Below are positions 1 through 64,000 of a stretch of DNA of 64,000 bases, in pieces (position 1 is the stretch's first letter; each line of letters begins with the position of its first letter). Source of the stretch: Candidatus Helarchaeota archaeon (lineage in GTDB: Archaea; Asgardarchaeota; Lokiarchaeia; Helarchaeales; RDOG01); assembly GCA_019058315.1 (NCBI GenBank), contig JAHPZH010000001.1, forward strand, positions 1,105,432 to 1,169,431, in the 5' to 3' direction. The notes under the pieces are model-generated. The model was not told the origin of the DNA. It saw only the letters and a list, made by a program, of their open reading frames with translations, and searched no databases. Position numbers and translations under genes: made by a program.

Positions 1-1041
1 TGTGATCCTCGAGAAATTGGTCCTAAAAATAAGACTTTATGTGCTTATTTAAATGGTCTAGCTTTTCAATCTTTGGCAATGCTTTATTTACAAGGTCGAG
101 GACAAAAAATTTATGATTGGGGAGATAATCCCGAAAAGGAGCCTGAAGAAAAGAAAGAGGAAACTAAATTTGTGCTGGATTTTTTTAGACATTTAAATCC
201 TAATTATAGAAATGATCATTTGCTTTTGGTTGATCAAAGTGAAGACAATAATATGCGTATTTTGGATGAAAATATAATTGAAAAACTGAGAGGGGATATG
301 TTCGAAATAAATAAGGATCAAATTAAAAAATTTAAAAGAATATTAGCAAATATAACAACTCATAATTTTCTAGACAAATGTGAGTGTAGAGCAGGAATCT
401 TTGAACACGGACCATATAAGTTGGATAGTGGAGAAATGCTATTATTTAAAGATTTCCAATTTTTTTATACTGGAAAGGAAATATACAAGGGTCTAAAGAC
501 TGGATTTCCATGGTCAGAGACCGAAGCAAAATCACCAATACCAAATCTGTCAATTGGTTATATTCTAAAAGACATGAAGAAATTAGAATTTAATGATTGG
601 GGCACTTTATTTGCAGATCCTCCTGATTTTTCAAATAATATTATAAAAATTGGATTGTGGCAACGTGAATTAATTCTTCCAACCGAACAAGAATATCCAA
701 ATAAATTGGGTAAAATTGAACCTGTTCCTTGGGAAACTTATGAACAAGTTGGGAAATTTTCACAAGAAGCTTTAAATGAACTATATATTAAAATGGCAGA
801 TTGGGATTACAATAAACGTTGTCTATCAGGAACTTATCTTTATGCAAATGCCGTATTAACTCTGCTTTCAGCATATGCAGAAATACAAGATGAGATAGAT
901 TGGGAAACTCCAAAAAAAACAGAATCATATATCCCAATTTTTAAGAAATATATTGGTGGTGCACATCCATTTATGATGAGATTTTTTAGGTCAAAGAAAA
1001 GAAGAAAGCAAGATCCCAGTTACTATTATATAGTAGAATAA
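1..1041 (+). CDS. Hypothetical protein, 5'-truncated by window edge
   Basis: Frame is open from base 1 (CDPREIGPKNKTLCAYLNGLAFQSLAMLY...), so the track start at 73 is internal. No family motif recognised. Confidence 0.75.
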   Translation, partial: CDPREIGPKNKTLCAYLNGLAFQSLAMLYLQGRGQKIYDWGDNPEKEPEEKKEETKFVLDFFRHLNPNYRNDHLLLVDQSEDNNMRILDENIIEKLRGDMFEINKDQIKKFKRILANITTHNFLDKCECRAGIFEHGPYKLDSGEMLLFKDFQFFYTGKEIYKGLKTGFPWSETEAKSPIPNLSIGYILKDMKKLEFNDWGTLFADPPDFSNNIIKIGLWQRELILPTEQEYPNKLGKIEPVPWETYEQVGKFSQEALNELYIKMADWDYNKRCLSGTYLYANAVLTLLSAYAEIQDEIDWETPKKTESYIPIFKKYIGGAHPFMMRFFRSKKRRKQDPSYYYIVE

Positions 1042-1212
1042 ATTCAAGAGAAAAATTTAAAACGAATAAAACCAACGACTGAGATTTTTTTATTTATTTT
1101 TTCAACTGTCTTTTAAAGAGAAAAAATTTTAAGAATTTCCAATTTTAGTAATTTTAATTTACTACAAGGATTTCTCTTTTTTGAGGGATAATTTAAAATA
1201 GAAAAATCAGGT

Positions 1213-3024
1213 ATGAAAAAATTGAGTCTAATTGATAAAAAAGAGTATAGAAAGAGGATAAGAGAATTTTATAAAAAATTTGGTAATGAAATAGCTAAAG
1301 TTCAGAAATTGCCTCTTGAGAATAAAATTTCTTGGGGATCTCTCTTAGAAAAAAATGCAATTGAATACGGAGATCGTCCAGCCATATTATTTGAAGATTC
1401 AGAGTTAACATATAAACAATTTAATAAAATTGTAAATCAATATGCTAATTATTTTATTTCTTTAGGGTTAGAAAAAGGGGATGTTGTTGAAATTTTAATG
1501 AAAAACAGAACAGAATTATTAATTATTTATACCGCTGTTGCTAAAATTGGAGCTATTTCATCGATGATCAATAATGAGTTGAGAAAAAAAACATTAGCTT
1601 ATTGTTTAAACCTTACTCCAGGTAAATTTGTTATAATAGGTGAAGAATGTTACGATAAATTCAATAAAGTTAAATCACTTCTCAACCCATTAGAAGAACA
1701 AAAACTATTCTTTGTTCGTGATCAAGGATTAATGGATATTCCAGATGGTCTTGAGGATCTTACAGAAAATATTAAAGAAAGTTTAGTTGAAAATCCAGCA
1801 ACCACGGTTAATGTGAAAACAAGGGATCCTATTGCCTATATATTTACGTCAGGCACAACAGGTTTACCTAAAGCAGCAATTCAATTGCATCAAGGTATGG
1901 CGGTCTATGGTATTTATTATGGGGTTTTTGCAGCACAATTTACACCTAATGATATTATATATGTTTCTCTTCCTCTTTTTCATGGTACTGCTTTAGCACT
2001 TGGTTGGGCACCGATCATGGCTATGGGAGGGGCAATAGCTATGAGCCGAAAATTTAGTGTTTCTCGGTTCTGGAAAGATATTCGCAAATTCAAAGCATCT
2101 GCTTTTGTATATATTGGAGAAGTATGTCGTTATTTAATGAATCAAGAACCTCATCCAGATGACTCAAATAATACTGTAAAAACAATTATAGGGGTTGGAC
2201 TTCGCCCAGAAATATGGAAAGATTTTAAGAAACGATTTGACATCACGAGAGTTGTAGAAAGTTATGGGGCTTCAGAATCTAATGCGGGATTTATCAATTT
2301 GCTAAATTTTGATTGTACTGTAGGTTTCACTGCTGCTCAATATGCTGTTGTTAAATATGATATTGAAGCTAATGAACCGATTAGAGATGAAAATGGATAT
2401 TTTAAGAGAGTAGGTGTTGGTGGAACTGGTTTACTTTTAATCAAGAGTTATGGGGCATATAAATTTGTAGGATATACTGATAAAAAAGCAAGTGAAAAGA
2501 AACTATTTCGTAATGTTTTTTTTGAAGGGGATGAATGGTTCAATACGGGTGATTTAATGAGAGAATTGGGGTATAGTCACCTCCAATTTGTAGATAGGCT
2601 AGGAGATACATTCCGTTGGAAAGGTCATAATGTATCCACAACCGAAGTAGAAGAGGTGCTAAATACTCATGAAGATGTTTTATTTTCTTGTGTTTATGGA
2701 GTCCAGATACCATTTACGGATGGTCGTGCAGGTATGGCAGCTATAGTGCCAAAAACCAGTGTTGATGCATTTGATTTTAAAAAACTTTTAGAGAATTTCA
2801 GGGAAAACCTTGCATCTTATGCGATTCCCATTTTTCTTAGGTTCAAATCGGAAATAGCAGTTACTGCAACTTTTAAATTTAAAAAACTTAAACTCAAAGA
2901 AGAAGAATTTGATATTGATAAAACTGATGATATCTTTTATGTATTATTACCTGGTGAATCAGAATATACTCTATTAACAAGAGAAATTTATGATAATATT
3001 TTAAACCGCAAATATAAATACTAA
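1213..3024 (+). CDS. Long/very-long-chain acyl-CoA synthetase, FATP/FadD6-like
   Basis: AMP-binding YIFTSGTTGLPKAA, YGASE, and FATP signature DRLGDTFRWKGHNVSTTEVE. Confidence 0.92.
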   Translation: MKKLSLIDKKEYRKRIREFYKKFGNEIAKVQKLPLENKISWGSLLEKNAIEYGDRPAILFEDSELTYKQFNKIVNQYANYFISLGLEKGDVVEILMKNRTELLIIYTAVAKIGAISSMINNELRKKTLAYCLNLTPGKFVIIGEECYDKFNKVKSLLNPLEEQKLFFVRDQGLMDIPDGLEDLTENIKESLVENPATTVNVKTRDPIAYIFTSGTTGLPKAAIQLHQGMAVYGIYYGVFAAQFTPNDIIYVSLPLFHGTALALGWAPIMAMGGAIAMSRKFSVSRFWKDIRKFKASAFVYIGEVCRYLMNQEPHPDDSNNTVKTIIGVGLRPEIWKDFKKRFDITRVVESYGASESNAGFINLLNFDCTVGFTAAQYAVVKYDIEANEPIRDENGYFKRVGVGGTGLLLIKSYGAYKFVGYTDKKASEKKLFRNVFFEGDEWFNTGDLMRELGYSHLQFVDRLGDTFRWKGHNVSTTEVEEVLNTHEDVLFSCVYGVQIPFTDGRAGMAAIVPKTSVDAFDFKKLLENFRENLASYAIPIFLRFKSEIAVTATFKFKKLKLKEEEFDIDKTDDIFYVLLPGESEYTLLTREIYDNILNRKYKY

Positions 3025-3053
3025 TAAATTTTTTTCCAAATTCCGAATTTATT

Positions 3054-3764
3054 TTAAGTTCCACGTAATTCTTCATTAATTTCTTTTAGAAAGATTATAC
3101 TAAGAGGAATCATCCAGCCAAGTAGTATATAAAACGTTAACCATTCATGAAATGGTTGAAATCCAAAGCTAAATAATATAATTATCATTACTATTGGAGT
3201 AATAAACATATACAAACCCAATATCTTGGGAATTTTTTCAGAATAGAAAAAAATTACTAAACCATAAAAAAAGCTAGCAAATGCAAATCCATTAAAAACA
3301 GCAACTGTAAAAACCCAATGCAAATCCAAAGATGTTGTTCGATCCTCAGAAAATAATCCAACTCCAAACATTCCAATCAAGCCTATAACCATAAAAATAA
3401 AACCTATAATGCATAATATATTGCCTAATCTCAAATTCTTACTTGATATATTCTTTGAATCTTCTTTATTTTGAGTGAGCGGATTTAATCGTTTTTTTAA
3501 ATAAAATGAACTTGGTATTAGAAAAAATGATGTTAACATACAGCCAAAATCTAAAATAAAAGGCATTGGAGTATAATTAAATGAACCCATATCACTTATA
3601 TAATTAGTAAATAATGAATAAGAACCAGGTCCTTGTAGAGTTCCTCCATAAATAAAAGCTACGATATAGCCAACACAGATCGCTCCAGCATATATAATAA
3701 CTCCAATTATCGTAGAATATTTAACAACTTTTAGCTTTGTTAAAAATTGGTAAATTTGACTCAT
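3054..3764 (-). CDS. Multi-pass membrane protein, DUF998/Frag1-like
   Basis: About 6 hydrophobic segments; motifs NYISDMG, GVGLFSED..LH and terminal EW. Confidence 0.65.
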   Translation of the reverse strand: MSQIYQFLTKLKVVKYSTIIGVIIYAGAICVGYIVAFIYGGTLQGPGSYSLFTNYISDMGSFNYTPMPFILDFGCMLTSFFLIPSSFYLKKRLNPLTQNKEDSKNISSKNLRLGNILCIIGFIFMVIGLIGMFGVGLFSEDRTTSLDLHWVFTVAVFNGFAFASFFYGLVIFFYSEKIPKILGLYMFITPIVMIIILFSFGFQPFHEWLTFYILLGWMIPLSIIFLKEINEELRGT

Positions 3765-3966
3765 ATTTATCCCATTTTTATTTGAATCTAATGATTTTGA
3801 TTCCGTAGTTAATAAACAACATGAACGATTAAAATATTTATAAATTTTATGAATAAGCTAACCAAGAACCAGATATTGTAAAGAATGCTACAAAGGATTG
3901 AGAGATAATTTGTTAGAATTAAGAATTTCTTTAAATAATAAGCTTTATTAAATAGTTTTAAATGGT

Positions 3967-5394
3967 TTGATTGTTATGGAAAAAAAATCAACTGAAATTA
4001 AACTTACTAAAAAAGAAATCTTTGGCTTCTCGACAGGAATAATTCCCGGTTCATTAATATCGATAACGTATACCCTTTGCTATATTGAATTCTTTCAAAT
4101 CGAGTTAGGATTACAAGCTAGTTATTTTATTCTTGGTATGATAATTTACTTATTCGTAAATGCTTTTAATGATCCTCTTCTTGGTCAACTTAGTGATAGG
4201 ACAAATAGGGAAAAATGGGGAAGCCGGCGAAAAGTATATCTTAAATATGGTACACCAATTTTGGCCTTGGCATTTATCTCGATATGGATTCCATGGAGCT
4301 ATACTAATCAACTAATAATTTTTCTTCATTTCGTAATTAGCATTTGTTGCTATGAGACGATGATGACGCTAATCTTGATGTGTTGGGCAGTATTATTACC
4401 AGAAATGACCCAAAATATTGATGAACGAAATAAAGTAAATTTTGTTTGTTTAATATTTGGATTTTTTTCTTCAATACCAGTTATGATAATGCCAATTTTG
4501 TTACGGAGCGGCAGTAAAGAAACTGGTTATCTACCATTTCAGATCACTACTGGAATTTTTGCACTAATTACACTCGTTTGTTATGCGATCGTTATTAAAA
4601 CTTGTGATGAACGACCCGAATTTCAAAAAGATGCAAGTTTTCCTCTCACCAAGTCTGTGAAAGAAAGTCTGAAGCATAAATCCTTCCTTATGCATGTAGG
4701 GTTTAACTTCTGCCAATCTCTAAATGGTTCTATGGGGATTCCTTTTCTCTTTGTGTATGTACTAGTTCTTGGTAATGATTTTGTTATGGTTACTATTTAT
4801 TTTTATCTTATTTTTATTCTGGTTGGGTATATTTCGAGTCTATTTTGCTTGAATTATAGAAAAAAATGGGGTATGCGTAAATTGGTATTACGATTTGGAA
4901 TATTAAGAATTCTCGGAAGCATATTGATATTTTTCTTAATATTAAATCCAACAACCGAACCATTAATTTGGTTGGGTTTCATTTGGACTACTTTTTTTGG
5001 TGGAGCAGTTACAATATTCTTGAGCTCATTCTTATATTTAGTCATGGATGAGGATGAAGTAAAACACGGTTCCCGAAGGGAAGGAATGTTTTTTGGAATG
5101 AATGCTTTATTTACAAAACCAGCAGAAAGTATTGGGCCGATTTTTGCAACATTATTTTTAATTTATATTGGATATAATGGAAGTTTTCAGAATTTTCCAT
5201 TTCCGATACCTCAAATGTCATCAACCTTATTGGGGATAAAAATATTATTTCTTATAATTCCAGCTATAATTAATATAATTGGACTTATTTTCATGTATTT
5301 TTATCCTTTACATGACGATTATTTAGAATATATCCAAACCGAATTAAATGAAATACATCGTCAAAAAAAGGAAAAAATTAAGGATTTGTATTAA
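3967..5394 (+). CDS. MFS GPH-family (MelB-like) glycoside:cation symporter; ATG at 3976 is a likely start
   Basis: NAFNDPLLGQLSDRT..WGSRR, LPEMT..DER and DEDE..GSRREGMFFG motifs; about 12 TMs. Confidence 0.9.
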   Translation: MIVMEKKSTEIKLTKKEIFGFSTGIIPGSLISITYTLCYIEFFQIELGLQASYFILGMIIYLFVNAFNDPLLGQLSDRTNREKWGSRRKVYLKYGTPILALAFISIWIPWSYTNQLIIFLHFVISICCYETMMTLILMCWAVLLPEMTQNIDERNKVNFVCLIFGFFSSIPVMIMPILLRSGSKETGYLPFQITTGIFALITLVCYAIVIKTCDERPEFQKDASFPLTKSVKESLKHKSFLMHVGFNFCQSLNGSMGIPFLFVYVLVLGNDFVMVTIYFYLIFILVGYISSLFCLNYRKKWGMRKLVLRFGILRILGSILIFFLILNPTTEPLIWLGFIWTTFFGGAVTIFLSSFLYLVMDEDEVKHGSRREGMFFGMNALFTKPAESIGPIFATLFLIYIGYNGSFQNFPFPIPQMSSTLLGIKILFLIIPAIINIIGLIFMYFYPLHDDYLEYIQTELNEIHRQKKEKIKDLY

Positions 5395-5597
5395 AACAAT
5401 TTTTTAATGCCACTTACAACCTTTTTTTAACACTTTCATTTTTAATTTCAATGAACCCCAGTGTTTTTTAATATAATTTTGATTGAATTAATTAAAAGGG
5501 AGTTAAGGTTTACACGCAAGGAATTAGCGAAATATCGAAAGAATTAAACCTTTAAAATCTTCTTTGCTTTTGTAAGTATTCTGATAATTATTGGAAA

Positions 5598-6341
5598 TTA
5601 TTTTTTAAAAGTAAATTTATTTGAAAATTTATTAAGGTGGACAAAATCCTCTAGCTTTCGCCGGTACGGTGTTCCATATTTGCCAAATTTTCCTTCATAT
5701 CCCAGTCGGAATAAGAATAATATGCGATAATCCTTAGGTATGTTTAAAATTTCATGCAATTTCCTAATTGACTCAACCATCATGGTTTGACTACTGATTA
5801 AGTGTACAGAGATTCCTAAATTATTAGCTGCAAGCCAAATGTTTTGCATAACTGCTCCAACGCCTAATATTCCCCAGAGATTTTTCAATGGACCAATTCC
5901 GGGAAGTTTTGGATCAAAAATAACGATTAACATTATGGCTGTGGCTTGCATTACAATCGAGAATAAACCCATTGTTTTTTTCCAGAACTCATCATCATCA
6001 ATTAATTCAGGTTTATCTTTCAAATCATGCACGAATTTCGGAACTACATCCACTTGAACACCAACTCCTTTCGATTCCAGCTCCTTTTTTGAACGCGTCC
6101 AAAAAATATGGCCATCTACTTCTTCTTTACTTAATCGAATTTCAACTTCAGAGATTTGTTTAATAATATTCCTATCTTTCACTACGATTATCTCGAATGG
6201 TTGTCTATTATGAGGGGTCGGAGCATACTGAGCTGCCTCCAGAATCTTTTTCAAATCTTCATCAGAAATTCTCCTTTTTGAAAATACCCAGCGGGAACTT
6301 CTCCTAAACTTCACTAACTCTTGAAAATCCATTGAAAACAC
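5598..6341 (-). CDS. Nitroreductase family flavoprotein
   Basis: RRSSR, ILEAAQYAPTPHNRQP, QNIWLAANNLGI, LGY motifs. Confidence 0.9.
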   Translation of the reverse strand: MFSMDFQELVKFRRSSRWVFSKRRISDEDLKKILEAAQYAPTPHNRQPFEIIVVKDRNIIKQISEVEIRLSKEEVDGHIFWTRSKKELESKGVGVQVDVVPKFVHDLKDKPELIDDDEFWKKTMGLFSIVMQATAIMLIVIFDPKLPGIGPLKNLWGILGVGAVMQNIWLAANNLGISVHLISSQTMMVESIRKLHEILNIPKDYRILFLFRLGYEGKFGKYGTPYRRKLEDFVHLNKFSNKFTFKK

Positions 6342-6445
6342 AAAACCTTTAGGTTAAGTAATTAGTTTGATTTAACTTTTTTAAAGATAATTTCTAAAAT
6401 TATTTATCCAAATAGATCTTGATAAAGGATTGATATAAAAAATTT

Positions 6446-8029
6446 TTAAAATTGACAATCCCTAATAACTGGATTCCTTAAATCTTCAGTATTTTTTCTC
6501 ATCAACTTTAAGAGTAGTTCAGATTTTTTATCACCAAATGATTGGTTGTTCCATAAATTATTCATTTCATCAGGGTCTTCTTTTAAATTAAACAATTGAC
6601 CAATATATGCTTCGCTGAAAACCGTAATTCTCCAATCTTCTGTAATCAAGGTCCTTGATTGCTCATTAATTGTAATTTCATCATCCATTTCAATTAGAAT
6701 TGAATCATGAATTTTTGTATCAGGTTTTTTTAATATTGGAACCAAACTTTTGCCTTGCATACTATCAGGTATAGGAAATCTAGCCAATTCTAAAATAGTT
6801 TCTGGGATATCAATGGAGCTAGCTAGAGATGTTGTTTCTTTATTTTCCAAACCATTTGGGATCTTAATTAAAAATGGGATATTAACCAAGCCTTGATATA
6901 AATAAGGACCTTTAAAAAAGAAATGATGATCTCCCCCTAATTCACCATGATCGGTGGTATAAATGACAATTGTATTTTTGGCTAAACCAGTTTTATCTAA
7001 AACATCTAGAATTTCTCCCACAGCATCATCGATCATTTTTTCCATTCCATAAGAAGCAGCAATTACACGTTTCGCATCAAGCTCCGTTACATCTTTGGGA
7101 CTGGGAAATAACCCTTTGGTTGTACCTTCTGTATGTAAAGTCTCGTTATAATGTATCTTCATGAATTCAGGACTTTTTTCATGTTTATCATTAAAGGATT
7201 TTGGCAGAATTATATCCTCTGGGTCATACATTCCAAAGTATTTTCCTGGGGGAGTATAAGGATGATGAGGATCTGGAAAAGAGCAAAATGTGAAGAAATT
7301 ATTTTTTGAATATTCACCATTTGCAAATCTCTCTAAGAAATTAATCGTATTTTCTTTGACAAAGGTAGTTGAGTAGAGTTCTTCCGGAACCTTATGTCTT
7401 AATACTTGTAATTTAAGAAAAGATCCTTTCGTCTTAAAACTCCAGTTAATCCTATCTTGAAGGGTTGCATCTGAGGTAGTTGGTTTCATCCTGAATAATT
7501 TACATAGTTTATCATCATTATCCATTTTAGATTTTACCCAATTGAAATAATCTGGATGTCCACAAAGAGTTCCATGCCCACAGACTAATTTTATTTCTTC
7601 TAATCCGAAATATGGAGAATAATTAGTTAATTTATGATAATCCCAGTGTTGACTATATTCCTGACTCTCGGTTTGTTTATTAAATTTCTTTATCGGAAAT
7701 CCAAAATAATTCAAATGAATCTTACCAAAACTGGCAGTATGATAATATCCTGATTCTAATAAAATATCAGTAAATGTTCTCGTCCCTTGAGGTAATTTTC
7801 TCCCATTTGTTGTTACTCCATGCACTGAAGGATATTGCCCAGTAAATATAGTGCTTCGATTAGGCATACAGATTGGATTATTACAATAAAATCTGGTAAA
7901 TTTAATTCCATTCTTAGCTATGCTGTCAATATACGGAGTTCTTAAAACCATATTATTATTATAACAACTTAAATGATCTACACGCTGTTGGTCGGTAAAA
8001 ATAAACAAAAAATTCAATCTTTCACTCAA
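6446..8029 (-). CDS. Cys-type sulfatase (arylsulfatase A-like)
   Basis: TDQQR, CMPNRSTIFTG (CxPxR), GKIH, DPHHP, TDHGE, KG motifs. Confidence 0.93.
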   Translation of the reverse strand: MSERLNFLFIFTDQQRVDHLSCYNNNMVLRTPYIDSIAKNGIKFTRFYCNNPICMPNRSTIFTGQYPSVHGVTTNGRKLPQGTRTFTDILLESGYYHTASFGKIHLNYFGFPIKKFNKQTESQEYSQHWDYHKLTNYSPYFGLEEIKLVCGHGTLCGHPDYFNWVKSKMDNDDKLCKLFRMKPTTSDATLQDRINWSFKTKGSFLKLQVLRHKVPEELYSTTFVKENTINFLERFANGEYSKNNFFTFCSFPDPHHPYTPPGKYFGMYDPEDIILPKSFNDKHEKSPEFMKIHYNETLHTEGTTKGLFPSPKDVTELDAKRVIAASYGMEKMIDDAVGEILDVLDKTGLAKNTIVIYTTDHGELGGDHHFFFKGPYLYQGLVNIPFLIKIPNGLENKETTSLASSIDIPETILELARFPIPDSMQGKSLVPILKKPDTKIHDSILIEMDDEITINEQSRTLITEDWRITVFSEAYIGQLFNLKEDPDEMNNLWNNQSFGDKKSELLLKLMRKNTEDLRNPVIRDCQF

Positions 8030-8188
8030 TTTAATCAGAATCCTTTACTTGATTGTGAATTAGATAATTATAAGCATTCTATATTAATTTTAATCAAATA
8101 TTTTACATTTAATCTTCAATTTATTAAATTTATATCAAGAAAAAATTATTGATATCTTATATAAATGTATAATTCAATCTAATTATTC

Positions 8189-9538
8189 ATGTCAGAAAAA
8201 AATGAAAAATTTCCTTTAGACTACAATATGATAAGGGAACAAATAATAGAATCTCTTGAAATTGGAGATCCACAAGAAGCTTATTTAAATATAAGAACCA
8301 TTTTAGATTATCCAGGACAAGTTAAGAATGAAATAATGTGGCAAGATGCAATAACATTATTTGAACGAATTACTAGGAATCTTGTAGGTGATAAATTAGG
8401 AGATTTAGTGAAAAATATCATATTATATCCAAACGATGTTTTGGCATTATATGATCTTGCATATGAATTATATGAACAAAGAGTCCATAGCATTGCTGCA
8501 ACATTACTAAATAGAGCAAATAAAATATCCCCTCAGAACGAAAAAATAGTAACAGAGTTAGTTAGCAATTTAGAAGCTATGATGTTAAATAATGAAGCAC
8601 GAAAAATTCTCTCAGAAGCTAAAGATGTACTTAAATCCAGTGAATTTTGTAGATATCTTTTAGCTTTTAATAGTTTAATGGTTGGCGATATTAATGAGCC
8701 AGTAAAAATTTTACCTAGCATACAAGGAAGTAGTGATGAAGGTATTCAATTTATGGCTAAAACTCTTGAGGGTATGATAGACCGTGCCTTAGCTCTTAAG
8801 AATGTACGTTCATTAGATAATAAAGATCTACGTGGTTGGCATATTGTACTAAATGGCACAGTTTTATTACATCGCTCTCCATATGTATTGGATGTAATGA
8901 ATGGACGTTACGCTTATGTTTCAGATTCTTATTCATTATGTAGAGATGGTATCGATCGAATAAAGGAAGTTTTGAAAATAGCTGAAATTGATATTCCTTA
9001 TGTGATTTCCTTGCCAGATCGTTCAAGTCAAATTTTAGCACATGCTACTTCTAAAATCCTTGAAAAACCTCTGGAAATTTGGAATCTGAAAGATATTAAA
9101 GAAGGATTAATCGTATCTTACGATCTAGATGAAAGTTGTTCGGAAGAAATGTATGGAAAGATAACAAACTTCCAACCTGGTCAAATATTATGGGCACATG
9201 CATCTAATTGGATTAATCCTTATCCAATTGCACCAGATATTACAACTTTTCTCAATCAAGAAAATGCTTCTCCTTGGGGTCGACGTATGGCCTATGATAT
9301 AAAAGGAAAAGAATTAACAACAACCAAACCAGATGATTCAGTAATTGAAGAAGTATCCTTAAAAATTATAGAAGCAGAAAAGGATGAAGACTATCTTGAT
9401 GACCTTGATGATTTATTATCATTGATTGAACCGTTAAAAAATTTAAAAGATGAAAGTAAGCCTGGAGTATTTAGAACTTCAGGCAAGAGACTTCGTCAAA
9501 GAGCTGGTTCTCCAGTCCCAAGTGGTAGGTTTATTTAA
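8189..9538 (+). CDS. Hypothetical protein: N-terminal TPR-like helices plus C-terminal alpha/beta domain
   Basis: 449-aa ORF with TPR-like segment PNDVLALYDLAYELYE..AATLLNRANKISP. Confidence 0.6.
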   Translation: MSEKNEKFPLDYNMIREQIIESLEIGDPQEAYLNIRTILDYPGQVKNEIMWQDAITLFERITRNLVGDKLGDLVKNIILYPNDVLALYDLAYELYEQRVHSIAATLLNRANKISPQNEKIVTELVSNLEAMMLNNEARKILSEAKDVLKSSEFCRYLLAFNSLMVGDINEPVKILPSIQGSSDEGIQFMAKTLEGMIDRALALKNVRSLDNKDLRGWHIVLNGTVLLHRSPYVLDVMNGRYAYVSDSYSLCRDGIDRIKEVLKIAEIDIPYVISLPDRSSQILAHATSKILEKPLEIWNLKDIKEGLIVSYDLDESCSEEMYGKITNFQPGQILWAHASNWINPYPIAPDITTFLNQENASPWGRRMAYDIKGKELTTTKPDDSVIEEVSLKIIEAEKDEDYLDDLDDLLSLIEPLKNLKDESKPGVFRTSGKRLRQRAGSPVPSGRFI

Positions 9539-9699
9539 TAGGTCCTTTTTATCAATTCAATTAATACTGATTGACCTTTCATTTTTGAATATACACAATT
9601 CTTACTTAAAATTAATAAAAAATTAAAAGGGATATTAAACAAATTTAACTAAATACTCTCTTAAAATTAATAAAAATATCAAAATGGGAAAAGATATTC

Positions 9700-10497
9700 A
9701 TGTCAGAAAAAGAATATAAGTATATAATCTATAAGCTCGAAAATGGTATTGGAAGAATTACCTTAAATCGACCAAATCAGCTTAATGCTTTAAAATATCC
9801 TCTGATAATGGAAATTGTTGATATTCTTGGATCTTCTATGAAAAAAAAAGCAATTCGGGTTTTTGTTATTGAGGGTAGTGGCCGAGCATTCTGCTCTGGT
9901 GATGATTTGAAAGGAATGGGGGATGAAGGTCTTAAGTTCGAACCATTAGAGGATGGTTCCCGGATACCTCATCAAAGGATGATTAAACTTATTCGGAAAA
10001 TTCAAAAACCTGTGATAGCCTTGTTGCATGGACATTGTTTAGGTGCAGGATTTGAATTGGCTCTAGCTTGTGATTTTAGATTGGCAGCCGACAACTTGCA
10101 AATTGGAGACCATCGTGCAACTCGGGCCATTTGTATGATGAGTGGAGCGAGTTGGTTTCTTCCTCGAATTGTCGGCTTTGCAAGAGCAACAGAAATAATC
10201 ATGACTGGTCGCCATCTTGATGCAAAAGAAGCATTAGAAATAGGATTGATTCATAAAGTCTATCCATTGGCAGAATTTAAGGAAAAATCACAAGAATTTA
10301 TTCAGAAAATCGCCGAACTCCCTACAAGATGCTTAGGATTTAACAAGGCAATGTTAAATTTTTCTCAATTTAATGAATTATTTCCATCATTACAATACGA
10401 ACTGGATTTATATATGCGTAACATGGCAACTTACGATCATTTCGAAGGGATTAAATCGTTCTTGGAAAAACGGACACCAAAATATAGAGGAAAATAA
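9700..10497 (+). CDS. Enoyl-CoA hydratase/isomerase (crotonase family)
   Basis: ITLNRPNQLNAL, AFCSGDDL, KPVIALLHGHCLGAGFELALACDFR, EGIKSFLEKRTP. Confidence 0.93.
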   Translation: MSEKEYKYIIYKLENGIGRITLNRPNQLNALKYPLIMEIVDILGSSMKKKAIRVFVIEGSGRAFCSGDDLKGMGDEGLKFEPLEDGSRIPHQRMIKLIRKIQKPVIALLHGHCLGAGFELALACDFRLAADNLQIGDHRATRAICMMSGASWFLPRIVGFARATEIIMTGRHLDAKEALEIGLIHKVYPLAEFKEKSQEFIQKIAELPTRCLGFNKAMLNFSQFNELFPSLQYELDLYMRNMATYDHFEGIKSFLEKRTPKYRGK

Positions 10498-10543
10498 GTT
10501 TAAAATAAGTAAATACTTTTCAAAATTAGGAGTTGTTATCAAA

Positions 10544-11545
10544 TTGGAAAAAATAATTAAATATTTTCAAGATAAAGGATTTAAAATTGAAGATAAATTT
10601 CTAAAACATCTTGAAAGTGGGGCAGATATTACCGAAATAGATGAATATAAACATGATTTTGGCATATTTCCTCCACATCATAACGAGAGTTGGTATTTTA
10701 ACTTCATTGATCGTCAGAATGATGTTTTTTTAGTATCAAGGTTATCTATGGAAATGCATGAAAAAAAATCAAGAATATTATTTATTTTAATTATTGATGG
10801 CAAGGCAAATGCATATTTTAAAGAGATCCCCCTCGATAGTATGCCTGATAATTGGGAATTTAATAAGAGATTAAAATATTATTGCATAAAGCCAATGAAG
10901 CAATGGAAAGTTAAATTTGAAGATAGAAAGTACAGTTTAGATGTAACCTATGATGCAATATATCCTGTTTTTAATTTTAATTCTGCTAGAGACCCGACTG
11001 TTTTACTTGAGGAATTTGGTTTAGAAATATTAGATGTCGCAGCTCAACAACATTATGAACAAGCTATGAAAGTTACAGGAACATTAACCATGAAGAAAAC
11101 TGGCGAAACAAGAAATATCAATTGTCATGGTCATCGTGATCACAGTTACGGAACTAGAGACTGGATTCACATTGATGGTTGGAATTGGGCTGCTGCAAAA
11201 TTCGAAAATAATGAGTATATCAGCCTTTCAAGAGTTGAAGTATTTGGAAAAATTTTCGTAAATGGATTTATTGCTACAAAAGAAGGTAATATTCCAATTA
11301 AAAATGTAGAAGTAACAACAAAGACGAGAGATGATGGAAAAACTCCTGTAGCTTCAGAATTTATTGTTACTGATATAAATGGAAAAAAAAGAACCATAAC
11401 CACAAATACTCTACATTCAATACACCTTCCGCTACCTTCTGAAAAAGGGACAACAGACATTTATGAACAAATAGCTATATTCAAATCTGATGGTAAAGAA
11501 GGTGACGGTATTTCTGAATATTTAATTTCTACTCGAGATACATAA
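10544..11545 (+). CDS. AttH/tocopherol-cyclase-like double beta-barrel protein
   Basis: HNESWYFNF, HYEQ..VTG and GHRDHSYGTRDW motifs. Start moved to the in-frame TTG at 10544, downstream of AGGAG, which removes the overlap with the crotonase. Confidence 0.65.
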   Translation: MEKIIKYFQDKGFKIEDKFLKHLESGADITEIDEYKHDFGIFPPHHNESWYFNFIDRQNDVFLVSRLSMEMHEKKSRILFILIIDGKANAYFKEIPLDSMPDNWEFNKRLKYYCIKPMKQWKVKFEDRKYSLDVTYDAIYPVFNFNSARDPTVLLEEFGLEILDVAAQQHYEQAMKVTGTLTMKKTGETRNINCHGHRDHSYGTRDWIHIDGWNWAAAKFENNEYISLSRVEVFGKIFVNGFIATKEGNIPIKNVEVTTKTRDDGKTPVASEFIVTDINGKKRTITTNTLHSIHLPLPSEKGTTDIYEQIAIFKSDGKEGDGISEYLISTRDT

Positions 11546-11613
11546 CATTTTTAATATTTTTTTAGTCCAACCAGGTATCTTTAAATGTTCTTAAAAAAAA
11601 AAGAAAAGAGTTA

Positions 11614-13329
11614 TTATCGTTCTCTTAGGTATATAAAAACAATTCCAGCTCCAACAGCAATCAAAATAAATATAAGTCCGAAGATTAGTCCCTCATTTGC
11701 TGGTTCTTTAGTCAATAATAATAATATGAATGATAAATCTTGTCCCTGTGTCTCGCCTTTTATTTTTTGTGCATAAAGATCATATGAGGTATAATCTCTC
11801 CTTTGATCGAACCATCCTATAATTGCTCCTCCAGATCCATCACAGCAAATGACTGGATACGAATTATCATTAACAGTATTACAGATATTAGATCCATTTT
11901 TATCATTTGTTGTGCCATTATTCCAGTATATAGTCCCATTTAAATCAATTTTTTGGACATATATACTATCATCTGAAGAATTATATCTATCATCATTCCA
12001 TGTAACAATTGCATATTTTGAATCATAACAACATACCATGGGATTTTCTTGGTTATCAACTTCATGGCATATCACAGTTCCATTTCTATCGCTTGGAGTA
12101 TTATTTCCCCAATAAGTAATTCCATTTAGATCAACTCTTTGGGCATAGATACCCCCAGAGCCTCTATAATCACCCCACACGATAATTGCACTCCCATCTC
12201 CAAAACAACACATATCTGGGTCAGCAATATTTGAAGCGTAATTGCGAATCACTGTTCCATTTTTATCACCAGGTGAACCATCACCCCAATAGATATTACC
12301 ATTCATATCAATACGTTGTGCAAAAATACCATCTCCAGGCAAGCCAGCTCTATCATCTTCCCAGGCGATTATTGCACCCAAATTTCTAGTACAACATATT
12401 AAAGGTTCAGATTGATCACCAGTTATATTGCATATAAACGTTCCATTATTATCACCTAGAGAACCATCTCCCCAAAATGTATTTCCATTTGTGTCGATAT
12501 GCTGTGCATAAATATCTGAGTCTGTTCCCAAAGATCTATCCTCAGACCAAGCTATTATTGCACCTCCAACCCCATCACAACACATTACTGGATTAGAACT
12601 ACTATCCGTAGTATTACAAATAACAGTGCCATTTCTATCACCCGCTGAGCCATTCCCCCAATAAATATTACCCAAAAAATCCAGTTTTTGTGCATAAATA
12701 TCAGCGTTTCCAGATCTATAATCTTGGTAGGCTATGATAACATAAGAAGAATAACAACAGATTAATGAATTATGTTCATTTAAACCTTGATTACCAAATG
12801 CATTACATATAACAATACCATTTTCTGTCCATAGGGGTTTACCATTTCTATCTATTCTTTGCGCATAAATATCAGCAGTTCCAGTTCTATCATCTTGCCA
12901 TACAATGATTGCGCCTCCGGCAGCGTCACAACAAATAGTTGAATATGATTGAGTTCCGGTTGCTTTACACACAGCAGTACCATTTGCACCCCATAATATA
13001 TTTCCACTTGCGCCTATTTTTTGTGCATAAATATCCCCACCATCATCTCGATTATCTTCCCAAACAAATATCGCACCTCCAGCTCCATCACAACAAACTT
13101 GAATATCTTGAACATCACTAGAATCATTATTACAAATAATTGTCCCATTAGCCTGCCATAATGTAACAGCCATTGCATCTGTTGAAATCTCTGAATTTTG
13201 ATATTCAATAGAAATCCAAGAAAATTGATTCAAATTGGGTAGAAAATTGGAGAGAATCACACTTGAAACAATGAACATTTGAACAAATATTAATAGTAAC
13301 ATTTTGTTTTTTTTCATTTTTACCATCAT
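11614..13329 (-). CDS. Secreted, C-terminally membrane-anchored repeat protein (predicted 8-bladed beta-propeller)
   Basis: N-terminal signal; 8 repeats W..NGTxIC...CCDGxGGAIIxWxDxR...DIYAQxID; C-terminal TM followed by RER. Confidence 0.85.
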   Translation of the reverse strand: MMVKMKKNKMLLLIFVQMFIVSSVILSNFLPNLNQFSWISIEYQNSEISTDAMAVTLWQANGTIICNNDSSDVQDIQVCCDGAGGAIFVWEDNRDDGGDIYAQKIGASGNILWGANGTAVCKATGTQSYSTICCDAAGGAIIVWQDDRTGTADIYAQRIDRNGKPLWTENGIVICNAFGNQGLNEHNSLICCYSSYVIIAYQDYRSGNADIYAQKLDFLGNIYWGNGSAGDRNGTVICNTTDSSSNPVMCCDGVGGAIIAWSEDRSLGTDSDIYAQHIDTNGNTFWGDGSLGDNNGTFICNITGDQSEPLICCTRNLGAIIAWEDDRAGLPGDGIFAQRIDMNGNIYWGDGSPGDKNGTVIRNYASNIADPDMCCFGDGSAIIVWGDYRGSGGIYAQRVDLNGITYWGNNTPSDRNGTVICHEVDNQENPMVCCYDSKYAIVTWNDDRYNSSDDSIYVQKIDLNGTIYWNNGTTNDKNGSNICNTVNDNSYPVICCDGSGGAIIGWFDQRRDYTSYDLYAQKIKGETQGQDLSFILLLLTKEPANEGLIFGLIFILIAVGAGIVFIYLRER

Positions 13330-13444
13330 TTCTTGAAAAGTATATTTTACATTTAATGGTTATTCAATATTTTTTTCTTAAATAAATTTTATTAAAAAAG
13401 CAAATAATAGCTAATGTACCCAAAAAATATATTCAAAGTGGTTA

Positions 13445-14383
13445 TTGATGGAAGAATTAAATAATAATATTCAGAAAATTAAGAGTCTTGAAGTTCAAGG
13501 TGCTACGAATGTAGCTAAATTTGGATTAAAATCGTTTAATCAATATGTTAAAACACTTGATATGACTTCAAGAGATGATTTTTTAACTAAAATTGAAGAG
13601 GCTAATTATTTTTTGCGAAATATTCGCCCTACAGAGCCATGTTTAAGGAATGGTCTTCAATGTATTATGACCAAGGCAAAAAAAATCCTTACTGACCAAG
13701 TTGATACATTGAAATATGCAATTGATAAAAATATTGAAATGTATCTCAATTTCTTATCTAATGCAAATGAAAAAATTGCTAAATATGGTGCTAGAAGAAT
13801 AGTAGATAATTCTACAATTCTAACACACTGTCATTCTTCCGCAGTAACTGAAATTTTGAAAAAGTCGCATAATGAAGGAAAGAAAATTAAGGTTATTGTG
13901 TCAGAAACCAGACCTTTATTTCAGGGTCGTATTACTGCTAAAGAGCTTTCGGACATAGGAATAGAGACAACAATGATTGTAGACTCTGCAATGCGGTGGA
14001 TTGTCCGTCATAAACCAATAGACCTAATTTTAATAGGGGCAGATTCTATAACCGTTGAGGGAACGGTCTTAAATAAAATTGGAAGCAAATTATTAGCTTT
14101 AGTAGCTGAAGAGAACAATATTCCTTTCTATGTTGCGGCCACCATGTTAAAATATAATCCAGAAAGTGCCTTTGGGGATTTAGAAATTATTGAAATGAGA
14201 AATGAAAAAGAAATTTGGGAAAATCCACCTTCGAATTTAAAAACATTAAAAATACTTAATCCTGCATTTGAAACTATATCTAGAGATTTAATTTCTGCTC
14301 TAATCACTGAAATTGGTGTATTTCCCCCAGTTTTAATATCTGAAAAATTTGAATATTACTATCCTTTTCTCATATACGAATAA
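13445..14383 (+). CDS. Ribose-1,5-bisphosphate isomerase (eIF2B alpha/beta/delta family)
   Basis: VQGA, RPTE, THCHS with catalytic-type Cys, ETRPLFQG, GADSI, NKIGS, NPAFE. Confidence 0.85.
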   Translation: MMEELNNNIQKIKSLEVQGATNVAKFGLKSFNQYVKTLDMTSRDDFLTKIEEANYFLRNIRPTEPCLRNGLQCIMTKAKKILTDQVDTLKYAIDKNIEMYLNFLSNANEKIAKYGARRIVDNSTILTHCHSSAVTEILKKSHNEGKKIKVIVSETRPLFQGRITAKELSDIGIETTMIVDSAMRWIVRHKPIDLILIGADSITVEGTVLNKIGSKLLALVAEENNIPFYVAATMLKYNPESAFGDLEIIEMRNEKEIWENPPSNLKTLKILNPAFETISRDLISALITEIGVFPPVLISEKFEYYYPFLIYE

Positions 14384-14441
14384 TTTTATTAAGTCAATAT
14401 AATTAGAAATTATAACTTTGATCTTTTTAGCTGTGATTTAA

Positions 14442-15509
14442 ATGGGTAAAATAAAGATTGCTCTTGCTGGTGTTGGAAATTGTGCATCAGCTTTAGTTCA
14501 AGGAATAGAATATTATAAACATAATGGAAACGCAAATTTAGGATTAATTCATCATACTTTTGCGGGTTATTTTCCAGCAGATATAGATGTAGTTGCAGCA
14601 TTTGATGTTTCCGCAGAAAAGGTAGGTAAAGATGTATCAAAAGCCATATTTGCAAAACCAAATAATACAATAAAAATTAGAGATATGGAAGATCTAGGAG
14701 TTAAAGTATTAAAAGGGGAATTACACGATGGAATCGGCGAATATTTAAAAGATTTGATAACGATTTCCGAAGAACCCCCTGTAGATGTCGCTAAGGTTTT
14801 AGAAGAATCTGGAGCAGAAATACTTATCAATATGGTTCCCTCAGGTGCTATTGAAGCTAGTAAGTATTATGCTGAACAAGCATTAAAAGCTAAATGTGCA
14901 TTTCTTAATGCTACACCACATGAAATAGCTAGTAATCTCGAGTGGGCTAAACACTTCAAAGATACAGGTATACCTGTTGCTGGTGACGACATAATGAATC
15001 AGATTGGATCCACAATCATCCATAAATCAATTCTTAAAATGTTAACAGATCGTGGAGTTTTAATTAAGGAATCCTATTGTTTAGATGTTGGAGGAGCAAT
15101 GGAAAGTTTGAATTCTCTAGAAAGGTCAAGAGCAATAAAAAGAAAATTTAAAACAAATGCAGTTAAAAGTCAGATTCCAAGTTTAAAAGAAGTTCCAATT
15201 GTTGCAGGTTCAACAGATTTTGTGGATTTTTTGGAAAATCGAAGAGACTCTTATTTTTGGATTTTAGCAAATTATTTTGGATTTGCACCAGTTAAAATAG
15301 ATATTACACTTTCAACTCTAGATGCTCCCAATTCATTTGCAATCATATTAGACGCGATTCGAGGAATTAAAGTAGCATTAGATAGAAAAGTCTCAGGGCC
15401 GCTTGAAAGTATTTCTGGGTTTTGTTTTAAAAAGCCTCCTAAAGAATGTACAATTCAAGAGGCTAAAGTCTGGATTAATGAATTTATTAGTGGAAAAAGA
15501 GAAATTTAA
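14442..15509 (+). CDS. ino1: myo-inositol-1-phosphate synthase (prokaryotic type)
   Basis: GVGNCASALVQGIEYY, AAFDV..KVGKD, GDDI..QIGST, DAPNS, FKKPP. Confidence 0.9.
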   Translation: MGKIKIALAGVGNCASALVQGIEYYKHNGNANLGLIHHTFAGYFPADIDVVAAFDVSAEKVGKDVSKAIFAKPNNTIKIRDMEDLGVKVLKGELHDGIGEYLKDLITISEEPPVDVAKVLEESGAEILINMVPSGAIEASKYYAEQALKAKCAFLNATPHEIASNLEWAKHFKDTGIPVAGDDIMNQIGSTIIHKSILKMLTDRGVLIKESYCLDVGGAMESLNSLERSRAIKRKFKTNAVKSQIPSLKEVPIVAGSTDFVDFLENRRDSYFWILANYFGFAPVKIDITLSTLDAPNSFAIILDAIRGIKVALDRKVSGPLESISGFCFKKPPKECTIQEAKVWINEFISGKREI

Positions 15510-15623
15510 TATCAACTATAAAAAATAGAATATTTTTCTGTAAATTAGATAAAATTTGAAATCAGATTGGGGAATAATTATGATAATTACAACTTTTTCT
15601 AGTTTTTTGGAGTTTAATTTGTT

Positions 15624-16013
15624 ATGTTATATACAATTCAAATATTATTAAAAGAAAAAGGAATCTTGTTGTTTGAAGAGAGATTTTCAAAAATAGATTA
15701 TAATTCAAAACTTTTTAGTGGATTGCTAACTGCAATTCAAGAATTTTGTATAGATATTAACATTGGAGAATGTAATACTTTTAGTTCGGACAAATTTAAA
15801 ATAATAACAACTGCAACAAGCAGAATCGTTATCGCAATAATAATAGCAAAAAGTGATCCTCACATCGAAGAATTTTGGGAGAGTTTATTGCTTGATATTG
15901 GAAGAAAGTTCGAAGAAACCTATGAAATTAGTAAGTTTCAAGGTAAAGTAAACGAGTATGATGGTTTCAACCAGATTTTACATGAAATTCTTACTGAGAG
16001 AGAAATTTTTTAG
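15624..16013 (+). CDS. Stand-alone longin-like domain protein
   Basis: 129 aa; beta-G-beta start (IQILLKEKGILLF), helix LFSGLLTAIQEF, terminal F..F...L pattern typical of Asgard longins. Confidence 0.7.
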   Translation: MLYTIQILLKEKGILLFEERFSKIDYNSKLFSGLLTAIQEFCIDINIGECNTFSSDKFKIITTATSRIVIAIIIAKSDPHIEEFWESLLLDIGRKFEETYEISKFQGKVNEYDGFNQILHEILTEREIF

Positions 16014-16057
16014 TTTCTATTTTTTATCAATATATTATTATTTTAGGTGGAGATAGA

Positions 16058-17056
16058 ATGAGATTACTACAATATGAAATTAAAACGAGATTAGGAGTTT
16101 TTAAGAGATTAGGAAATCAAATAAATGATAAAATAGTCGATTTAAATTTGGCATATGTAAAATACTTAGCTGAGGAAACAAATGAAAAACAAATTTATCC
16201 TCTTGCTAATTTAAGAATCCCTCCAGATATGGTTGGATTCTTAGATGGGGAAGAATCGTCATATGAAGCTGCAGCAAAGGCAAATAAATATATTTCTAAT
16301 TTTTTAAAACATGGTGAAAAAGTAATTGGTCCAAAACAAGAGCAGATTATCCTAAATCTTGATGAAGTTCATATAATTGAACCATTAAGCCCTAGATTGA
16401 TAATTGATTTTTTGACATTTGAAACTCATTATAAACAGGGACTTCACATGTTAACTGATTATTCACTCTGGAAGAAAACACCAATAGCGTATAAGAAAAA
16501 TCCCACAACAATTATTGGACCAACTGATGATGTAATATTTCCTTCTTTAATAACCAAATGGTTAGATTATGAAGTTGAATTTGCGACAATAATTGGAAAG
16601 AAAGGGAAGGATATTCCAGAAGATAAAGCATACGATTATGTGGCTGGGTATTCCGTTTTTAATGATTTTTCAGCAAGAGATATAGAACTTCCTGAAATTA
16701 TGCTTCGTTTAGGACCTTTTAAAAGTAAAGATTTTGATACTGCTGGTGCTATGGGGCCTTGTATTGTAACTTCTGATGAATTAACTGGTCACCCCAGTTT
16801 AGAAATGGAGTGTAGAGTAAATGGAGTAACTGTTCAAAAGGGTAATACAAAAGATATGATTTGGAAAGTTGCCCAATTAGTCTCTTACACATCTAAGGAT
16901 CAAACCATTTATCCAGGAACCGTAATCCTTAGTGGTAATCCTGGTAAAGTAAAAGGTATTATGAGGAAAGCAGAACGATTAAAAATTGATAATTTTGTAG
17001 AAACAGAGATTGAAAAAATTGGAATTCTAAGAAATAAAGTTGTATCTAAAAATTAA
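16058..17056 (+). CDS. Fumarylacetoacetate hydrolase family protein
   Basis: LDYEVEFATIIGK, GYSVFNDFSARD, KSKDFD, GPCIVT motifs. Confidence 0.92.
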   Translation: MRLLQYEIKTRLGVFKRLGNQINDKIVDLNLAYVKYLAEETNEKQIYPLANLRIPPDMVGFLDGEESSYEAAAKANKYISNFLKHGEKVIGPKQEQIILNLDEVHIIEPLSPRLIIDFLTFETHYKQGLHMLTDYSLWKKTPIAYKKNPTTIIGPTDDVIFPSLITKWLDYEVEFATIIGKKGKDIPEDKAYDYVAGYSVFNDFSARDIELPEIMLRLGPFKSKDFDTAGAMGPCIVTSDELTGHPSLEMECRVNGVTVQKGNTKDMIWKVAQLVSYTSKDQTIYPGTVILSGNPGKVKGIMRKAERLKIDNFVETEIEKIGILRNKVVSKN

Positions 17057-17095
17057 AAAAGTTAAAACTCATGTTATCTAAAAGATAAAATAAAG

Positions 17096-18412
17096 TTGAA
17101 TTTAATGGATATCGACTTCTCTAAATTTAAATTGGGAATACCTGTTAAAGAATTTTCACTTATTTCAATCTTTTCACTCATCTCAATTATATTTAATTTT
17201 GGAATATTTGAGCAAGACTCAACACAATATATTTATATGGCTCTTCATTTCATAAATCAACCACCATATGAATTTATCCTTTTTTTTCTCCATATCGCAA
17301 TGTTAACAACCTTTGTTAGATTAATTCGTCCACTAGTTCCATTTTTAGCGGGTTGGTTAAATAATATTTTTTATTTTGGAAATGTCCCTGCTTTCTCCTT
17401 TTGGACTGGACTTTGGCAATTACCATTTGGTATTATTAATGGGATTTTTAGTTTTTTAGCATCGCTTATATTATATAAATTAGTATTTCATTTAACTGAA
17501 GATTCTGAGAAATCGGTAATTGCCGTTATGTTGTTTAATTTTTGCGATATTATGTTCTTTAATTCAATGATATTAATAGAAGGAGGGACATTGTTTTTTT
17601 CAATTTTATTGGTTTATTTAATCATCTGTAAACCATATAACGATAATTATCTCAATAGTATTATTTTGGGTGCAGTAATTGGATTAGCTGGATTAACACG
17701 TGAAACGTTGTTATTAACTGGTGTTATTTTATTTCTTGGTTATTCGATCTATAAAATAAGGGATTTGCTGGACTTTTCTAACCTCAAGAAGTTCTTGCTA
17801 TCAGGCTCAATTGCAATTGCAATTTATGGTAGCTATGTCCTTATTTTAGGTCTCAACACTTATTTCTCTTGCTTATATGTCTTTTTTAATTTAAATTTAT
17901 CAAATCTAGTTTCTTTTTTTGTTCCTCAATCTATATTTTCGAAAATCCCGAGTGCATTAGTTGGTTTTGGAAAATCAATGATTAATCTTTTTAGATATCT
18001 GGTGATTTTTTTTATCTTGGGATTGATTCAAATATATATTTCCAAAAAATCCAAAGAAAGTAAGATTTTAATCACTATTTACTTAATTTCTTTCTTTTTA
18101 CCACTATTATTTTCTCCTTTTATAGTTGAACGTTTTCTCTTTCCATTTTATTTAGTTTCAACTTACATTTGTGTTGAAGGGATTTATAGTGTCGAAGAAA
18201 ATAAAGTTTGGACTTACTCTGTTGTCATTTCTATAGCTTTTTTAAATTCAATTTTTGTTATTTTTTTCTATCCTTATACATTTTTACAACAATTGACAAA
18301 TACAGGGATTAGAAATTTTCTATTTTTTTTGATTTTTATTTATATCGGAGTTACTTTGGCATTTCTTTTATATAATAGATTTTTTATTAAAAATGAGATA
18401 AATGATGTTTAA
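17096..18412 (+). CDS. Polytopic membrane protein, probable GT-C glycosyltransferase (ArnT/PMT-like)
   Basis: About 11-12 TMs; loop DSTQY..RPLVP after TM1; LIEG, LTRET and ERFLFP motifs. Confidence 0.6.
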   Translation: MNLMDIDFSKFKLGIPVKEFSLISIFSLISIIFNFGIFEQDSTQYIYMALHFINQPPYEFILFFLHIAMLTTFVRLIRPLVPFLAGWLNNIFYFGNVPAFSFWTGLWQLPFGIINGIFSFLASLILYKLVFHLTEDSEKSVIAVMLFNFCDIMFFNSMILIEGGTLFFSILLVYLIICKPYNDNYLNSIILGAVIGLAGLTRETLLLTGVILFLGYSIYKIRDLLDFSNLKKFLLSGSIAIAIYGSYVLILGLNTYFSCLYVFFNLNLSNLVSFFVPQSIFSKIPSALVGFGKSMINLFRYLVIFFILGLIQIYISKKSKESKILITIYLISFFLPLLFSPFIVERFLFPFYLVSTYICVEGIYSVEENKVWTYSVVISIAFLNSIFVIFFYPYTFLQQLTNTGIRNFLFFLIFIYIGVTLAFLLYNRFFIKNEINDV

Positions 18413-18565
18413 TAGAAAGTTATTCTATGAGAAAATGATAGATATTTTTTAGGTTATTAGAGATTAAATATATCTAAAATCAAACAAACCAAATTTGAAT
18501 ATCTTCCAGCTAATAATAGCCAGATTAAAATAAATTTTTTATGAAAATTAATGAAGTTATAAAAT

Positions 18566-19198
18566 ATGAATCCCTTATTCAAGAAGATCCAAACAAATTT
18601 AAAAGATTATAAAAAATTTTCACTAAAAGATAAGCGTTTAAGACATTCTGGTGTTTTATTATTATTATTTATGAAAAATAATGAACCTCATGGAATATTT
18701 ACAAAAAGAACTAGAAATTTAAAGAAACATAAAGGTGAAATTTCTTTACCAGGTGGAGGTATGGAGGAGGGAGATAAAAGTGTATTAGACACTGCATTTC
18801 GAGAAACCGAAGAAGAAATAGCTCTTAATCGCTCCAAAATTAACATATTGGGAGAATTAGATGATCTATTCACTATTTCAGGATATATTATAACACCTTT
18901 TGTGGGTTATTTCGAATATCCTTATAAATTTAAAATAAATCAAGATGAAGTTGAAGAACTTATTGAGGTTCCTCTATCAGTTTTTCAAAATACAAATAAT
19001 TTTCGCGAAGAAAATTGGGGTTATGGAGGGGATCAATATCCTGTATATTATTATGAATATAACTCAGGGAAAAAGACATACATCATATGGGGGGCAACAG
19101 GTTACATAATGAATGGTTTTATTGATTTAATTTTTAATTTCAATCCCTCAAAAACTAAATATAAGCGGCGTAACCCAGATCTTATGTTTAAAAGGTAA
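18566..19198 (+). CDS. Nudix CoA pyrophosphatase (NudL/NUDT7-like)
   Basis: TKRTRNLKKHKGEISLPGG...AFRETEEEI Nudix box with CoA motif; IWGATG. Confidence 0.9.
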   Translation: MNPLFKKIQTNLKDYKKFSLKDKRLRHSGVLLLLFMKNNEPHGIFTKRTRNLKKHKGEISLPGGGMEEGDKSVLDTAFRETEEEIALNRSKINILGELDDLFTISGYIITPFVGYFEYPYKFKINQDEVEELIEVPLSVFQNTNNFREENWGYGGDQYPVYYYEYNSGKKTYIIWGATGYIMNGFIDLIFNFNPSKTKYKRRNPDLMFKR

Positions 19199-19269
19199 AT
19201 AATAGAAATTAAATAGCAACTAGTAATAAGTTAAAAAGAATTTGCAATTAATTTTTTATTAGGGAAATT

Positions 19270-19809
19270 CTAAATTTCAGGTAGGTTCGCTTGTTTTTTT
19301 GCTTTATGGATAATTACATTTTCTGCAATTTTATGGAACATAGAATTCACGGTGTCTCCAGTTTTTGCTGAAGTCTCTAAAACGGGATATCCATCTTTAG
19401 TTTTTGAAAATGCGATAGCTTCATCTAATTCAACATTCCTATCTTCTACAAGGTCTTTTTTATTACCCACCATTAAATAAGGGACATCTCCAGATATTTT
19501 TTTAATATTAGTTATCCAATTTTCTAGATTTGCAAAGGTATTTCTTCTCGTTAAATCAAAAATAATGATAGCTCCATCAGCGCCTTGTAAATAGAGATGT
19601 AGCTTAGTTTGCCATTTATGTTGTCCTCCGATATCCCAAATTATGAGGCTAGTTTCCACATCTTTTACCATTATTTTCTTTGTTAAAAATTCAACTCCAA
19701 GCGTAGGTATGTAGTTTTCTTTAAATTTATTCTCAATATACCGAAGGATAAGAGAGGTTTTTCCAACTCCTGGGTCTCCTACGATGCAAATCTTAAAAGC
19801 TAGCTTCAT
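19270..19809 (-). CDS. Rab-like small GTPase
   Basis: G1 GDPGVGKT, G2/RabF1 YIPTLGVEF, G3 WDIGGQ, G4 NKKD, G5 ETSAK. Confidence 0.95.
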   Translation of the reverse strand: MKLAFKICIVGDPGVGKTSLILRYIENKFKENYIPTLGVEFLTKKIMVKDVETSLIIWDIGGQHKWQTKLHLYLQGADGAIIIFDLTRRNTFANLENWITNIKKISGDVPYLMVGNKKDLVEDRNVELDEAIAFSKTKDGYPVLETSAKTGDTVNSMFHKIAENVIIHKAKKQANLPEI

Positions 19810-19981
19810 TTAATTACAGATCCTTGCTATTTTTCCAAAAATGAATTATCCTAATTTAATATTTATCTAATCCTTAAATTTACCCGTTATAATCTAAAAT
19901 TATTGTTTACAAAATTATGTATATAGTAATGTATTAATAATTTAGCTATTATTATAATTTCGCTGAAAAAATGAATTTTTC

Positions 19982-20518
19982 CTATTGTCTTAATTTAGCT
20001 TTTTGTATTATAATTTTTTCAGCTATACTTTGAAACATTTCATTTACTGTTTCCCCAGTTTTTGCAGAAGTTTCAAGTAAATCATTAATACCCCTCTTTT
20101 TTAGTTTGGCAAGCGCTTGTTCATATATAACATTTCTGGATTCTTCTAAATCATTTTTATTTCCAATTATCATAAAAGGAATTTTTCCAGCATGTTTCTC
20201 TATTTGATTTATCCAGAAGTCTAGTTGATCAAATGTTCTTTGCCGAGTCGTATCATAAATAATTAAAATTCCATCAGCACCTCGTAGATAAAGGTGTAAC
20301 CTATCTTTCCAGACTTTATCCCCCCCAATATCCCAGATAATTAAATTAACTGGAATATTGCTTTTTCCAACTGCTACCTTTTTTGTTAAGAAGTCTACCC
20401 CTAACGTGGGGATGTAATTGTCTTGAAATTTATTTTCTATATAACGAATTATAAGTGATGTCTTGCCTACCGCAGGCTCGCCTACGATACATATTTTAAA
20501 AGATAATTTCAATGACAT
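19982..20518 (-). CDS. Rab-like small GTPase (tandem paralogue)
   Basis: G1 GEPAVGKT, YIPTLGVDF, G3 WDIGGD, G4 NKND, G5 ETSAK. Confidence 0.95.
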   Translation of the reverse strand: MSLKLSFKICIVGEPAVGKTSLIIRYIENKFQDNYIPTLGVDFLTKKVAVGKSNIPVNLIIWDIGGDKVWKDRLHLYLRGADGILIIYDTTRQRTFDQLDFWINQIEKHAGKIPFMIIGNKNDLEESRNVIYEQALAKLKKRGINDLLETSAKTGETVNEMFQSIAEKIIIQKAKLRQ

Positions 20519-20688
20519 TTTTGTATATCTCTAACTCTCTCGACTGAATAAAAGTTTGATTTTCTAATTTAAAAATATATGGAAATTGGTAAATTAATAA
20601 ACTTTTTTTATTAAATCTTAATAATCCATTATTTACAAAATTTAATGATAAAGGGAATCCCAAGAGTGATGTAAAAGTCGGAATATAA

Positions 20689-21603
20689 TTAAATTTTTAG
20701 AATATTTTTAGCATTATCTGCAAATAACATATTTTTTTCTTCATTTGTAAAATTCAAAGATGCTACTTTTTGTGCATCTTTAGTAGGATTGCACCATGGG
20801 TAGTCGGAACTCCACATGACACGTTCTACTCCAATATCACGAATTAATTCAATAGCTTGATCATCTTTTAAAATACCCCACATTTTTCCACTCGAAATTG
20901 CTCGTGAGCAATCGAAATATAAATTATTATCAAATTTTTTTGCTAATGCTCGAGATTCTTCATAAAAACCAATACCAAGGTGTGCCAAAACTAGAGTTAA
21001 ATCGTCAAAAGTTTCTAAAACTTCAGTAAAATGTTTTGGTTGAGTGTATTGGATATTATCAGGAGTAAAGAATGCCCCAGAATGGGTGATTATTGGTAGT
21101 TTTAATTCAATTGCCTTTTCATAAACTGGCCACATTCTTTTATCATAAGGAAAAAAACGTCCATTTCCTGGATGCAGTTTTATTCCTTTGACATTTCTAT
21201 TTTTAACTTTATCTAACAATTCAGTTATCATTGCAGAACCGCATAAAGGATCCAAGCTAACATAAGCGATAAGTTGTTCATGCTTATCTGCCATATCACA
21301 AGTCCAATCATTTCTTCTAATATTTCTTCCTGTCATTTTTTCAATTATTTTCTTTTCCTCTTCTTTATTTTCTGCTGGTGTCAAATTCTTAGGTAATTTT
21401 TTTAAGGCTGCGTCAGCCATCTCTCTAACAGGTGTCATATTCACTTGTATCGCTTTGGATATAATATTTCCCATATTTTGAAGTAATTCCTCTATTGTTC
21501 CTGTCATTCCTGATACTCCTGTCCCTTGCATAGCTTGTAATCCAATTTTAGAATTTGGATACGTATGAACATGCATATCAATAATTTCAAATTCTTCAAG
21601 CAT
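20689..21603 (-). CDS. Metal-dependent amidohydrolase (Amidohydro_2 family)
   Basis: IDMHVH, GIKLHP, HSG, LAHLG, WSSDYP, DNAKNIL. Confidence 0.9.
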   Translation of the reverse strand: MLEEFEIIDMHVHTYPNSKIGLQAMQGTGVSGMTGTIEELLQNMGNIISKAIQVNMTPVREMADAALKKLPKNLTPAENKEEEKKIIEKMTGRNIRRNDWTCDMADKHEQLIAYVSLDPLCGSAMITELLDKVKNRNVKGIKLHPGNGRFFPYDKRMWPVYEKAIELKLPIITHSGAFFTPDNIQYTQPKHFTEVLETFDDLTLVLAHLGIGFYEESRALAKKFDNNLYFDCSRAISSGKMWGILKDDQAIELIRDIGVERVMWSSDYPWCNPTKDAQKVASLNFTNEEKNMLFADNAKNILKI

Positions 21604-21687
21604 AAAATCACTAAATAAATTTGATTAAAATCTTATTAAATTGTAAAAAAAAAGTTATTAAATTTATTTTATCAACACTCTATGATA

Positions 21688-22962
21688 TCACTTTAACATC
21701 TCAATAAAGGCTTCAACTCTAGTCCTTATTTGAGCTGAAGCGTAATTTCGAGGATCGACAACATCACCATCAATTTCAAGTATTGGTATTCCAGTTTCTT
21801 CATTAAGTGTGTCTTTAGTTAAAGTGGCTATACTGCAAAAGTTCTTACATCCCCAATGTAAGAAATCAATTGCTGCATCAACATCAAGCAATTTTATGAT
21901 TTCTAGATCCTTATCAATCCTCTTTTGTGCATCTCCGTTGCTGAAAATTGATGTATATTTATTTGCTAGAGCATCAATTATATTTTTACCTTCTGCCACA
22001 TCCCACCATAAGAGAGCGGGCTCTGGAAAAACCACGATACCCCCAATAGACTCAATATGTTTAATTAATTTTAGATCATGCATTGGTGGAAAATGAAGCC
22101 ACAGGATTCGGATCGCATCCTCATTAACCACTCCGATACCATCTTTAATCCTTTGTTCTATTTCACTGCATAATGACTTATAAAAATATTCAGTTCTGCC
22201 CATATCTCCGTAAAAATTTGTAATTGGTGCATAATGTGCAATACTTTCTATTCCACCAATTGGAACTGGTCTAGCTCTTCGTAACTCATATGAACGCCGA
22301 AAACACTTTGATGCTTCATTTGATACTTCAACAATAGCTTCTAGTTTTTCATAATCAAGTTTATTTCCAGTAAACTCTTCTAAAAATTCAATAAGTCTTA
22401 ATAATTCTTCTTTGTAATAATTTATTGCTTCTGGATCATTATTTCTATAAGGAGTTGACATATGATGAACTGGAATTCCTGCAAGGTAACTCGTCACTTC
22501 AAAAGATTTACCTTGAGCATCACATCCAGTGCCAGTTGTTGAAACTAGCATGTCTGCTTGTGGGGAACTATTAAGAAGACTAGAACCAATTAAATGACTG
22601 TCAAAAGAACATGAATCTCTTGATATTCCATAACTCTCTGCCATCTCAAAATCCTTTATAGCAAAACCTAATGTGGAACTTAATGATGCCATTAGTTCGG
22701 GTCCAAATGGGATAATGTCAAAAGCATAAAATATCTCAGTTGGGGCAGGCAAGTTAACCCAAGCTAATAAATTTCCATTTTTTTTTGCATTAAAAGACGA
22801 GTAAAAATGATCGATAAAAAAATTTATTACTTCGGTATTACATTTAAGCTTCTCATCTAAACCAACAAGATTTAAAAGATAACTTGCCATTAATGGTTTC
22901 ATTTTTTGGTCATCTGCTAATTGAATAGCTTTTCTCATTCCTAATTTTGAAATATTAAACAT
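21688..22962 (-). CDS. 2-hydroxyacyl-CoA dehydratase / benzoyl-CoA reductase family subunit (HgdA/BcrB-like)
   Basis: PTEIFYAFDI, GISRDSCSF, GCD, HWGCK, C-terminal DGDVVDPR..AQIRTRVEAFIEML. Confidence 0.88.
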   Translation of the reverse strand: MFNISKLGMRKAIQLADDQKMKPLMASYLLNLVGLDEKLKCNTEVINFFIDHFYSSFNAKKNGNLLAWVNLPAPTEIFYAFDIIPFGPELMASLSSTLGFAIKDFEMAESYGISRDSCSFDSHLIGSSLLNSSPQADMLVSTTGTGCDAQGKSFEVTSYLAGIPVHHMSTPYRNNDPEAINYYKEELLRLIEFLEEFTGNKLDYEKLEAIVEVSNEASKCFRRSYELRRARPVPIGGIESIAHYAPITNFYGDMGRTEYFYKSLCSEIEQRIKDGIGVVNEDAIRILWLHFPPMHDLKLIKHIESIGGIVVFPEPALLWWDVAEGKNIIDALANKYTSIFSNGDAQKRIDKDLEIIKLLDVDAAIDFLHWGCKNFCSIATLTKDTLNEETGIPILEIDGDVVDPRNYASAQIRTRVEAFIEMLK

Positions 22963-22972
22963 TTAATTACCC

Positions 22973-24109
22973 CTATATCATTTCTAAAAATGCTTCAATT
23001 CTTGTTCTTAGCTGCCCAATATCCAATTCTGAATAATCAGTATCTAAACGTAAGAGTGGAATATCCCTCTCTTCAATCTCTTTTTTAAATATTGGATAAT
23101 CATATTGAAAAGTTTCACAGAATTTAAGATTATGATATACGACACCATCAATTCTATATTCCCTAGTTAATTTTAGGACATGGTCTAATCTTTTCTTTAC
23201 TGATTTCATCCTCGGACATGGGATTTGTAGAAAATAACGTTCAGAAATTGCTTCCATAGGACTTTTAGAATTATCCACTAAATCCCAGAAATATCTAGAA
23301 CCAGTACATAGATCGTCTGCAACAATTAATCCACCAAGTTCTTCGATGAGATTTAATACTTTATAATCCCCATCCGCAATAATACTTCCTGTGAATAGAA
23401 TTCTAGGACCTTTTTTTAAACCTTTTGAATTTTTTTCTAATTCATCTTTTAATTTATCAAGAAATTCATTACTAGATTCTCTTTCTAATGTCATTACGGC
23501 TTGAACTATTTTAATCGAGTCTGTACCTGATATTGGTGGCTTATTTGACTTTCTTAACTCATAAATTTGTTTTAATAACGAACGAGTTTTATTATAAATA
23601 TTAATTGAGTTTATTAATTTATCATCAGTTATTTTATTTCCCGAAAATTGTTCTAATGCTTTTTTAAATCGAATTACCTCTTTGTTAAAATAATTTAATG
23701 CTCCACCTTCGAATACCCTTGGAAGATCTAATTGAAAGAAAAATGATTTTTTAACATACTTTTCCCATACATATGGTAGACGGTGTATAGCATCACAAGT
23801 ATGAGTAGATGCAATACCATCAAGAAAATCATATTGTCCATTTAGAGCATATCCTAAGCATGACCTTGCAAATGGGCATAAATTTCTTTGAAGATATGTA
23901 TCGGCAAAAGATGTAGGTTTTTCTTCGCCACCTTTAAATACACGATAAGGAATAATACCAGCAGCGTGTATTAATTCTTCTGGAGTGTAAATACATAGCC
24001 AACCTAGAACCTTTTTTCCTAAAGTTTTTTCTTTTATAATTTCATTAATTCTAGATGATTTTTTATCAAGAATTTTATTGATATAACTAATCAACAAACT
24101 CATTTTCAA
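22973..24109 (-). CDS. 2-hydroxyacyl-CoA dehydratase / benzoyl-CoA reductase family subunit (HgdB/BcrC-like)
   Basis: YTPEELIHAAG, CPFARS, HTCD, DDLCTGSR, KFCE, GQLRTRIEAFLEMI. Confidence 0.9.
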   Translation of the reverse strand: MKMSLLISYINKILDKKSSRINEIIKEKTLGKKVLGWLCIYTPEELIHAAGIIPYRVFKGGEEKPTSFADTYLQRNLCPFARSCLGYALNGQYDFLDGIASTHTCDAIHRLPYVWEKYVKKSFFFQLDLPRVFEGGALNYFNKEVIRFKKALEQFSGNKITDDKLINSINIYNKTRSLLKQIYELRKSNKPPISGTDSIKIVQAVMTLERESSNEFLDKLKDELEKNSKGLKKGPRILFTGSIIADGDYKVLNLIEELGGLIVADDLCTGSRYFWDLVDNSKSPMEAISERYFLQIPCPRMKSVKKRLDHVLKLTREYRIDGVVYHNLKFCETFQYDYPIFKKEIEERDIPLLRLDTDYSELDIGQLRTRIEAFLEMI

Positions 24110-24169
24110 AATCCCTTAGGTTCGCTAAAAAAATTAATTAATTCTTTATTAAAATTAATCAAAATAAAG

Positions 24170-24225
24170 AATTATGACGTAGTACATACATAATAAGTCA
24201 TACGCAAATATTGCTTAATTATGAC
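24170..24225. promoter_or_regulatory. Candidate operator: three TATGAC half-sites (direct-inverted-direct)
   Basis: AATTATGAC 24170-24178, GTCATA 24197-24202, AATTATGAC 24217-24225, upstream of the dehydratase operon. Confidence 0.4.
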
Positions 24226-24319
24226 ATATTATATAACCAAAAAAAATTAAAAAAAGAAAAAATTTAATTAAAAATGAGAATGAATTTACTCGATGTTCAA
24301 TTTCTTTTTTCCTTATGTA

Positions 24320-25993
24320 TTATGAAACTTTTTCTCGTGCCTCTAATATTTGTTCAACTACTTTATCTATTGATTTTTTATTTGTAAATGGACTCATTAT
24401 GAAACTTTTAATTGCACTTATCATCTTTTTTGGTTGATATGTTGTAGATCTATAGGCTTCTGTGATAGATAATGCAACCCCTTCACCTTTATAAGCCTTT
24501 TCAACGGTATAATCAAATATTTTTCGATTATACTTGTTATATTTTTCAACATCTTTTGCATAGCTAGGGTCTTTAAATTCTTTTTGCGTTTGTTCTCGTG
24601 ATTTTATCCCATTTGGATAAACACGGAATAATGTCACAGATCCATAATTGTAATCGTTGAGTACATCGATGAATTCATAACTTTCTAATTTATCTCTTAA
24701 TAATTCTGCCATTTCAACAACATGACCGATTATAACGCGATAGCCTTCTTTTCCCAATAATTTTAAATTAGCCATGCCATTAATTGGACCACTAGCATCT
24801 CTAGAACATTCTAATGTAAATATTCCTGGATGATATTGTCCAGTTTGATATAGATAAGGCATTACACCAGTATCACGTGATATAAGATTTAAATCTTCCC
24901 TATTTTTAATTAAGATTAGACTAGAGATATATGGTGCATATCCAGTTTTGTGAAAATCAATTCCAACACTATCCGCAAGTTTTAGGTTCTCTATTAATTG
25001 TGAAGTAGCAACTAAACTCGCTAAAGTTCTTTCCTTAAAACCAAGAGGATTTGATTCGAAATCATAATCGTTGAATACTGCCCAGATCCAGCCTATCACA
25101 GCATCGGCATGAATGTGTGGTTTATAAGATAGATTATAATCTTTAACCATTTTATCTCGAATTTCTACAATCCCCTCTATATTATCAATTCCAAAGGCAT
25201 CTGTAGTTCCTTCAGTAGCAGTTATACAAGCAATTCTTTGATCTGATTCTATTGCTTCTCTTAACTTTTCATCTAATTTAGCTAGCAACATATCATTATT
25301 TTGAGAGGTTGGAATTATTACTACATTGTCAGTTCCTATGCCTAACCACTGGGAACAACTATATTTTGTATAATGAGCACAATCTGAAGCAAAAATTTTT
25401 ACTTGTTCTTTTGTATTTTGAAGCCCTTTGTTAAAAGTTCCTGGTGCGCATTTTTCAAGCCCGATTTTAATCCCATAGAGATTTGTTCCAGTCCCACCAA
25501 AAGTAAAAACCCCACTGCTTTTATTAGAATCATATCCTATTAGATTACATAACATAGATACTGCTTCAATTTCGGCAAGGGCCAATCTGTGAGAGTATTC
25601 ATCAGATACAATATTTGCATTTGTAATACAACCAGCAATTTTTGCGATAATTCCAGAAATCGGTGGAGGACCTATTACATTCATCATTGCGTTTTGGTGG
25701 CTCCAATTATACATTCCTTTGCAATAATCAATAATTTGATGAATAATAGTTTCAAGATTTGAAATTTTTTCAGGCATCTTTAATTTAAGAGCTTTTTTAT
25801 ATAATTCATCGATATTATCTCTAACTCCTCCAAATATTGGGACTTCACTTTTTAAATCATCGAAATAATCGAGAAAATGGGAAATTGTAAATATAAAATA
25901 GCCGTCCATTATCCTATTACTTGTAGGTGCTTGAAAAAATGTTAAAATTTTATTTAATTTTTCCTCATAAGGTGAGTTTGCCATTTTAATCAA
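24320..25993 (-). CDS. Group II PLP-dependent amino-acid decarboxylase
   Basis: GVFTFGGTGTN, AHY, GTTDAFGID, HIHADA, DSVGIDFHK (PLP-Lys). Confidence 0.9.
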   Translation of the reverse strand: MIKMANSPYEEKLNKILTFFQAPTSNRIMDGYFIFTISHFLDYFDDLKSEVPIFGGVRDNIDELYKKALKLKMPEKISNLETIIHQIIDYCKGMYNWSHQNAMMNVIGPPPISGIIAKIAGCITNANIVSDEYSHRLALAEIEAVSMLCNLIGYDSNKSSGVFTFGGTGTNLYGIKIGLEKCAPGTFNKGLQNTKEQVKIFASDCAHYTKYSCSQWLGIGTDNVVIIPTSQNNDMLLAKLDEKLREAIESDQRIACITATEGTTDAFGIDNIEGIVEIRDKMVKDYNLSYKPHIHADAVIGWIWAVFNDYDFESNPLGFKERTLASLVATSQLIENLKLADSVGIDFHKTGYAPYISSLILIKNREDLNLISRDTGVMPYLYQTGQYHPGIFTLECSRDASGPINGMANLKLLGKEGYRVIIGHVVEMAELLRDKLESYEFIDVLNDYNYGSVTLFRVYPNGIKSREQTQKEFKDPSYAKDVEKYNKYNRKIFDYTVEKAYKGEGVALSITEAYRSTTYQPKKMISAIKSFIMSPFTNKKSIDKVVEQILEAREKVS

Positions 25994-26240
25994 CTTCTAA
26001 TAGATTTAAGCTCTATTTTTGGTAATTTAAATTAAAAATATTACGATATCCATTAATTTGATTATTACATTTAAAAAAATTTTGAATTTTACATGAAATT
26101 TGGAATTTTCATACAATTAATGCAAATTTGATGTAATTAAAAAATTAGAGCAATAATTATCATAAAAGCAATAGAAACTTTTTTTAGATTATTTTCATTT
26201 TGTTGCATAAAATAATAAAATACTAAAATTGGTGATTTAA

Positions 26241-27641
26241 ATGGGTGATACAAATCCTAGAGATGTTGTCGTCATAGATACAGTTCGTACTCCTATGGGT
26301 AAAGCTGGAGGAAGTCTTTCTGATATGGTAACTTCCCAAATGCCTGTAAAGTTGACAGAGGCATTGTTTGAACGGAACCCAGTATTATATGAACATGCAA
26401 GCGAATTTGAGGATGTCATAATCGGTTGTTGTTCTCCTATAGGTGGCGCAGCCTTGGATCTTGGACGAGTTGTATCCTTAGGAGCACAAAAAGTAATAGA
26501 TGGTAAAAAAGTTCCGATTTTTCCAGTAACAGTACCAGGTGTTCATTTGAATAGGCACTGTGCAAGTGGTCAAACTGCTATGCAAGTTGCATCTGCTTTT
26601 ATTTGGTCTAATATGGGCGATCTCTTTATTGCTGGTGGTGTAGAACAGCAGAGTAAATATCCAATCGGTATAGATGCAAATGAATATAAGTCAGTGGAAG
26701 TTCCTAAATATAAAGAATCAAGTGAACATCCAGGACTATATGAAAAAAAGAAAAAAACAACTAAACTATTCAAAAGATTAATGGCTATGCCTTACAAAGG
26801 TGTCATGGAGAATTATCCAACATTTGCATCACAACTAATATCCGCAGATAGAATTGCACAGACTTGGGGATTAACAAGGAAACAGCTTGATGAAATAGGT
26901 TGGTTAAGTCAGAAAAAGGCTACTCTTGCAATGAGAGCAGGAAAATTTAAAGATGAAATCATTCCTCTTCATGTAGATAAGGTAACTTATAGAAAGACTG
27001 GAGAGACAAAAAAGGATTTTATTTATGATTATGATGAAGTCATTAGAACAAATGTTGCCGATTGGCCTGTAGAAACTGCAATTGACAAAATGGGAGAATT
27101 AAAAACAGTTCCTGGTTGTAAATTCATGACTGCTGGGAATTCTTGTCCAACAAATGATGGCTCAAGTCTATTTCTTCTTGCAAGTAGAGAAAAAGCAGAA
27201 GAGTTAGGTTTAAAACCAAGGGCAAAAATCTTATCTTACGGTGTAGTTGGTTCTGATGTTTACCATATGTTGACTGGTCCTGCATATGCTATGGATAAAG
27301 CGATGAAACGAGCAAATTTGACCTTAAAAGACATGGAAATCATGGAAGTAAACGAAGCATTTTCATCTGTTACTATTGCATGCGGAATGATATTAAGTGA
27401 CGAATTAGGATATTCCAAATCTCAGAGCGATTTCTCTGCTGCGGGTGATTTTGCTATTGGTGGAAGAGTTAATCGTAATGGTGGTGCCATAGCTTTAGGC
27501 CATCCTACTGGGGCTTCTGGCGCGAGATTGCCTTGCACTATGCTTTACGAAATGGAAAAAGAAAAATATACTCATGGAATTGCTTCTCTTTGCGTTGGAT
27601 TCGGAATGGGAACTGCTGTTGTACTGGAACGAGAAGAATAA
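26241..27641 (+). CDS. Thiolase (acetyl-CoA C-acyltransferase)
   Basis: RTPMGK, NRHCASG, TAGNS..NDG, NEAFS, GGAIALGHPTGASG, LCVGFGMG. Confidence 0.95.
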   Translation: MGDTNPRDVVVIDTVRTPMGKAGGSLSDMVTSQMPVKLTEALFERNPVLYEHASEFEDVIIGCCSPIGGAALDLGRVVSLGAQKVIDGKKVPIFPVTVPGVHLNRHCASGQTAMQVASAFIWSNMGDLFIAGGVEQQSKYPIGIDANEYKSVEVPKYKESSEHPGLYEKKKKTTKLFKRLMAMPYKGVMENYPTFASQLISADRIAQTWGLTRKQLDEIGWLSQKKATLAMRAGKFKDEIIPLHVDKVTYRKTGETKKDFIYDYDEVIRTNVADWPVETAIDKMGELKTVPGCKFMTAGNSCPTNDGSSLFLLASREKAEELGLKPRAKILSYGVVGSDVYHMLTGPAYAMDKAMKRANLTLKDMEIMEVNEAFSSVTIACGMILSDELGYSKSQSDFSAAGDFAIGGRVNRNGGAIALGHPTGASGARLPCTMLYEMEKEKYTHGIASLCVGFGMGTAVVLEREE

Positions 27642-27740
27642 AAGATTTCTAATATATTTTCCCTTATTTTTTACTATTTTTTTTATAATTTCAAAAAATA
27701 ACATATTATATTTTTATTGAAATTGTTCTTACATTCAAAT

Positions 27741-27917
27741 ATGACTGATATGATTTCTTGTGAATGCTTAAAGTGTCATTATAACTTCGAATTAAAAAGA
27801 GAAACTGTGAACAAATTAATTAATGGAGAATTATCGATCAATTGTCCCGATTGTGGTGTTGATTTGAAGTTTACAGAAATTATTGAAGATAACTTCGCTA
27901 TGGGTTCTCCGATTTGA
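27741..27917 (+). CDS. Small zinc-ribbon protein
   Basis: ATG at 27741; CLKC...CPDCG pair in 58 aa; 20-nt convergent overlap with the next gene. Confidence 0.65.
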   Translation: MTDMISCECLKCHYNFELKRETVNKLINGELSINCPDCGVDLKFTEIIEDNFAMGSPI

Positions 27918-30399
27918 AATCATGTTGAAACCCCTTATTTAATTCTAATTTTTCTTTAAATCCAATTGATTTTCCATTTAGTATTACTTCACATTTATCT
28001 TCGGGTGAATTTCGACCTTTAAATAGAATATATTTTTTTCCAGGGATAATATCAATAAATATTTTAACAGATTGAGGTTCAAACTTAAAGGATTTTATTA
28101 TAATTCCATCAATTCCCCAAACCAATTTTTCTTTAAAATCTATAAATATATCTCCAAAATGCTTTTTTACATAGGCAGTAGCAGATGCAGAAGTTCCAAC
28201 GCCCCAATCGAACATAATATAGCCAGGTACACGTAAATCATTCCCTGAATGACCATAATTTTCTGTAACACACCCTCTATCAACCCCATCAAGAGTTTCA
28301 ATACCTTCTAGATTACCAGGACATTGTTCTTTATATTCTTTCAGTAATTGCATCGCCCAGCACGCTCTTAAGGTAGCAATTCCTCTCTCCATATACTCTT
28401 TTTTCCCTGTTATTAAGTAATATTCCATATAAACTCTAACAAATAGTCCTTGACGGGCATCACTTAATTCAGCATCAGTATTTTGGCAACCAAATCCTCC
28501 AAATGTATTGTAATTAATATACGGTATGTTCCAGACTTGTTGAAATAGAGATAATATGGCAAGAATACGTTCTCCAGATTCTAAATATTTGCTATTTTGA
28601 GTCGCTTGATATAATTCTTTGAATCCTTCAGCACCCCAATAAATACATAGATTATTCATTGCATGACTTTTAGTATAAATATCATAATAATTCATTGGGA
28701 GCTTAGTGCATGAAAAAAATGGTTCATAATCATGCCATTTATCTATAGGGATGATTTCATTTTGAAGATATTGCGCAATTTTTTCTGCAATTGGAATTAT
28801 TCTTTCATTTTTTGAGATTTTATGAAGTTCCATTAAAAACATTAGTGGAGCACCAGAACTAGCCGAATTTATTAATATATCATTGATAATCGGCTTATTA
28901 TCTTCATCGAAACTCAGATAAGTAGGGATTGCTCCATTATCTAACTGGATTTTTTCTAAAAGATTCAATAATTCATTACTTTTTGTCAAGATATCTTCAT
29001 TTTTATCATAATCTTGATAATATTTGAGTGCCCAATACATCGCAAGGCAAGAATCTACAACATGAAATAAATCCGTAAATACAAAAGCTTTTACACCATT
29101 AACAAATGAAACTTCTGTTGAATCAGGAGCTGCTGGTAAAACAACACTAGGGAATAAGCCACTAGATCTGGGAAGGTTTAAAAGTGTATTTAATACTCTA
29201 TTGCCTTTATCAACCAATTTTGAATCATTCCACAGTTTTCCAAAATATTTTAGGGCGTATCCCGTCCTAATATTAAGAAACCACGCATTATTCCAAAGTT
29301 CGGCTGGTCTTTCAATAAGGGCATTATGTCGAGTGAGTCTATCAAACTGTTTGATCCAAAATGGACTATTTGAAAGAGCGAGTACTACTTTACTAAATGA
29401 AGATTCTTGGTCAAATAGCTCATCCTTTACCCTTTTACGATAGTGTCTTTCAAATCTCCTAGTTTTTATGAACTTTACTCGTTGCTTTTTCCCCATCCAT
29501 GATCTATGCCAACTTCCTCCACAATCAACATTATTTAATTTAAAATTTCCCCAAAAATTATGCCTCTCAATTGCTTTAAAGCCTTCATCAGCATTAATAT
29601 CATAAGGCAAAATTTGGGGAGTTAAATCTTGGTATAAAAGATTTTTTCCATATTTATTCCAAAGAAATTCATTAATATATTGTAGAATTTCTGGAACCGA
29701 TGCACTATTAAAGACTTTTATATAGTACCCAAATGATAAATTGGTGTTTGGCTTTATTTTCATTCTTCTTTTACGCTCAAACATGATATGATAAACAGGT
29801 TTATATCTTCCAAACCCATAATAGATCCTAGGTTTGTTACCGTTTTTCTCATATTTTAAATTTAAATTCATAATAGTTTGAAAAGGCCTATTTTTTCCTA
29901 AAATCTCTAAATCTGGTATTAATGCAAATGCTAATTTACCTTTTTTATATATAATGGCAGGGGAGCGAAATACATGATCTGGAATAACATAATTTTTATT
30001 GGGACGTAGATGTGGAACCCATTTAAAATCAGGATTGTCGCCTAACAAAATTGAATAATTCGCAATGAGACTTGATAATTTTAACTTTTTTTTATTTTTT
30101 ATTGTATATTTAAAATGTATAATATCGTTTAATGTTATATCTAAATTGATAAACATTTCTGAGTCATTTAATTCATAAATTAATTTATTTTCACTCCTAT
30201 CCTTAAATGACAGGACTTTTGAATGCCAATTTTTACCTTCACAAAATAACAGGGTTGAGAAGTCAGAAAAACTACTGAGAATCGGAATCCAATCTCTTTT
30301 TTCTCTTATCTCTATTCCCTCTGCAGTTTTTGTGTCATCCTGTCCAATTATTATCCTTACTAATTCATTATTTAGATTATTTTCTTGAATTTTTAACAC
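27898..30399 (-). CDS. Large hypothetical protein, possible (alpha/alpha)6 glycoside hydrolase/phosphorylase-like fold
   Basis: 833 aa; beta-rich N-terminus, then helical hairpin repeats (Y...G/T+..YL..GER; EYYLITGKKEYMERG; QLDNGAIP). Confidence 0.55.
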   Translation of the reverse strand: MLKIQENNLNNELVRIIIGQDDTKTAEGIEIREKRDWIPILSSFSDFSTLLFCEGKNWHSKVLSFKDRSENKLIYELNDSEMFINLDITLNDIIHFKYTIKNKKKLKLSSLIANYSILLGDNPDFKWVPHLRPNKNYVIPDHVFRSPAIIYKKGKLAFALIPDLEILGKNRPFQTIMNLNLKYEKNGNKPRIYYGFGRYKPVYHIMFERKRRMKIKPNTNLSFGYYIKVFNSASVPEILQYINEFLWNKYGKNLLYQDLTPQILPYDINADEGFKAIERHNFWGNFKLNNVDCGGSWHRSWMGKKQRVKFIKTRRFERHYRKRVKDELFDQESSFSKVVLALSNSPFWIKQFDRLTRHNALIERPAELWNNAWFLNIRTGYALKYFGKLWNDSKLVDKGNRVLNTLLNLPRSSGLFPSVVLPAAPDSTEVSFVNGVKAFVFTDLFHVVDSCLAMYWALKYYQDYDKNEDILTKSNELLNLLEKIQLDNGAIPTYLSFDEDNKPIINDILINSASSGAPLMFLMELHKISKNERIIPIAEKIAQYLQNEIIPIDKWHDYEPFFSCTKLPMNYYDIYTKSHAMNNLCIYWGAEGFKELYQATQNSKYLESGERILAILSLFQQVWNIPYINYNTFGGFGCQNTDAELSDARQGLFVRVYMEYYLITGKKEYMERGIATLRACWAMQLLKEYKEQCPGNLEGIETLDGVDRGCVTENYGHSGNDLRVPGYIMFDWGVGTSASATAYVKKHFGDIFIDFKEKLVWGIDGIIIKSFKFEPQSVKIFIDIIPGKKYILFKGRNSPEDKCEVILNGKSIGFKEKLELNKGFQHDFKSENP

Positions 30400-30529
30400 C
30401 TATTGATTTATATAAATTTTAATTCAATTGTATATAGATTCTATAGTTTCACCTTTAACATAAAATTAAATAATAATATTTTTATTAAATTATTAAGTCA
30501 AGTTCTTGGTAAGGGGTTGAAATTCAATA

Positions 30530-32326
30530 TTGAATCGGAAAAAACATAAGGGAAAAAAAATAATTAAATTTTTTAGCTTAAAAATAATAATTTTAGTTTC
30601 ATTTCTTATTGCTAATTTCCCAATCTTTTTGAAATCTTCATTTTCTTATAATCAAATAATTAAATTCGATAAAAAATCAGGTGCTTTACTCTTTAAAAGT
30701 TCAAATCATTGGCCATTATACAGCTATCCAGCAGATGGTTGGATTTTAGAAGCGGCTATGTCAGATGATGGTCAATACTTTGTTGTAGGAGCAAGTGAAA
30801 AAGTATTTTTTTATAATAGAAATATTTCGAGAGCTTTATGGGTTTATAACACAGGAGGATGGGTGAGATCTGTAGATATTACAAGAGATGGACAATATAT
30901 TGTTGCAGGGTGCTGGAATAGCAAGATAATCTTATTTAATCGAAGTGGTTCGATAATATGGGAATATAACACATCCGCAACTGTTGAAGGGGTAAGATTT
31001 TCAAAAGACTCTTATTATATTGTGGCAGGAAGTAGAGATAATAATGTTTATTTCTTTAATAGAACCACCAATTCTACACCAAATTGGATTTTTAATGTGG
31101 GTACACAAGTACAATCGGTGGCAATTTCAGAATATGGTAATTATATTGCAGTTGGATCTTATCAGCCAGAATGGAGGGTTCATCTATTAGATAGCTTCAG
31201 TCCCATTGAATTATGGAATTTTACTACTGGAGGAGCTATGTGTTCAATTGAAATGTCCGATGACGGTCAATTTATAGCTTCGGGCTCCTGGAATGAAGTT
31301 AGTTCGGTAAATAATAAATTTTATTTATTTAATAAGTCTCAATCATATCCAGTTTGGACTCATACCACAGGAAAATGGGCTTATGAAGTTGCGATGGATG
31401 CTGATGGGCTTTATTTCGCGGCAGGTGGTGGCGATTGCTATTTATATTTATTTAATAGAACTAGTAATGTTTCTCAGTGGAGCTTTAACACAAAAAGTTT
31501 TGTTACAGCCGTAGCAATATCTGAAAATAGTTCATATGTAATTGGAGGAAATTCTAATGGTGTTATTTACTGTTTCAATAGATCTAGTTCCAAACTATTA
31601 TGGACTTGTCAAGCAAATGATTATATAGATGCATTGGCTATTTCATCCGACAATCAATACATATTAGCTGCAAGCTCCGATATTGGGGACGGTAGAGTTG
31701 AAATTTATCATATAAATAAAATAGGTCCTGAACCTTTAGAAATCATATTTATGAAGTTAAGTTTATTATATGCATTATCCCAGAATTCTGGAACCCCAAA
31801 CCCTATTTTGATTCTCGTAATAATTTCTATTATTATTGGACTAATTTTAATTACATTCGTGTATTTATCGAGAAAAAGTAGATCAAGAGAACAATTCGAT
31901 GAAACTGATTACTTTGAGCATAGACCTACAGAAATATATTCCGAGACAACCTCACGTTTAATTAATTCTCATAAAATAATATGCCCGAATTGCGAAGTGG
32001 AAAATTTTGAGACAGTAAGAAAATGCACTAATTGTGGTACCAAATTCATTCAATGTAATATATGCAAAAGATCTATAGGTAAAGAAGAGATTGTATATTG
32101 TTCTTTTTGCAATACTCCATATCATAAATCTGAATTCCTCGAGTGGTTGAAAGTAAATGCTAGTTGTAAGGTCTGTAAAAGAGAAATGGATATGTGGGAA
32201 TTTCAGAGATATTTAGAAGAATTGGAAAACGGACAGATAGATATTTCAAAAAAATGCAATAATTGCCATAAATCTATACCAAAAGATGCGAATTTTTGTA
32301 TTTATTGTGGTGTTAAAACTAATTAA
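30530..32326 (+). CDS. Single-pass receptor-like protein: signal peptide, 8-bladed WD40/PQQ-like propeller, TM, Zn finger, RING-like domain, Zn ribbon
   Basis: 8 repeats W.(Y/F).T...V..VAISxDGxYIxAG; TM at about 31802-31870; Cys/His modules at 31982-32310. Confidence 0.85.
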   Translation: MNRKKHKGKKIIKFFSLKIIILVSFLIANFPIFLKSSFSYNQIIKFDKKSGALLFKSSNHWPLYSYPADGWILEAAMSDDGQYFVVGASEKVFFYNRNISRALWVYNTGGWVRSVDITRDGQYIVAGCWNSKIILFNRSGSIIWEYNTSATVEGVRFSKDSYYIVAGSRDNNVYFFNRTTNSTPNWIFNVGTQVQSVAISEYGNYIAVGSYQPEWRVHLLDSFSPIELWNFTTGGAMCSIEMSDDGQFIASGSWNEVSSVNNKFYLFNKSQSYPVWTHTTGKWAYEVAMDADGLYFAAGGGDCYLYLFNRTSNVSQWSFNTKSFVTAVAISENSSYVIGGNSNGVIYCFNRSSSKLLWTCQANDYIDALAISSDNQYILAASSDIGDGRVEIYHINKIGPEPLEIIFMKLSLLYALSQNSGTPNPILILVIISIIIGLILITFVYLSRKSRSREQFDETDYFEHRPTEIYSETTSRLINSHKIICPNCEVENFETVRKCTNCGTKFIQCNICKRSIGKEEIVYCSFCNTPYHKSEFLEWLKVNASCKVCKREMDMWEFQRYLEELENGQIDISKKCNNCHKSIPKDANFCIYCGVKTN

Positions 32327-32339
32327 TCAATTCAATTAT

Positions 32340-33125
32340 ATGATTTATATGCCAGTTTATACAGATTTAGCACGATTTCAAACGATGATAAGCTTATTTA
32401 TTTTTTTCATAATAGTTGGGATAATCAGATATTTAATTAGAAGGAATTCAGGGAAGATAATATTTGATATAATTTTATTATTTTTTATTTTAGGTTGGAA
32501 TGGGATTGTATGGGAGGTATTTTATCAAGGGAAAACTTATGTCTTTTTTGCAATGGGGTATTCAATTTTAACTTTGAGCATTCTACTCTATTTAATAATT
32601 TTTAGAAAACGTGTCTATCCTGAAAAACCTGAACCAGTTATTACACAAGAATATTCAGATACTTCAACAACAGTTATTGGATTAGATAATGAAATAGAGC
32701 AACCATTATCTTTGGAGGTAAGTGATGACCAATTAGATGATGATTTAATAGATTATTTCAATCCAATTGTTTGCCCAACATGTGGTAAAGAAAATGTAGG
32801 TGGTACAAAAGTTTGTGGCTCTTGTGACACTGAATTTCCTATATGTATTATTTGTAATAAACCGATAAATAAAGATGATATTGTTTTTTGCCCATTTTGT
32901 AAGCAAACTTATCATAAATTAGAATTTTTTGAGTGGTTAAAGACAGAAGAAGCATGTAAAAAATGTTTAAGAGCATTAGAATTATCAGAAATTTTGGAAA
33001 TTTTTAAGCAAGAAAGTGAACCTATTGAAACTTCATTTTTATGCCCTATCTGTAAAAAATTAATCCCGAATGATTCCCATTTCTGTATTTATTGTGGCAG
33101 TCGAATTCATGACTATTCAGATTGA
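32340..33125 (+). CDS. 3-TM membrane protein with Zn finger, RING-like domain and Zn ribbon
   Basis: In-frame ATG at 32340 or 32349, just after the upstream stop; three hydrophobic helices, acidic linker, Cys/His modules at 32772-33097. Confidence 0.85.
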   Translation: MIYMPVYTDLARFQTMISLFIFFIIVGIIRYLIRRNSGKIIFDIILLFFILGWNGIVWEVFYQGKTYVFFAMGYSILTLSILLYLIIFRKRVYPEKPEPVITQEYSDTSTTVIGLDNEIEQPLSLEVSDDQLDDDLIDYFNPIVCPTCGKENVGGTKVCGSCDTEFPICIICNKPINKDDIVFCPFCKQTYHKLEFFEWLKTEEACKKCLRALELSEILEIFKQESEPIETSFLCPICKKLIPNDSHFCIYCGSRIHDYSD

Positions 33126-33155
33126 GGAAATGGATATTTACATTAAATTTTTTAA

Positions 33156-34778
33156 TTATTGTTGAATATCAAGCATTAGTCGTTTGAATTGCTCAGGTGG
33201 ACATCCCTCTTCTTTCAAAGCTTTGGTCAATTTAGCAATCATTTTCTTTTCTATTTCTAATGTTTCTGGTTGCCCTGCAAGATTATTTTGAAAATTCGGA
33301 TCTTTTTTCCTATCAAATAAATAGTTTTGCTTATTTTTTTTAGACTGTCCTCCACCCATAACCATAAAAATTGGTGCAGGAATTTTCCATTGAGGTATTT
33401 TTACTCCAGGAATATAATATCCAGATTCGATATCTTTCGCGAAACTTTGAACTAACTCTTCAGCTTTTTCAAAACTAAGTTTTAGACCAAAAATTTCAGA
33501 ATATCTACAAATAGTTCCAGGAGATAACATAAGGGGAAAAACAGATGAATATTGATATATTTTCTTATTAGCATTAAAACCTCTTATATATGTATGATCC
33601 AACGTTGTTAAGCATGCACCGCTTCCAAAAATTCCATATAACATATAATCTCTTATGGTTTTGACCTCGTCTTTGAGTACTGGTATAAGTGATTTTCCAT
33701 CTATAAACATATTTTCATCTAATTTTTTACCTAATACATCTAATATAGTAGCTCGAATATCAACTATAGTTGAAAATGTTGTATCTATTCGTCTATTGCC
33801 CTTGATTTCAGGATGATAAATAATTAGAGGAATATTTGCAACATCTTCGAAGATTGGATGACCTTTACCGTATTGTTTGATTTTTTTATGTGGTTCAGCG
33901 AGTGCATGCCCATGATCTGTGGTCACAATAACACATGTATTTTTCCATAAATTGTATTGATCCATTTTCTCCCATATTTTGCCCAGCCATGCATCTACCA
34001 TAGATATTTTTCCACTATATTGGTTTCTAACAAATTGTAATTCTTCTTCTGAGGCTTCTTCAAAAAATTTCTTTAACATTCTAGCATTTTGGTAAGGAGG
34101 CCAGCAGGTAAAATTTTCATTATATGGTCCGTACATGGAACGATATGGTTCTGGGATATACCAAGGTTCATGTGGATCAAAACTTTCAATATGTAAAAAG
34201 AATTTTTCATGGGAATGATTCCTATCTAACCAATTACAAGCTGCTTGGATAACTTTTGGGGCATGAAAATCTTTTTCATCTTCAAAATGTTTTACATTTC
34301 TATAATAATGGGCATTTAATTTCGCAGGAGGTCTCCATTTGAGGTATGCTTTTACCCAATTAGGAAAGTTTTCTGGATCCTCAAGAGGTTCGCTAGAACT
34401 CACATCATACTCGTGTCCACGTATGAGATTTGTGAAAGAGTAATTCTCGTGGTATCCATGAACTCCCGTCCCCGGTTCCCAATAATGATAATGATCCGTA
34501 ACTAATGCAGTTACAGCTCCTAATCTTTCTGCTTCGTTCGGTAACAAACGATCAAATGGTTCTACAGCCCCCCAAAACTTCCATAAAAACTCATTCTTTC
34601 TTCCTGAAAAGAGTTCCCTTCTAGCAGGCATACAAGGAGCAGACCCTATAAAGTGATGATCAAAAACCACCCCTTTTTTAGCGAGTTTTGTAAGATTAGG
34701 AGTTTTGACTATTTTATTATCATAAGATTCAATATAGGATTTATTTAAACTATCTAAAAGGATAAAAATAACATTCAT
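33156..34778 (-). CDS. Cys-type sulfatase
   Basis: ILLDSL, SAPCMPARRELFSG (CxPxR), FDPHEPW, TTDHGH. Confidence 0.92.
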   Translation of the reverse strand: MNVIFILLDSLNKSYIESYDNKIVKTPNLTKLAKKGVVFDHHFIGSAPCMPARRELFSGRKNEFLWKFWGAVEPFDRLLPNEAERLGAVTALVTDHYHYWEPGTGVHGYHENYSFTNLIRGHEYDVSSSEPLEDPENFPNWVKAYLKWRPPAKLNAHYYRNVKHFEDEKDFHAPKVIQAACNWLDRNHSHEKFFLHIESFDPHEPWYIPEPYRSMYGPYNENFTCWPPYQNARMLKKFFEEASEEELQFVRNQYSGKISMVDAWLGKIWEKMDQYNLWKNTCVIVTTDHGHALAEPHKKIKQYGKGHPIFEDVANIPLIIYHPEIKGNRRIDTTFSTIVDIRATILDVLGKKLDENMFIDGKSLIPVLKDEVKTIRDYMLYGIFGSGACLTTLDHTYIRGFNANKKIYQYSSVFPLMLSPGTICRYSEIFGLKLSFEKAEELVQSFAKDIESGYYIPGVKIPQWKIPAPIFMVMGGGQSKKNKQNYLFDRKKDPNFQNNLAGQPETLEIEKKMIAKLTKALKEEGCPPEQFKRLMLDIQQ

Positions 34779-34877
34779 TTTCTCATAAACTCCTAATTTT
34801 TTAAATTAAATCAACTTTAATAGATTTAATTAATACCTGATGTCCTTAAAAGAACCTGTTATTTATGCTGTATTAGG

Positions 34878-36074
34878 TTATATTTTAACTAATTTATAAT
34901 TTAGATTTCCGATTTTATTTTTCACTGCAGCATTAAACTGGAATGAAGTATCAGAAAGAGGCATGAGTGTATGGAATTTTTCTATTCCTGGTCCTAAGGA
35001 GTCTACCCATTTTCCGTCTTTATCCATTTTTGGAACTCCTGGCGCTGCAGTTTCTGCATCAACACATGCTTTATCAACTGCAACCGGGTCTACCGATCCA
35101 AAGATTCCCAAATCAGGGACAATTGGTGGCCCTGGATTGGAAGCACAATCACAATTTAAGACAACATCTAGGGCAAAATTTATGTAACGTATATTCTCTG
35201 GTCCAAACCCTGTAATTACTCCTTTAGCATTATCAATAAACCGATCAACAAAATCTGGAACATTTCTCCAATTTGAATTTATTGCTCGTTTTACCTTACA
35301 ATAATCATTACATGCCATACATCCGACACAAGAATCATCAATCATCAAAGTATCACTATTATATTTAATAGCACCAACTGGACAAACTTCTAAACAAATT
35401 TTATCACAGTCTGCATTCGCACATTTTTTCGGATTTATTTGAATACCATCGAAATGTGCGCGAAATTTATTCCGTTTAGTAACACATCCAATTCCTAACT
35501 GTTTAAGCGCACCACCAAATGCAGCCTGTCCGTGTCCTTTAAAATGGGCTATTACGATCATCTTATCGAAATCAAACAATCCTTTCCCAACAGAAACGTC
35601 TTTAAAATGGATACCATCAATTTTAATTATTTTTCCATCAATACCTTTTTCTCCATCTATAAATTTCAAAGGAGCACCAATTGTAGATTCTGAATAACCA
35701 TGTAATTGTGCAATATTTTCATGTTCTGATTCAGTTTTTCTAACACCCATGCAAATTACATGCTCATCTGACATTTTAATATGCTGTACTTTCATACCTA
35801 GTCCCATTGTTTCAATTAAAGTCGGAATACCACCCAAAGATTTTACAAAATCAACCACTTCATGTACATAGTCATGACGTAAATAACGAGTGTTATATCC
35901 CTCTCCAACATGGACTTTTATAGCAACTTTATCTCCAGGATTAATATTATCTAAAATTTTTTCTAAAATCAGACGGGTCTTTATTAAATTGTTAGTAACC
36001 ATATTTTTTTTTGTGTTTTTAAGAGCAACCACTTCATTTGGTAATGCCCAATATACAATAGATTCGTTTGACAT
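34878..36074 (-). CDS. DUF362 family protein with ferredoxin-type [4Fe-4S] domain
   Basis: VAIKVHVGE, AHFKGH..FGGALKQLGIGC, CLEVCPVGAI/CVGCMAC, CDC, DPVAVDKAC. Confidence 0.88.
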   Translation of the reverse strand: MSNESIVYWALPNEVVALKNTKKNMVTNNLIKTRLILEKILDNINPGDKVAIKVHVGEGYNTRYLRHDYVHEVVDFVKSLGGIPTLIETMGLGMKVQHIKMSDEHVICMGVRKTESEHENIAQLHGYSESTIGAPLKFIDGEKGIDGKIIKIDGIHFKDVSVGKGLFDFDKMIVIAHFKGHGQAAFGGALKQLGIGCVTKRNKFRAHFDGIQINPKKCANADCDKICLEVCPVGAIKYNSDTLMIDDSCVGCMACNDYCKVKRAINSNWRNVPDFVDRFIDNAKGVITGFGPENIRYINFALDVVLNCDCASNPGPPIVPDLGIFGSVDPVAVDKACVDAETAAPGVPKMDKDGKWVDSLGPGIEKFHTLMPLSDTSFQFNAAVKNKIGNLNYKLVKI

Positions 36075-36123
36075 AATAAATCACAAAAAATTATTTGATT
36101 TAGTTATTTCTTAAATTAATTAT

Positions 36124-37344
36124 TTAATCCGCATCAATCCTTTTAATAAATTCTATTAAGATTTGATAACAATTCCAAAGATTATTAAATTCTATTTTTT
36201 CAATTGTATCATTTGTAGTATGATAATGGGTGGGAAATCCTTTTTTTGGCATACTTATAATTGAACAAGCTCTAATCTTATTTTGTGAATAAGCCATAGA
36301 ATCCGTATATGCCTCAATTGATCCTTTTAGATAGGGTATTTTTAAGTCCTCAAATATTTTAGATAAGAAAGCTATTAATTCTTTAGAATGTTTAACAATA
36401 AACATTGACTCTGATGTAACTAATTTTAATATTTGTCCTTTCCCTCCAAGCATATCTAAATTAATAGCAAAGGCTTGATTCTTATTTAATTCATTACAAT
36501 ATTTTTTAGAAAATCGTTTACTTCCTCGATCACCCCACTCTTCGCAACCATGAGAAACAATCCAGATTTCTACATTTTTCAATTTATTATCTTGTAAAAA
36601 TTTAGCTATTGATATTAGAACTGCAATTGCGCTTAAATTATCATCTACTCCCATAACTGGTGTATTAGAAACAACATTAAATGCAGTATAAATTAAAATA
36701 GGGCTGATTAAGGATAAAAAAATAAGAAGAATTAAATCAATTTCTTGTAAAAAAAGAAAATAATATGATAAAAAGTGTAAAACTATTTTTAAAATAAAAA
36801 TCCCAACCATTAAATGATTTATAATAACTGAAAAAGCCATAAATATACCGAAAAGAATGGGAGATTTTTTGAGTATTTTAAATTCACAATTTGAATCATG
36901 ATGTCCACCAAAAATTATAATTCTTTTTGCTTCATTTTCTGGTTTAAATTTCCCCAAAACATTGAAAGACTGATTTTTTTTAAAAAGAGGGTCGATTAAT
37001 TCGATATTACGAAATAAATTACTTTGGATTATAATTACAGATATCAAAACTAGAATTAAAGAACTTATTAGAAGCAATTTATTTGGATTAAAGTAATATA
37101 TCCAATAAAAGATTGTAGAAATGACCAAATTTAACATTGGAATTCGAAAAGTTGCTTTATAAGAACTTGGATGGCAATAAAATTCTTCTATTTTTGTATC
37201 ATTAGTGTATTTTTTTAATTCATTCTCAACATAATTTGCGCATTCAGCTTCTTTTTTGGAACATGGAGATCTTGGTCCTATTTTTTCACATATATCTTGA
37301 ATAATAAAATGCATGTATTTGATTATTTCATTTTTTTGTTCCAT
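36124..37344 (-). CDS. Membrane-embedded M28 family metallopeptidase
   Basis: IGPRSPCS..E, GGHHDS, GVDDNLSA, CEEWG, NLD, YTD, YHTTND; about 4 TMs; ATG (MEQK) at 37344 preferred over track start 37395. Confidence 0.88.
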   Translation of the reverse strand: MEQKNEIIKYMHFIIQDICEKIGPRSPCSKKEAECANYVENELKKYTNDTKIEEFYCHPSSYKATFRIPMLNLVISTIFYWIYYFNPNKLLLISSLILVLISVIIIQSNLFRNIELIDPLFKKNQSFNVLGKFKPENEAKRIIIFGGHHDSNCEFKILKKSPILFGIFMAFSVIINHLMVGIFILKIVLHFLSYYFLFLQEIDLILLIFLSLISPILIYTAFNVVSNTPVMGVDDNLSAIAVLISIAKFLQDNKLKNVEIWIVSHGCEEWGDRGSKRFSKKYCNELNKNQAFAINLDMLGGKGQILKLVTSESMFIVKHSKELIAFLSKIFEDLKIPYLKGSIEAYTDSMAYSQNKIRACSIISMPKKGFPTHYHTTNDTIEKIEFNNLWNCYQILIEFIKRIDAD

Positions 37345-37387
37345 AAGAATTCCTTGAGAGAATTTAAGAATCTTATAATTAAATTTA

Positions 37388-38608
37388 CTATTCAAGACTA
37401 TTTACAATAATTTCTAATAGATCGAAAACTTCAATTGTTTTCTCAGAGTTCAATTCTTCTACTCCATCTTTTAAATTTCTCAAACAAAAAGGGCATGCCG
37501 TAACTAGCATTTCCGAACTTGTTTCAAGAGCTTCTTCAATTCTGGTTTTAGCAATATTAATTGCCAATTCAGGATTTCCAGATTTCAAACCTCCCCCAGC
37601 TCCGCAACACCAAGAATTTTCTTTTATTCGTTTCATTTCGATAAATTCAAGACCTGGAATATGATTTAAAATATAACGTGGAGCATCATAAATTTTTGCG
37701 TGTCGCCCTAGATGACATGGGTCGTGGTAGGTAACTTTTTTTGGAATTTCGTTGATAAGTTTCAATTGTCCATTTTCTAGTAGGTTTTGGATTAATTCTG
37801 TCACATGTAAAACTTTAAAGTTAAAATCTGGTAAAATTTCAGGATAATCTAGTTTAAGTGTTCTATAACAACCTGCACAGTGGGTGATAATATGTGTGGC
37901 CTTTGTCTTCTTAATAGCATCTAAATTATGTTTTGCTAAAGTTTTGGCTAAAGAAATATTTCCTGTTCTTAAAGCAACAGACCCACAACACCATTCATCA
38001 ATTCCTAAAGCAGTATAATTGACATTTGCTACATCTAGAATTTTTATTAGGTTTTGTAAGATATCAGACATTCTATAAGGTTCTGTACAACCCGTAAATA
38101 GAACATATTCAGCTTCTTTTGGGAATTTTTTATCCTTAGGAATCCAATTTACTCTATCTTCATGATTTTCAAAATAAGGATTATAATTTTTTTGACAATA
38201 ATCTAGAATTTCCGAATGTCTAGGAATTGTAAAACCAGCATCAACTAATTCTGCTCTTAATGCTTCCCAAATTTTTGGATGATCCATTATTTGTGAAATC
38301 GGATGTAAAAGAGATGGATGATAAGAATAATTACAAACAATTTTACAAGAACCACAAATCATACATTGGAAAATAATATCTGCCAATTCTTGACTTAATT
38401 CAATATCTCCTTTTAATAAGCCATTTGCAAGCATTATTTTACCACGAGCAAAAAATGGTTCCCATTTTACTGGAATAACTTCACGAACAGGACAAACCTG
38501 ATAACGACCTACTAAGGGTCTTATAGCAGTCCTGCAATCTCCGCATCTATAACATGTTTCTATTAGATCTCTGACTTTTTCTAAATGTTTGTATTTTATT
38601 TCACTCAT
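37388..38608 (-). CDS. Fe-S oxidoreductase, HdrD/GlcF/GlpC family (2x[4Fe-4S] plus 2 CCG domains)
   Basis: CYRCGDC..CP, CMICGSC, WCCG, CAGC, YHDPCHLGR, CCGAGGG, ACPFC. Confidence 0.92.
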   Translation of the reverse strand: MSEIKYKHLEKVRDLIETCYRCGDCRTAIRPLVGRYQVCPVREVIPVKWEPFFARGKIMLANGLLKGDIELSQELADIIFQCMICGSCKIVCNYSYHPSLLHPISQIMDHPKIWEALRAELVDAGFTIPRHSEILDYCQKNYNPYFENHEDRVNWIPKDKKFPKEAEYVLFTGCTEPYRMSDILQNLIKILDVANVNYTALGIDEWCCGSVALRTGNISLAKTLAKHNLDAIKKTKATHIITHCAGCYRTLKLDYPEILPDFNFKVLHVTELIQNLLENGQLKLINEIPKKVTYHDPCHLGRHAKIYDAPRYILNHIPGLEFIEMKRIKENSWCCGAGGGLKSGNPELAINIAKTRIEEALETSSEMLVTACPFCLRNLKDGVEELNSEKTIEVFDLLEIIVNSLE

Positions 38609-40113
38609 TTTTTATCTCCCATTTCAAGCATAAATTTACCAGGACTCAAAATATTATTTGGATCTAGAAGCTTTTTGATTCCTTTCATAAAATTGTAGTA
38701 TTGATCCGTAAAAGCCCCAGTTTTTACTAATTCTCGCGAAGCAATATAACCAAGCATATAATGCATTGCACCAGCTTTTATTACAGTAGCCATTTGTTCC
38801 TTCCATAAATTAAGATTTAGTTCCCTCAATTCTGGGTCAGGAGATGTAACAAAACCTATTGCAAGCTCAACGTTGTTTTCACCAGATAAACCGACAGATC
38901 CACAACCTGTTCCAGCAGGAATTCCAGTCTTTTCTTGTATTTTTGCAAAATCATTAGCATTTTTAGCACCCCATTTATCAATTGCATTTATAATTTCAGG
39001 AAATCTTTTAATTGGGCAGTGAGCTTCGGTACTTAACGATTGAGACCCTTTAGGAATTCCAAATGTATTCTGATAAAAAGAATAATTACCATTTAATTCA
39101 AATGGATATTGAAATTTCGCAAAATTTCCATCTTCTATTTGGGGACCTAGAGGTTGCCCCTTATTTTTTATTACTATTTCATCTAAACTTTCAATATTTG
39201 CCTCTAATTCCCTTTCAGAAAAAGCTTCTGTCGTATAAAAAATAGCAGCTTTAGTCATTTTTTTCCATGGAAAGTAAGTTGGTGGATCCATAGCAGACAT
39301 ACCCATTACAAAGTAATCTGGAAAATAAAAACCATCATAAATTCCAAACCCTCCTTTATTTAACCACTCAAGAAAAATCTTAACACCATATTTCATATTA
39401 CTTCTTTTTAAAACAAAAGTTTTAGCTTCATAAAACGGAGGTTTAGGGTAGATCCGAAGTGTGGCATTCGTTTTAATACCGTAAATTCCATTATCTCCTA
39501 GAAATATTCCCGAAAAATCTGGACCAAAACCATACCGGCTAAATGGTTCTTTAACATATTTACTACAAAGTGACCCTGTATTTATAATGTCTCCTTGGGG
39601 CAAAACAACTTCTAATCCCACTACATGTCTGCAAACAGAACCATATTTTGCTCCCCCACCACCACCAACTGAATTATGGCTCAAACCACCACCAATAACT
39701 GCTGACATTCCAGACCCTGGTCCCATAGCACCAGTGTAGAATCCTTTTTTAAGAAGTTCTGTATTTAATTCGGCCCAAGTGATACCACATTCAGCTGTAA
39801 CAACTTGATCCTCTATATTTATTTCGATTATTTTATTCATACTGGTCATATCAATAACTATGCCCTTATAATGCGGCACAGCTCCACCAAAAAGTCCAGC
39901 CCCACCACCTCTTGGAACGACTGGAATTTCTTCTTTATTTGCAATATGAAGAATATCCGAAATTTCTTCGGAAGTTCTTGGTCGAATTACAAAATCAGGT
40001 AATTCTTGATATATACAATCGCCAGTTTTACTATAGCAATATCTAACGTATTCGTTATTAGTAACTGAGTCAATACCAACTATCTTTTGTAATTTCTCAA
40101 AAATTGAAGTCAT
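38605..40113 (-). CDS. FAD-linked oxidase, GlcD/VAO family
   Basis: PRGGGAGLFGGAVP, GLEVVLPQGD, GIYGIKT, DPNNILSPGK; 4-nt overlap with the Fe-S partner. Confidence 0.9.
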   Translation of the reverse strand: MTSIFEKLQKIVGIDSVTNNEYVRYCYSKTGDCIYQELPDFVIRPRTSEEISDILHIANKEEIPVVPRGGGAGLFGGAVPHYKGIVIDMTSMNKIIEINIEDQVVTAECGITWAELNTELLKKGFYTGAMGPGSGMSAVIGGGLSHNSVGGGGGAKYGSVCRHVVGLEVVLPQGDIINTGSLCSKYVKEPFSRYGFGPDFSGIFLGDNGIYGIKTNATLRIYPKPPFYEAKTFVLKRSNMKYGVKIFLEWLNKGGFGIYDGFYFPDYFVMGMSAMDPPTYFPWKKMTKAAIFYTTEAFSERELEANIESLDEIVIKNKGQPLGPQIEDGNFAKFQYPFELNGNYSFYQNTFGIPKGSQSLSTEAHCPIKRFPEIINAIDKWGAKNANDFAKIQEKTGIPAGTGCGSVGLSGENNVELAIGFVTSPDPELRELNLNLWKEQMATVIKAGAMHYMLGYIASRELVKTGAFTDQYYNFMKGIKKLLDPNNILSPGKFMLEMGDKK

Positions 40114-40147
40114 TTTAAAGCCTCAATATTTAAAATTTATAAATAAT

Positions 40148-40969
40148 TTAAAGATTAATTTCTTTTAACTCGTATTCTGGACCTCCCAAGCCATATTCGG
40201 TAGCGTATTTAATGTATGGGAGGTAATCAATATCTTTATTTTTATATTTGGGCTCAACATCTTTTAATAAACTAAATCCATAGATATCAAGAACTGAAGG
40301 ACTATTACCTGCAAGTAAATATCCTAAATCAACTGCTTTTCCTCCATGTCGGAATTCATTAGCATGAATCATAGTCTGCACTGCATCCATAATAATTAAA
40401 TGAAATCTGGTTTTATCTTTATTCATTAAAAGCCAGTTTGTTTCAGCCATAATCTTCCATGGATTTTTCACGATTTTCATATGCATTTTAATTCGTTCAA
40501 ATTTACTTAGATACCCAACAATCATTTTAAGAGCTCCTGTCATACGAAAATGTGGATGAGATTTAAGAATTGGCAGTGAAATTATAGAATCAGCTTTAAA
40601 AGGAAGAACAGACATTTTAACTTTAAAACCTCGTGGAGATTTGAAAGTCTTCATGGGTTCATTAAATAAAATCTTAAATTGAATGCCATGTTTTTCACAT
40701 AGACGTGTTATTGAAGTATCTTGAACCCTTTTTGACCTTACATCAATACCTTGCCCGTCCCCACAGATTATTTCATGTCCTTTATCTTGAAGATAGGTTA
40801 TGACTGTTTCTAAAATATCGGGATGTGTTGTTGTTGGGTACTCTTCAAATGAAACTTGATTCGGTTTGATAAAAACGGTTCCTTCGATTTGATTCTTAAA
40901 CAGGTCGAGAACTTTTACAGCAAATTCTTTTCTTTTCTCGCTTTTTGAAAAATAAATGATTTCTGTCAT
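40148..40969 (-). CDS. DUF362 family protein (short form)
   Basis: VFIKPN..TTHP, ISLPILKSH..MTGALK, IMDA motifs. Confidence 0.85.
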   Translation of the reverse strand: MTEIIYFSKSEKRKEFAVKVLDLFKNQIEGTVFIKPNQVSFEEYPTTTHPDILETVITYLQDKGHEIICGDGQGIDVRSKRVQDTSITRLCEKHGIQFKILFNEPMKTFKSPRGFKVKMSVLPFKADSIISLPILKSHPHFRMTGALKMIVGYLSKFERIKMHMKIVKNPWKIMAETNWLLMNKDKTRFHLIIMDAVQTMIHANEFRHGGKAVDLGYLLAGNSPSVLDIYGFSLLKDVEPKYKNKDIDYLPYIKYATEYGLGGPEYELKEINL

Positions 40970-41023
40970 AAAAATCAGATTTCATAATTTAATTAAATAA
41001 ACGAAATTGATTTATTAAAATTA

Positions 41024-41203
41024 TTAATCTTCATCCGAGAAATCATCAAAAAATCGAACTCCGCATTTAGGACCAGCGACCATGAATTGTGAGGTAAATT
41101 TGGAATCTAAGCTCTTTGATATATTATTTAAAATTTTCATAATTAAGGTATACCAAGGAAATTTGACTTTATTGGATTTTAATTCAATCATCTCTAACGT
41201 CAT
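41024..41203 (-). CDS. Possible 59-aa small protein or degenerate zinc-ribbon remnant (not in ORF track)
   Basis: ATG-TAA ORF MTLEMIELKSNKVKFPWY...FMVAGPKCGVRFFDDFSDED, co-oriented just upstream of the DUF362 operon. Confidence 0.35.
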   Translation of the reverse strand: MTLEMIELKSNKVKFPWYTLIMKILNNISKSLDSKFTSQFMVAGPKCGVRFFDDFSDED

Positions 41204-41322
41204 TTGATATTTTAATGAAATTTATAGAGATTATACTAATTTCTATATATAATTAAATAATATTGATAAAAGAATTTTATTCAAAATTTTCCAACTTAAA
41301 ATTATAATAGAAGTAATAATAA

Positions 41323-42390
41323 ATGAAAAAGGAATTTAAACTCAAAGCTCCTGGTAGGGTTTGTCTTTTCGGTGAACATCAAGATTATTTAGGACTCCCC
41401 GTCATATCTGCCGCAATCTCTTTGTATATTAATATTAAAGCTAAAAGCAATGATAAAAAGAAATTCAATTTGAATTTTTTAGATCTAAATAAAAGAGAGA
41501 GTATAACTATAAATGGACAGGAACTTGAATACCAAAGTAGTCGAGATTATATAAAAAGCGCATATAATATCCTTTTGAGAAAAGGTTATACTTTCAATCA
41601 AGGTTATAATTGTAAAATTTCTGGTAAAATACCTATGAGTGCTGGAGCAGCGAGTTCTTCTGCTTTAACAGTTGCTTGGGTTGCTTTTTTATTAAATTCA
41701 ATTAAAATTCAATTATCATTAACTGAAATTGCAAGTATTGCCCATGTTGCTGAAGTTGTGGAATTTCAAGAGTCTGGGGGAAACATGGATCATATCACAT
41801 CAGCATTTGGAAATTTGTTATATATAGAAAATAGAGGACAAATCTTTATTGAACATCTAAATGCTAAAATTGAAAAGATTGTATTGGGAGACTCAATGGA
41901 GAAAAAAACTACTGTAGAAGATTTATTTAAAGTTAAAAAACAAGTATTAAAGGGAATAAACGATTTAAAAGAAAATTTTCCAAATTTCGATTTAAATTCA
42001 ACGAAATTAGATGAAGTTGAAGAATATCTCGATAATTCAGAATCTTCAAAAAAGATTTATGCAAATATCGTTAATCGAGATTTAACCCAAGCAGCTAAAA
42101 AATTATTAAAAGATGAGCATTTTGATAAAAAGAAATTAGGAAAGTTATTGAATGAACATCACAATCAATTAAATGAAAATTTAAGAATCTCTTCTAAAAA
42201 AATTAATTCTATGATAGATGCTGCTTTAGATGCTGGAGCTTTAGGTTGTAAAATTAATGGAAGCGGGTTTGGGGGGACAATGTTTGCATACGCCCCTGGA
42301 AACGAAAAAAAAGTTGCAAAAGCAATAGAAAAATGTGGGGAAAAATCATATATCGTAAAAATTGTTGACGGAGTTAATTATAACATTTAA
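41323..42390 (+). CDS. GHMP kinase, galactokinase-like
   Basis: APGRVCLFGEHQDY, PMSAGAASSSA, GGNMD, GCKINGSGFGG. Confidence 0.88.
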   Translation: MKKEFKLKAPGRVCLFGEHQDYLGLPVISAAISLYINIKAKSNDKKKFNLNFLDLNKRESITINGQELEYQSSRDYIKSAYNILLRKGYTFNQGYNCKISGKIPMSAGAASSSALTVAWVAFLLNSIKIQLSLTEIASIAHVAEVVEFQESGGNMDHITSAFGNLLYIENRGQIFIEHLNAKIEKIVLGDSMEKKTTVEDLFKVKKQVLKGINDLKENFPNFDLNSTKLDEVEEYLDNSESSKKIYANIVNRDLTQAAKKLLKDEHFDKKKLGKLLNEHHNQLNENLRISSKKINSMIDAALDAGALGCKINGSGFGGTMFAYAPGNEKKVAKAIEKCGEKSYIVKIVDGVNYNI

Positions 42391-42454
42391 TTTCAAATAT
42401 AAATAATTAAATAAAAGAAGATTAAGCAATAATTAACAATAAAAGTGATCGAAT

Positions 42455-43312
42455 TTGAATAAACTCAAAAAGCTATATGATGAGGATTTTTTACAAGATT
42501 TTTTATTCAAGCTTGTAGGTGAGTTAAAAACCAAAGTAATAGCTGAAGATTTGAGCGAAAATATTACTTCTTACCTCGATAAATTCATTACAGTTAAAAA
42601 AATTACTAAAGTTCAACTTGATGCAATAAATTCTGTCTGTGATTCTTTATTAAAGAATCAAAAAGATAATATTACTTGTCTGAACTTAAAGGCAATTCTC
42701 AATTATTACTTTGAGGATATAGTTAATGCTTTGAGAAGTATTAATAATTCATTAAAAATTAAAAAAGAACAATTTATTGCAAATTATATTATGAGCAATA
42801 TATTGATTGAAAAAGAAAGCTATGGCCTAGCATTGAAATTTATTGACAAAGCTTTATCAATTAAACCTGAATGTCAAACTTGTTTTATCTTAAAGGGAAT
42901 AATTTTACATCATCAAGATAAATTTAATGATGCAATCTCTAATTTTGATAAAGTATTAAATGATTTTGGTCCAAATATTAGTGCAATGGCTCACAAAAGT
43001 CTAGATTTGCGTATTTTGAATAAAATCGATGAAGCTTTAGATTTGAGCGACTCTGTTTTATCTATTGATGAAGATAATTTATTTGCTTTAATTAATAAAG
43101 GTCTAATTTTAGCTAAAAAACAAGAATATGGAGAAGCTATAACTGTATTTAATAAATATGCCGAAAAACGAAGAGATATACGTATACTTACTCATTTAAA
43201 AAATTGTTATCAAAAAATGAATGATCCTAAAAAAGCATTTGAATTTGAAAAGGAAATAACCCAAATAGTTGAAAAGAAACGAAAAAAAACTGAAAAAAGT
43301 AAGAAAGAATAA
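42455..43312 (+). CDS. Tetratricopeptide repeat protein
   Basis: About 34-aa helical repeats (ALKFIDKALSIKPE..KG.IL; ALINKGLIL..YGEA). Confidence 0.85.
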   Translation: MNKLKKLYDEDFLQDFLFKLVGELKTKVIAEDLSENITSYLDKFITVKKITKVQLDAINSVCDSLLKNQKDNITCLNLKAILNYYFEDIVNALRSINNSLKIKKEQFIANYIMSNILIEKESYGLALKFIDKALSIKPECQTCFILKGIILHHQDKFNDAISNFDKVLNDFGPNISAMAHKSLDLRILNKIDEALDLSDSVLSIDEDNLFALINKGLILAKKQEYGEAITVFNKYAEKRRDIRILTHLKNCYQKMNDPKKAFEFEKEITQIVEKKRKKTEKSKKE

Positions 43313-43411
43313 AGTATTTGATAGAGCCAAAACAGAAATTTTAGTCAGAAAATTAAGAAAAAACGATTTAATTCAGTATTTAGGTGTTAAACTCTTCGAT
43401 AAGAATAAGAA

Positions 43412-45031
43412 GTGGAGGATTTTAATATGAATTTTATCGGAAACCTTTCTCGAATTAATGCTCGTAGAAATCCGGACAAAGAAGCGATTGTTGAGATTGA
43501 AACTAATCGACGTTTTACGTGGAAAGAATTCGAAGAGATAACTAACGGTTTTGCTAATTTCTTACTAGATTTTGGATTAAAAAAAGGAGATCGGGTGGCA
43601 CTTTATCTCAATAATTGTGTCGAAATAATCCTCTCCTATTTTTCATTGCCTAAAATTGGCGTGATCGTGACACCCTTAAATTTTCTGGCTGCACTGGAGG
43701 AATTAAAATATTGTATTAATGATAGTAAACCAAGAATTCTAATATATTCACCAGATTATGCAAAAAATGTAGAATTCTTGAAAAGTGAATGCCCATCGAT
43801 TGAACGGTATATACCAGTGAATGATTTTATTAAAATTGCAAAAAAATATCCTGGAACAAGACCAAAAACTAAACCAAAAATAAATATCAGGAAGAACGAC
43901 GTGGCGATTTTTCTTTATACTGGTGGAACGACTGGAAAACCAAAGGCTGTTCAATTGACTCATAATTCAATCATTAATACAGTTGGATATTTTATCTCAA
44001 CTTTATTTGATAATGTAACTCAACAATTTAAAGAACCAGAAATCGAGAATACAACAGATTCGAAGAAAATAATTAGTAAATTTGGAGATCTTGAGGCAGT
44101 AAAGCTATTATCTTCACTTCCAATATTCCATATCGCTGCAACCGGGTCAATATTACTTGCTATCATGTATAGCGCGACAATTGTCATTTTAAAAAAGTTT
44201 TCAGTCAAGAAATTCCTCTCTGCGATTGAAAGAGAGAAAGTTACAATAGCTACCGTAGTTCCAACGATATTACATCGGATTGTTAATCATCCGGATAAAG
44301 ATAAATACGATATTTCATCATTAAGACAAATCGGTTATGGTGCAGCACCAATTTCACCAAAAACGCTTAGAAAATCGTTGGAATTCTTCAAGAACGTTGA
44401 TTTTATTCAAATATTTGGACAAACAGAATCTACCGGAGTTATAACTGGATTGAGCCCCTTAGATCATAAATTAGCTTTAAAAAATCCAGAATTATTGAAA
44501 TCTGCTGGAAGGATTATAAAAGGGATAGAAGTGAAAATCGTTGATGATAATAATAATGAGCTGCCTGAAGGTGAAATTGGAGAAATTTGCATTCGTGGAA
44601 ATAATGTCATGAAAGGTTATTGGGAAAAGGATGGTTTAACCGAAAAGACAGTGGTCGATGGATGGTTATATTCTGGTGATTTGGGAAAATTTGTTGATGG
44701 TTATCTATATATTGTTGGTAGAAAAAAGGACATGGTAATAACTGGCGGTGAAAATGTTTATCCTAAGGAAGTTGAAAATGTGATAATCAGGTATCCAAAA
44801 GTAAATGAAGTTGCAGTTATTGGACTTCCGGATGAAGATTACGGCGAAATAGTCGTTGCTTGCATAGTTCCTAAAGAGGGACAAGATCTGACTGAACAAG
44901 AAATCATCGAATTTACTGGTCAACATCTAGCAGGGTTTAAAAAACCAAAAAGGGTATTTTTTACGAAAAATTTGCCCAAATCTGCTCAAGGAAAAATATT
45001 AAAACGGGTTCTTCGTGAAAAATATCAATAA
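43412..45031 (+). CDS. Long-chain fatty-acid-CoA ligase (ANL superfamily)
   Basis: LYTGGTTGKPK, FGQTE, SGDLG, GRKKDMVITGGENVYP.EVE, GKILK. Confidence 0.94.
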   Translation: MEDFNMNFIGNLSRINARRNPDKEAIVEIETNRRFTWKEFEEITNGFANFLLDFGLKKGDRVALYLNNCVEIILSYFSLPKIGVIVTPLNFLAALEELKYCINDSKPRILIYSPDYAKNVEFLKSECPSIERYIPVNDFIKIAKKYPGTRPKTKPKINIRKNDVAIFLYTGGTTGKPKAVQLTHNSIINTVGYFISTLFDNVTQQFKEPEIENTTDSKKIISKFGDLEAVKLLSSLPIFHIAATGSILLAIMYSATIVILKKFSVKKFLSAIEREKVTIATVVPTILHRIVNHPDKDKYDISSLRQIGYGAAPISPKTLRKSLEFFKNVDFIQIFGQTESTGVITGLSPLDHKLALKNPELLKSAGRIIKGIEVKIVDDNNNELPEGEIGEICIRGNNVMKGYWEKDGLTEKTVVDGWLYSGDLGKFVDGYLYIVGRKKDMVITGGENVYPKEVENVIIRYPKVNEVAVIGLPDEDYGEIVVACIVPKEGQDLTEQEIIEFTGQHLAGFKKPKRVFFTKNLPKSAQGKILKRVLREKYQ

Positions 45032-45071
45032 AATTTATTCAATAATTGATAATAGATTTTATTCTTTAAAT

Positions 45072-45389
45072 TTACTTATTTTTAGATTTTTTCTCCTTTA
45101 ACATATCTTCCTCAAACATTTTATGGATATCTTCTAGAATTTCCTCCTCTTTCTCACCAATTGGCTTATTTGTCATTAAGATTTCAAGTTTTCCGACCCA
45201 ACCACAGTTCTTACATTCATATTTTGCTACTTGGCTACAATGTCCAATCACATCAAGTTGGAAGGGAGTCCATGTAACATTAGGGCTTTTACATCTAGGA
45301 CAAATTCTAATCTCAACATACTTTCCCTCTTCAGCCAGATCATTTAGAATTTTATCTAATTTTTTTATATTTAGTTCGGATGGGTCCAT
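45072..45389 (-). CDS. Small zinc-ribbon protein
   Basis: CPRCKS...YECKNCGW. Confidence 0.75.
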   Translation of the reverse strand: MDPSELNIKKLDKILNDLAEEGKYVEIRICPRCKSPNVTWTPFQLDVIGHCSQVAKYECKNCGWVGKLEILMTNKPIGEKEEEILEDIHKMFEEDMLKEKKSKNK

Positions 45390-45502
45390 TTATTATCACA
45401 ATTTTTTTAAAAATTTGAGTCTACTAATATTACATTTATTTTAAAATTCATAAATAGTTAATTGTATTCGATTTTACTTTGAGATCTAAATTTGTGATCT
45501 AA

Positions 45503-45778
45503 ATGAATAAAGATATTTTATTATTACATCCGAAAGACAATGTCATTACAGTATTAAAAGAAATACCAGAAGGTTCTGAAGTCGAGTTTGAAAGAGAGGG
45601 TAGAAAATTTATTATAAAAGCAAATAAAAAAATACCTATTTATCATAAGATTGCTATTCAAGATTTAAACATCGGAGAATCCGTATATAAATATGGAGAA
45701 GTAATTGGGATTGTAAAAAAGGAAATTAAAAAAGGTGATCATGTACACCGGAGAAATTTAAAAAGTACTTTTGCATAA
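45503..45778 (+). CDS. SAF-domain small subunit of a split UxaA/SuyA-type dehydratase/lyase
   Basis: HPKDNV, IPIYHKIA, KYGEVIG, GDHVH..N. Confidence 0.9.
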   Translation: MNKDILLLHPKDNVITVLKEIPEGSEVEFEREGRKFIIKANKKIPIYHKIAIQDLNIGESVYKYGEVIGIVKKEIKKGDHVHRRNLKSTFA

Positions 45779-45797
45779 TTTACGCGAGGCGGTTTTA

Positions 45798-46994
45798 ATG
45801 GAATTTAAAGGATTTGAACGAGAAAATGGCTTGGTTGGAGTTAGAAATTATGTTATAGTTCTTCCAACAGTTGTATGTAGCAATCAAGTTGCGATTAATA
45901 TAGAACGAAAAGTTGATGGTGTAATTGCACTTCCACATCAATTTGGTTGTGGACATATCGATAATGATTACCAACATTTCTTACGGAGCTTATCAGGATT
46001 AGGCAAAAATCCTAATGTTCATAGCGTTTTAATAGTCGGTCTTGGTTGCGAATCAATCTCAGCTGAAGCATTAACAAAAGAAATTGAAAATACCAATAAA
46101 AGAGTCGAATATTTGAATATCCAAGACCAAGGAACTATTAAAACTACCGAACAAGGTATCAAAATCGTTAAGGAGATGTTAATTGAGAGTCAAAAAGAAA
46201 AACGAAGATCGTTTGACTTATCTAATTTGATACTTGGAACTGAATGTGGTGGATCTGATCCTACGTCTGGTATTGCTGCAAACCCTGCTGTAGGAATTGT
46301 GGCTGATATGATAGTAGAAGCAGGTGGAACAGTAATTTTGCCAGAATTTATCGAATGGATAGGTACAGAACACATTTTAGCAAAACGTGCAATAAATGAA
46401 GAAGTTTCAAAGAAGATCATAGAACCAATTAAAATGTTCTTAAATACAGCGAAAGAAATGGGTGTTGATTTCAAAAAAATTTCTTTAATGGCTCCCGGTA
46501 ATATTAAAGGAGGATTATCCACCATAGAAGAAAAATCGTTAGGAACAATCTGTAAAGGTGGCAAATCTCCAATTCAAGATGTTTTAAAATATGCCGAACC
46601 ACCCCCTAGAAAAGGACTTTATCTAATGTTTGAACCGGGTCTAGATGTAGAAAGTATGACTGGTATGGCGGCTGCAGGCGCACAAATTATTGTGTTTACA
46701 ACAGGTAGAGGTAGTCCTACAGGAAATCCGGTGTGTCCAGTTATTCGAGTTACCGGAAATCCTCAAACATATGAACGAATGAAAGATAATATTGATATAG
46801 ATGCAAGTACAATTATCTCAAGAGGAGAAACCATAGAAACAGTTGGAAAAAAAATATTTAACGAAATAATAGAGGTTGCAAACGGTAAAATTACAATAGC
46901 TGAAAAATTAGGACACCATGAACTTGCATTCTTTCGACCACCATTAACAGGATTTATGTCTGGTGGTCAACAACAAATATCTCAATTCTTTTAA
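45798..46994 (+). CDS. UxaA/GarD/SuyB family dehydratase large subunit
   Basis: GVRNY..PTVVC, HQFGC, GLGCE, ECGGSD, PGNIKGGLSTIEEKSLG, FTTGRG; ATG at 45798 follows GAGG. Confidence 0.9.
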   Translation: MEFKGFERENGLVGVRNYVIVLPTVVCSNQVAINIERKVDGVIALPHQFGCGHIDNDYQHFLRSLSGLGKNPNVHSVLIVGLGCESISAEALTKEIENTNKRVEYLNIQDQGTIKTTEQGIKIVKEMLIESQKEKRRSFDLSNLILGTECGGSDPTSGIAANPAVGIVADMIVEAGGTVILPEFIEWIGTEHILAKRAINEEVSKKIIEPIKMFLNTAKEMGVDFKKISLMAPGNIKGGLSTIEEKSLGTICKGGKSPIQDVLKYAEPPPRKGLYLMFEPGLDVESMTGMAAAGAQIIVFTTGRGSPTGNPVCPVIRVTGNPQTYERMKDNIDIDASTIISRGETIETVGKKIFNEIIEVANGKITIAEKLGHHELAFFRPPLTGFMSGGQQQISQFF

Positions 46995-47005
46995 GATTGT
47001 TTTAA

Positions 47006-48598
47006 TTGACCCAAACAACTTTTTTAGAATTAGCAAAAGTTTGTGAAAAGTTAACAAAAACAACTAAAACACTGGATAAAACCAATATTGTAAGTAATTT
47101 CTTGAATAAACTAGATAAAAATGAAATATCTCCAGCTATTTTTTTAATTATTGGACAAATTTTTTCAGAAACTGATCCTCGTACTCTCGATATTAATTGG
47201 AAAAGTTTGGAACCTGTATTAAAATCATTAAAACAAAAGACCTTATTTCAAGAAAAATTAACAATAACATCAGTCTATAAAATTTTTTCAAAAATTGCTC
47301 TAATTTCAGGTAAGGGGTCTCAACAAAAGAAAAAAGATATTTTGATTTCACTATTTAGTCAAGCTTCATCTTTAGAGAGAAAGTTCTTAATAAGAAATAT
47401 ATTCGGAGAAATGAGACACGGTGTTAAAGAAGGAGTAATGATTAAAGCTATTAGCGAAGCAAGTGGCATAGATTATTCAATAATAAAAAGAGCTTATATG
47501 ATAAATGGTAATATTGGTGAAATTGGAAAAATTGCCATTGGAGATGGAGAAGAAAATATTAAAAAAATATCAATTAGACTATTTCAACCAATAAAACCAA
47601 TGCTTGGAGAAATTACAGAAGATTTAAATGATGCATTTAATAAACACGGCAAAAAAATAGCTTTAGAATACAAATATGATGGTGTTAGAGTTCAAATCCA
47701 TAAATCTGGAAATGTTGTTAAAATTTTTTCTAGGCAATTGAAAGATATTACATCAAATTTTCCTGAACTTGTTAAAAAACTGATGGATAATATTAAAGAT
47801 GACAGCTTAATAATTGAGGGAGAACTAATTGCAATAGATTTTAATGGTCGACCACTTCCATTTCAAGACTTAATGCATCGTTTTAAAAGAATTTATGACA
47901 TTGAAAAGGTAAAAGAGAGTATACCTGTAAAATTACTATTATTTGATGTAATACTTCATAAAGGAGAATCTCTTTTAAACATATCTTACCAAAAACGTTG
48001 GGAAAAATTGGTTAAAATTGCAGAAAATTTAGATTTAGCAAAGAGAATTATTACAGAAAATATTGCTGAAGCAAATAATTTTTATAAAAATGCAATCAGT
48101 GAAGGTCATGAAGGAGTAATGATAAAATCTCTTACAAGTTCTTATCATCCTGGGGAAAGAAAAAACGATTGGCTAAAATTAAAATCAGAGATTCGGTTAG
48201 ATTTGGTTATCTTAGCTGCCGACTGGGGATCAGGAAGGAGACATAAATGGTTATCTAATTATCATCTAGCCGTTATTGACGAAAATGAAGAATTTCAAGT
48301 TATTGGAAAGACATTTAAGGGTTTTAAGGATGTAGAATTTGAAAATATTACCAAAGAATTATTGAAAATAAAAATCAATGAAAATAAATTCACAGTTTTT
48401 GTAGAACCTAAAATTGTTGTTGAAGTAGCATTTAACGAAATCCAAAAAAGTCCGCAATATAAATCGGGTTATGCTCTAAGGTTTGCTAGAATCAAAAGAA
48501 TTCGGAATGATAAGAGTCCTTATGATGCTACTAATATTAATGAAATTAAATTCATTTATAAAAAACAATTTGAAAAAAAGGGAAAATTAGAAATTTAA
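47006..48598 (+). CDS. lig: ATP-dependent DNA ligase
   Basis: EYKYDGVRVQIH (motif I), EGE, FD, EGVMIK, WLKLK, ALRFAR..RNDK; N-terminal DNA-binding domain. Confidence 0.95.
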   Translation: MTQTTFLELAKVCEKLTKTTKTLDKTNIVSNFLNKLDKNEISPAIFLIIGQIFSETDPRTLDINWKSLEPVLKSLKQKTLFQEKLTITSVYKIFSKIALISGKGSQQKKKDILISLFSQASSLERKFLIRNIFGEMRHGVKEGVMIKAISEASGIDYSIIKRAYMINGNIGEIGKIAIGDGEENIKKISIRLFQPIKPMLGEITEDLNDAFNKHGKKIALEYKYDGVRVQIHKSGNVVKIFSRQLKDITSNFPELVKKLMDNIKDDSLIIEGELIAIDFNGRPLPFQDLMHRFKRIYDIEKVKESIPVKLLLFDVILHKGESLLNISYQKRWEKLVKIAENLDLAKRIITENIAEANNFYKNAISEGHEGVMIKSLTSSYHPGERKNDWLKLKSEIRLDLVILAADWGSGRRHKWLSNYHLAVIDENEEFQVIGKTFKGFKDVEFENITKELLKIKINENKFTVFVEPKIVVEVAFNEIQKSPQYKSGYALRFARIKRIRNDKSPYDATNINEIKFIYKKQFEKKGKLEI

Positions 48599-48631
48599 AA
48601 TATATCAAAAAATAAATCTAAAATAGTAATT

Positions 48632-49294
48632 TTATTGTCGTACATTAATAACTTTTATAAATTCTGCCGTTTCCTCTGCATTATCAGTTATATTTTCAAA
48701 AACATTTATCATTTCGTATATTGTGCATGCAACAAAGGGAGAAAATGTTTGTTCTAATGTTAATAATTTTTTCTTGATTTGCATATTGATCTGGTCAACT
48801 TCATGTTCTAATCTATTAATTCTTGCAATACTTTCAAATATTTTTGGTGAGGAGCCACCAAGCTGCTTACCGATGGTCTGATCTAATATCTTTACGCATT
48901 CTAGAGTTGTTTCGCTCATTTCTTTTAATTCTTTACAAATAGGAGTTATAACATCTGATGTTAAAATGCTGAGACGACGTGCAGAAGCATTAGTATTATT
49001 TGCTACACTATCTAATCTCTTAATTAGATGTGCAAGGTCTTCTCTAATACCAGGAGTTAATTCGCCTTTTGTCAAATCAAGCATAACTGTTCTTCGAATT
49101 TCATCAGCTTCGTTTTCTAAATCATTAATTTTTTTAACTAATTTCGGAACTTCTTCAGTTTCACCCTTACAAATTAGCTTTACGACATTATTTAATTCAA
49201 AAGCACAATCGTAGACTTTTTTTGAGTGTAATTGTGTTCCTTTAATTATTTTGGCTTCTCTTCTAGTTCGAAACCAGTCAAGTAATGTTCCCAT
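48632..49294 (-). CDS. DUF47/PhoU-like phosphate transport regulator
   Basis: Duplicated LENEADEIRR..REDL..LD.VA / LEHEVD..ENITDNAE helical motifs. Confidence 0.88.
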   Translation of the reverse strand: MGTLLDWFRTRREAKIIKGTQLHSKKVYDCAFELNNVVKLICKGETEEVPKLVKKINDLENEADEIRRTVMLDLTKGELTPGIREDLAHLIKRLDSVANNTNASARRLSILTSDVITPICKELKEMSETTLECVKILDQTIGKQLGGSSPKIFESIARINRLEHEVDQINMQIKKKLLTLEQTFSPFVACTIYEMINVFENITDNAEETAEFIKVINVRQ

Positions 49295-49542
49295 TTAATC
49301 ACTTTTAGAATTTATAAAAGAAATGTTAAATAATTTATGATTTTAATTTCTATCAAATGTTTTAATTTACTACCTTAAGTACCATAAAAATTTTTTTATT
49401 TAATTAAAGCTTCATTTTGAAATACAATAATAAACCATGGAATAATTCTGTTATTTTAATAGAAAATATATAATTTTAATTATTAAAATTTACCAAGATG
49501 AATTTAATGAAATTTTTTTGATTTAACTATTAATAAAATCAA

Positions 49543-51231
49543 GTGGAGAGAAATGAGTCAATCATTTTATCCATAGGAGAAATTATATTGAAGAAAAAGT
49601 CAGTTTTATTATTCTCTTTGATTTTAATATTTGGTTTACTTATTTCTCTACAAAATATTCATTCATCAATAAATGAACAAATCATTTTGAAAATTAATCA
49701 TAATATTTCTATTCAATTATTTACAAAAGCATGGGAAAAAAATGGTAATCCTGTTTGTATTGACCCATTTAAACAAAGTTCAGTTCATATGATTACTATT
49801 GAAAATGGTTCTGCTTTTCTAATATGGAAAGATATGAGAAATGATGAGGGCGATATATATGGTCAAATTATCGATTCAAATGGATCTGCACAATGGCAAA
49901 CAAATGGTAGAATTCTTGTTAATGAAACAGGGGTACAAAATTCACAAGGCTTAATATATTCGGGTCTAAATTGCGCAATTTTCGTTTGGGAAGATAATAG
50001 ATCTTCAAATCGCGATATTTACGCCCAAAAAATTAATTTAACTACAGGAAATCCAATTTGGAACACCAATGGAACCATAATTTGTAATGAAATCAACGAT
50101 CAAATTGAACCTGATTTGGTAAGCGATGGTAATGGAGGTGCAATAATTACTTGGATTGATAATAGAGATAACAGTTCAACTTTGTTTGTTCAAAGAATTA
50201 ATTCTACCGGCTCAATCAAATGGACTCCCAATGGAACTTTAATCTGTAATAAAACGAACACAAATATTAATTCCCCTCAGATATCAATCGATGGCTTAAA
50301 TGGATCAATTATAGCTTGGTATGATAACAGAACGGGTAATAGTAGTATATATTGTCAAAAAATAAATTCATCTGGTTCCACTGAATGGACAGATAATGGA
50401 ACTATAATCTTAAATTTAAATAATTTAACCATTTTTAATCTACAAATATGCACCGATGGCTTAAATGGTTCAATTGTGGCGTGGTGTGATAATCGAACTG
50501 GATTAGATAGAATCTATGCTCAACGTATAAATGGAAGTGGTATTTCTCGATGGATCGTAAATGGAACTCCAGTTTGTAATTTGACTAATGGAGAACAAAG
50601 AGAACTCGAAATACATGAAGATGGACAAGAAGGTGTAATTTTAGTCTGGAAAGATTTTAGAGCGGGTGCAGGAAATAGTGATCTGTATTCCCAAAAATTA
50701 AATTCTACAGGTGGTAAAGAGTGGGATACTAATGGAACTGCAATATGTAAAGCTCCAAATCATCAATATAGTGCTCAATTAATTAGTGATAATGAGGGGG
50801 GAGCAGTTATAACATGGTTGGATAATAGAAAAGCTAATTATAGAAGAATTTACGTACAGAGAGTTTATCAAAATAAAGACATAAATTGGACTGAAAATGG
50901 TGTTTTAATATGTGAACAACCTAAAACATCGTTAGCCTTTCCTATAATAACATTGGAAGAAAATGTTGGTGCTTATATCTCTTGGTTAGATGATCGTATA
51001 GATGTTAATTTCGATATTTATATTCAAAAAATATTTTTGAATGGAAGTTTGCTATATTCTGAAAAAGATCAAACTCAGACTTTACCTATTATACCTAAAC
51101 TAATAGAACCATTTTATCAGCAAACGTGGTTTTATGTATTATTAATAATTCTATTGATAGATATATTATTAATTTATTATTATTTTCGAAGACAAGAAGA
51201 AGAGGAGAAAGTTTTTGAAAGAAAGGTATAA
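49543..51231 (+). CDS. Secreted, membrane-anchored 8-repeat propeller protein (paralogue of 11614-13329)
   Basis: Repeats W..NG..IC...SDGxGGAIIxWxDxR...IYxQxI; N-terminal signal; C-terminal TM. Confidence 0.85.
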   Translation: MERNESIILSIGEIILKKKSVLLFSLILIFGLLISLQNIHSSINEQIILKINHNISIQLFTKAWEKNGNPVCIDPFKQSSVHMITIENGSAFLIWKDMRNDEGDIYGQIIDSNGSAQWQTNGRILVNETGVQNSQGLIYSGLNCAIFVWEDNRSSNRDIYAQKINLTTGNPIWNTNGTIICNEINDQIEPDLVSDGNGGAIITWIDNRDNSSTLFVQRINSTGSIKWTPNGTLICNKTNTNINSPQISIDGLNGSIIAWYDNRTGNSSIYCQKINSSGSTEWTDNGTIILNLNNLTIFNLQICTDGLNGSIVAWCDNRTGLDRIYAQRINGSGISRWIVNGTPVCNLTNGEQRELEIHEDGQEGVILVWKDFRAGAGNSDLYSQKLNSTGGKEWDTNGTAICKAPNHQYSAQLISDNEGGAVITWLDNRKANYRRIYVQRVYQNKDINWTENGVLICEQPKTSLAFPIITLEENVGAYISWLDDRIDVNFDIYIQKIFLNGSLLYSEKDQTQTLPIIPKLIEPFYQQTWFYVLLIILLIDILLIYYYFRRQEEEEKVFERKV

Positions 51232-51379
51232 ATCGCTAATATATTTGATCATTATAACTGCTATAGGCTTGGTTCTAGGGGTCTTATTTGGATTTATCAC
51301 CGGTATTGCATCTTCTGCACTTGGAATTGTTGAATTTGAAGAAAGGGATAATAAAAATGAGGTTAAATTATGGAATTAA
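51215..51379 (+). CDS. 54-aa single-TM Gly-rich protein (not in ORF track)
   Basis: GAGGAG 7 nt before TTG; MKERYKSLIYLIIITAIGLVLGVLFGFITGIASSALGIVEFEERDNKNEVKLWN; overlaps both neighbours. Confidence 0.7.
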   Translation: MKERYKSLIYLIIITAIGLVLGVLFGFITGIASSALGIVEFEERDNKNEVKLWN

Positions 51380-52512
51380 TTAAGATAAAGAGAAAACCCA
51401 GACGATCCAATCTTCTTCTTATTTTTTTATTTATACTAAATTTTTCATGTGGTGCGTATATAGGAATTGAAATGGGGGGAAAACAAGAAACCACTTATCT
51501 TACAGTAAACTTATCAATGGTCTATTCATCCGAGAAAAAATCTTGGATTAATAGTATTATAGATGAATTTTTCTTTCATATGTTAACCAAATTTGGAATA
51601 ATAGTAAAAATGGACTTTCAACCTATGGGTTCACGTTCTATGGTAATTTCAACAATTACTGGAGAGATAAAACCAACGATATTCAGCCCTGCATCTAGTA
51701 TATGGCTAAATTATACTAATATCAAATTAGCAAGTATGGGAAAACGACCTCTAATTTTTCCTGATGCTGTTCAAACGACGATATATTCTCCCATTGTTAT
51801 TGGAACTTGGAACTTATTTAATTTAAATCAAACTTGGAATATAACTGGGTTTAAATCTCTTCAAAAGATTCCAATCCTTAGATGGAGTCATACAGATCCA
51901 CAACTTTCAAATAGTGGCACAATGTCAGTTTTAATGGAAGTTGCCGCTTTTTTAGGTAAAAATGTAACGGATGTTGAATTTGGGGATCTTTTTGATCCCG
52001 AAATGCGTGCAAATATGGCATGGGCTGAATCCAGAATTCCATATTATGGTGCTAGTACAGGATTTTTAGCGAAAAAAGCTCTAGATGGAACATTAGATGT
52101 ATTTATGGTTTATGAAAATTTAATAATTGATATGAATAAAAAAGATTTAGCAATCGCACGAGGGGGTGCAATGGCAGTATATCCTGAAGAGGGTACATTA
52201 TTAGCTGATCATCCTTTTTGTATATTAGCAGGTGATTGGGTAGATCCATTGGAAGCTTTTGTAGCCAAACAATTCTTGAATTTCATAAAAGAACCCGAAA
52301 TTGTCGCCGAAGCTATTAAAAAAGGTTTTCGGCCAATAGATAACTCAATTCTTTATGAACAAAAATTCTCAGAAATCTTTAATAAAACATTCAATGAGGA
52401 CCTGGCTGGTGTGAAAAAAGTAATTCCATGTAATATATTTGACCCGAATGTAAAATTTGAGATATTAGAAGAAATTCCTGAATTATGGACAGTAGTACGC
52501 GCTGGAGGATAA
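51370..52512 (+). CDS. ABC transporter substrate-binding protein (SBP_bac_11-like, vWA-associated subtype)
   Basis: N-terminal anchor; SSEK, GS, FSPASSIW, SPIV, HTDP..SNSG, VYEN, YPEEGT..DHP. Confidence 0.82.
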   Translation: MELIKIKRKPRRSNLLLIFLFILNFSCGAYIGIEMGGKQETTYLTVNLSMVYSSEKKSWINSIIDEFFFHMLTKFGIIVKMDFQPMGSRSMVISTITGEIKPTIFSPASSIWLNYTNIKLASMGKRPLIFPDAVQTTIYSPIVIGTWNLFNLNQTWNITGFKSLQKIPILRWSHTDPQLSNSGTMSVLMEVAAFLGKNVTDVEFGDLFDPEMRANMAWAESRIPYYGASTGFLAKKALDGTLDVFMVYENLIIDMNKKDLAIARGGAMAVYPEEGTLLADHPFCILAGDWVDPLEAFVAKQFLNFIKEPEIVAEAIKKGFRPIDNSILYEQKFSEIFNKTFNEDLAGVKKVIPCNIFDPNVKFEILEEIPELWTVVRAGG

Positions 52513-52518
52513 ACTCAT

Positions 52519-54306
52519 TTGTTAGATTCGAAAGAAACAACTCAAATAATTCAAAGCAGAGATTTGAATTGGACAAGTAGGCTAGATAGGGTACTTTCCA
52601 CAAAAAAAATGGGCAAATTTGTAGATGGTATTTTTCTAACGGTCTTCTTTGGTTTTTTTATAATTCCTATTTTATTTATTTTCGTTTATGCTCTACTAAA
52701 TTGGGGTGCAATTGACATAGCAGTATTAAATAATCCAATTTCAGGTTCTGCAAGATTTAATGAAATGATTATTGCGTTATTGAGATCTCTCTTAGTAGGG
52801 GGAATTGTGGTGTTGATCGATATATTGATTGGTCTCCCGATGGCTTTAATTTTAGCTAGAAGAGAATTTAGAGGAAAGCGAATATTAGATACATTAGTAG
52901 ATTTACCACTTGCTGTTCCAACGGCAGCTTTAGGCTTTTCAATTTATCTTTTCTGGGGATCTCCTAATGGTATAGCATCAATATTCGGAATAAACCAAAA
53001 TATAGTCCAAGTACTTGCTGGTTCTGCTAGAGGAGGTGGTTTAATTGATGAAGGATTGTTAATGATAATTTTAGTTCATGTTGTATTTACTTACCCTTAT
53101 ATTACTAGAAATTTAAAGGTAGTAATTTTAAATGTAGATGAAGCATATGAACATGCTGCTAGAAGTCTAGGGGCTCAAAAATATACTATATTTCGAACAA
53201 TAACTGGTCCCTTAATGAAGGAGGGACTCATTGCGGGAGCTATTTTAGCATTTGCCAGAAGTTTGGGAGAAACGGGTGCTACTTTGATGGTTTATGGTAC
53301 AGATGCCACAGCACCCATACAGATAGTATCTTTAAGAAATTTAGGACAATTTCATGGAGCAGCTTTTTTGTCAATGATTTTGGTTGCAATTTCTTTATTT
53401 TTATTATTTTTGGTTAAAGTAATAACTCGAAAGGTAGGTTTGCCAATTCAAAAAGTCTGGTATGGATTTGAAAAATTTCTTTCTAAACGATCATTAAAAA
53501 TTACTCGTGATACTCTTGTATTAATAATCTTCTTTTCGGTTGTCTTGATTCCTGCTCTTTTTATTATTTTTTATCTAGGGACTCATTTTACAGGAGTAGA
53601 AGGTGCATTCTATAAAGTATTTTTTGATCCCGATAATAAGTGGGCAAGTATATGGATGAATTTATTAAATTCGCTATCAATTGCTGGAATTGCTACTTTA
53701 TTAAATTTATTAATTGGAATTCCCCTTGCCTTTATGATTGTAAGGAGAAATTGGGGGAAATTTAATAATGTTTTAGACACCATTGTTGATATTCCACTTA
53801 CAATTCCATCAAGTGCTTTAGGTTTCTCATTATTCTTATTCTGGGGAACCCTTGGCCCATTTGGTCCAAATGGGATAATAAAGTTTCCAAATGGGATATT
53901 TTCGCCAGGATATGCGCTTATTGTTATTGTTCATGTTGTATTTACTCTACCATATATGGTTCGAGTACTTGTTGCGGTTATAACAAATTTAGAACCTGGA
54001 TATGAAGAGGCATCAAGGACTCTTGGTGCTACTTCATTTGCTACATTTCGAAATGTTACCCTACCATTAATAAAAAATGGTCTAATTGCAGGTTCAATCA
54101 TGGTTTTCACAAGATCTTTAGGAGAAACTGGTGCAACTGTAGTAGTTATGGGATTAGTTAGAACGATCCCTGTAACAATTGTAGATTGGGTAGAGGCTAT
54201 GGAGCTTGAGGCTGCAGCATTTGCAAGTTTTATTTTAATAGTATTATCATTCATCTTAATTCTAATTTTAAGAAGGGTTACTGGAAAAGAAAAAGGATTA
54301 GTCTAG
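52519..54306 (+). CDS. Fused double ABC permease (ModB/CysT/FbpB-like)
   Basis: Two halves, each with D.PL..P..ALG, EAA-like loop (EHAARSLGA; EEASRTLGA) and F.RSLGETGAT. Confidence 0.92.
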   Translation: MLDSKETTQIIQSRDLNWTSRLDRVLSTKKMGKFVDGIFLTVFFGFFIIPILFIFVYALLNWGAIDIAVLNNPISGSARFNEMIIALLRSLLVGGIVVLIDILIGLPMALILARREFRGKRILDTLVDLPLAVPTAALGFSIYLFWGSPNGIASIFGINQNIVQVLAGSARGGGLIDEGLLMIILVHVVFTYPYITRNLKVVILNVDEAYEHAARSLGAQKYTIFRTITGPLMKEGLIAGAILAFARSLGETGATLMVYGTDATAPIQIVSLRNLGQFHGAAFLSMILVAISLFLLFLVKVITRKVGLPIQKVWYGFEKFLSKRSLKITRDTLVLIIFFSVVLIPALFIIFYLGTHFTGVEGAFYKVFFDPDNKWASIWMNLLNSLSIAGIATLLNLLIGIPLAFMIVRRNWGKFNNVLDTIVDIPLTIPSSALGFSLFLFWGTLGPFGPNGIIKFPNGIFSPGYALIVIVHVVFTLPYMVRVLVAVITNLEPGYEEASRTLGATSFATFRNVTLPLIKNGLIAGSIMVFTRSLGETGATVVVMGLVRTIPVTIVDWVEAMELEAAAFASFILIVLSFILILILRRVTGKEKGLV

Positions 54307-54316
54307 GTTTATTTAA

Positions 54317-55426
54317 ATGCCACATATAGTAATAAAAGACATTAGAAAAACGTATGATAAAGGTAGAGTTATTGCTAACGATGACATAGATTTGGAAATT
54401 TATGATAAAGAATATCTCACGCTTCTTGGCCCTAGTGGATGTGGAAAAACTACATTATTAAGAATAATTGCTGGGCTTGCAGAGCCCGATTCAGGTGAAA
54501 TTTATTTTAATGGGAAACTTTTAACCGATATTCCTCCTGAAGATAGAGACATTGGTATGGTTTTTCAACATTTTGAGATTTTTCCCTTTTTAGATGTCTG
54601 GGATAATGTGGCGTATTCGGGACGAGTGAATAAATGGAAAAAGGATAAAATAGAAGATGAGACTTTAAAAGCTTTGAAAATGGTAAATTTAACTAATCGT
54701 GCTGGGGATTTTCCCGAAGAGTTATCGGATCCAGAATTGCAGCGAGTGGGAATTGCTCGTGCATTAGCTACTGGTTCTAAACTTCTTTTATTAGATGAAC
54801 CTCTTGGTGCGTTGGACCAACGTTATAGGGATGAATTCCGGCATGAATTGCGAAAATTGGTAAATGATCTGGGTTTAACTGCGATTCACGTTACCCATGA
54901 CCAAGATGAAGCTATGATGATATCGGATCGCATTGCTGTTATGAGAAAAGGAATAATATTTCAGGTAGGAACTCCTAGTGAATTATATGTTAAACCAAAT
55001 TGTATATTTGTAGCAAATTTTATTGGCGAATCAAATTTTCTTGAAGGTGAAATATCAGAAATTAACAATTCTCATTCAATAATTACTTTACGATCAGATG
55101 GTCCAAAGGTTATTTCAGCTAACACTAAATATAAAATTGGACAAAGAGTGGTATTAAGTATAAGAAAAGAGCTAATCAAAATTAAACCAATTGATAAAGG
55201 AAACCAATATACCACAGAAGCTGTAATAAAAGAAATCACATTTCTTGGATCTTATTTAAGATTAAATTGTGAACTTGCTAACGGTGATTTTGTCGAGGTT
55301 AAGGTGACATATCCAACGAAATTCCCAATTAAAGTTGAGGATAAAATCCTATTAAAAATGCATCCTAAAAATTTGTTAACTTTTGAATATCCACCTGTAT
55401 TAGCTGATGAATTAGCTTTAGAGTAA
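54317..55426 (+). CDS. ABC ATPase (PotA/CysA-like, TOBE domain) with degenerate signature motif
   Basis: GPSGCGKT, VFQ, LSDPE in place of LSGGQ, LLLDEPL, VTHD. Confidence 0.92.
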   Translation: MPHIVIKDIRKTYDKGRVIANDDIDLEIYDKEYLTLLGPSGCGKTTLLRIIAGLAEPDSGEIYFNGKLLTDIPPEDRDIGMVFQHFEIFPFLDVWDNVAYSGRVNKWKKDKIEDETLKALKMVNLTNRAGDFPEELSDPELQRVGIARALATGSKLLLLDEPLGALDQRYRDEFRHELRKLVNDLGLTAIHVTHDQDEAMMISDRIAVMRKGIIFQVGTPSELYVKPNCIFVANFIGESNFLEGEISEINNSHSIITLRSDGPKVISANTKYKIGQRVVLSIRKELIKIKPIDKGNQYTTEAVIKEITFLGSYLRLNCELANGDFVEVKVTYPTKFPIKVEDKILLKMHPKNLLTFEYPPVLADELALE

Positions 55427-55448
55427 TAAGAAATAAAGGTGTAATGTC

Positions 55449-56558
55449 TTGTCAGAAGTTAAATTAGTAAATATATCAAAAAAATATGAAGATAGAGAAT
55501 ATATTTCTAATTTGAGTTTTAATGTTAGACCAGGGGAATATTTTACTATATGTGGTCCTACAGGGGCTGGTAAAAGCTCAATTTTGAAAATTATTGCAGG
55601 TTTAATTGATCCAGATGAGGGGAAAATTTACATAAATAATAAATTTTTTAATAATATTCCAGCCCAAGAACGTGGGATAGGCATGGTTTTTGAACATCAT
55701 ACATATGCACTTTTTCCTCATTATAGCGTCTTAGAAAATACCTCTTATGGTCCTCGTGTTAAAGGTGGAGATTTAGATGAAATTAAAAAGACAGGTATGG
55801 AGTTCTTGGAAATGGTCTTACTAGATGAGAGAGCGGACGCATTTCCTAGAGAATGCAGTGGAGGTATGAAACAAAGGGTTGCTCTAGCTAGAGCCGTAAT
55901 GTCGAGTGATCAATTATTGCTTTTAGATGAACCACTTTCTGCTTTAGATGCAAAAATAAGGATGTCACTACGCAAAGAACTAATGAAGTTAATTAGAGAT
56001 CTCGGTATTACTTGTATCCACGCAACACAAGATACAGAAGAGGCTTTAATGGTATCAGATAGAATTTTAGTATTAAATAAAGGACAAATTGAGCAAATAG
56101 GAACTCCATTTGAGATATATGAGCATCCTAATAATCTTTTCGTTGCAAGATTTATGAGCACTTGTAATTTTATTGAGGGAAGAATAAAAAATATAGTTGA
56201 TAATTCATATTCTGAGATTCTTCTTATTAATGATCAAATCATTAGAGTAAAAGATTCATCATTTCCTATTGATCAAAAAGTTGTTGTAGCAATTAAAGCT
56301 GAAAATATAGAAGTAGAATCTGGTAAAGCTGAATTTCTGAATGGAATTCAGGGAATTATTGAAACTTCCAGATTTGTTAGTGGTAATAATATTGATGAAA
56401 TTCGCTTAGAGACAGGAGATGTTTTTATTTCAAAAAAACATGCCACCGAATTATGGTTTTCACCTGGAGATGAGGTTACTATCCATTTTGAACCAGAACG
56501 AGCGATTCTATTTCCATATCCTAAGATTGGTCTTAAAAAGGCGATTGAAATTGATTAA
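55449..56558 (+). CDS. ABC ATPase (PotA/CysA-like, TOBE domain) with degenerate Q-loop and H-switch
   Basis: GPTGAGKS, VFE, CSGGM, LLLDEPL, ATQD. Confidence 0.92.
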   Translation: MSEVKLVNISKKYEDREYISNLSFNVRPGEYFTICGPTGAGKSSILKIIAGLIDPDEGKIYINNKFFNNIPAQERGIGMVFEHHTYALFPHYSVLENTSYGPRVKGGDLDEIKKTGMEFLEMVLLDERADAFPRECSGGMKQRVALARAVMSSDQLLLLDEPLSALDAKIRMSLRKELMKLIRDLGITCIHATQDTEEALMVSDRILVLNKGQIEQIGTPFEIYEHPNNLFVARFMSTCNFIEGRIKNIVDNSYSEILLINDQIIRVKDSSFPIDQKVVVAIKAENIEVESGKAEFLNGIQGIIETSRFVSGNNIDEIRLETGDVFISKKHATELWFSPGDEVTIHFEPERAILFPYPKIGLKKAIEID

Positions 56559-56584
56559 GGAGATAAATAGATGGAGATAAATTT

Positions 56585-57082
56585 ATGAAATACAAAGAAT
56601 CATTAATATTAATTGTAGCATATCTTATAATTTCACTGTTAATGATGTTTATTCCATTTCATACTACTTCATTTTTTAAGACTCTTTATTTTATAGGGAT
56701 TATAATTTATATTGCTACGGGATTGTTATTCATTTTTTGTATGAGTATAGGAAAAGAAGAAGCGATAAAATTTGGCTTCATAGTTGGAATCAGCTCGTGG
56801 ATTCTTTTATTATTAAGTAGTTCAAATAGTACAATATTAAATATTAATATAATTGAAACTTGGCATCTAATTAATACATTAGAGAGCCTTAACATAATTA
56901 ATCCAGTTGTGGATGTGGATCTCCCCTCTTACATTATTTCTGAACTTTTGTATGGTATGAATGTGAATTATGTCATTAACTCCATAGGATTAATAATTTT
57001 AACAATAATCGGATGTTTAATTATCACATATGCGTTTATAAAAATTAGAGAGCAAATGAATAAAGTTTTAAACCTTCGATAA
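56585..57082 (+). CDS. Hypothetical membrane protein (about 4 TMs)
   Basis: Hydrophobic 165-aa ORF with GGAG upstream, co-oriented with the ABC operon. Confidence 0.65.
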   Translation: MKYKESLILIVAYLIISLLMMFIPFHTTSFFKTLYFIGIIIYIATGLLFIFCMSIGKEEAIKFGFIVGISSWILLLLSSSNSTILNINIIETWHLINTLESLNIINPVVDVDLPSYIISELLYGMNVNYVINSIGLIILTIIGCLIITYAFIKIREQMNKVLNLR

Positions 57083-58075
57083 TTTGGCTCTTGTTAAAAT
57101 CTGAGTATAAAGTGATTTTGTCACCGGTGTTGGAACATTTAATTCTTGACCTAATCTAATAATTGTTCCACCAAATAAATCTCCTTCATTTTTCTTACCT
57201 TTTTCAATATCTCTTTGATAACTTGTTTTTATGTCGGGATAAGCTTTACAAAATTCAATTGTTTTTGAAATAATATTATCTGACAATTTTATTTTCTTTT
57301 TTTCTGCAATCTCAACTATTTCTTGCATGACTTTTGTTAATAATTCCAGTGATTCATTATTGAAAATAACGCCACCTAGAGTTTTTCCAGTAAAAGCTGT
57401 TACTAATGCAAAAGAAGCGACAAGGAGATATTTTTCCCATATTATTTGATATGGATTATCTCTCCAATTAAACATGGAAAGAGTCGGATCTGGAGCATTT
57501 GGAATATTATATTGGCCAAAACCTAAATCCTTAAAAAAATCAAATACCGGTTGTGGATTAAAATCTGGAAATTTTGGATCTTTTCCACAATAAAAAAATC
57601 CTGGATTACCACTTTGTGTCACTACACCTGGTTTTTCAATATGTGATCCTACATAAACACAAGATGGAAAAACAATACATTTATTGAGATTTTTTCTAAT
57701 TCTTTCATAAATATCAATACCATTAAGGAGAGGTATTATGATAGTATCTTCTTTAAGAAATTTTGCTAATTTGATGACTAAATCATCTAGATCATAACTT
57801 TTCACACAAATAATGCATAAATCAGGAAATGGTATATTTAATAAATTATCACTCGCCATAGTTGGTTTACAAATTATTCCTTTTTCTTCAGGAGTATTAA
57901 TTATTAACCCGTTTTTTATAATTTCCTTTAAATGAGCCCCTCGGGCTAAAAAATAAATTTTTTTCTTTTTATCTACAAGTTTATTAATTTTATAAGCTAT
58001 TTTTCCACCAAAATAACCCCCAACACCACCTACTCCACAAATTAATACATCATTAATTTTCTTATCTTTATTCAT
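57068..58075 (-). CDS. panE: Ketopantoate reductase family (2-dehydropantoate 2-reductase)
   Basis: GVGGVGG, ARG.H, CVKSY, LLNG, WEK, TSYQRD...K.E, VPTP. Confidence 0.85.
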   Translation of the reverse strand: MNKDKKINDVLICGVGGVGGYFGGKIAYKINKLVDKKKKIYFLARGAHLKEIIKNGLIINTPEEKGIICKPTMASDNLLNIPFPDLCIICVKSYDLDDLVIKLAKFLKEDTIIIPLLNGIDIYERIRKNLNKCIVFPSCVYVGSHIEKPGVVTQSGNPGFFYCGKDPKFPDFNPQPVFDFFKDLGFGQYNIPNAPDPTLSMFNWRDNPYQIIWEKYLLVASFALVTAFTGKTLGGVIFNNESLELLTKVMQEIVEIAEKKKIKLSDNIISKTIEFCKAYPDIKTSYQRDIEKGKKNEGDLFGGTIIRLGQELNVPTPVTKSLYTQILTRAKLSKV

Positions 58076-58214
58076 ATAAGCTCAACCAGATTAAATTTAA
58101 TTCTCTGAAATTTTATCATTTAGACTTTTCAAGTTTATTTCTTTATCTCTTTTTTGATTAAATTTAAATAAAAATTCCGATTCTATTATTCATCTTAACT
58201 GGAAGAAAAATAGA

Positions 58215-59471
58215 ATGAGAAAAGATACTAATTTATTATTATTAGCAATTACACTTTATTCCATGGGACGAGTTGCCATCTTTATCTTCGCTCTAACAAA
58301 AGCAGATCGTATTGCTAATCCTATTATTCCTACAATTATGATGGCATTTTACTTTGCTTTCTCAGCTATTTTTGGAATTTTCTTTGGAAGCCTCTCAGAT
58401 AAAGTAAAAAAAAGAAATATCTTCAATATTTATGGCACTACAATAGCGGGTGTAGTTTATTTATTCTATTTTTTTGTTTTTGATCCTATTTTGTTAATTA
58501 TACTTCATATTTTTGCGGGAATAACATTTTCTGCTTCAGTCCCAACATCACAAGCATTATTTTCCGAATTAGAACCTGAAATGGAGCGGGGGAGATTAAT
58601 GAGCTATTATAATTGTATTAGCTCAGTTGGTTGGGCTATTGGTTCACTAGTTGGGGGCTATATTGCAGAAATAAGCGGAGATTTTGTATTTATTTTCTGC
58701 TCAATTACCACTTTTTGTGCTGGTTTTGTTGTATTTTTTGTTCAAGATGTTCCATTCGAAAACAAAGTATCTAATATATCAAATAATCCAATCAACCATC
58801 AATCAAATTTTATCGATGAAGATGTTAAACGGATTCTAATTCTTATTGCTGTAGTTTTGCTATTTCGTCATATTGCAAGTCAAGGTTCAATTGTCTCGCT
58901 CCTGCCCAATTGGTTAACACGTTTAGGGGCTACACCCTTTGAAAGCTCAATCATTCTTTCTATAAATATGATTACACAAACAATTGTTATGATACCCATA
59001 GGAACATTAACAGATAAAGTCGGTCGCAAAATTATTTTAGGTATTGGTGTTGCCTGTACTGGTTTAGCAGCATTTCTTTATTCTTTAGCAACTAATCCTT
59101 GGCATGTTATACCATCTCAAATTTTAATTGCAATCTCTTGGAGCACATTAATAACATCAGCAACAGCAATAGTAACTGATATTACAGAAAGAGAAAATAG
59201 AAGTACGGGAATGGGATATTTAACTGCGGGATTAGCTATTGGTGGTACTATTGGGCCCTTAATTTCTGGCTCGTTGCTTTATTATTTATCTAATAGTTTA
59301 AATTGTACTATCTCATTTGGTGGATTATTTGATCCCCTACTTAATTTTCTTACTAATGGAAATAGGGTTTTTATTCTAACATTCCAACTAGTTAGCTTAT
59401 TTTCTATTTTGGGTATACTTATTCTTTTGAAACTAAAAGAAGATAAAAAGAAACATCAATATAGTTTGTAA
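58215..59471 (+). CDS. MFS transporter
   Basis: Motif A GSLSDKVKKR and GTLTDKVGRK; about 12 TMs. Confidence 0.9.
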   Translation: MRKDTNLLLLAITLYSMGRVAIFIFALTKADRIANPIIPTIMMAFYFAFSAIFGIFFGSLSDKVKKRNIFNIYGTTIAGVVYLFYFFVFDPILLIILHIFAGITFSASVPTSQALFSELEPEMERGRLMSYYNCISSVGWAIGSLVGGYIAEISGDFVFIFCSITTFCAGFVVFFVQDVPFENKVSNISNNPINHQSNFIDEDVKRILILIAVVLLFRHIASQGSIVSLLPNWLTRLGATPFESSIILSINMITQTIVMIPIGTLTDKVGRKIILGIGVACTGLAAFLYSLATNPWHVIPSQILIAISWSTLITSATAIVTDITERENRSTGMGYLTAGLAIGGTIGPLISGSLLYYLSNSLNCTISFGGLFDPLLNFLTNGNRVFILTFQLVSLFSILGILILLKLKEDKKKHQYSL

Positions 59472-59556
59472 ATGAAATTTCTTATTACTTAATGTTTCAA
59501 AACCAATATTCAATAAGTACTTGTTAACTATCAACTATTTTAGAATAAAAAAGTAA

Positions 59557-60870
59557 TCATTTGAGTTTTATACTTAGATAATTTTCTTCCAATTTTAGTA
59601 AATCATTAAAGATCCTTTCTGCTTGTCCATATGTTTGAATAAGAGGTTCTGAAACTATTGCCTTTAAAGCTAAATCTTTAGATTTTTGAAAAATACTTTC
59701 TAGACATAAATCGATGATTGGAAGTTGAGTTTTGATGTATCCAACTAATTCTAATGGATAATCTCCAAGAGGAATACCAGTAAGACCATCTTTATTTATG
59801 ATTGCAGGACATTCAACAACTAGATCACGGGGGAGATTTGTAATGATATCATCATTAGGAATATTAACAGATTGTTCAACATAATTGGAATTATTAATTA
59901 TCCCTTCAATTATAGGAATTGCAGATTCATCACCTGGCTTAACTAATCGGGATCCCTTTCCTTTTTCAATGCTTCTTTTAAGCTTTTTATAATTAGATTC
60001 CAATAGATCTGCATATACTTTCCAAAATCGCCTGATTGCAAAAGTATCTGCTTTTTCCCAAGCCCAATGGATATATTCTCCGTAATGTGAATCTGTTGTA
60101 TATGGACAATATCCATATTTCTCTAGAAAAAATCCAATAAACTTAAAACCATCATAAGCATCAACTTTATAGAGAAATTCTGGTCCTTTTTTATGAATAT
60201 CAGACATTGCATCTTTTCCAGTATCCTTATATTTACATTCTGTAATAACGCCAAAATGGTTTAACCCATAACCTTTAGCATTAATATTTTTTATAGGAAC
60301 TTTTAAAATTCTTGATAACATGGGAATAAAATGCATAAATTCATGACATAGGCCCACGAATTTAAGTTTTGGAAACTTTCTTTTAATCGCAAGACAAACC
60401 CGTGTCATGGGATTAGAGAAATTTATAAAAACAGCATTTGGACATATTTTTTGTACATCCCCACAAATTTCTAAAATGGGTGGAATAACTCTTAAGCAAT
60501 GAAATAGTCCTCCAGGACCACCATTTTCTCCTGATACTTGTTTACATCCATGTTGTAGAGGAATTTTATAATCCAGATCCAGTAATTCGAAACGTGGTGC
60601 TATTTCTATTGAATTTATAATATAAGTTGCATTTTTTAATGCAGTAGGACGATCAATTGTAGACTCCAAAGTAAAATTAACTTTTTTTCGTTCGATAGCT
60701 GATTCACACGCTTTCGTTACGAGTTCCAAATTCTTTGCATGAATATCATGTAAACATATAGTACTTCCTTCTAACACTTTGCTATTAATTACACTACCTA
60801 CAGTCTCCATTCCAAAGGTTAAAGAACCAGCACCTATCAGAGTGATCTTTTCTTTCGACATTTCTATCAT
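59557..60870 (-). CDS. Glycoside hydrolase family 4 (alpha-galactosidase/alpha-glucosidase, MelA-like)
   Basis: IGAGS, GENGGPGG..LR, NFSNP, GLCH, GLNH, VVECP. Confidence 0.9.
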   Translation of the reverse strand: MIEMSKEKITLIGAGSLTFGMETVGSVINSKVLEGSTICLHDIHAKNLELVTKACESAIERKKVNFTLESTIDRPTALKNATYIINSIEIAPRFELLDLDYKIPLQHGCKQVSGENGGPGGLFHCLRVIPPILEICGDVQKICPNAVFINFSNPMTRVCLAIKRKFPKLKFVGLCHEFMHFIPMLSRILKVPIKNINAKGYGLNHFGVITECKYKDTGKDAMSDIHKKGPEFLYKVDAYDGFKFIGFFLEKYGYCPYTTDSHYGEYIHWAWEKADTFAIRRFWKVYADLLESNYKKLKRSIEKGKGSRLVKPGDESAIPIIEGIINNSNYVEQSVNIPNDDIITNLPRDLVVECPAIINKDGLTGIPLGDYPLELVGYIKTQLPIIDLCLESIFQKSKDLALKAIVSEPLIQTYGQAERIFNDLLKLEENYLSIKLK

Positions 60871-60961
60871 TTCTTTAAAACTTGTTTAGATCTGAGGGAG
60901 ATTTATTATCAAATTAATATAAAATTAACTAATTAATAAAATCTAGCAAGAAAAAAGATTA

Positions 60962-61435
60962 TTAGTCAAAGCTTAAGCTTTCGACAAAGCTGTTTACCTT
61001 ATCTTTATAATTTCCTTTTTTTACTAGTTTACCTAAAATACCAAAATTTGATATATATTCATTATTTGGAGTAATTTCCCGCAAAGCATCCATTACATGC
61101 TGCCTCTTATCTCCCCCTGAGGTAATAAAAAATGAAATTTTCTTTTGTTCTAAAGGATTTTCCTTGATATAGGTTCGAATAGCTGGAGTCATATTACCAG
61201 CCCAAATGGGAGTCCCAATTAATATGAAATCATATTCAATAGGATTTTTCTGTGTTTTTATTTGAGTTAATTTTTTACGTAGTGCGTCACGGCCAGCGCG
61301 AATCCAGTTTAGAAGACCCATTCTTTTTTTAAGATCAATGATTTCATCAATATCGGCGTTAAGAGCTTCAGCTAAAGCCTCAGCTATAGTTTTCGTATTT
61401 CCTGTCCTAGAATAATAGACTACTAAGGTCTTCAT
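60962..61435 (-). CDS. Flavodoxin
   Basis: YYSRTGNT, GTPIWAG..PA, FITSGG. Confidence 0.9.
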   Translation of the reverse strand: MKTLVVYYSRTGNTKTIAEALAEALNADIDEIIDLKKRMGLLNWIRAGRDALRKKLTQIKTQKNPIEYDFILIGTPIWAGNMTPAIRTYIKENPLEQKKISFFITSGGDKRQHVMDALREITPNNEYISNFGILGKLVKKGNYKDKVNSFVESLSFD

Positions 61436-61584
61436 TTTATTACCTGTGAGATTTATTGTAGATAATTTTTTTTCAATTAATTAGTAAAATAATCTAATAT
61501 GTGCTATGAATATAATTATTGAAAAAACTTTTTTTGTTAATTATTATTAAAGACTTAAGTAAAATAATTAAAAAAAAATTCCAA

Positions 61585-63075
61585 ATGGTGGATTTAATAA
61601 TGATAAATAGTGAAATAGTTAAAGAATTGGAAAAAGTTGTAGGAGATAAATATGTTTCAGACAAGCCAGAAGAACAATTTTTATATCATTATGATTTTAT
61701 CACAGCAGAACCTGAAGGAATATGTGACATAGCAATTGTTCCTAACACAGCCGAAGAAGTTCAAGATATTGTTAAAATAGCTAATAAATACAAAGTTCCA
61801 GCTGTACCCTGGGTATCGGGAATCAATTTTGGGTCAATTGCTACTCCGAGAAAAGGAGGTATTGTGGTTGATTTAAGACGATTGAATCGTGTTCTTGAAG
61901 TAAATGAGGATGATATGTATGCTGTTGTCGAAGGAGGAATAACTTGGGCAGATCTAAAGGGATATCTTAATGTACATAACCCTACTTTAAGACCCGGTGT
62001 CACATGGTCCCCACCTGGAACTGGCGTGATTCCATCATGTTTATGTTATGGAATGTTCGATTTGGGAATGATTGGAGGAACAGGTGCTGAATTCATAAAT
62101 GGAATGGAAGTAGTATTGGGTTCGGGAGATTTAGTGAGAGTTGGTTCATGTAGTCTTTCCGATTATTGGTATGGTCGTCAACCATTGCCCGATTTAGCCG
62201 GTCTTTTTATTGGTTGGGAGGGATCAACGGGAATCGTGACCAAGGCAGCCATTAAATTATGGCCAATATTACCATATAGAGCTGATTATTATGCAGTAGG
62301 TTTAAGAATGGAAGATGGGGTCCCTCCAATGCTTAAGCTCTCAAAGGCGGGGCTTGGTATTGTTGATATTTGTATTTTAAATCATGGCTGGTCTCAATCT
62401 CTACAGGGATTTGATCATAAAAATGTTCCAAAAGATCCAGTAAAAGCTAATATACCTGATTTTATCGGTCTGGTTACAACACAAGCATATACAGAAAAAC
62501 AACATAAAGCACAATGTGAGGCAATAGAAGAAATTTTCAAAGAAGCTAAAATACAAGCTGTTACCGCAGACGTTGGAATTCAAATGCTTTCAAAAAAGCA
62601 ACGAGGCATAATGGAAGATATGACTCCTGCAACTGGTGGTCAGACTCCAATCCAGTTTTGGGGTTGCTGGGATTTTGCTCGTGGCGGTGGAGGTCAATGG
62701 ATTGGATCCTATTGTTCAACTCGAGATGTTGTTAAATATTATCAATTATCCAGGAATATATGTGTAAAATACGGAAAAGCCCCTCAATTTTATAGTAGAA
62801 TTCTATTTGGTGGGCATTATGTCGTAGCTCGAACAAATATTAACTTCAATAAAAATGATCCTCAAGATATTGAAAATACAAGGAAAATACTAAAAGAAAT
62901 TCACGATGCTGTTCAAGGATTAGGTGGAGTAGTGATGTATAAACCACCCAAGTGGGCCGTCCAAGTCTATAAAGATAAGACACTTCCTGCAACACGTGAA
63001 CTTATTAAAAAAATCAGACGAGTTCTAGATCCTAATATGATATTAAACCCCGGACAAGGTGTTGGAGAAGATTAA
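61585..63075 (+). CDS. FAD-linked oxidase, GlcD/VAO family
   Basis: VP..SG.NFG, GMEVVLGSG, GWEGSTGIVTK, DPNMILNPG; ATG at 61585 or 61600 more likely than track TTG 61519. Confidence 0.9.
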   Translation: MVDLIMINSEIVKELEKVVGDKYVSDKPEEQFLYHYDFITAEPEGICDIAIVPNTAEEVQDIVKIANKYKVPAVPWVSGINFGSIATPRKGGIVVDLRRLNRVLEVNEDDMYAVVEGGITWADLKGYLNVHNPTLRPGVTWSPPGTGVIPSCLCYGMFDLGMIGGTGAEFINGMEVVLGSGDLVRVGSCSLSDYWYGRQPLPDLAGLFIGWEGSTGIVTKAAIKLWPILPYRADYYAVGLRMEDGVPPMLKLSKAGLGIVDICILNHGWSQSLQGFDHKNVPKDPVKANIPDFIGLVTTQAYTEKQHKAQCEAIEEIFKEAKIQAVTADVGIQMLSKKQRGIMEDMTPATGGQTPIQFWGCWDFARGGGGQWIGSYCSTRDVVKYYQLSRNICVKYGKAPQFYSRILFGGHYVVARTNINFNKNDPQDIENTRKILKEIHDAVQGLGGVVMYKPPKWAVQVYKDKTLPATRELIKKIRRVLDPNMILNPGQGVGED

Positions 63076-63076
63076 T

Positions 63077-64000
63077 ATGCCGAAAAAGAAGAAAACGAAG
63101 ATTAAGTTCCTTCCAGGAAGAGGTATTACAAAATTAATCTCTGTTCCTGATCAATTAGAACTTGATAGGAATAAACATTTAGAATATTACCAAGATTTAG
63201 TTTATCAATGTGGTAAATGTGGGACATGTAGAACTGTATATCAAACTAAGGACTGGCCGCGAATATGCCCCTCTGGAGAAGTAGGGAAGTTTGAATCTTA
63301 TTATTTAGGTGGAAGAAACTTACTCACCTGGGCACTAACATCTGGTCGGCTTAAATGGTCCGAGAACATGGCCAAAATATTTTTCCATTGTACACTTTGT
63401 TTGGCTTGCACTCAACAATGCCAAATTCCGGAAATTCATAACTATGCTGGAGAATGGCTAATGGCAATGAGAGAAGAATCTGTTAAACAAGGATATGGAC
63501 CTATGCCTGAGCATAAAAAATATACAGAACATGTAGAAAAAGAATATAATCCGTACATGGAAAAACACGAAGATCGACTAAAATGGTTACCTTCACATGT
63601 TAAATTAACACCCAACGCTAAAATAGCATACTTTGTAGGTTGCACATCAAGTTATAGAGAAATGAATGTAGCAAAATCAACTGCTGAAATATTGGACTCA
63701 TTGGGTGTCGAATTCAACATTCTTAAAGATGAACATTGTTGTGGATCGCCTGTTTATATGACAGGGCAAGCAGAGAAAGCAAAACTTTTAGCTGAGTCAA
63801 ATGTTAAGATTTTTAAGGATGCTGGGATTGAAAAAATTATTACTTCATGCGCAGGTTGTTATAGAGCATTAAAAGAAACTTATCCTAATAAATTTGGTTT
63901 AGATCATGGCATTGAAGTTTTACATTTACCTGAATTTCTTTTAGACAAATTGAATAATGAAGAGCTTAAATTAACCAAAGCATTAAATATGAAAATAACC
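63077..64000 (+). CDS. Fe-S oxidoreductase HdrD/GlcF/GlpC family, 3'-truncated (not in ORF track)
   Basis: ATG 1 nt after the upstream stop; CGKCGTC..CP, CTLCLACTQQC, YFVGC, EHCCG, SCAGC; open to the window end. Confidence 0.9.
   Translation, partial: MPKKKKTKIKFLPGRGITKLISVPDQLELDRNKHLEYYQDLVYQCGKCGTCRTVYQTKDWPRICPSGEVGKFESYYLGGRNLLTWALTSGRLKWSENMAKIFFHCTLCLACTQQCQIPEIHNYAGEWLMAMREESVKQGYGPMPEHKKYTEHVEKEYNPYMEKHEDRLKWLPSHVKLTPNAKIAYFVGCTSSYREMNVAKSTAEILDSLGVEFNILKDEHCCGSPVYMTGQAEKAKLLAESNVKIFKDAGIEKIITSCAGCYRALKETYPNKFGLDHGIEVLHLPEFLLDKLNNEELKLTKALNMKIT

Follow-up and report, generated by a model that had tools for sequence, protein, structure and literature searches.

The tails of two membrane proteins from a Candidatus Helarchaeota archaeon carry a zinc ribbon-RING cassette that, as a two-domain unit, resembles the C-terminal domains of IFT-A and GATOR2/SEACAT proteins more closely than anything else known from prokaryotes. 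The two genes, ORF1 and ORF2, lie together in the 64,000-nucleotide stretch of DNA analysed here (the window). On the whole we hold it probable that they form a two-gene unit of a membrane-anchored cassette family of Asgard archaea, that they are to be seen as predicted ubiquitin ligases and that their tails are probably kin, at the level of the domains, of IFT-A and GATOR2 tails.

Architecture and membrane topology of ORF1 and ORF2

ORF1 begins with a TTG codon at 30530, about 13 nt downstream of a GGGG stretch that resembles a Shine-Dalgarno sequence. In the database the gene is called as P0004 (565 aa), from a later start that omits the signal anchor, a hydrophobic segment preceded by a Lys-rich start (Table 1). 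Against Pfam the propeller scores 97.6 bits with Beta-prop_EML_2, 77 bits with WD40 and 36 bits with PQQ_2. Its homologues are Asgard surface propeller proteins, to which the alignment spans the propeller part only. The propeller contains 11 N-x-S/T sequons compared with 5.1 ± 2.0 in shuffled sequences (at least 11 in 13 of 2000 shuffles), and several of them (FNRS/FNRT) recur at one blade position. Because of the number and placement of these sequons the propeller is predicted to be probably extracellular and glycosylated. The transmembrane helix is directly followed by the basic stretch SRKSRSR, and by the positive-inside rule the tail should therefore be cytoplasmic. An earlier note on this DNA had remarked on an intervening transmembrane segment and a missing alpha-solenoid. 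This is borne out, as ORF1 has one membrane helix and no TPR region or alpha-solenoid was detected in it with Pfam. A database search among proteins of near-equal length returned no second protein with the full ORF1 architecture; P0124, which has the closest tail (55% identity), has the tail in common with ORF1 and not the propeller.

ORF2 overlaps ORF1 by 41 nt or, if translated from the ATG at 32340, begins 13 nt past the ORF1 stop. In both proteins a helix and another zinc ribbon come after the zinc ribbon and cross-brace RING, and identity between the tails is 42% over 118 aa. The genes around the pair are metabolic (sulfatase, DUF362, thiolase and decarboxylase genes), and no ubiquitin-system gene adjoins it in this neighbourhood.

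Table 1. Coordinates in the window of ORF1, ORF2 and their predicted domains.
Feature	Position	Strand	Description or basis
ORF1, 598 aa	30530..32326	+	signal anchor, predicted external beta-propeller, one transmembrane helix, predicted cytoplasmic zinc ribbon-RING-helix-zinc ribbon tail
ORF1 signal anchor or signal peptide, aa 11-34	30560..30631	+	hydropathy scan
ORF1 WD40/PQQ-like beta-propeller, about 8 blades, aa 45-405 (bounds approximate)	30662..31744	+	Pfam
ORF1 transmembrane helix, aa 425-446	31802..31867	+	hydropathy scan
ORF1 zinc ribbon 1, aa 485-502	31982..32035	+	CxxC-x10-CxxC; translation, alignment; two-strand ribbon in AF2 model
ORF1 RING-like cross-brace, aa 509-549	32054..32176	+	C-x2-C-x11-C-x2-C-x4-H-x2-E-x10-C-x2-C
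ORF1 helix, aa 554-567, and second, C-terminal zinc ribbon, aa 576-593	32189..32308	+	Pfam Zn_Ribbon_1, DZR
ORF2, 279 aa	32286..33125	+	3-4 membrane helices, acidic linker, paralogous zinc ribbon-RING-helix-zinc ribbon tail
ORF2 zinc ribbon 1 and RING, aa 163-227	32772..32966	+	spacing identical to ORF1
ORF2 second zinc ribbon, aa 253-270	33042..33095	+	Pfam

A conserved zinc ribbon-RING cassette

The motif CxxC-x10-CxxC-x6-CxxC-x11-CxxC-x4-H-x2-E-x3-WL-x5-CxxC occupies 31982-32176 on the + strand (ORF1 aa 485-549) and recurs at 32772-32966 in ORF2; that both paralogues share one spacing, as previously claimed, is exact in the translations. In the cassette a C4 zinc ribbon packs in front of a cross-brace RING, whose ligands have the order C-C, C-C, H-[H/E], C-C. 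In ORF1 the RING pairs are C509/C512, C524/C527, H532/E535, with E535 as a putative ligand, and C546/C549, so that seven of the eight ligands are canonical.

Searching 1.84 billion representative sequences using phmmer and an ORF1/ORF2-type tail we obtained 500 matches at E≤1e-3, and the whole motif was present in 91 of the best 150. An alignment of these 91 sequences is the basis of the profile and of all conservation counts given here. The eleven Cys/His ligands are all invariant in it, and judged from the alignment the motif is a genuine conserved pattern and no chance cluster of cysteines. At ligand 6, 53 of the 91 sequences have His and 38 have Glu, with Glu invariant in the 30 closest relatives. 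ORF1 and ORF2 represent a derived subtype with Glu for His at ligand 6, a lost E2-contact Pro, and a helix and second ribbon added. For the tail we used an alignment-based AF2 model (pLDDT 90.7) and discarded a single-sequence AF2 model (pLDDT 39). The retained model has a helix at model residues 76-87 and strands at 94-105, corresponding to the helix and second ribbon region of ORF1.

Distribution of the cassette among Asgard archaea

Of 301 genomes sampled from the phylum, 205 contain the cassette (E≤1e-8), with named matches from Heimdall-, Frey-, Odin-, Baldr-, Hel-, Hod- and Promethearchaeota and about 16 full copies in the Helarchaeota genome. Matches of the His type are all Asgard-labelled with one exception by label, as seen in a pattern-limited scan that is no census, and a pattern-limited scan of GTDB species representatives for the Glu subtype yielded no relative. 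NCBI records use no names for cassette members other than "zinc ribbon domain-containing protein" and "hypothetical protein".

Elsewhere in Asgard archaea the cassette is located behind beta-helix/NosD, Ig-like, fn3, DUF2341 or winged-helix domains, and in other genomes most copies are the cytoplasmic terminus of proteins at the surface or in the membrane, a membrane helix accompanying the surface domains (beta-helix/NosD, Ig-like, fn3 and DUF2341). Of the cassette proteins examined, the seven largest contain beta-helix/NosD, Ig-like, fn3, DUF2341 or winged-helix/PCI domains or no Pfam domain, and none in this small sample is a propeller-solenoid-tail protein. Overall, Asgard archaea often have the cassette and combine it freely with other domains. 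Since the ORF1 propeller is predicted to be external and many unrelated domains precede the cassette elsewhere, the combination of WD40 and RING is coincidental, in accordance with the earlier suspicion that the WD40-plus-RING architecture shared with GATOR2 might be convergent.

The RING half resembles catalytic RING-H2 ligases

Taken alone, the RING half is closest to catalytic RING-H2 ligases, where its scores equal those to IFT-A and GATOR2 tails. A single ORF1/ORF2-type sequence matches RNF126 at 3.6e-4, the 91-sequence profile matches RING-H2 ligases at 4e-7 to 1e-5 (RNF24, RNF4, RNF126 and Arkadia between 4e-7 and 1e-6), and RING/U-box folds superpose on the tail model with Z 5-6.6 and an rmsd of 1-3 Å over 45-57 residues. 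Of the Pfam models, zf-RING_2 (PF13639) matches 86 of the 91 family members (best E 2.6e-10), DZR (PF12773) 84 and Prok-RING_1 (PF14446) 75 at E≤0.01 (best 1.6e-10). Other family members exceed the gathering cut-offs of zf-RING_2 and Prok-RING_1; the ORF1 module scores 22.7 bits with zf-RING_2, under the cut-off of 27.3, and the window proteins 27.3-27.8 bits with Prok-RING_1, under 29.1. An affinity to Prok-RING families, which had been among the suggested comparisons, is seen in most of the family, with the window proteins staying below threshold. The Prok-RING_1 match spans model positions 6-33 of 54 only, and neither this model nor DZR covers ribbon and RING as one unit.

The residues that contact the E2 are widely retained in the family: C-x-[IVL]-C in 90, Trp in 74, CPxC in 77 and a Lys/Arg that follows the last Cys in 56 of the 91 sequences. 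In a Caldiarchaeum RING E3, I30, W58 and R69 are required for ubiquitylation (PMC5654768), and the family keeps these three residue types, namely the C-x-I-C hydrophobic, the helix Trp and the basic residue after the last Cys. ORF1 possesses all three (Ile511, Trp539 and Lys550), with Lys in place of the Pro of CPxC. In ORF2, where ligand 6 is also Glu, Ile and Trp are kept, Lys again replaces Pro, and the last pair CKKC is followed by Leu where a basic residue is expected. Because of the Glu at ligand 6, the exchange of Pro for Lys and the missing basic residue of ORF2, the ligase activity of the window proteins may, on sequence grounds, be weakened or lost.

Like RING-H2 ligases (RNF126, RNF24, RNF38, Arkadia/RNF165 and EL5) and the archaeal small RING finger E3 (srfp), the cassette combines the cross-brace fold with the C-x-I-C, Trp and basic residues needed for E2 binding and activation. 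The eukaryotic RING-H2 matches are often membrane-anchored too, as in RNF24, EL5/ATL, RNF13, ZNRF3, Hrd1 and gp78. Unlike in these proteins, ligands 3 and 4 of the cassette form a CxxC knuckle and not C-x-H (a PHD-like C4 spacing), ligand 6 is mostly His but Glu in the window subtype, and the N-terminal zinc ribbon is obligatory. Moreover, srfp belongs to E1/E2/RING operons, whereas the window cassette genes are outside ubiquitin operons.

Comparison with IFT-A and GATOR2/SEACAT tails

Over the full unit, the best match of the profile is WDR19/IFT144 (1.9e-7, profile positions 4-76). IFT122, MIOS (1.6e-5), WDR24 (7.4e-5), WDR59 (1.3e-4) and Sea4 are likewise matched over the full span, the E-values for GATOR2/SEA proteins ranging from 1.6e-5 to 6e-4. 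Among the 60 best of 177,635 PDB sequences, the full-span matches are IFT-A, GATOR2 and SEA tails, one further WD40-repeat protein and Pirh2, and the best 18 PDB matches in Foldseek are GATOR2, SEA and IFT-A tails only (MIOS 1.3e-4). A shape search of the ESM Atlas gave IFT121, IFT144 and WDR19 tails as the nearest clusters (TM 0.46-0.58). The best full-length matches are therefore tails of these three kinds, and not generic DZR domains plus unrelated RING/PHD families, the outcome named beforehand as speaking against a GATOR2 likeness.

Superposition with WDR19 resulted in Z 9.6 and an rmsd of 2.0 Å over 75 residues at 23% identity, 3 Z-units above the rest; IFT122 follows with Z 6.5 and 2.6 Å over 69 residues, and WDR24 and MIOS reach Z of about 6 at 5-6 Å. 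Ribbon and RING thus align with the IFT-A tails as a single rigid unit, and by these values GATOR2 is not favoured over IFT-A. The GATOR2-like ZnF-RING proposed in the earlier note is thus upheld at the domain level by profile and Foldseek searches, but a specific affinity to GATOR2 is not, as IFT-A tails superpose better.

The tails of IFT-A proteins (IFT144/WDR19, IFT122 and IFT121/WDR35; PDB 8FH3, 8BBG, 8F5O/8F5P, 8HMC, 9A2D) share with the cassette a C4 ribbon directly followed by a RING-like cross-brace, as well as ligand order and loop lengths. They differ in that a pair of propellers and a TPR solenoid precede them in soluble eukaryotic proteins, where they serve as assembly elements, whereas the window cassette follows a membrane helix. 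WDR19 has also lost RING site 1 ligands (the first CxxC is absent, with Leu and Glu at positions 5 and 6); the window cassette keeps seven of eight and carries the helix and second ribbon in addition. In GATOR2/SEACAT (MIOS, WDR24, WDR59 and Sea2/3/4; PDB 7UHY, 9LVJ, 9OTI, 8ADL) the ligand spacing corresponds to that of the cassette, but the two sub-domains are oriented differently (rmsd 5-6 Å, Z about 6). HMMER alignment of a GATOR2 tail (chains 9dx0_D and 9dx2_H) shows CxxC-x8-CxxC-x6-CxxC-x10-CxxC-x4-H-x2-H-x3-WF, covering the span of WDR59 902-958 in 7uhy_D. WDR24 717-781 aligns to profile positions 4-70 almost without net gaps, and VIA-align pairs model residues 2-74 with WDR24 715-787 in a register that agrees with the sequence alignment.

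Reverse searches using eukaryotic Pfam models remained below threshold. PF17120 (zf-RING_16) matches the window tail at E 3.1 and reaches at best 24 bits in the whole genome (cut-off 27.4), and control genomes match too. PF17034 (zinc_ribbon_16), one of the families put forward for comparison, stays below its cut-off for the window tail and has no match in the genome. PF23145 (Zf_2nd_IFT121) gives 17.1 bits for the window tail (cut-off 25) and no more than 18.6 bits in the genome, with matches in control genomes as well. Of the 91 family members, PF17120 and PF17034 each match 20 at E≤0.01, and Zn_ribbon_IFT122_C touches 7.

These sub-threshold scores would be expected if the likeness had arisen by convergence, the cassette being a prokaryotic RING of the Prok-RING_1 kind next to a generic ribbon, and so would the equal scores of the RING half with RING-H2 ligases, the poor superposition of GATOR2 tails as a unit and the unrelated N-terminal architectures. 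We consider such an origin quite unlikely, given that the ligand order is the same and the loop lengths are near-identical across six metal-binding pairs, that sequence and structure alignments agree on the WDR24 register, that nearly all full-span matches among the 60 best PDB sequences are IFT-A, GATOR2 and SEA tails, that WDR19 fits so closely and that cassette matches in the pattern-limited scan carry Asgard labels with a single exception. The cassette is probably homologous to IFT-A and GATOR2 tails at the domain level, although for small Cys-rich domains E-values of 1e-7 to 1e-4 are no proof.

We also considered ORF1 and ORF2 as subunits of a GATOR2 complex, and rejected this since it is contradicted by topology and has no link to nutrient sensing. 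The subunits of GATOR2 are scaffolds in the cytosol, built of propeller and solenoid, with heterodimerising tails (PMC9646525). ORF1 shares with them the domain list of propeller plus ZnF-RING and the ligand spacing, but its sequon-rich propeller is predicted to be external, lies behind a signal anchor, has Asgard surface propellers as relatives and is separated from the tail by a membrane helix instead of an alpha-solenoid. An archaeal GATOR2/SEACAT subunit acting in nutrient sensing is thus very improbable. The architecture of ORF1, which had no second example in the near-length search, the metabolic neighbours and the better superposition of IFT-A tails all argue against it. The GATOR1 models IML1 (Iml1/DEPDC5) and NPR2 (Npr2) have no match in this 94%-complete genome, but the controls equally lack matches and are uninformative.

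Proposed role of the membrane-anchored tails

The genome encodes a ubiquitin system with five E2, three to five ubiquitin and E1-like genes, including three E1-E2-ubiquitin-RING clusters with RING-only genes (on C10, C2 and C6). E2 genes on these contigs are at C10:104171-104539, C2:154995-155471 and C6:268308-268730. The likeliest role of the ORF1 and ORF2 tails is that of a predicted membrane-anchored ubiquitin ligase. They would bind E2 loaded with ubiquitin and attach ubiquitin to targets in or near the membrane, and the glycosylated external propeller of ORF1 could provide ligand or partner binding. ORF1 would then be a receptor-type ligase with a logic comparable to that of eukaryotic transmembrane RING ligases, and ORF2 a multi-pass partner or paralogue.

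The nearest structural matches of the tails, those in IFT-A and GATOR2, are mainly assembly elements (PMC9646525), which counts against a ligase. The sub-threshold zf-RING_2 and Prok-RING_1 scores of the window proteins and the distance of their genes from the ubiquitin-system genes also speak against it.

The tails may instead be non-catalytic assembly modules as in Sea2/3/4, GATOR2 and IFT-A, pairing with each other or with paralogues in a hetero-oligomeric membrane complex without ubiquitin transfer. RINGs of the SEA complex heterodimerise and have a structural role (PMC9646525). ORF1 and ORF2 are overlapping or adjacent and co-oriented, nine of the 13 Glu-type genes of the Helarchaeota genome are in tandem arrays, and a second tandem cassette pair is encoded in a "Hodarchaeota" MAG (consecutive accessions, one contig). 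Simple duplication, however, predicts tandem arrays equally well, and the ORF1 tail is nearer to other paralogues (55-58% identity) than to ORF2 (42-43%). The E2 surface is likewise ambiguous: the loss of the contact Pro in both genes and of the basic residue in ORF2 fits such modules, as does Glu at ligand 6, where WDR19 has Glu as well, next to Leu at position 5, but Ile and Trp are kept in both genes and the basic residue in ORF1. We regard non-catalytic tails as unlikely and retain the predicted membrane-anchored ligase as the preferred reading.

Implications for eukaryotic zinc tails and ubiquitin signalling

RING ligases and ubiquitin operons are already known in Asgard archaea. In our literature search the ribbon-RING cassette was undescribed, and no paper joined "Asgard" with "GATOR2" or with IFT zinc domains. 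With the cassette, the tails of IFT-A and GATOR2/SEACAT gain a prokaryotic look-alike, known to date only from the closest relatives of eukaryotes, and their origin becomes testable. Tentatively, and with little confidence, one may picture the Asgard cassette as the ancestor of these zinc tails. Tandem pairs would pair their tails in a receptor-type transmembrane ligase, and the eukaryotic tails would be retired ligase domains from the archaeal host.

The Glu subtype, with this residue invariant at a structural zinc position, has undergone expansion in the Helarchaeota genome and represents an unusual predicted RING chemistry. The findings are relevant to both eukaryogenesis and ubiquitin research. 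Because the cassette is mostly found on surface or membrane proteins, our comparison suggests that archaea may already link domains outside the cell to ubiquitylation in the cytoplasm, as eukaryotic receptor-type E3s do.

Two neighboring genes encode membrane proteins with a zinc-binding tail

Translation of 31982-32176 in ORF1 reproduced exactly the motif that the earlier note had described for two paralogues, CxxC-x10-CxxC-x6-CxxC-x11-CxxC-x4-H-x2-E-x3-WL-x5-CxxC, and the same spacing is found in ORF2 at 32772-32966. The minus strand has no ORF of at least 80 aa that overlaps the module. Since both flanking genes lie on the opposite strand, ORF1 and ORF2 form a two-gene unit, located in a window of ~30% G+C. 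The surrounding genes code for a sulfatase, a DUF362 protein, a thiolase and a decarboxylase; no functional link of the sulfatase-family or DUF362 genes to the pair is evident.

Features of the ORF1-ORF2 locus and of related loci in the genome (window positions unless residues, aa, or a contig, C, are given)
Feature	Position	Strand	Description
Divergent ORF	27898-30399	-	833 aa; divergent from ORF1; no Pfam match at E≤1e-5
ORF1	30530..32326	+	598 aa; contains the motif
ORF1 N-terminus	aa 11-34		Lys-rich start, then hydrophobic signal anchor
ORF1 propeller			WD40/PQQ-like; Pfam Beta-prop_EML_2 97.6 bits, WD40 77 bits
ORF1 membrane helix	aa 425-446		single; basic stretch right after
ORF1 tail, zinc ribbon	aa 485-502
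ORF1 tail, RING-like domain	aa 509-549
ORF1 tail, helix	aa 554-567
ORF1 tail, second zinc ribbon	aa 576-593
ORF2	32286..33125	+	279 aa; 41-nt overlap with ORF1, or start 13 nt past its stop if ATG at 32340
Sulfatase-family gene	33156-34778	-	convergent to the pair
DUF362 gene	34878-36074	-	convergent to the pair; 4Fe-4S-type motif
Tandem array	C2:109771-112861		two or three Glu-type genes, differing membrane parts
Tandem array	C11:141260-142925		as above
Tandem array	C11:207866-210254		as above
Ubiquitylation cluster	C10:103165-106226		E1-like, E2, RING-only and ubiquitin genes
Ubiquitylation cluster	C2:152943-157174		E1-like, E2, RING-only and ubiquitin genes
Ubiquitylation cluster	C6:266123-272361		E1-like, E2 and RING-only genes; no ubiquitin match

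The ORF1 propeller carries 11 N-x-S/T sequons compared with 5.1 ± 2.0 in shuffled sequences, several of them at the equivalent position of successive blades. Together with the signal anchor and the membrane helix followed by basic residues, this indicates an extracellular propeller and a cytoplasmic zinc tail as the most likely topology. The gene model in the public record (565 aa, internal TTG start) lacks the Lys-rich start and signal anchor encoded at 30530-30631. A GGGG Shine-Dalgarno-like stretch lies ~13 nt before the upstream TTG at 30530, and this longer start fits better to a topology with a sequon-rich propeller. ORF2 has three to four membrane helices, an acidic linker and a tail built as in ORF1, with 42% identity between the two tails.

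The cassette is widespread and combined with many partners

Searching the tail against 1.84 billion representatives with phmmer yielded 500 matches at E≤1e-3, of which 47 reach E≤1e-10, and the complete motif is present in 91 of the best 150. All eleven Cys/His ligands are invariant in these 91 sequences. RING ligand 6 varies between His (53 sequences) and Glu (38), and Glu is invariant in the 30 sequences closest to the window tail. In most members the module forms the C-terminus of a membrane protein. The genome of this Asgard archaeon (5.79 Mb, 12 contigs, 94% complete) encodes ~16 full copies, 15 with the strict motif; 13 of these 15 have Glu at ligand 6, nine of them in tandem arrays, and the family seems to have expanded by local duplication.

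Across the phylum the cassette was detected at E≤1e-8 in 205 of 301 sampled genomes, often in at least 10 copies. One well-sampled family (f10) has no match in 76 genomes, most of them 90-99% complete, while nearly all other families are positive; this absence may reflect lineage-specific loss. Named records comprise Heimdall-, Frey-, Odin-, Baldr-, Hel-, Hod- and Promethearchaeota. One cassette protein, 64% identical to the Heimdall-type, is located on a 447 kb contig labeled Candidatus Bathyarchaeia (DATKZI010000014.1, L034), which may be a mislabeled or misbinned MAG or a case of transfer.

Elsewhere among Asgard archaea, large cassette proteins carry a signal anchor and a membrane helix together with right-handed beta-helix/NosD, Ig-like, fn3 or DUF2341 domains. 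Further ones are soluble and contain winged-helix/PCI domains. The tail closest to ORF1 (55% identity) belongs to an unrelated multi-pass protein, the 399-aa metagenomic P0124. In P0124 the final CxxC pair of the RING is gone (sequence CCKSY) and everything else is kept, so this zinc pair is not untouchable in the Glu subtype. A search for proteins of near ORF1 length found no other protein covering more than the propeller part. Because the cassette joins such varied domains and no second ORF1-like architecture was matched, the propeller-RING combination is one among many shuffles and not a conserved GATOR2-like architecture. This agrees with the caution in the earlier note that the WD40 and RING likeness could be convergent. 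The topology of ORF1 does not allow for a cytosolic coat-like scaffold.

IFT-A tails are the closest structural matches

An AF2 model calculated from the alignment is confident (pLDDT 90.7). In a Foldseek search of 350,542 chains, a comparison proposed beforehand, the first 18 matches (E 1e-4 to 3e-3) were all GATOR2, SEA or IFT-A tails; the first ordinary RING, RNF126, followed at rank 44. Realignment of the best 1000 with VIA-align put WDR19 far ahead (Z 9.6, 2.0 Å, 75 residues, 23% identity), followed by IFT122 (6.5, 2.6 Å), MIOS (6.2, 5.6 Å), WDR24 (6.0, 5.9 Å) and Sea4 (5.6); RING and U-box domains reached Z ~6 across just 45-57 residues. An independent all-against-representatives structure run agreed with these results, and an ESM Atlas shape search matched eukaryotic IFT121/IFT144/WDR19 tail clusters.

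The 91-sequence profile was searched against all PDB sequences. Over the two-part unit (positions 4-70/76) it matched WDR19/IFT144 (1.9e-7) plus other IFT144 and IFT122 chains, and MIOS (1.6e-5), WDR24 (7.4e-5, residues 717-781) and WDR59 (1.3e-4); Sea4 matched partially (6e-4, best stretch 12-39). Among the best 60 sequences listed, the remaining full-span matches are only the WD40-repeat protein 8hme_E and Pirh2. RING-H2 ligases (RNF24, RNF4, RNF126, Arkadia, RNF38, EL5) matched the RING only (28-76; 4e-7 to 1e-5). In human WDR19 (1251-1322), Leu and Glu occupy RING ligands 5 and 6 and the first RING CxxC is missing, thus its site 1 is degenerate; this Glu shares an alignment column with that of the window subtype.

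Plain phmmer aligned a GATOR2 tail to a His-type paralogue of the same genome (E 0.004-0.03) through the common pattern C-x-I-C ... C-x2-C-G-x3-H-x2-H-M-x-E-W. The GATOR2 tail in this alignment has the spacing CxxC-x8-CxxC-x6-CxxC-x10-CxxC-x4-H-x2-H-x3-WF, and the WDR24 spacing given in the earlier note was right in kind. The eukaryotic Pfam tail models, including the zinc_ribbon_16 suggested for comparison, do not recognize the archaeal cassette at their cut-offs, and only 20/91 members match zf-RING_16 or zinc_ribbon_16 at E≤0.01. IML1 and NPR2 models found no match in the genome, although their controls were uninformative. The proposed archaeal relative of the GATOR2 zinc module therefore holds in part: the Asgard cassette is a two-domain unit of the same type as the IFT-A and GATOR2/SEACAT tails and is plausibly homologous to them, but IFT-A tails fit better. 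We reject the window proteins as GATOR2-like based on topology, sub-cut-off Pfam scores, the better IFT-A fit and the neighboring genes.

The window pair may represent a derived type of membrane-anchored RING ligase

In the Caldiarchaeum RING E3, I30, W58 and R69 are needed for ubiquitylation (PMC5654768). The equivalent positions are conserved in the cassette family as C-x-[IVL]-C (90/91), Trp (74/91) and Lys/Arg past the last Cys (56/91), and the Pro of CPxC is kept in 77/91. As evidenced by three gene clusters, the genome has a multi-copy eukaryote-like ubiquitylation system. Conserved E2-contact positions and these clusters suggest that cassette proteins are membrane-anchored RING ligases. 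ORF1 would then be a receptor-type ligase, with binding specificity supplied by its external propeller.

The window pair belongs to a derived subtype, a distinction to be read with caution as the seed query included the tail. Glu-type members have a longer median tail past the RING than His-type members (47 versus 11.5 aa) and more often an extra C-terminal ribbon (22/38 versus 4/50). The CPxC Pro is retained in 24/38 Glu-type and 50/50 His-type sequences. RING site 1 appears to be kept, with Glu535 as a putative carboxylate ligand, since Cys509, Cys512 and His532 are invariant alongside it. E2-contact residues are eroded in the window pair: Lys replaces the CPxC Pro in both proteins, and ORF2 lacks a basic residue past the last Cys. 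Given this erosion, a less likely alternative is that the tails serve for pairing and have no catalytic role, as described for SEA/GATOR2 (PMC9646525).

RING E3s of Asgard archaea have been described before, as have Prok-RING families. Our literature search found no paper tying Asgard proteins to GATOR2, SEA or IFT-A zinc tails, and where the IFT-A and GATOR2 tails come from is an evolutionary question of real interest.
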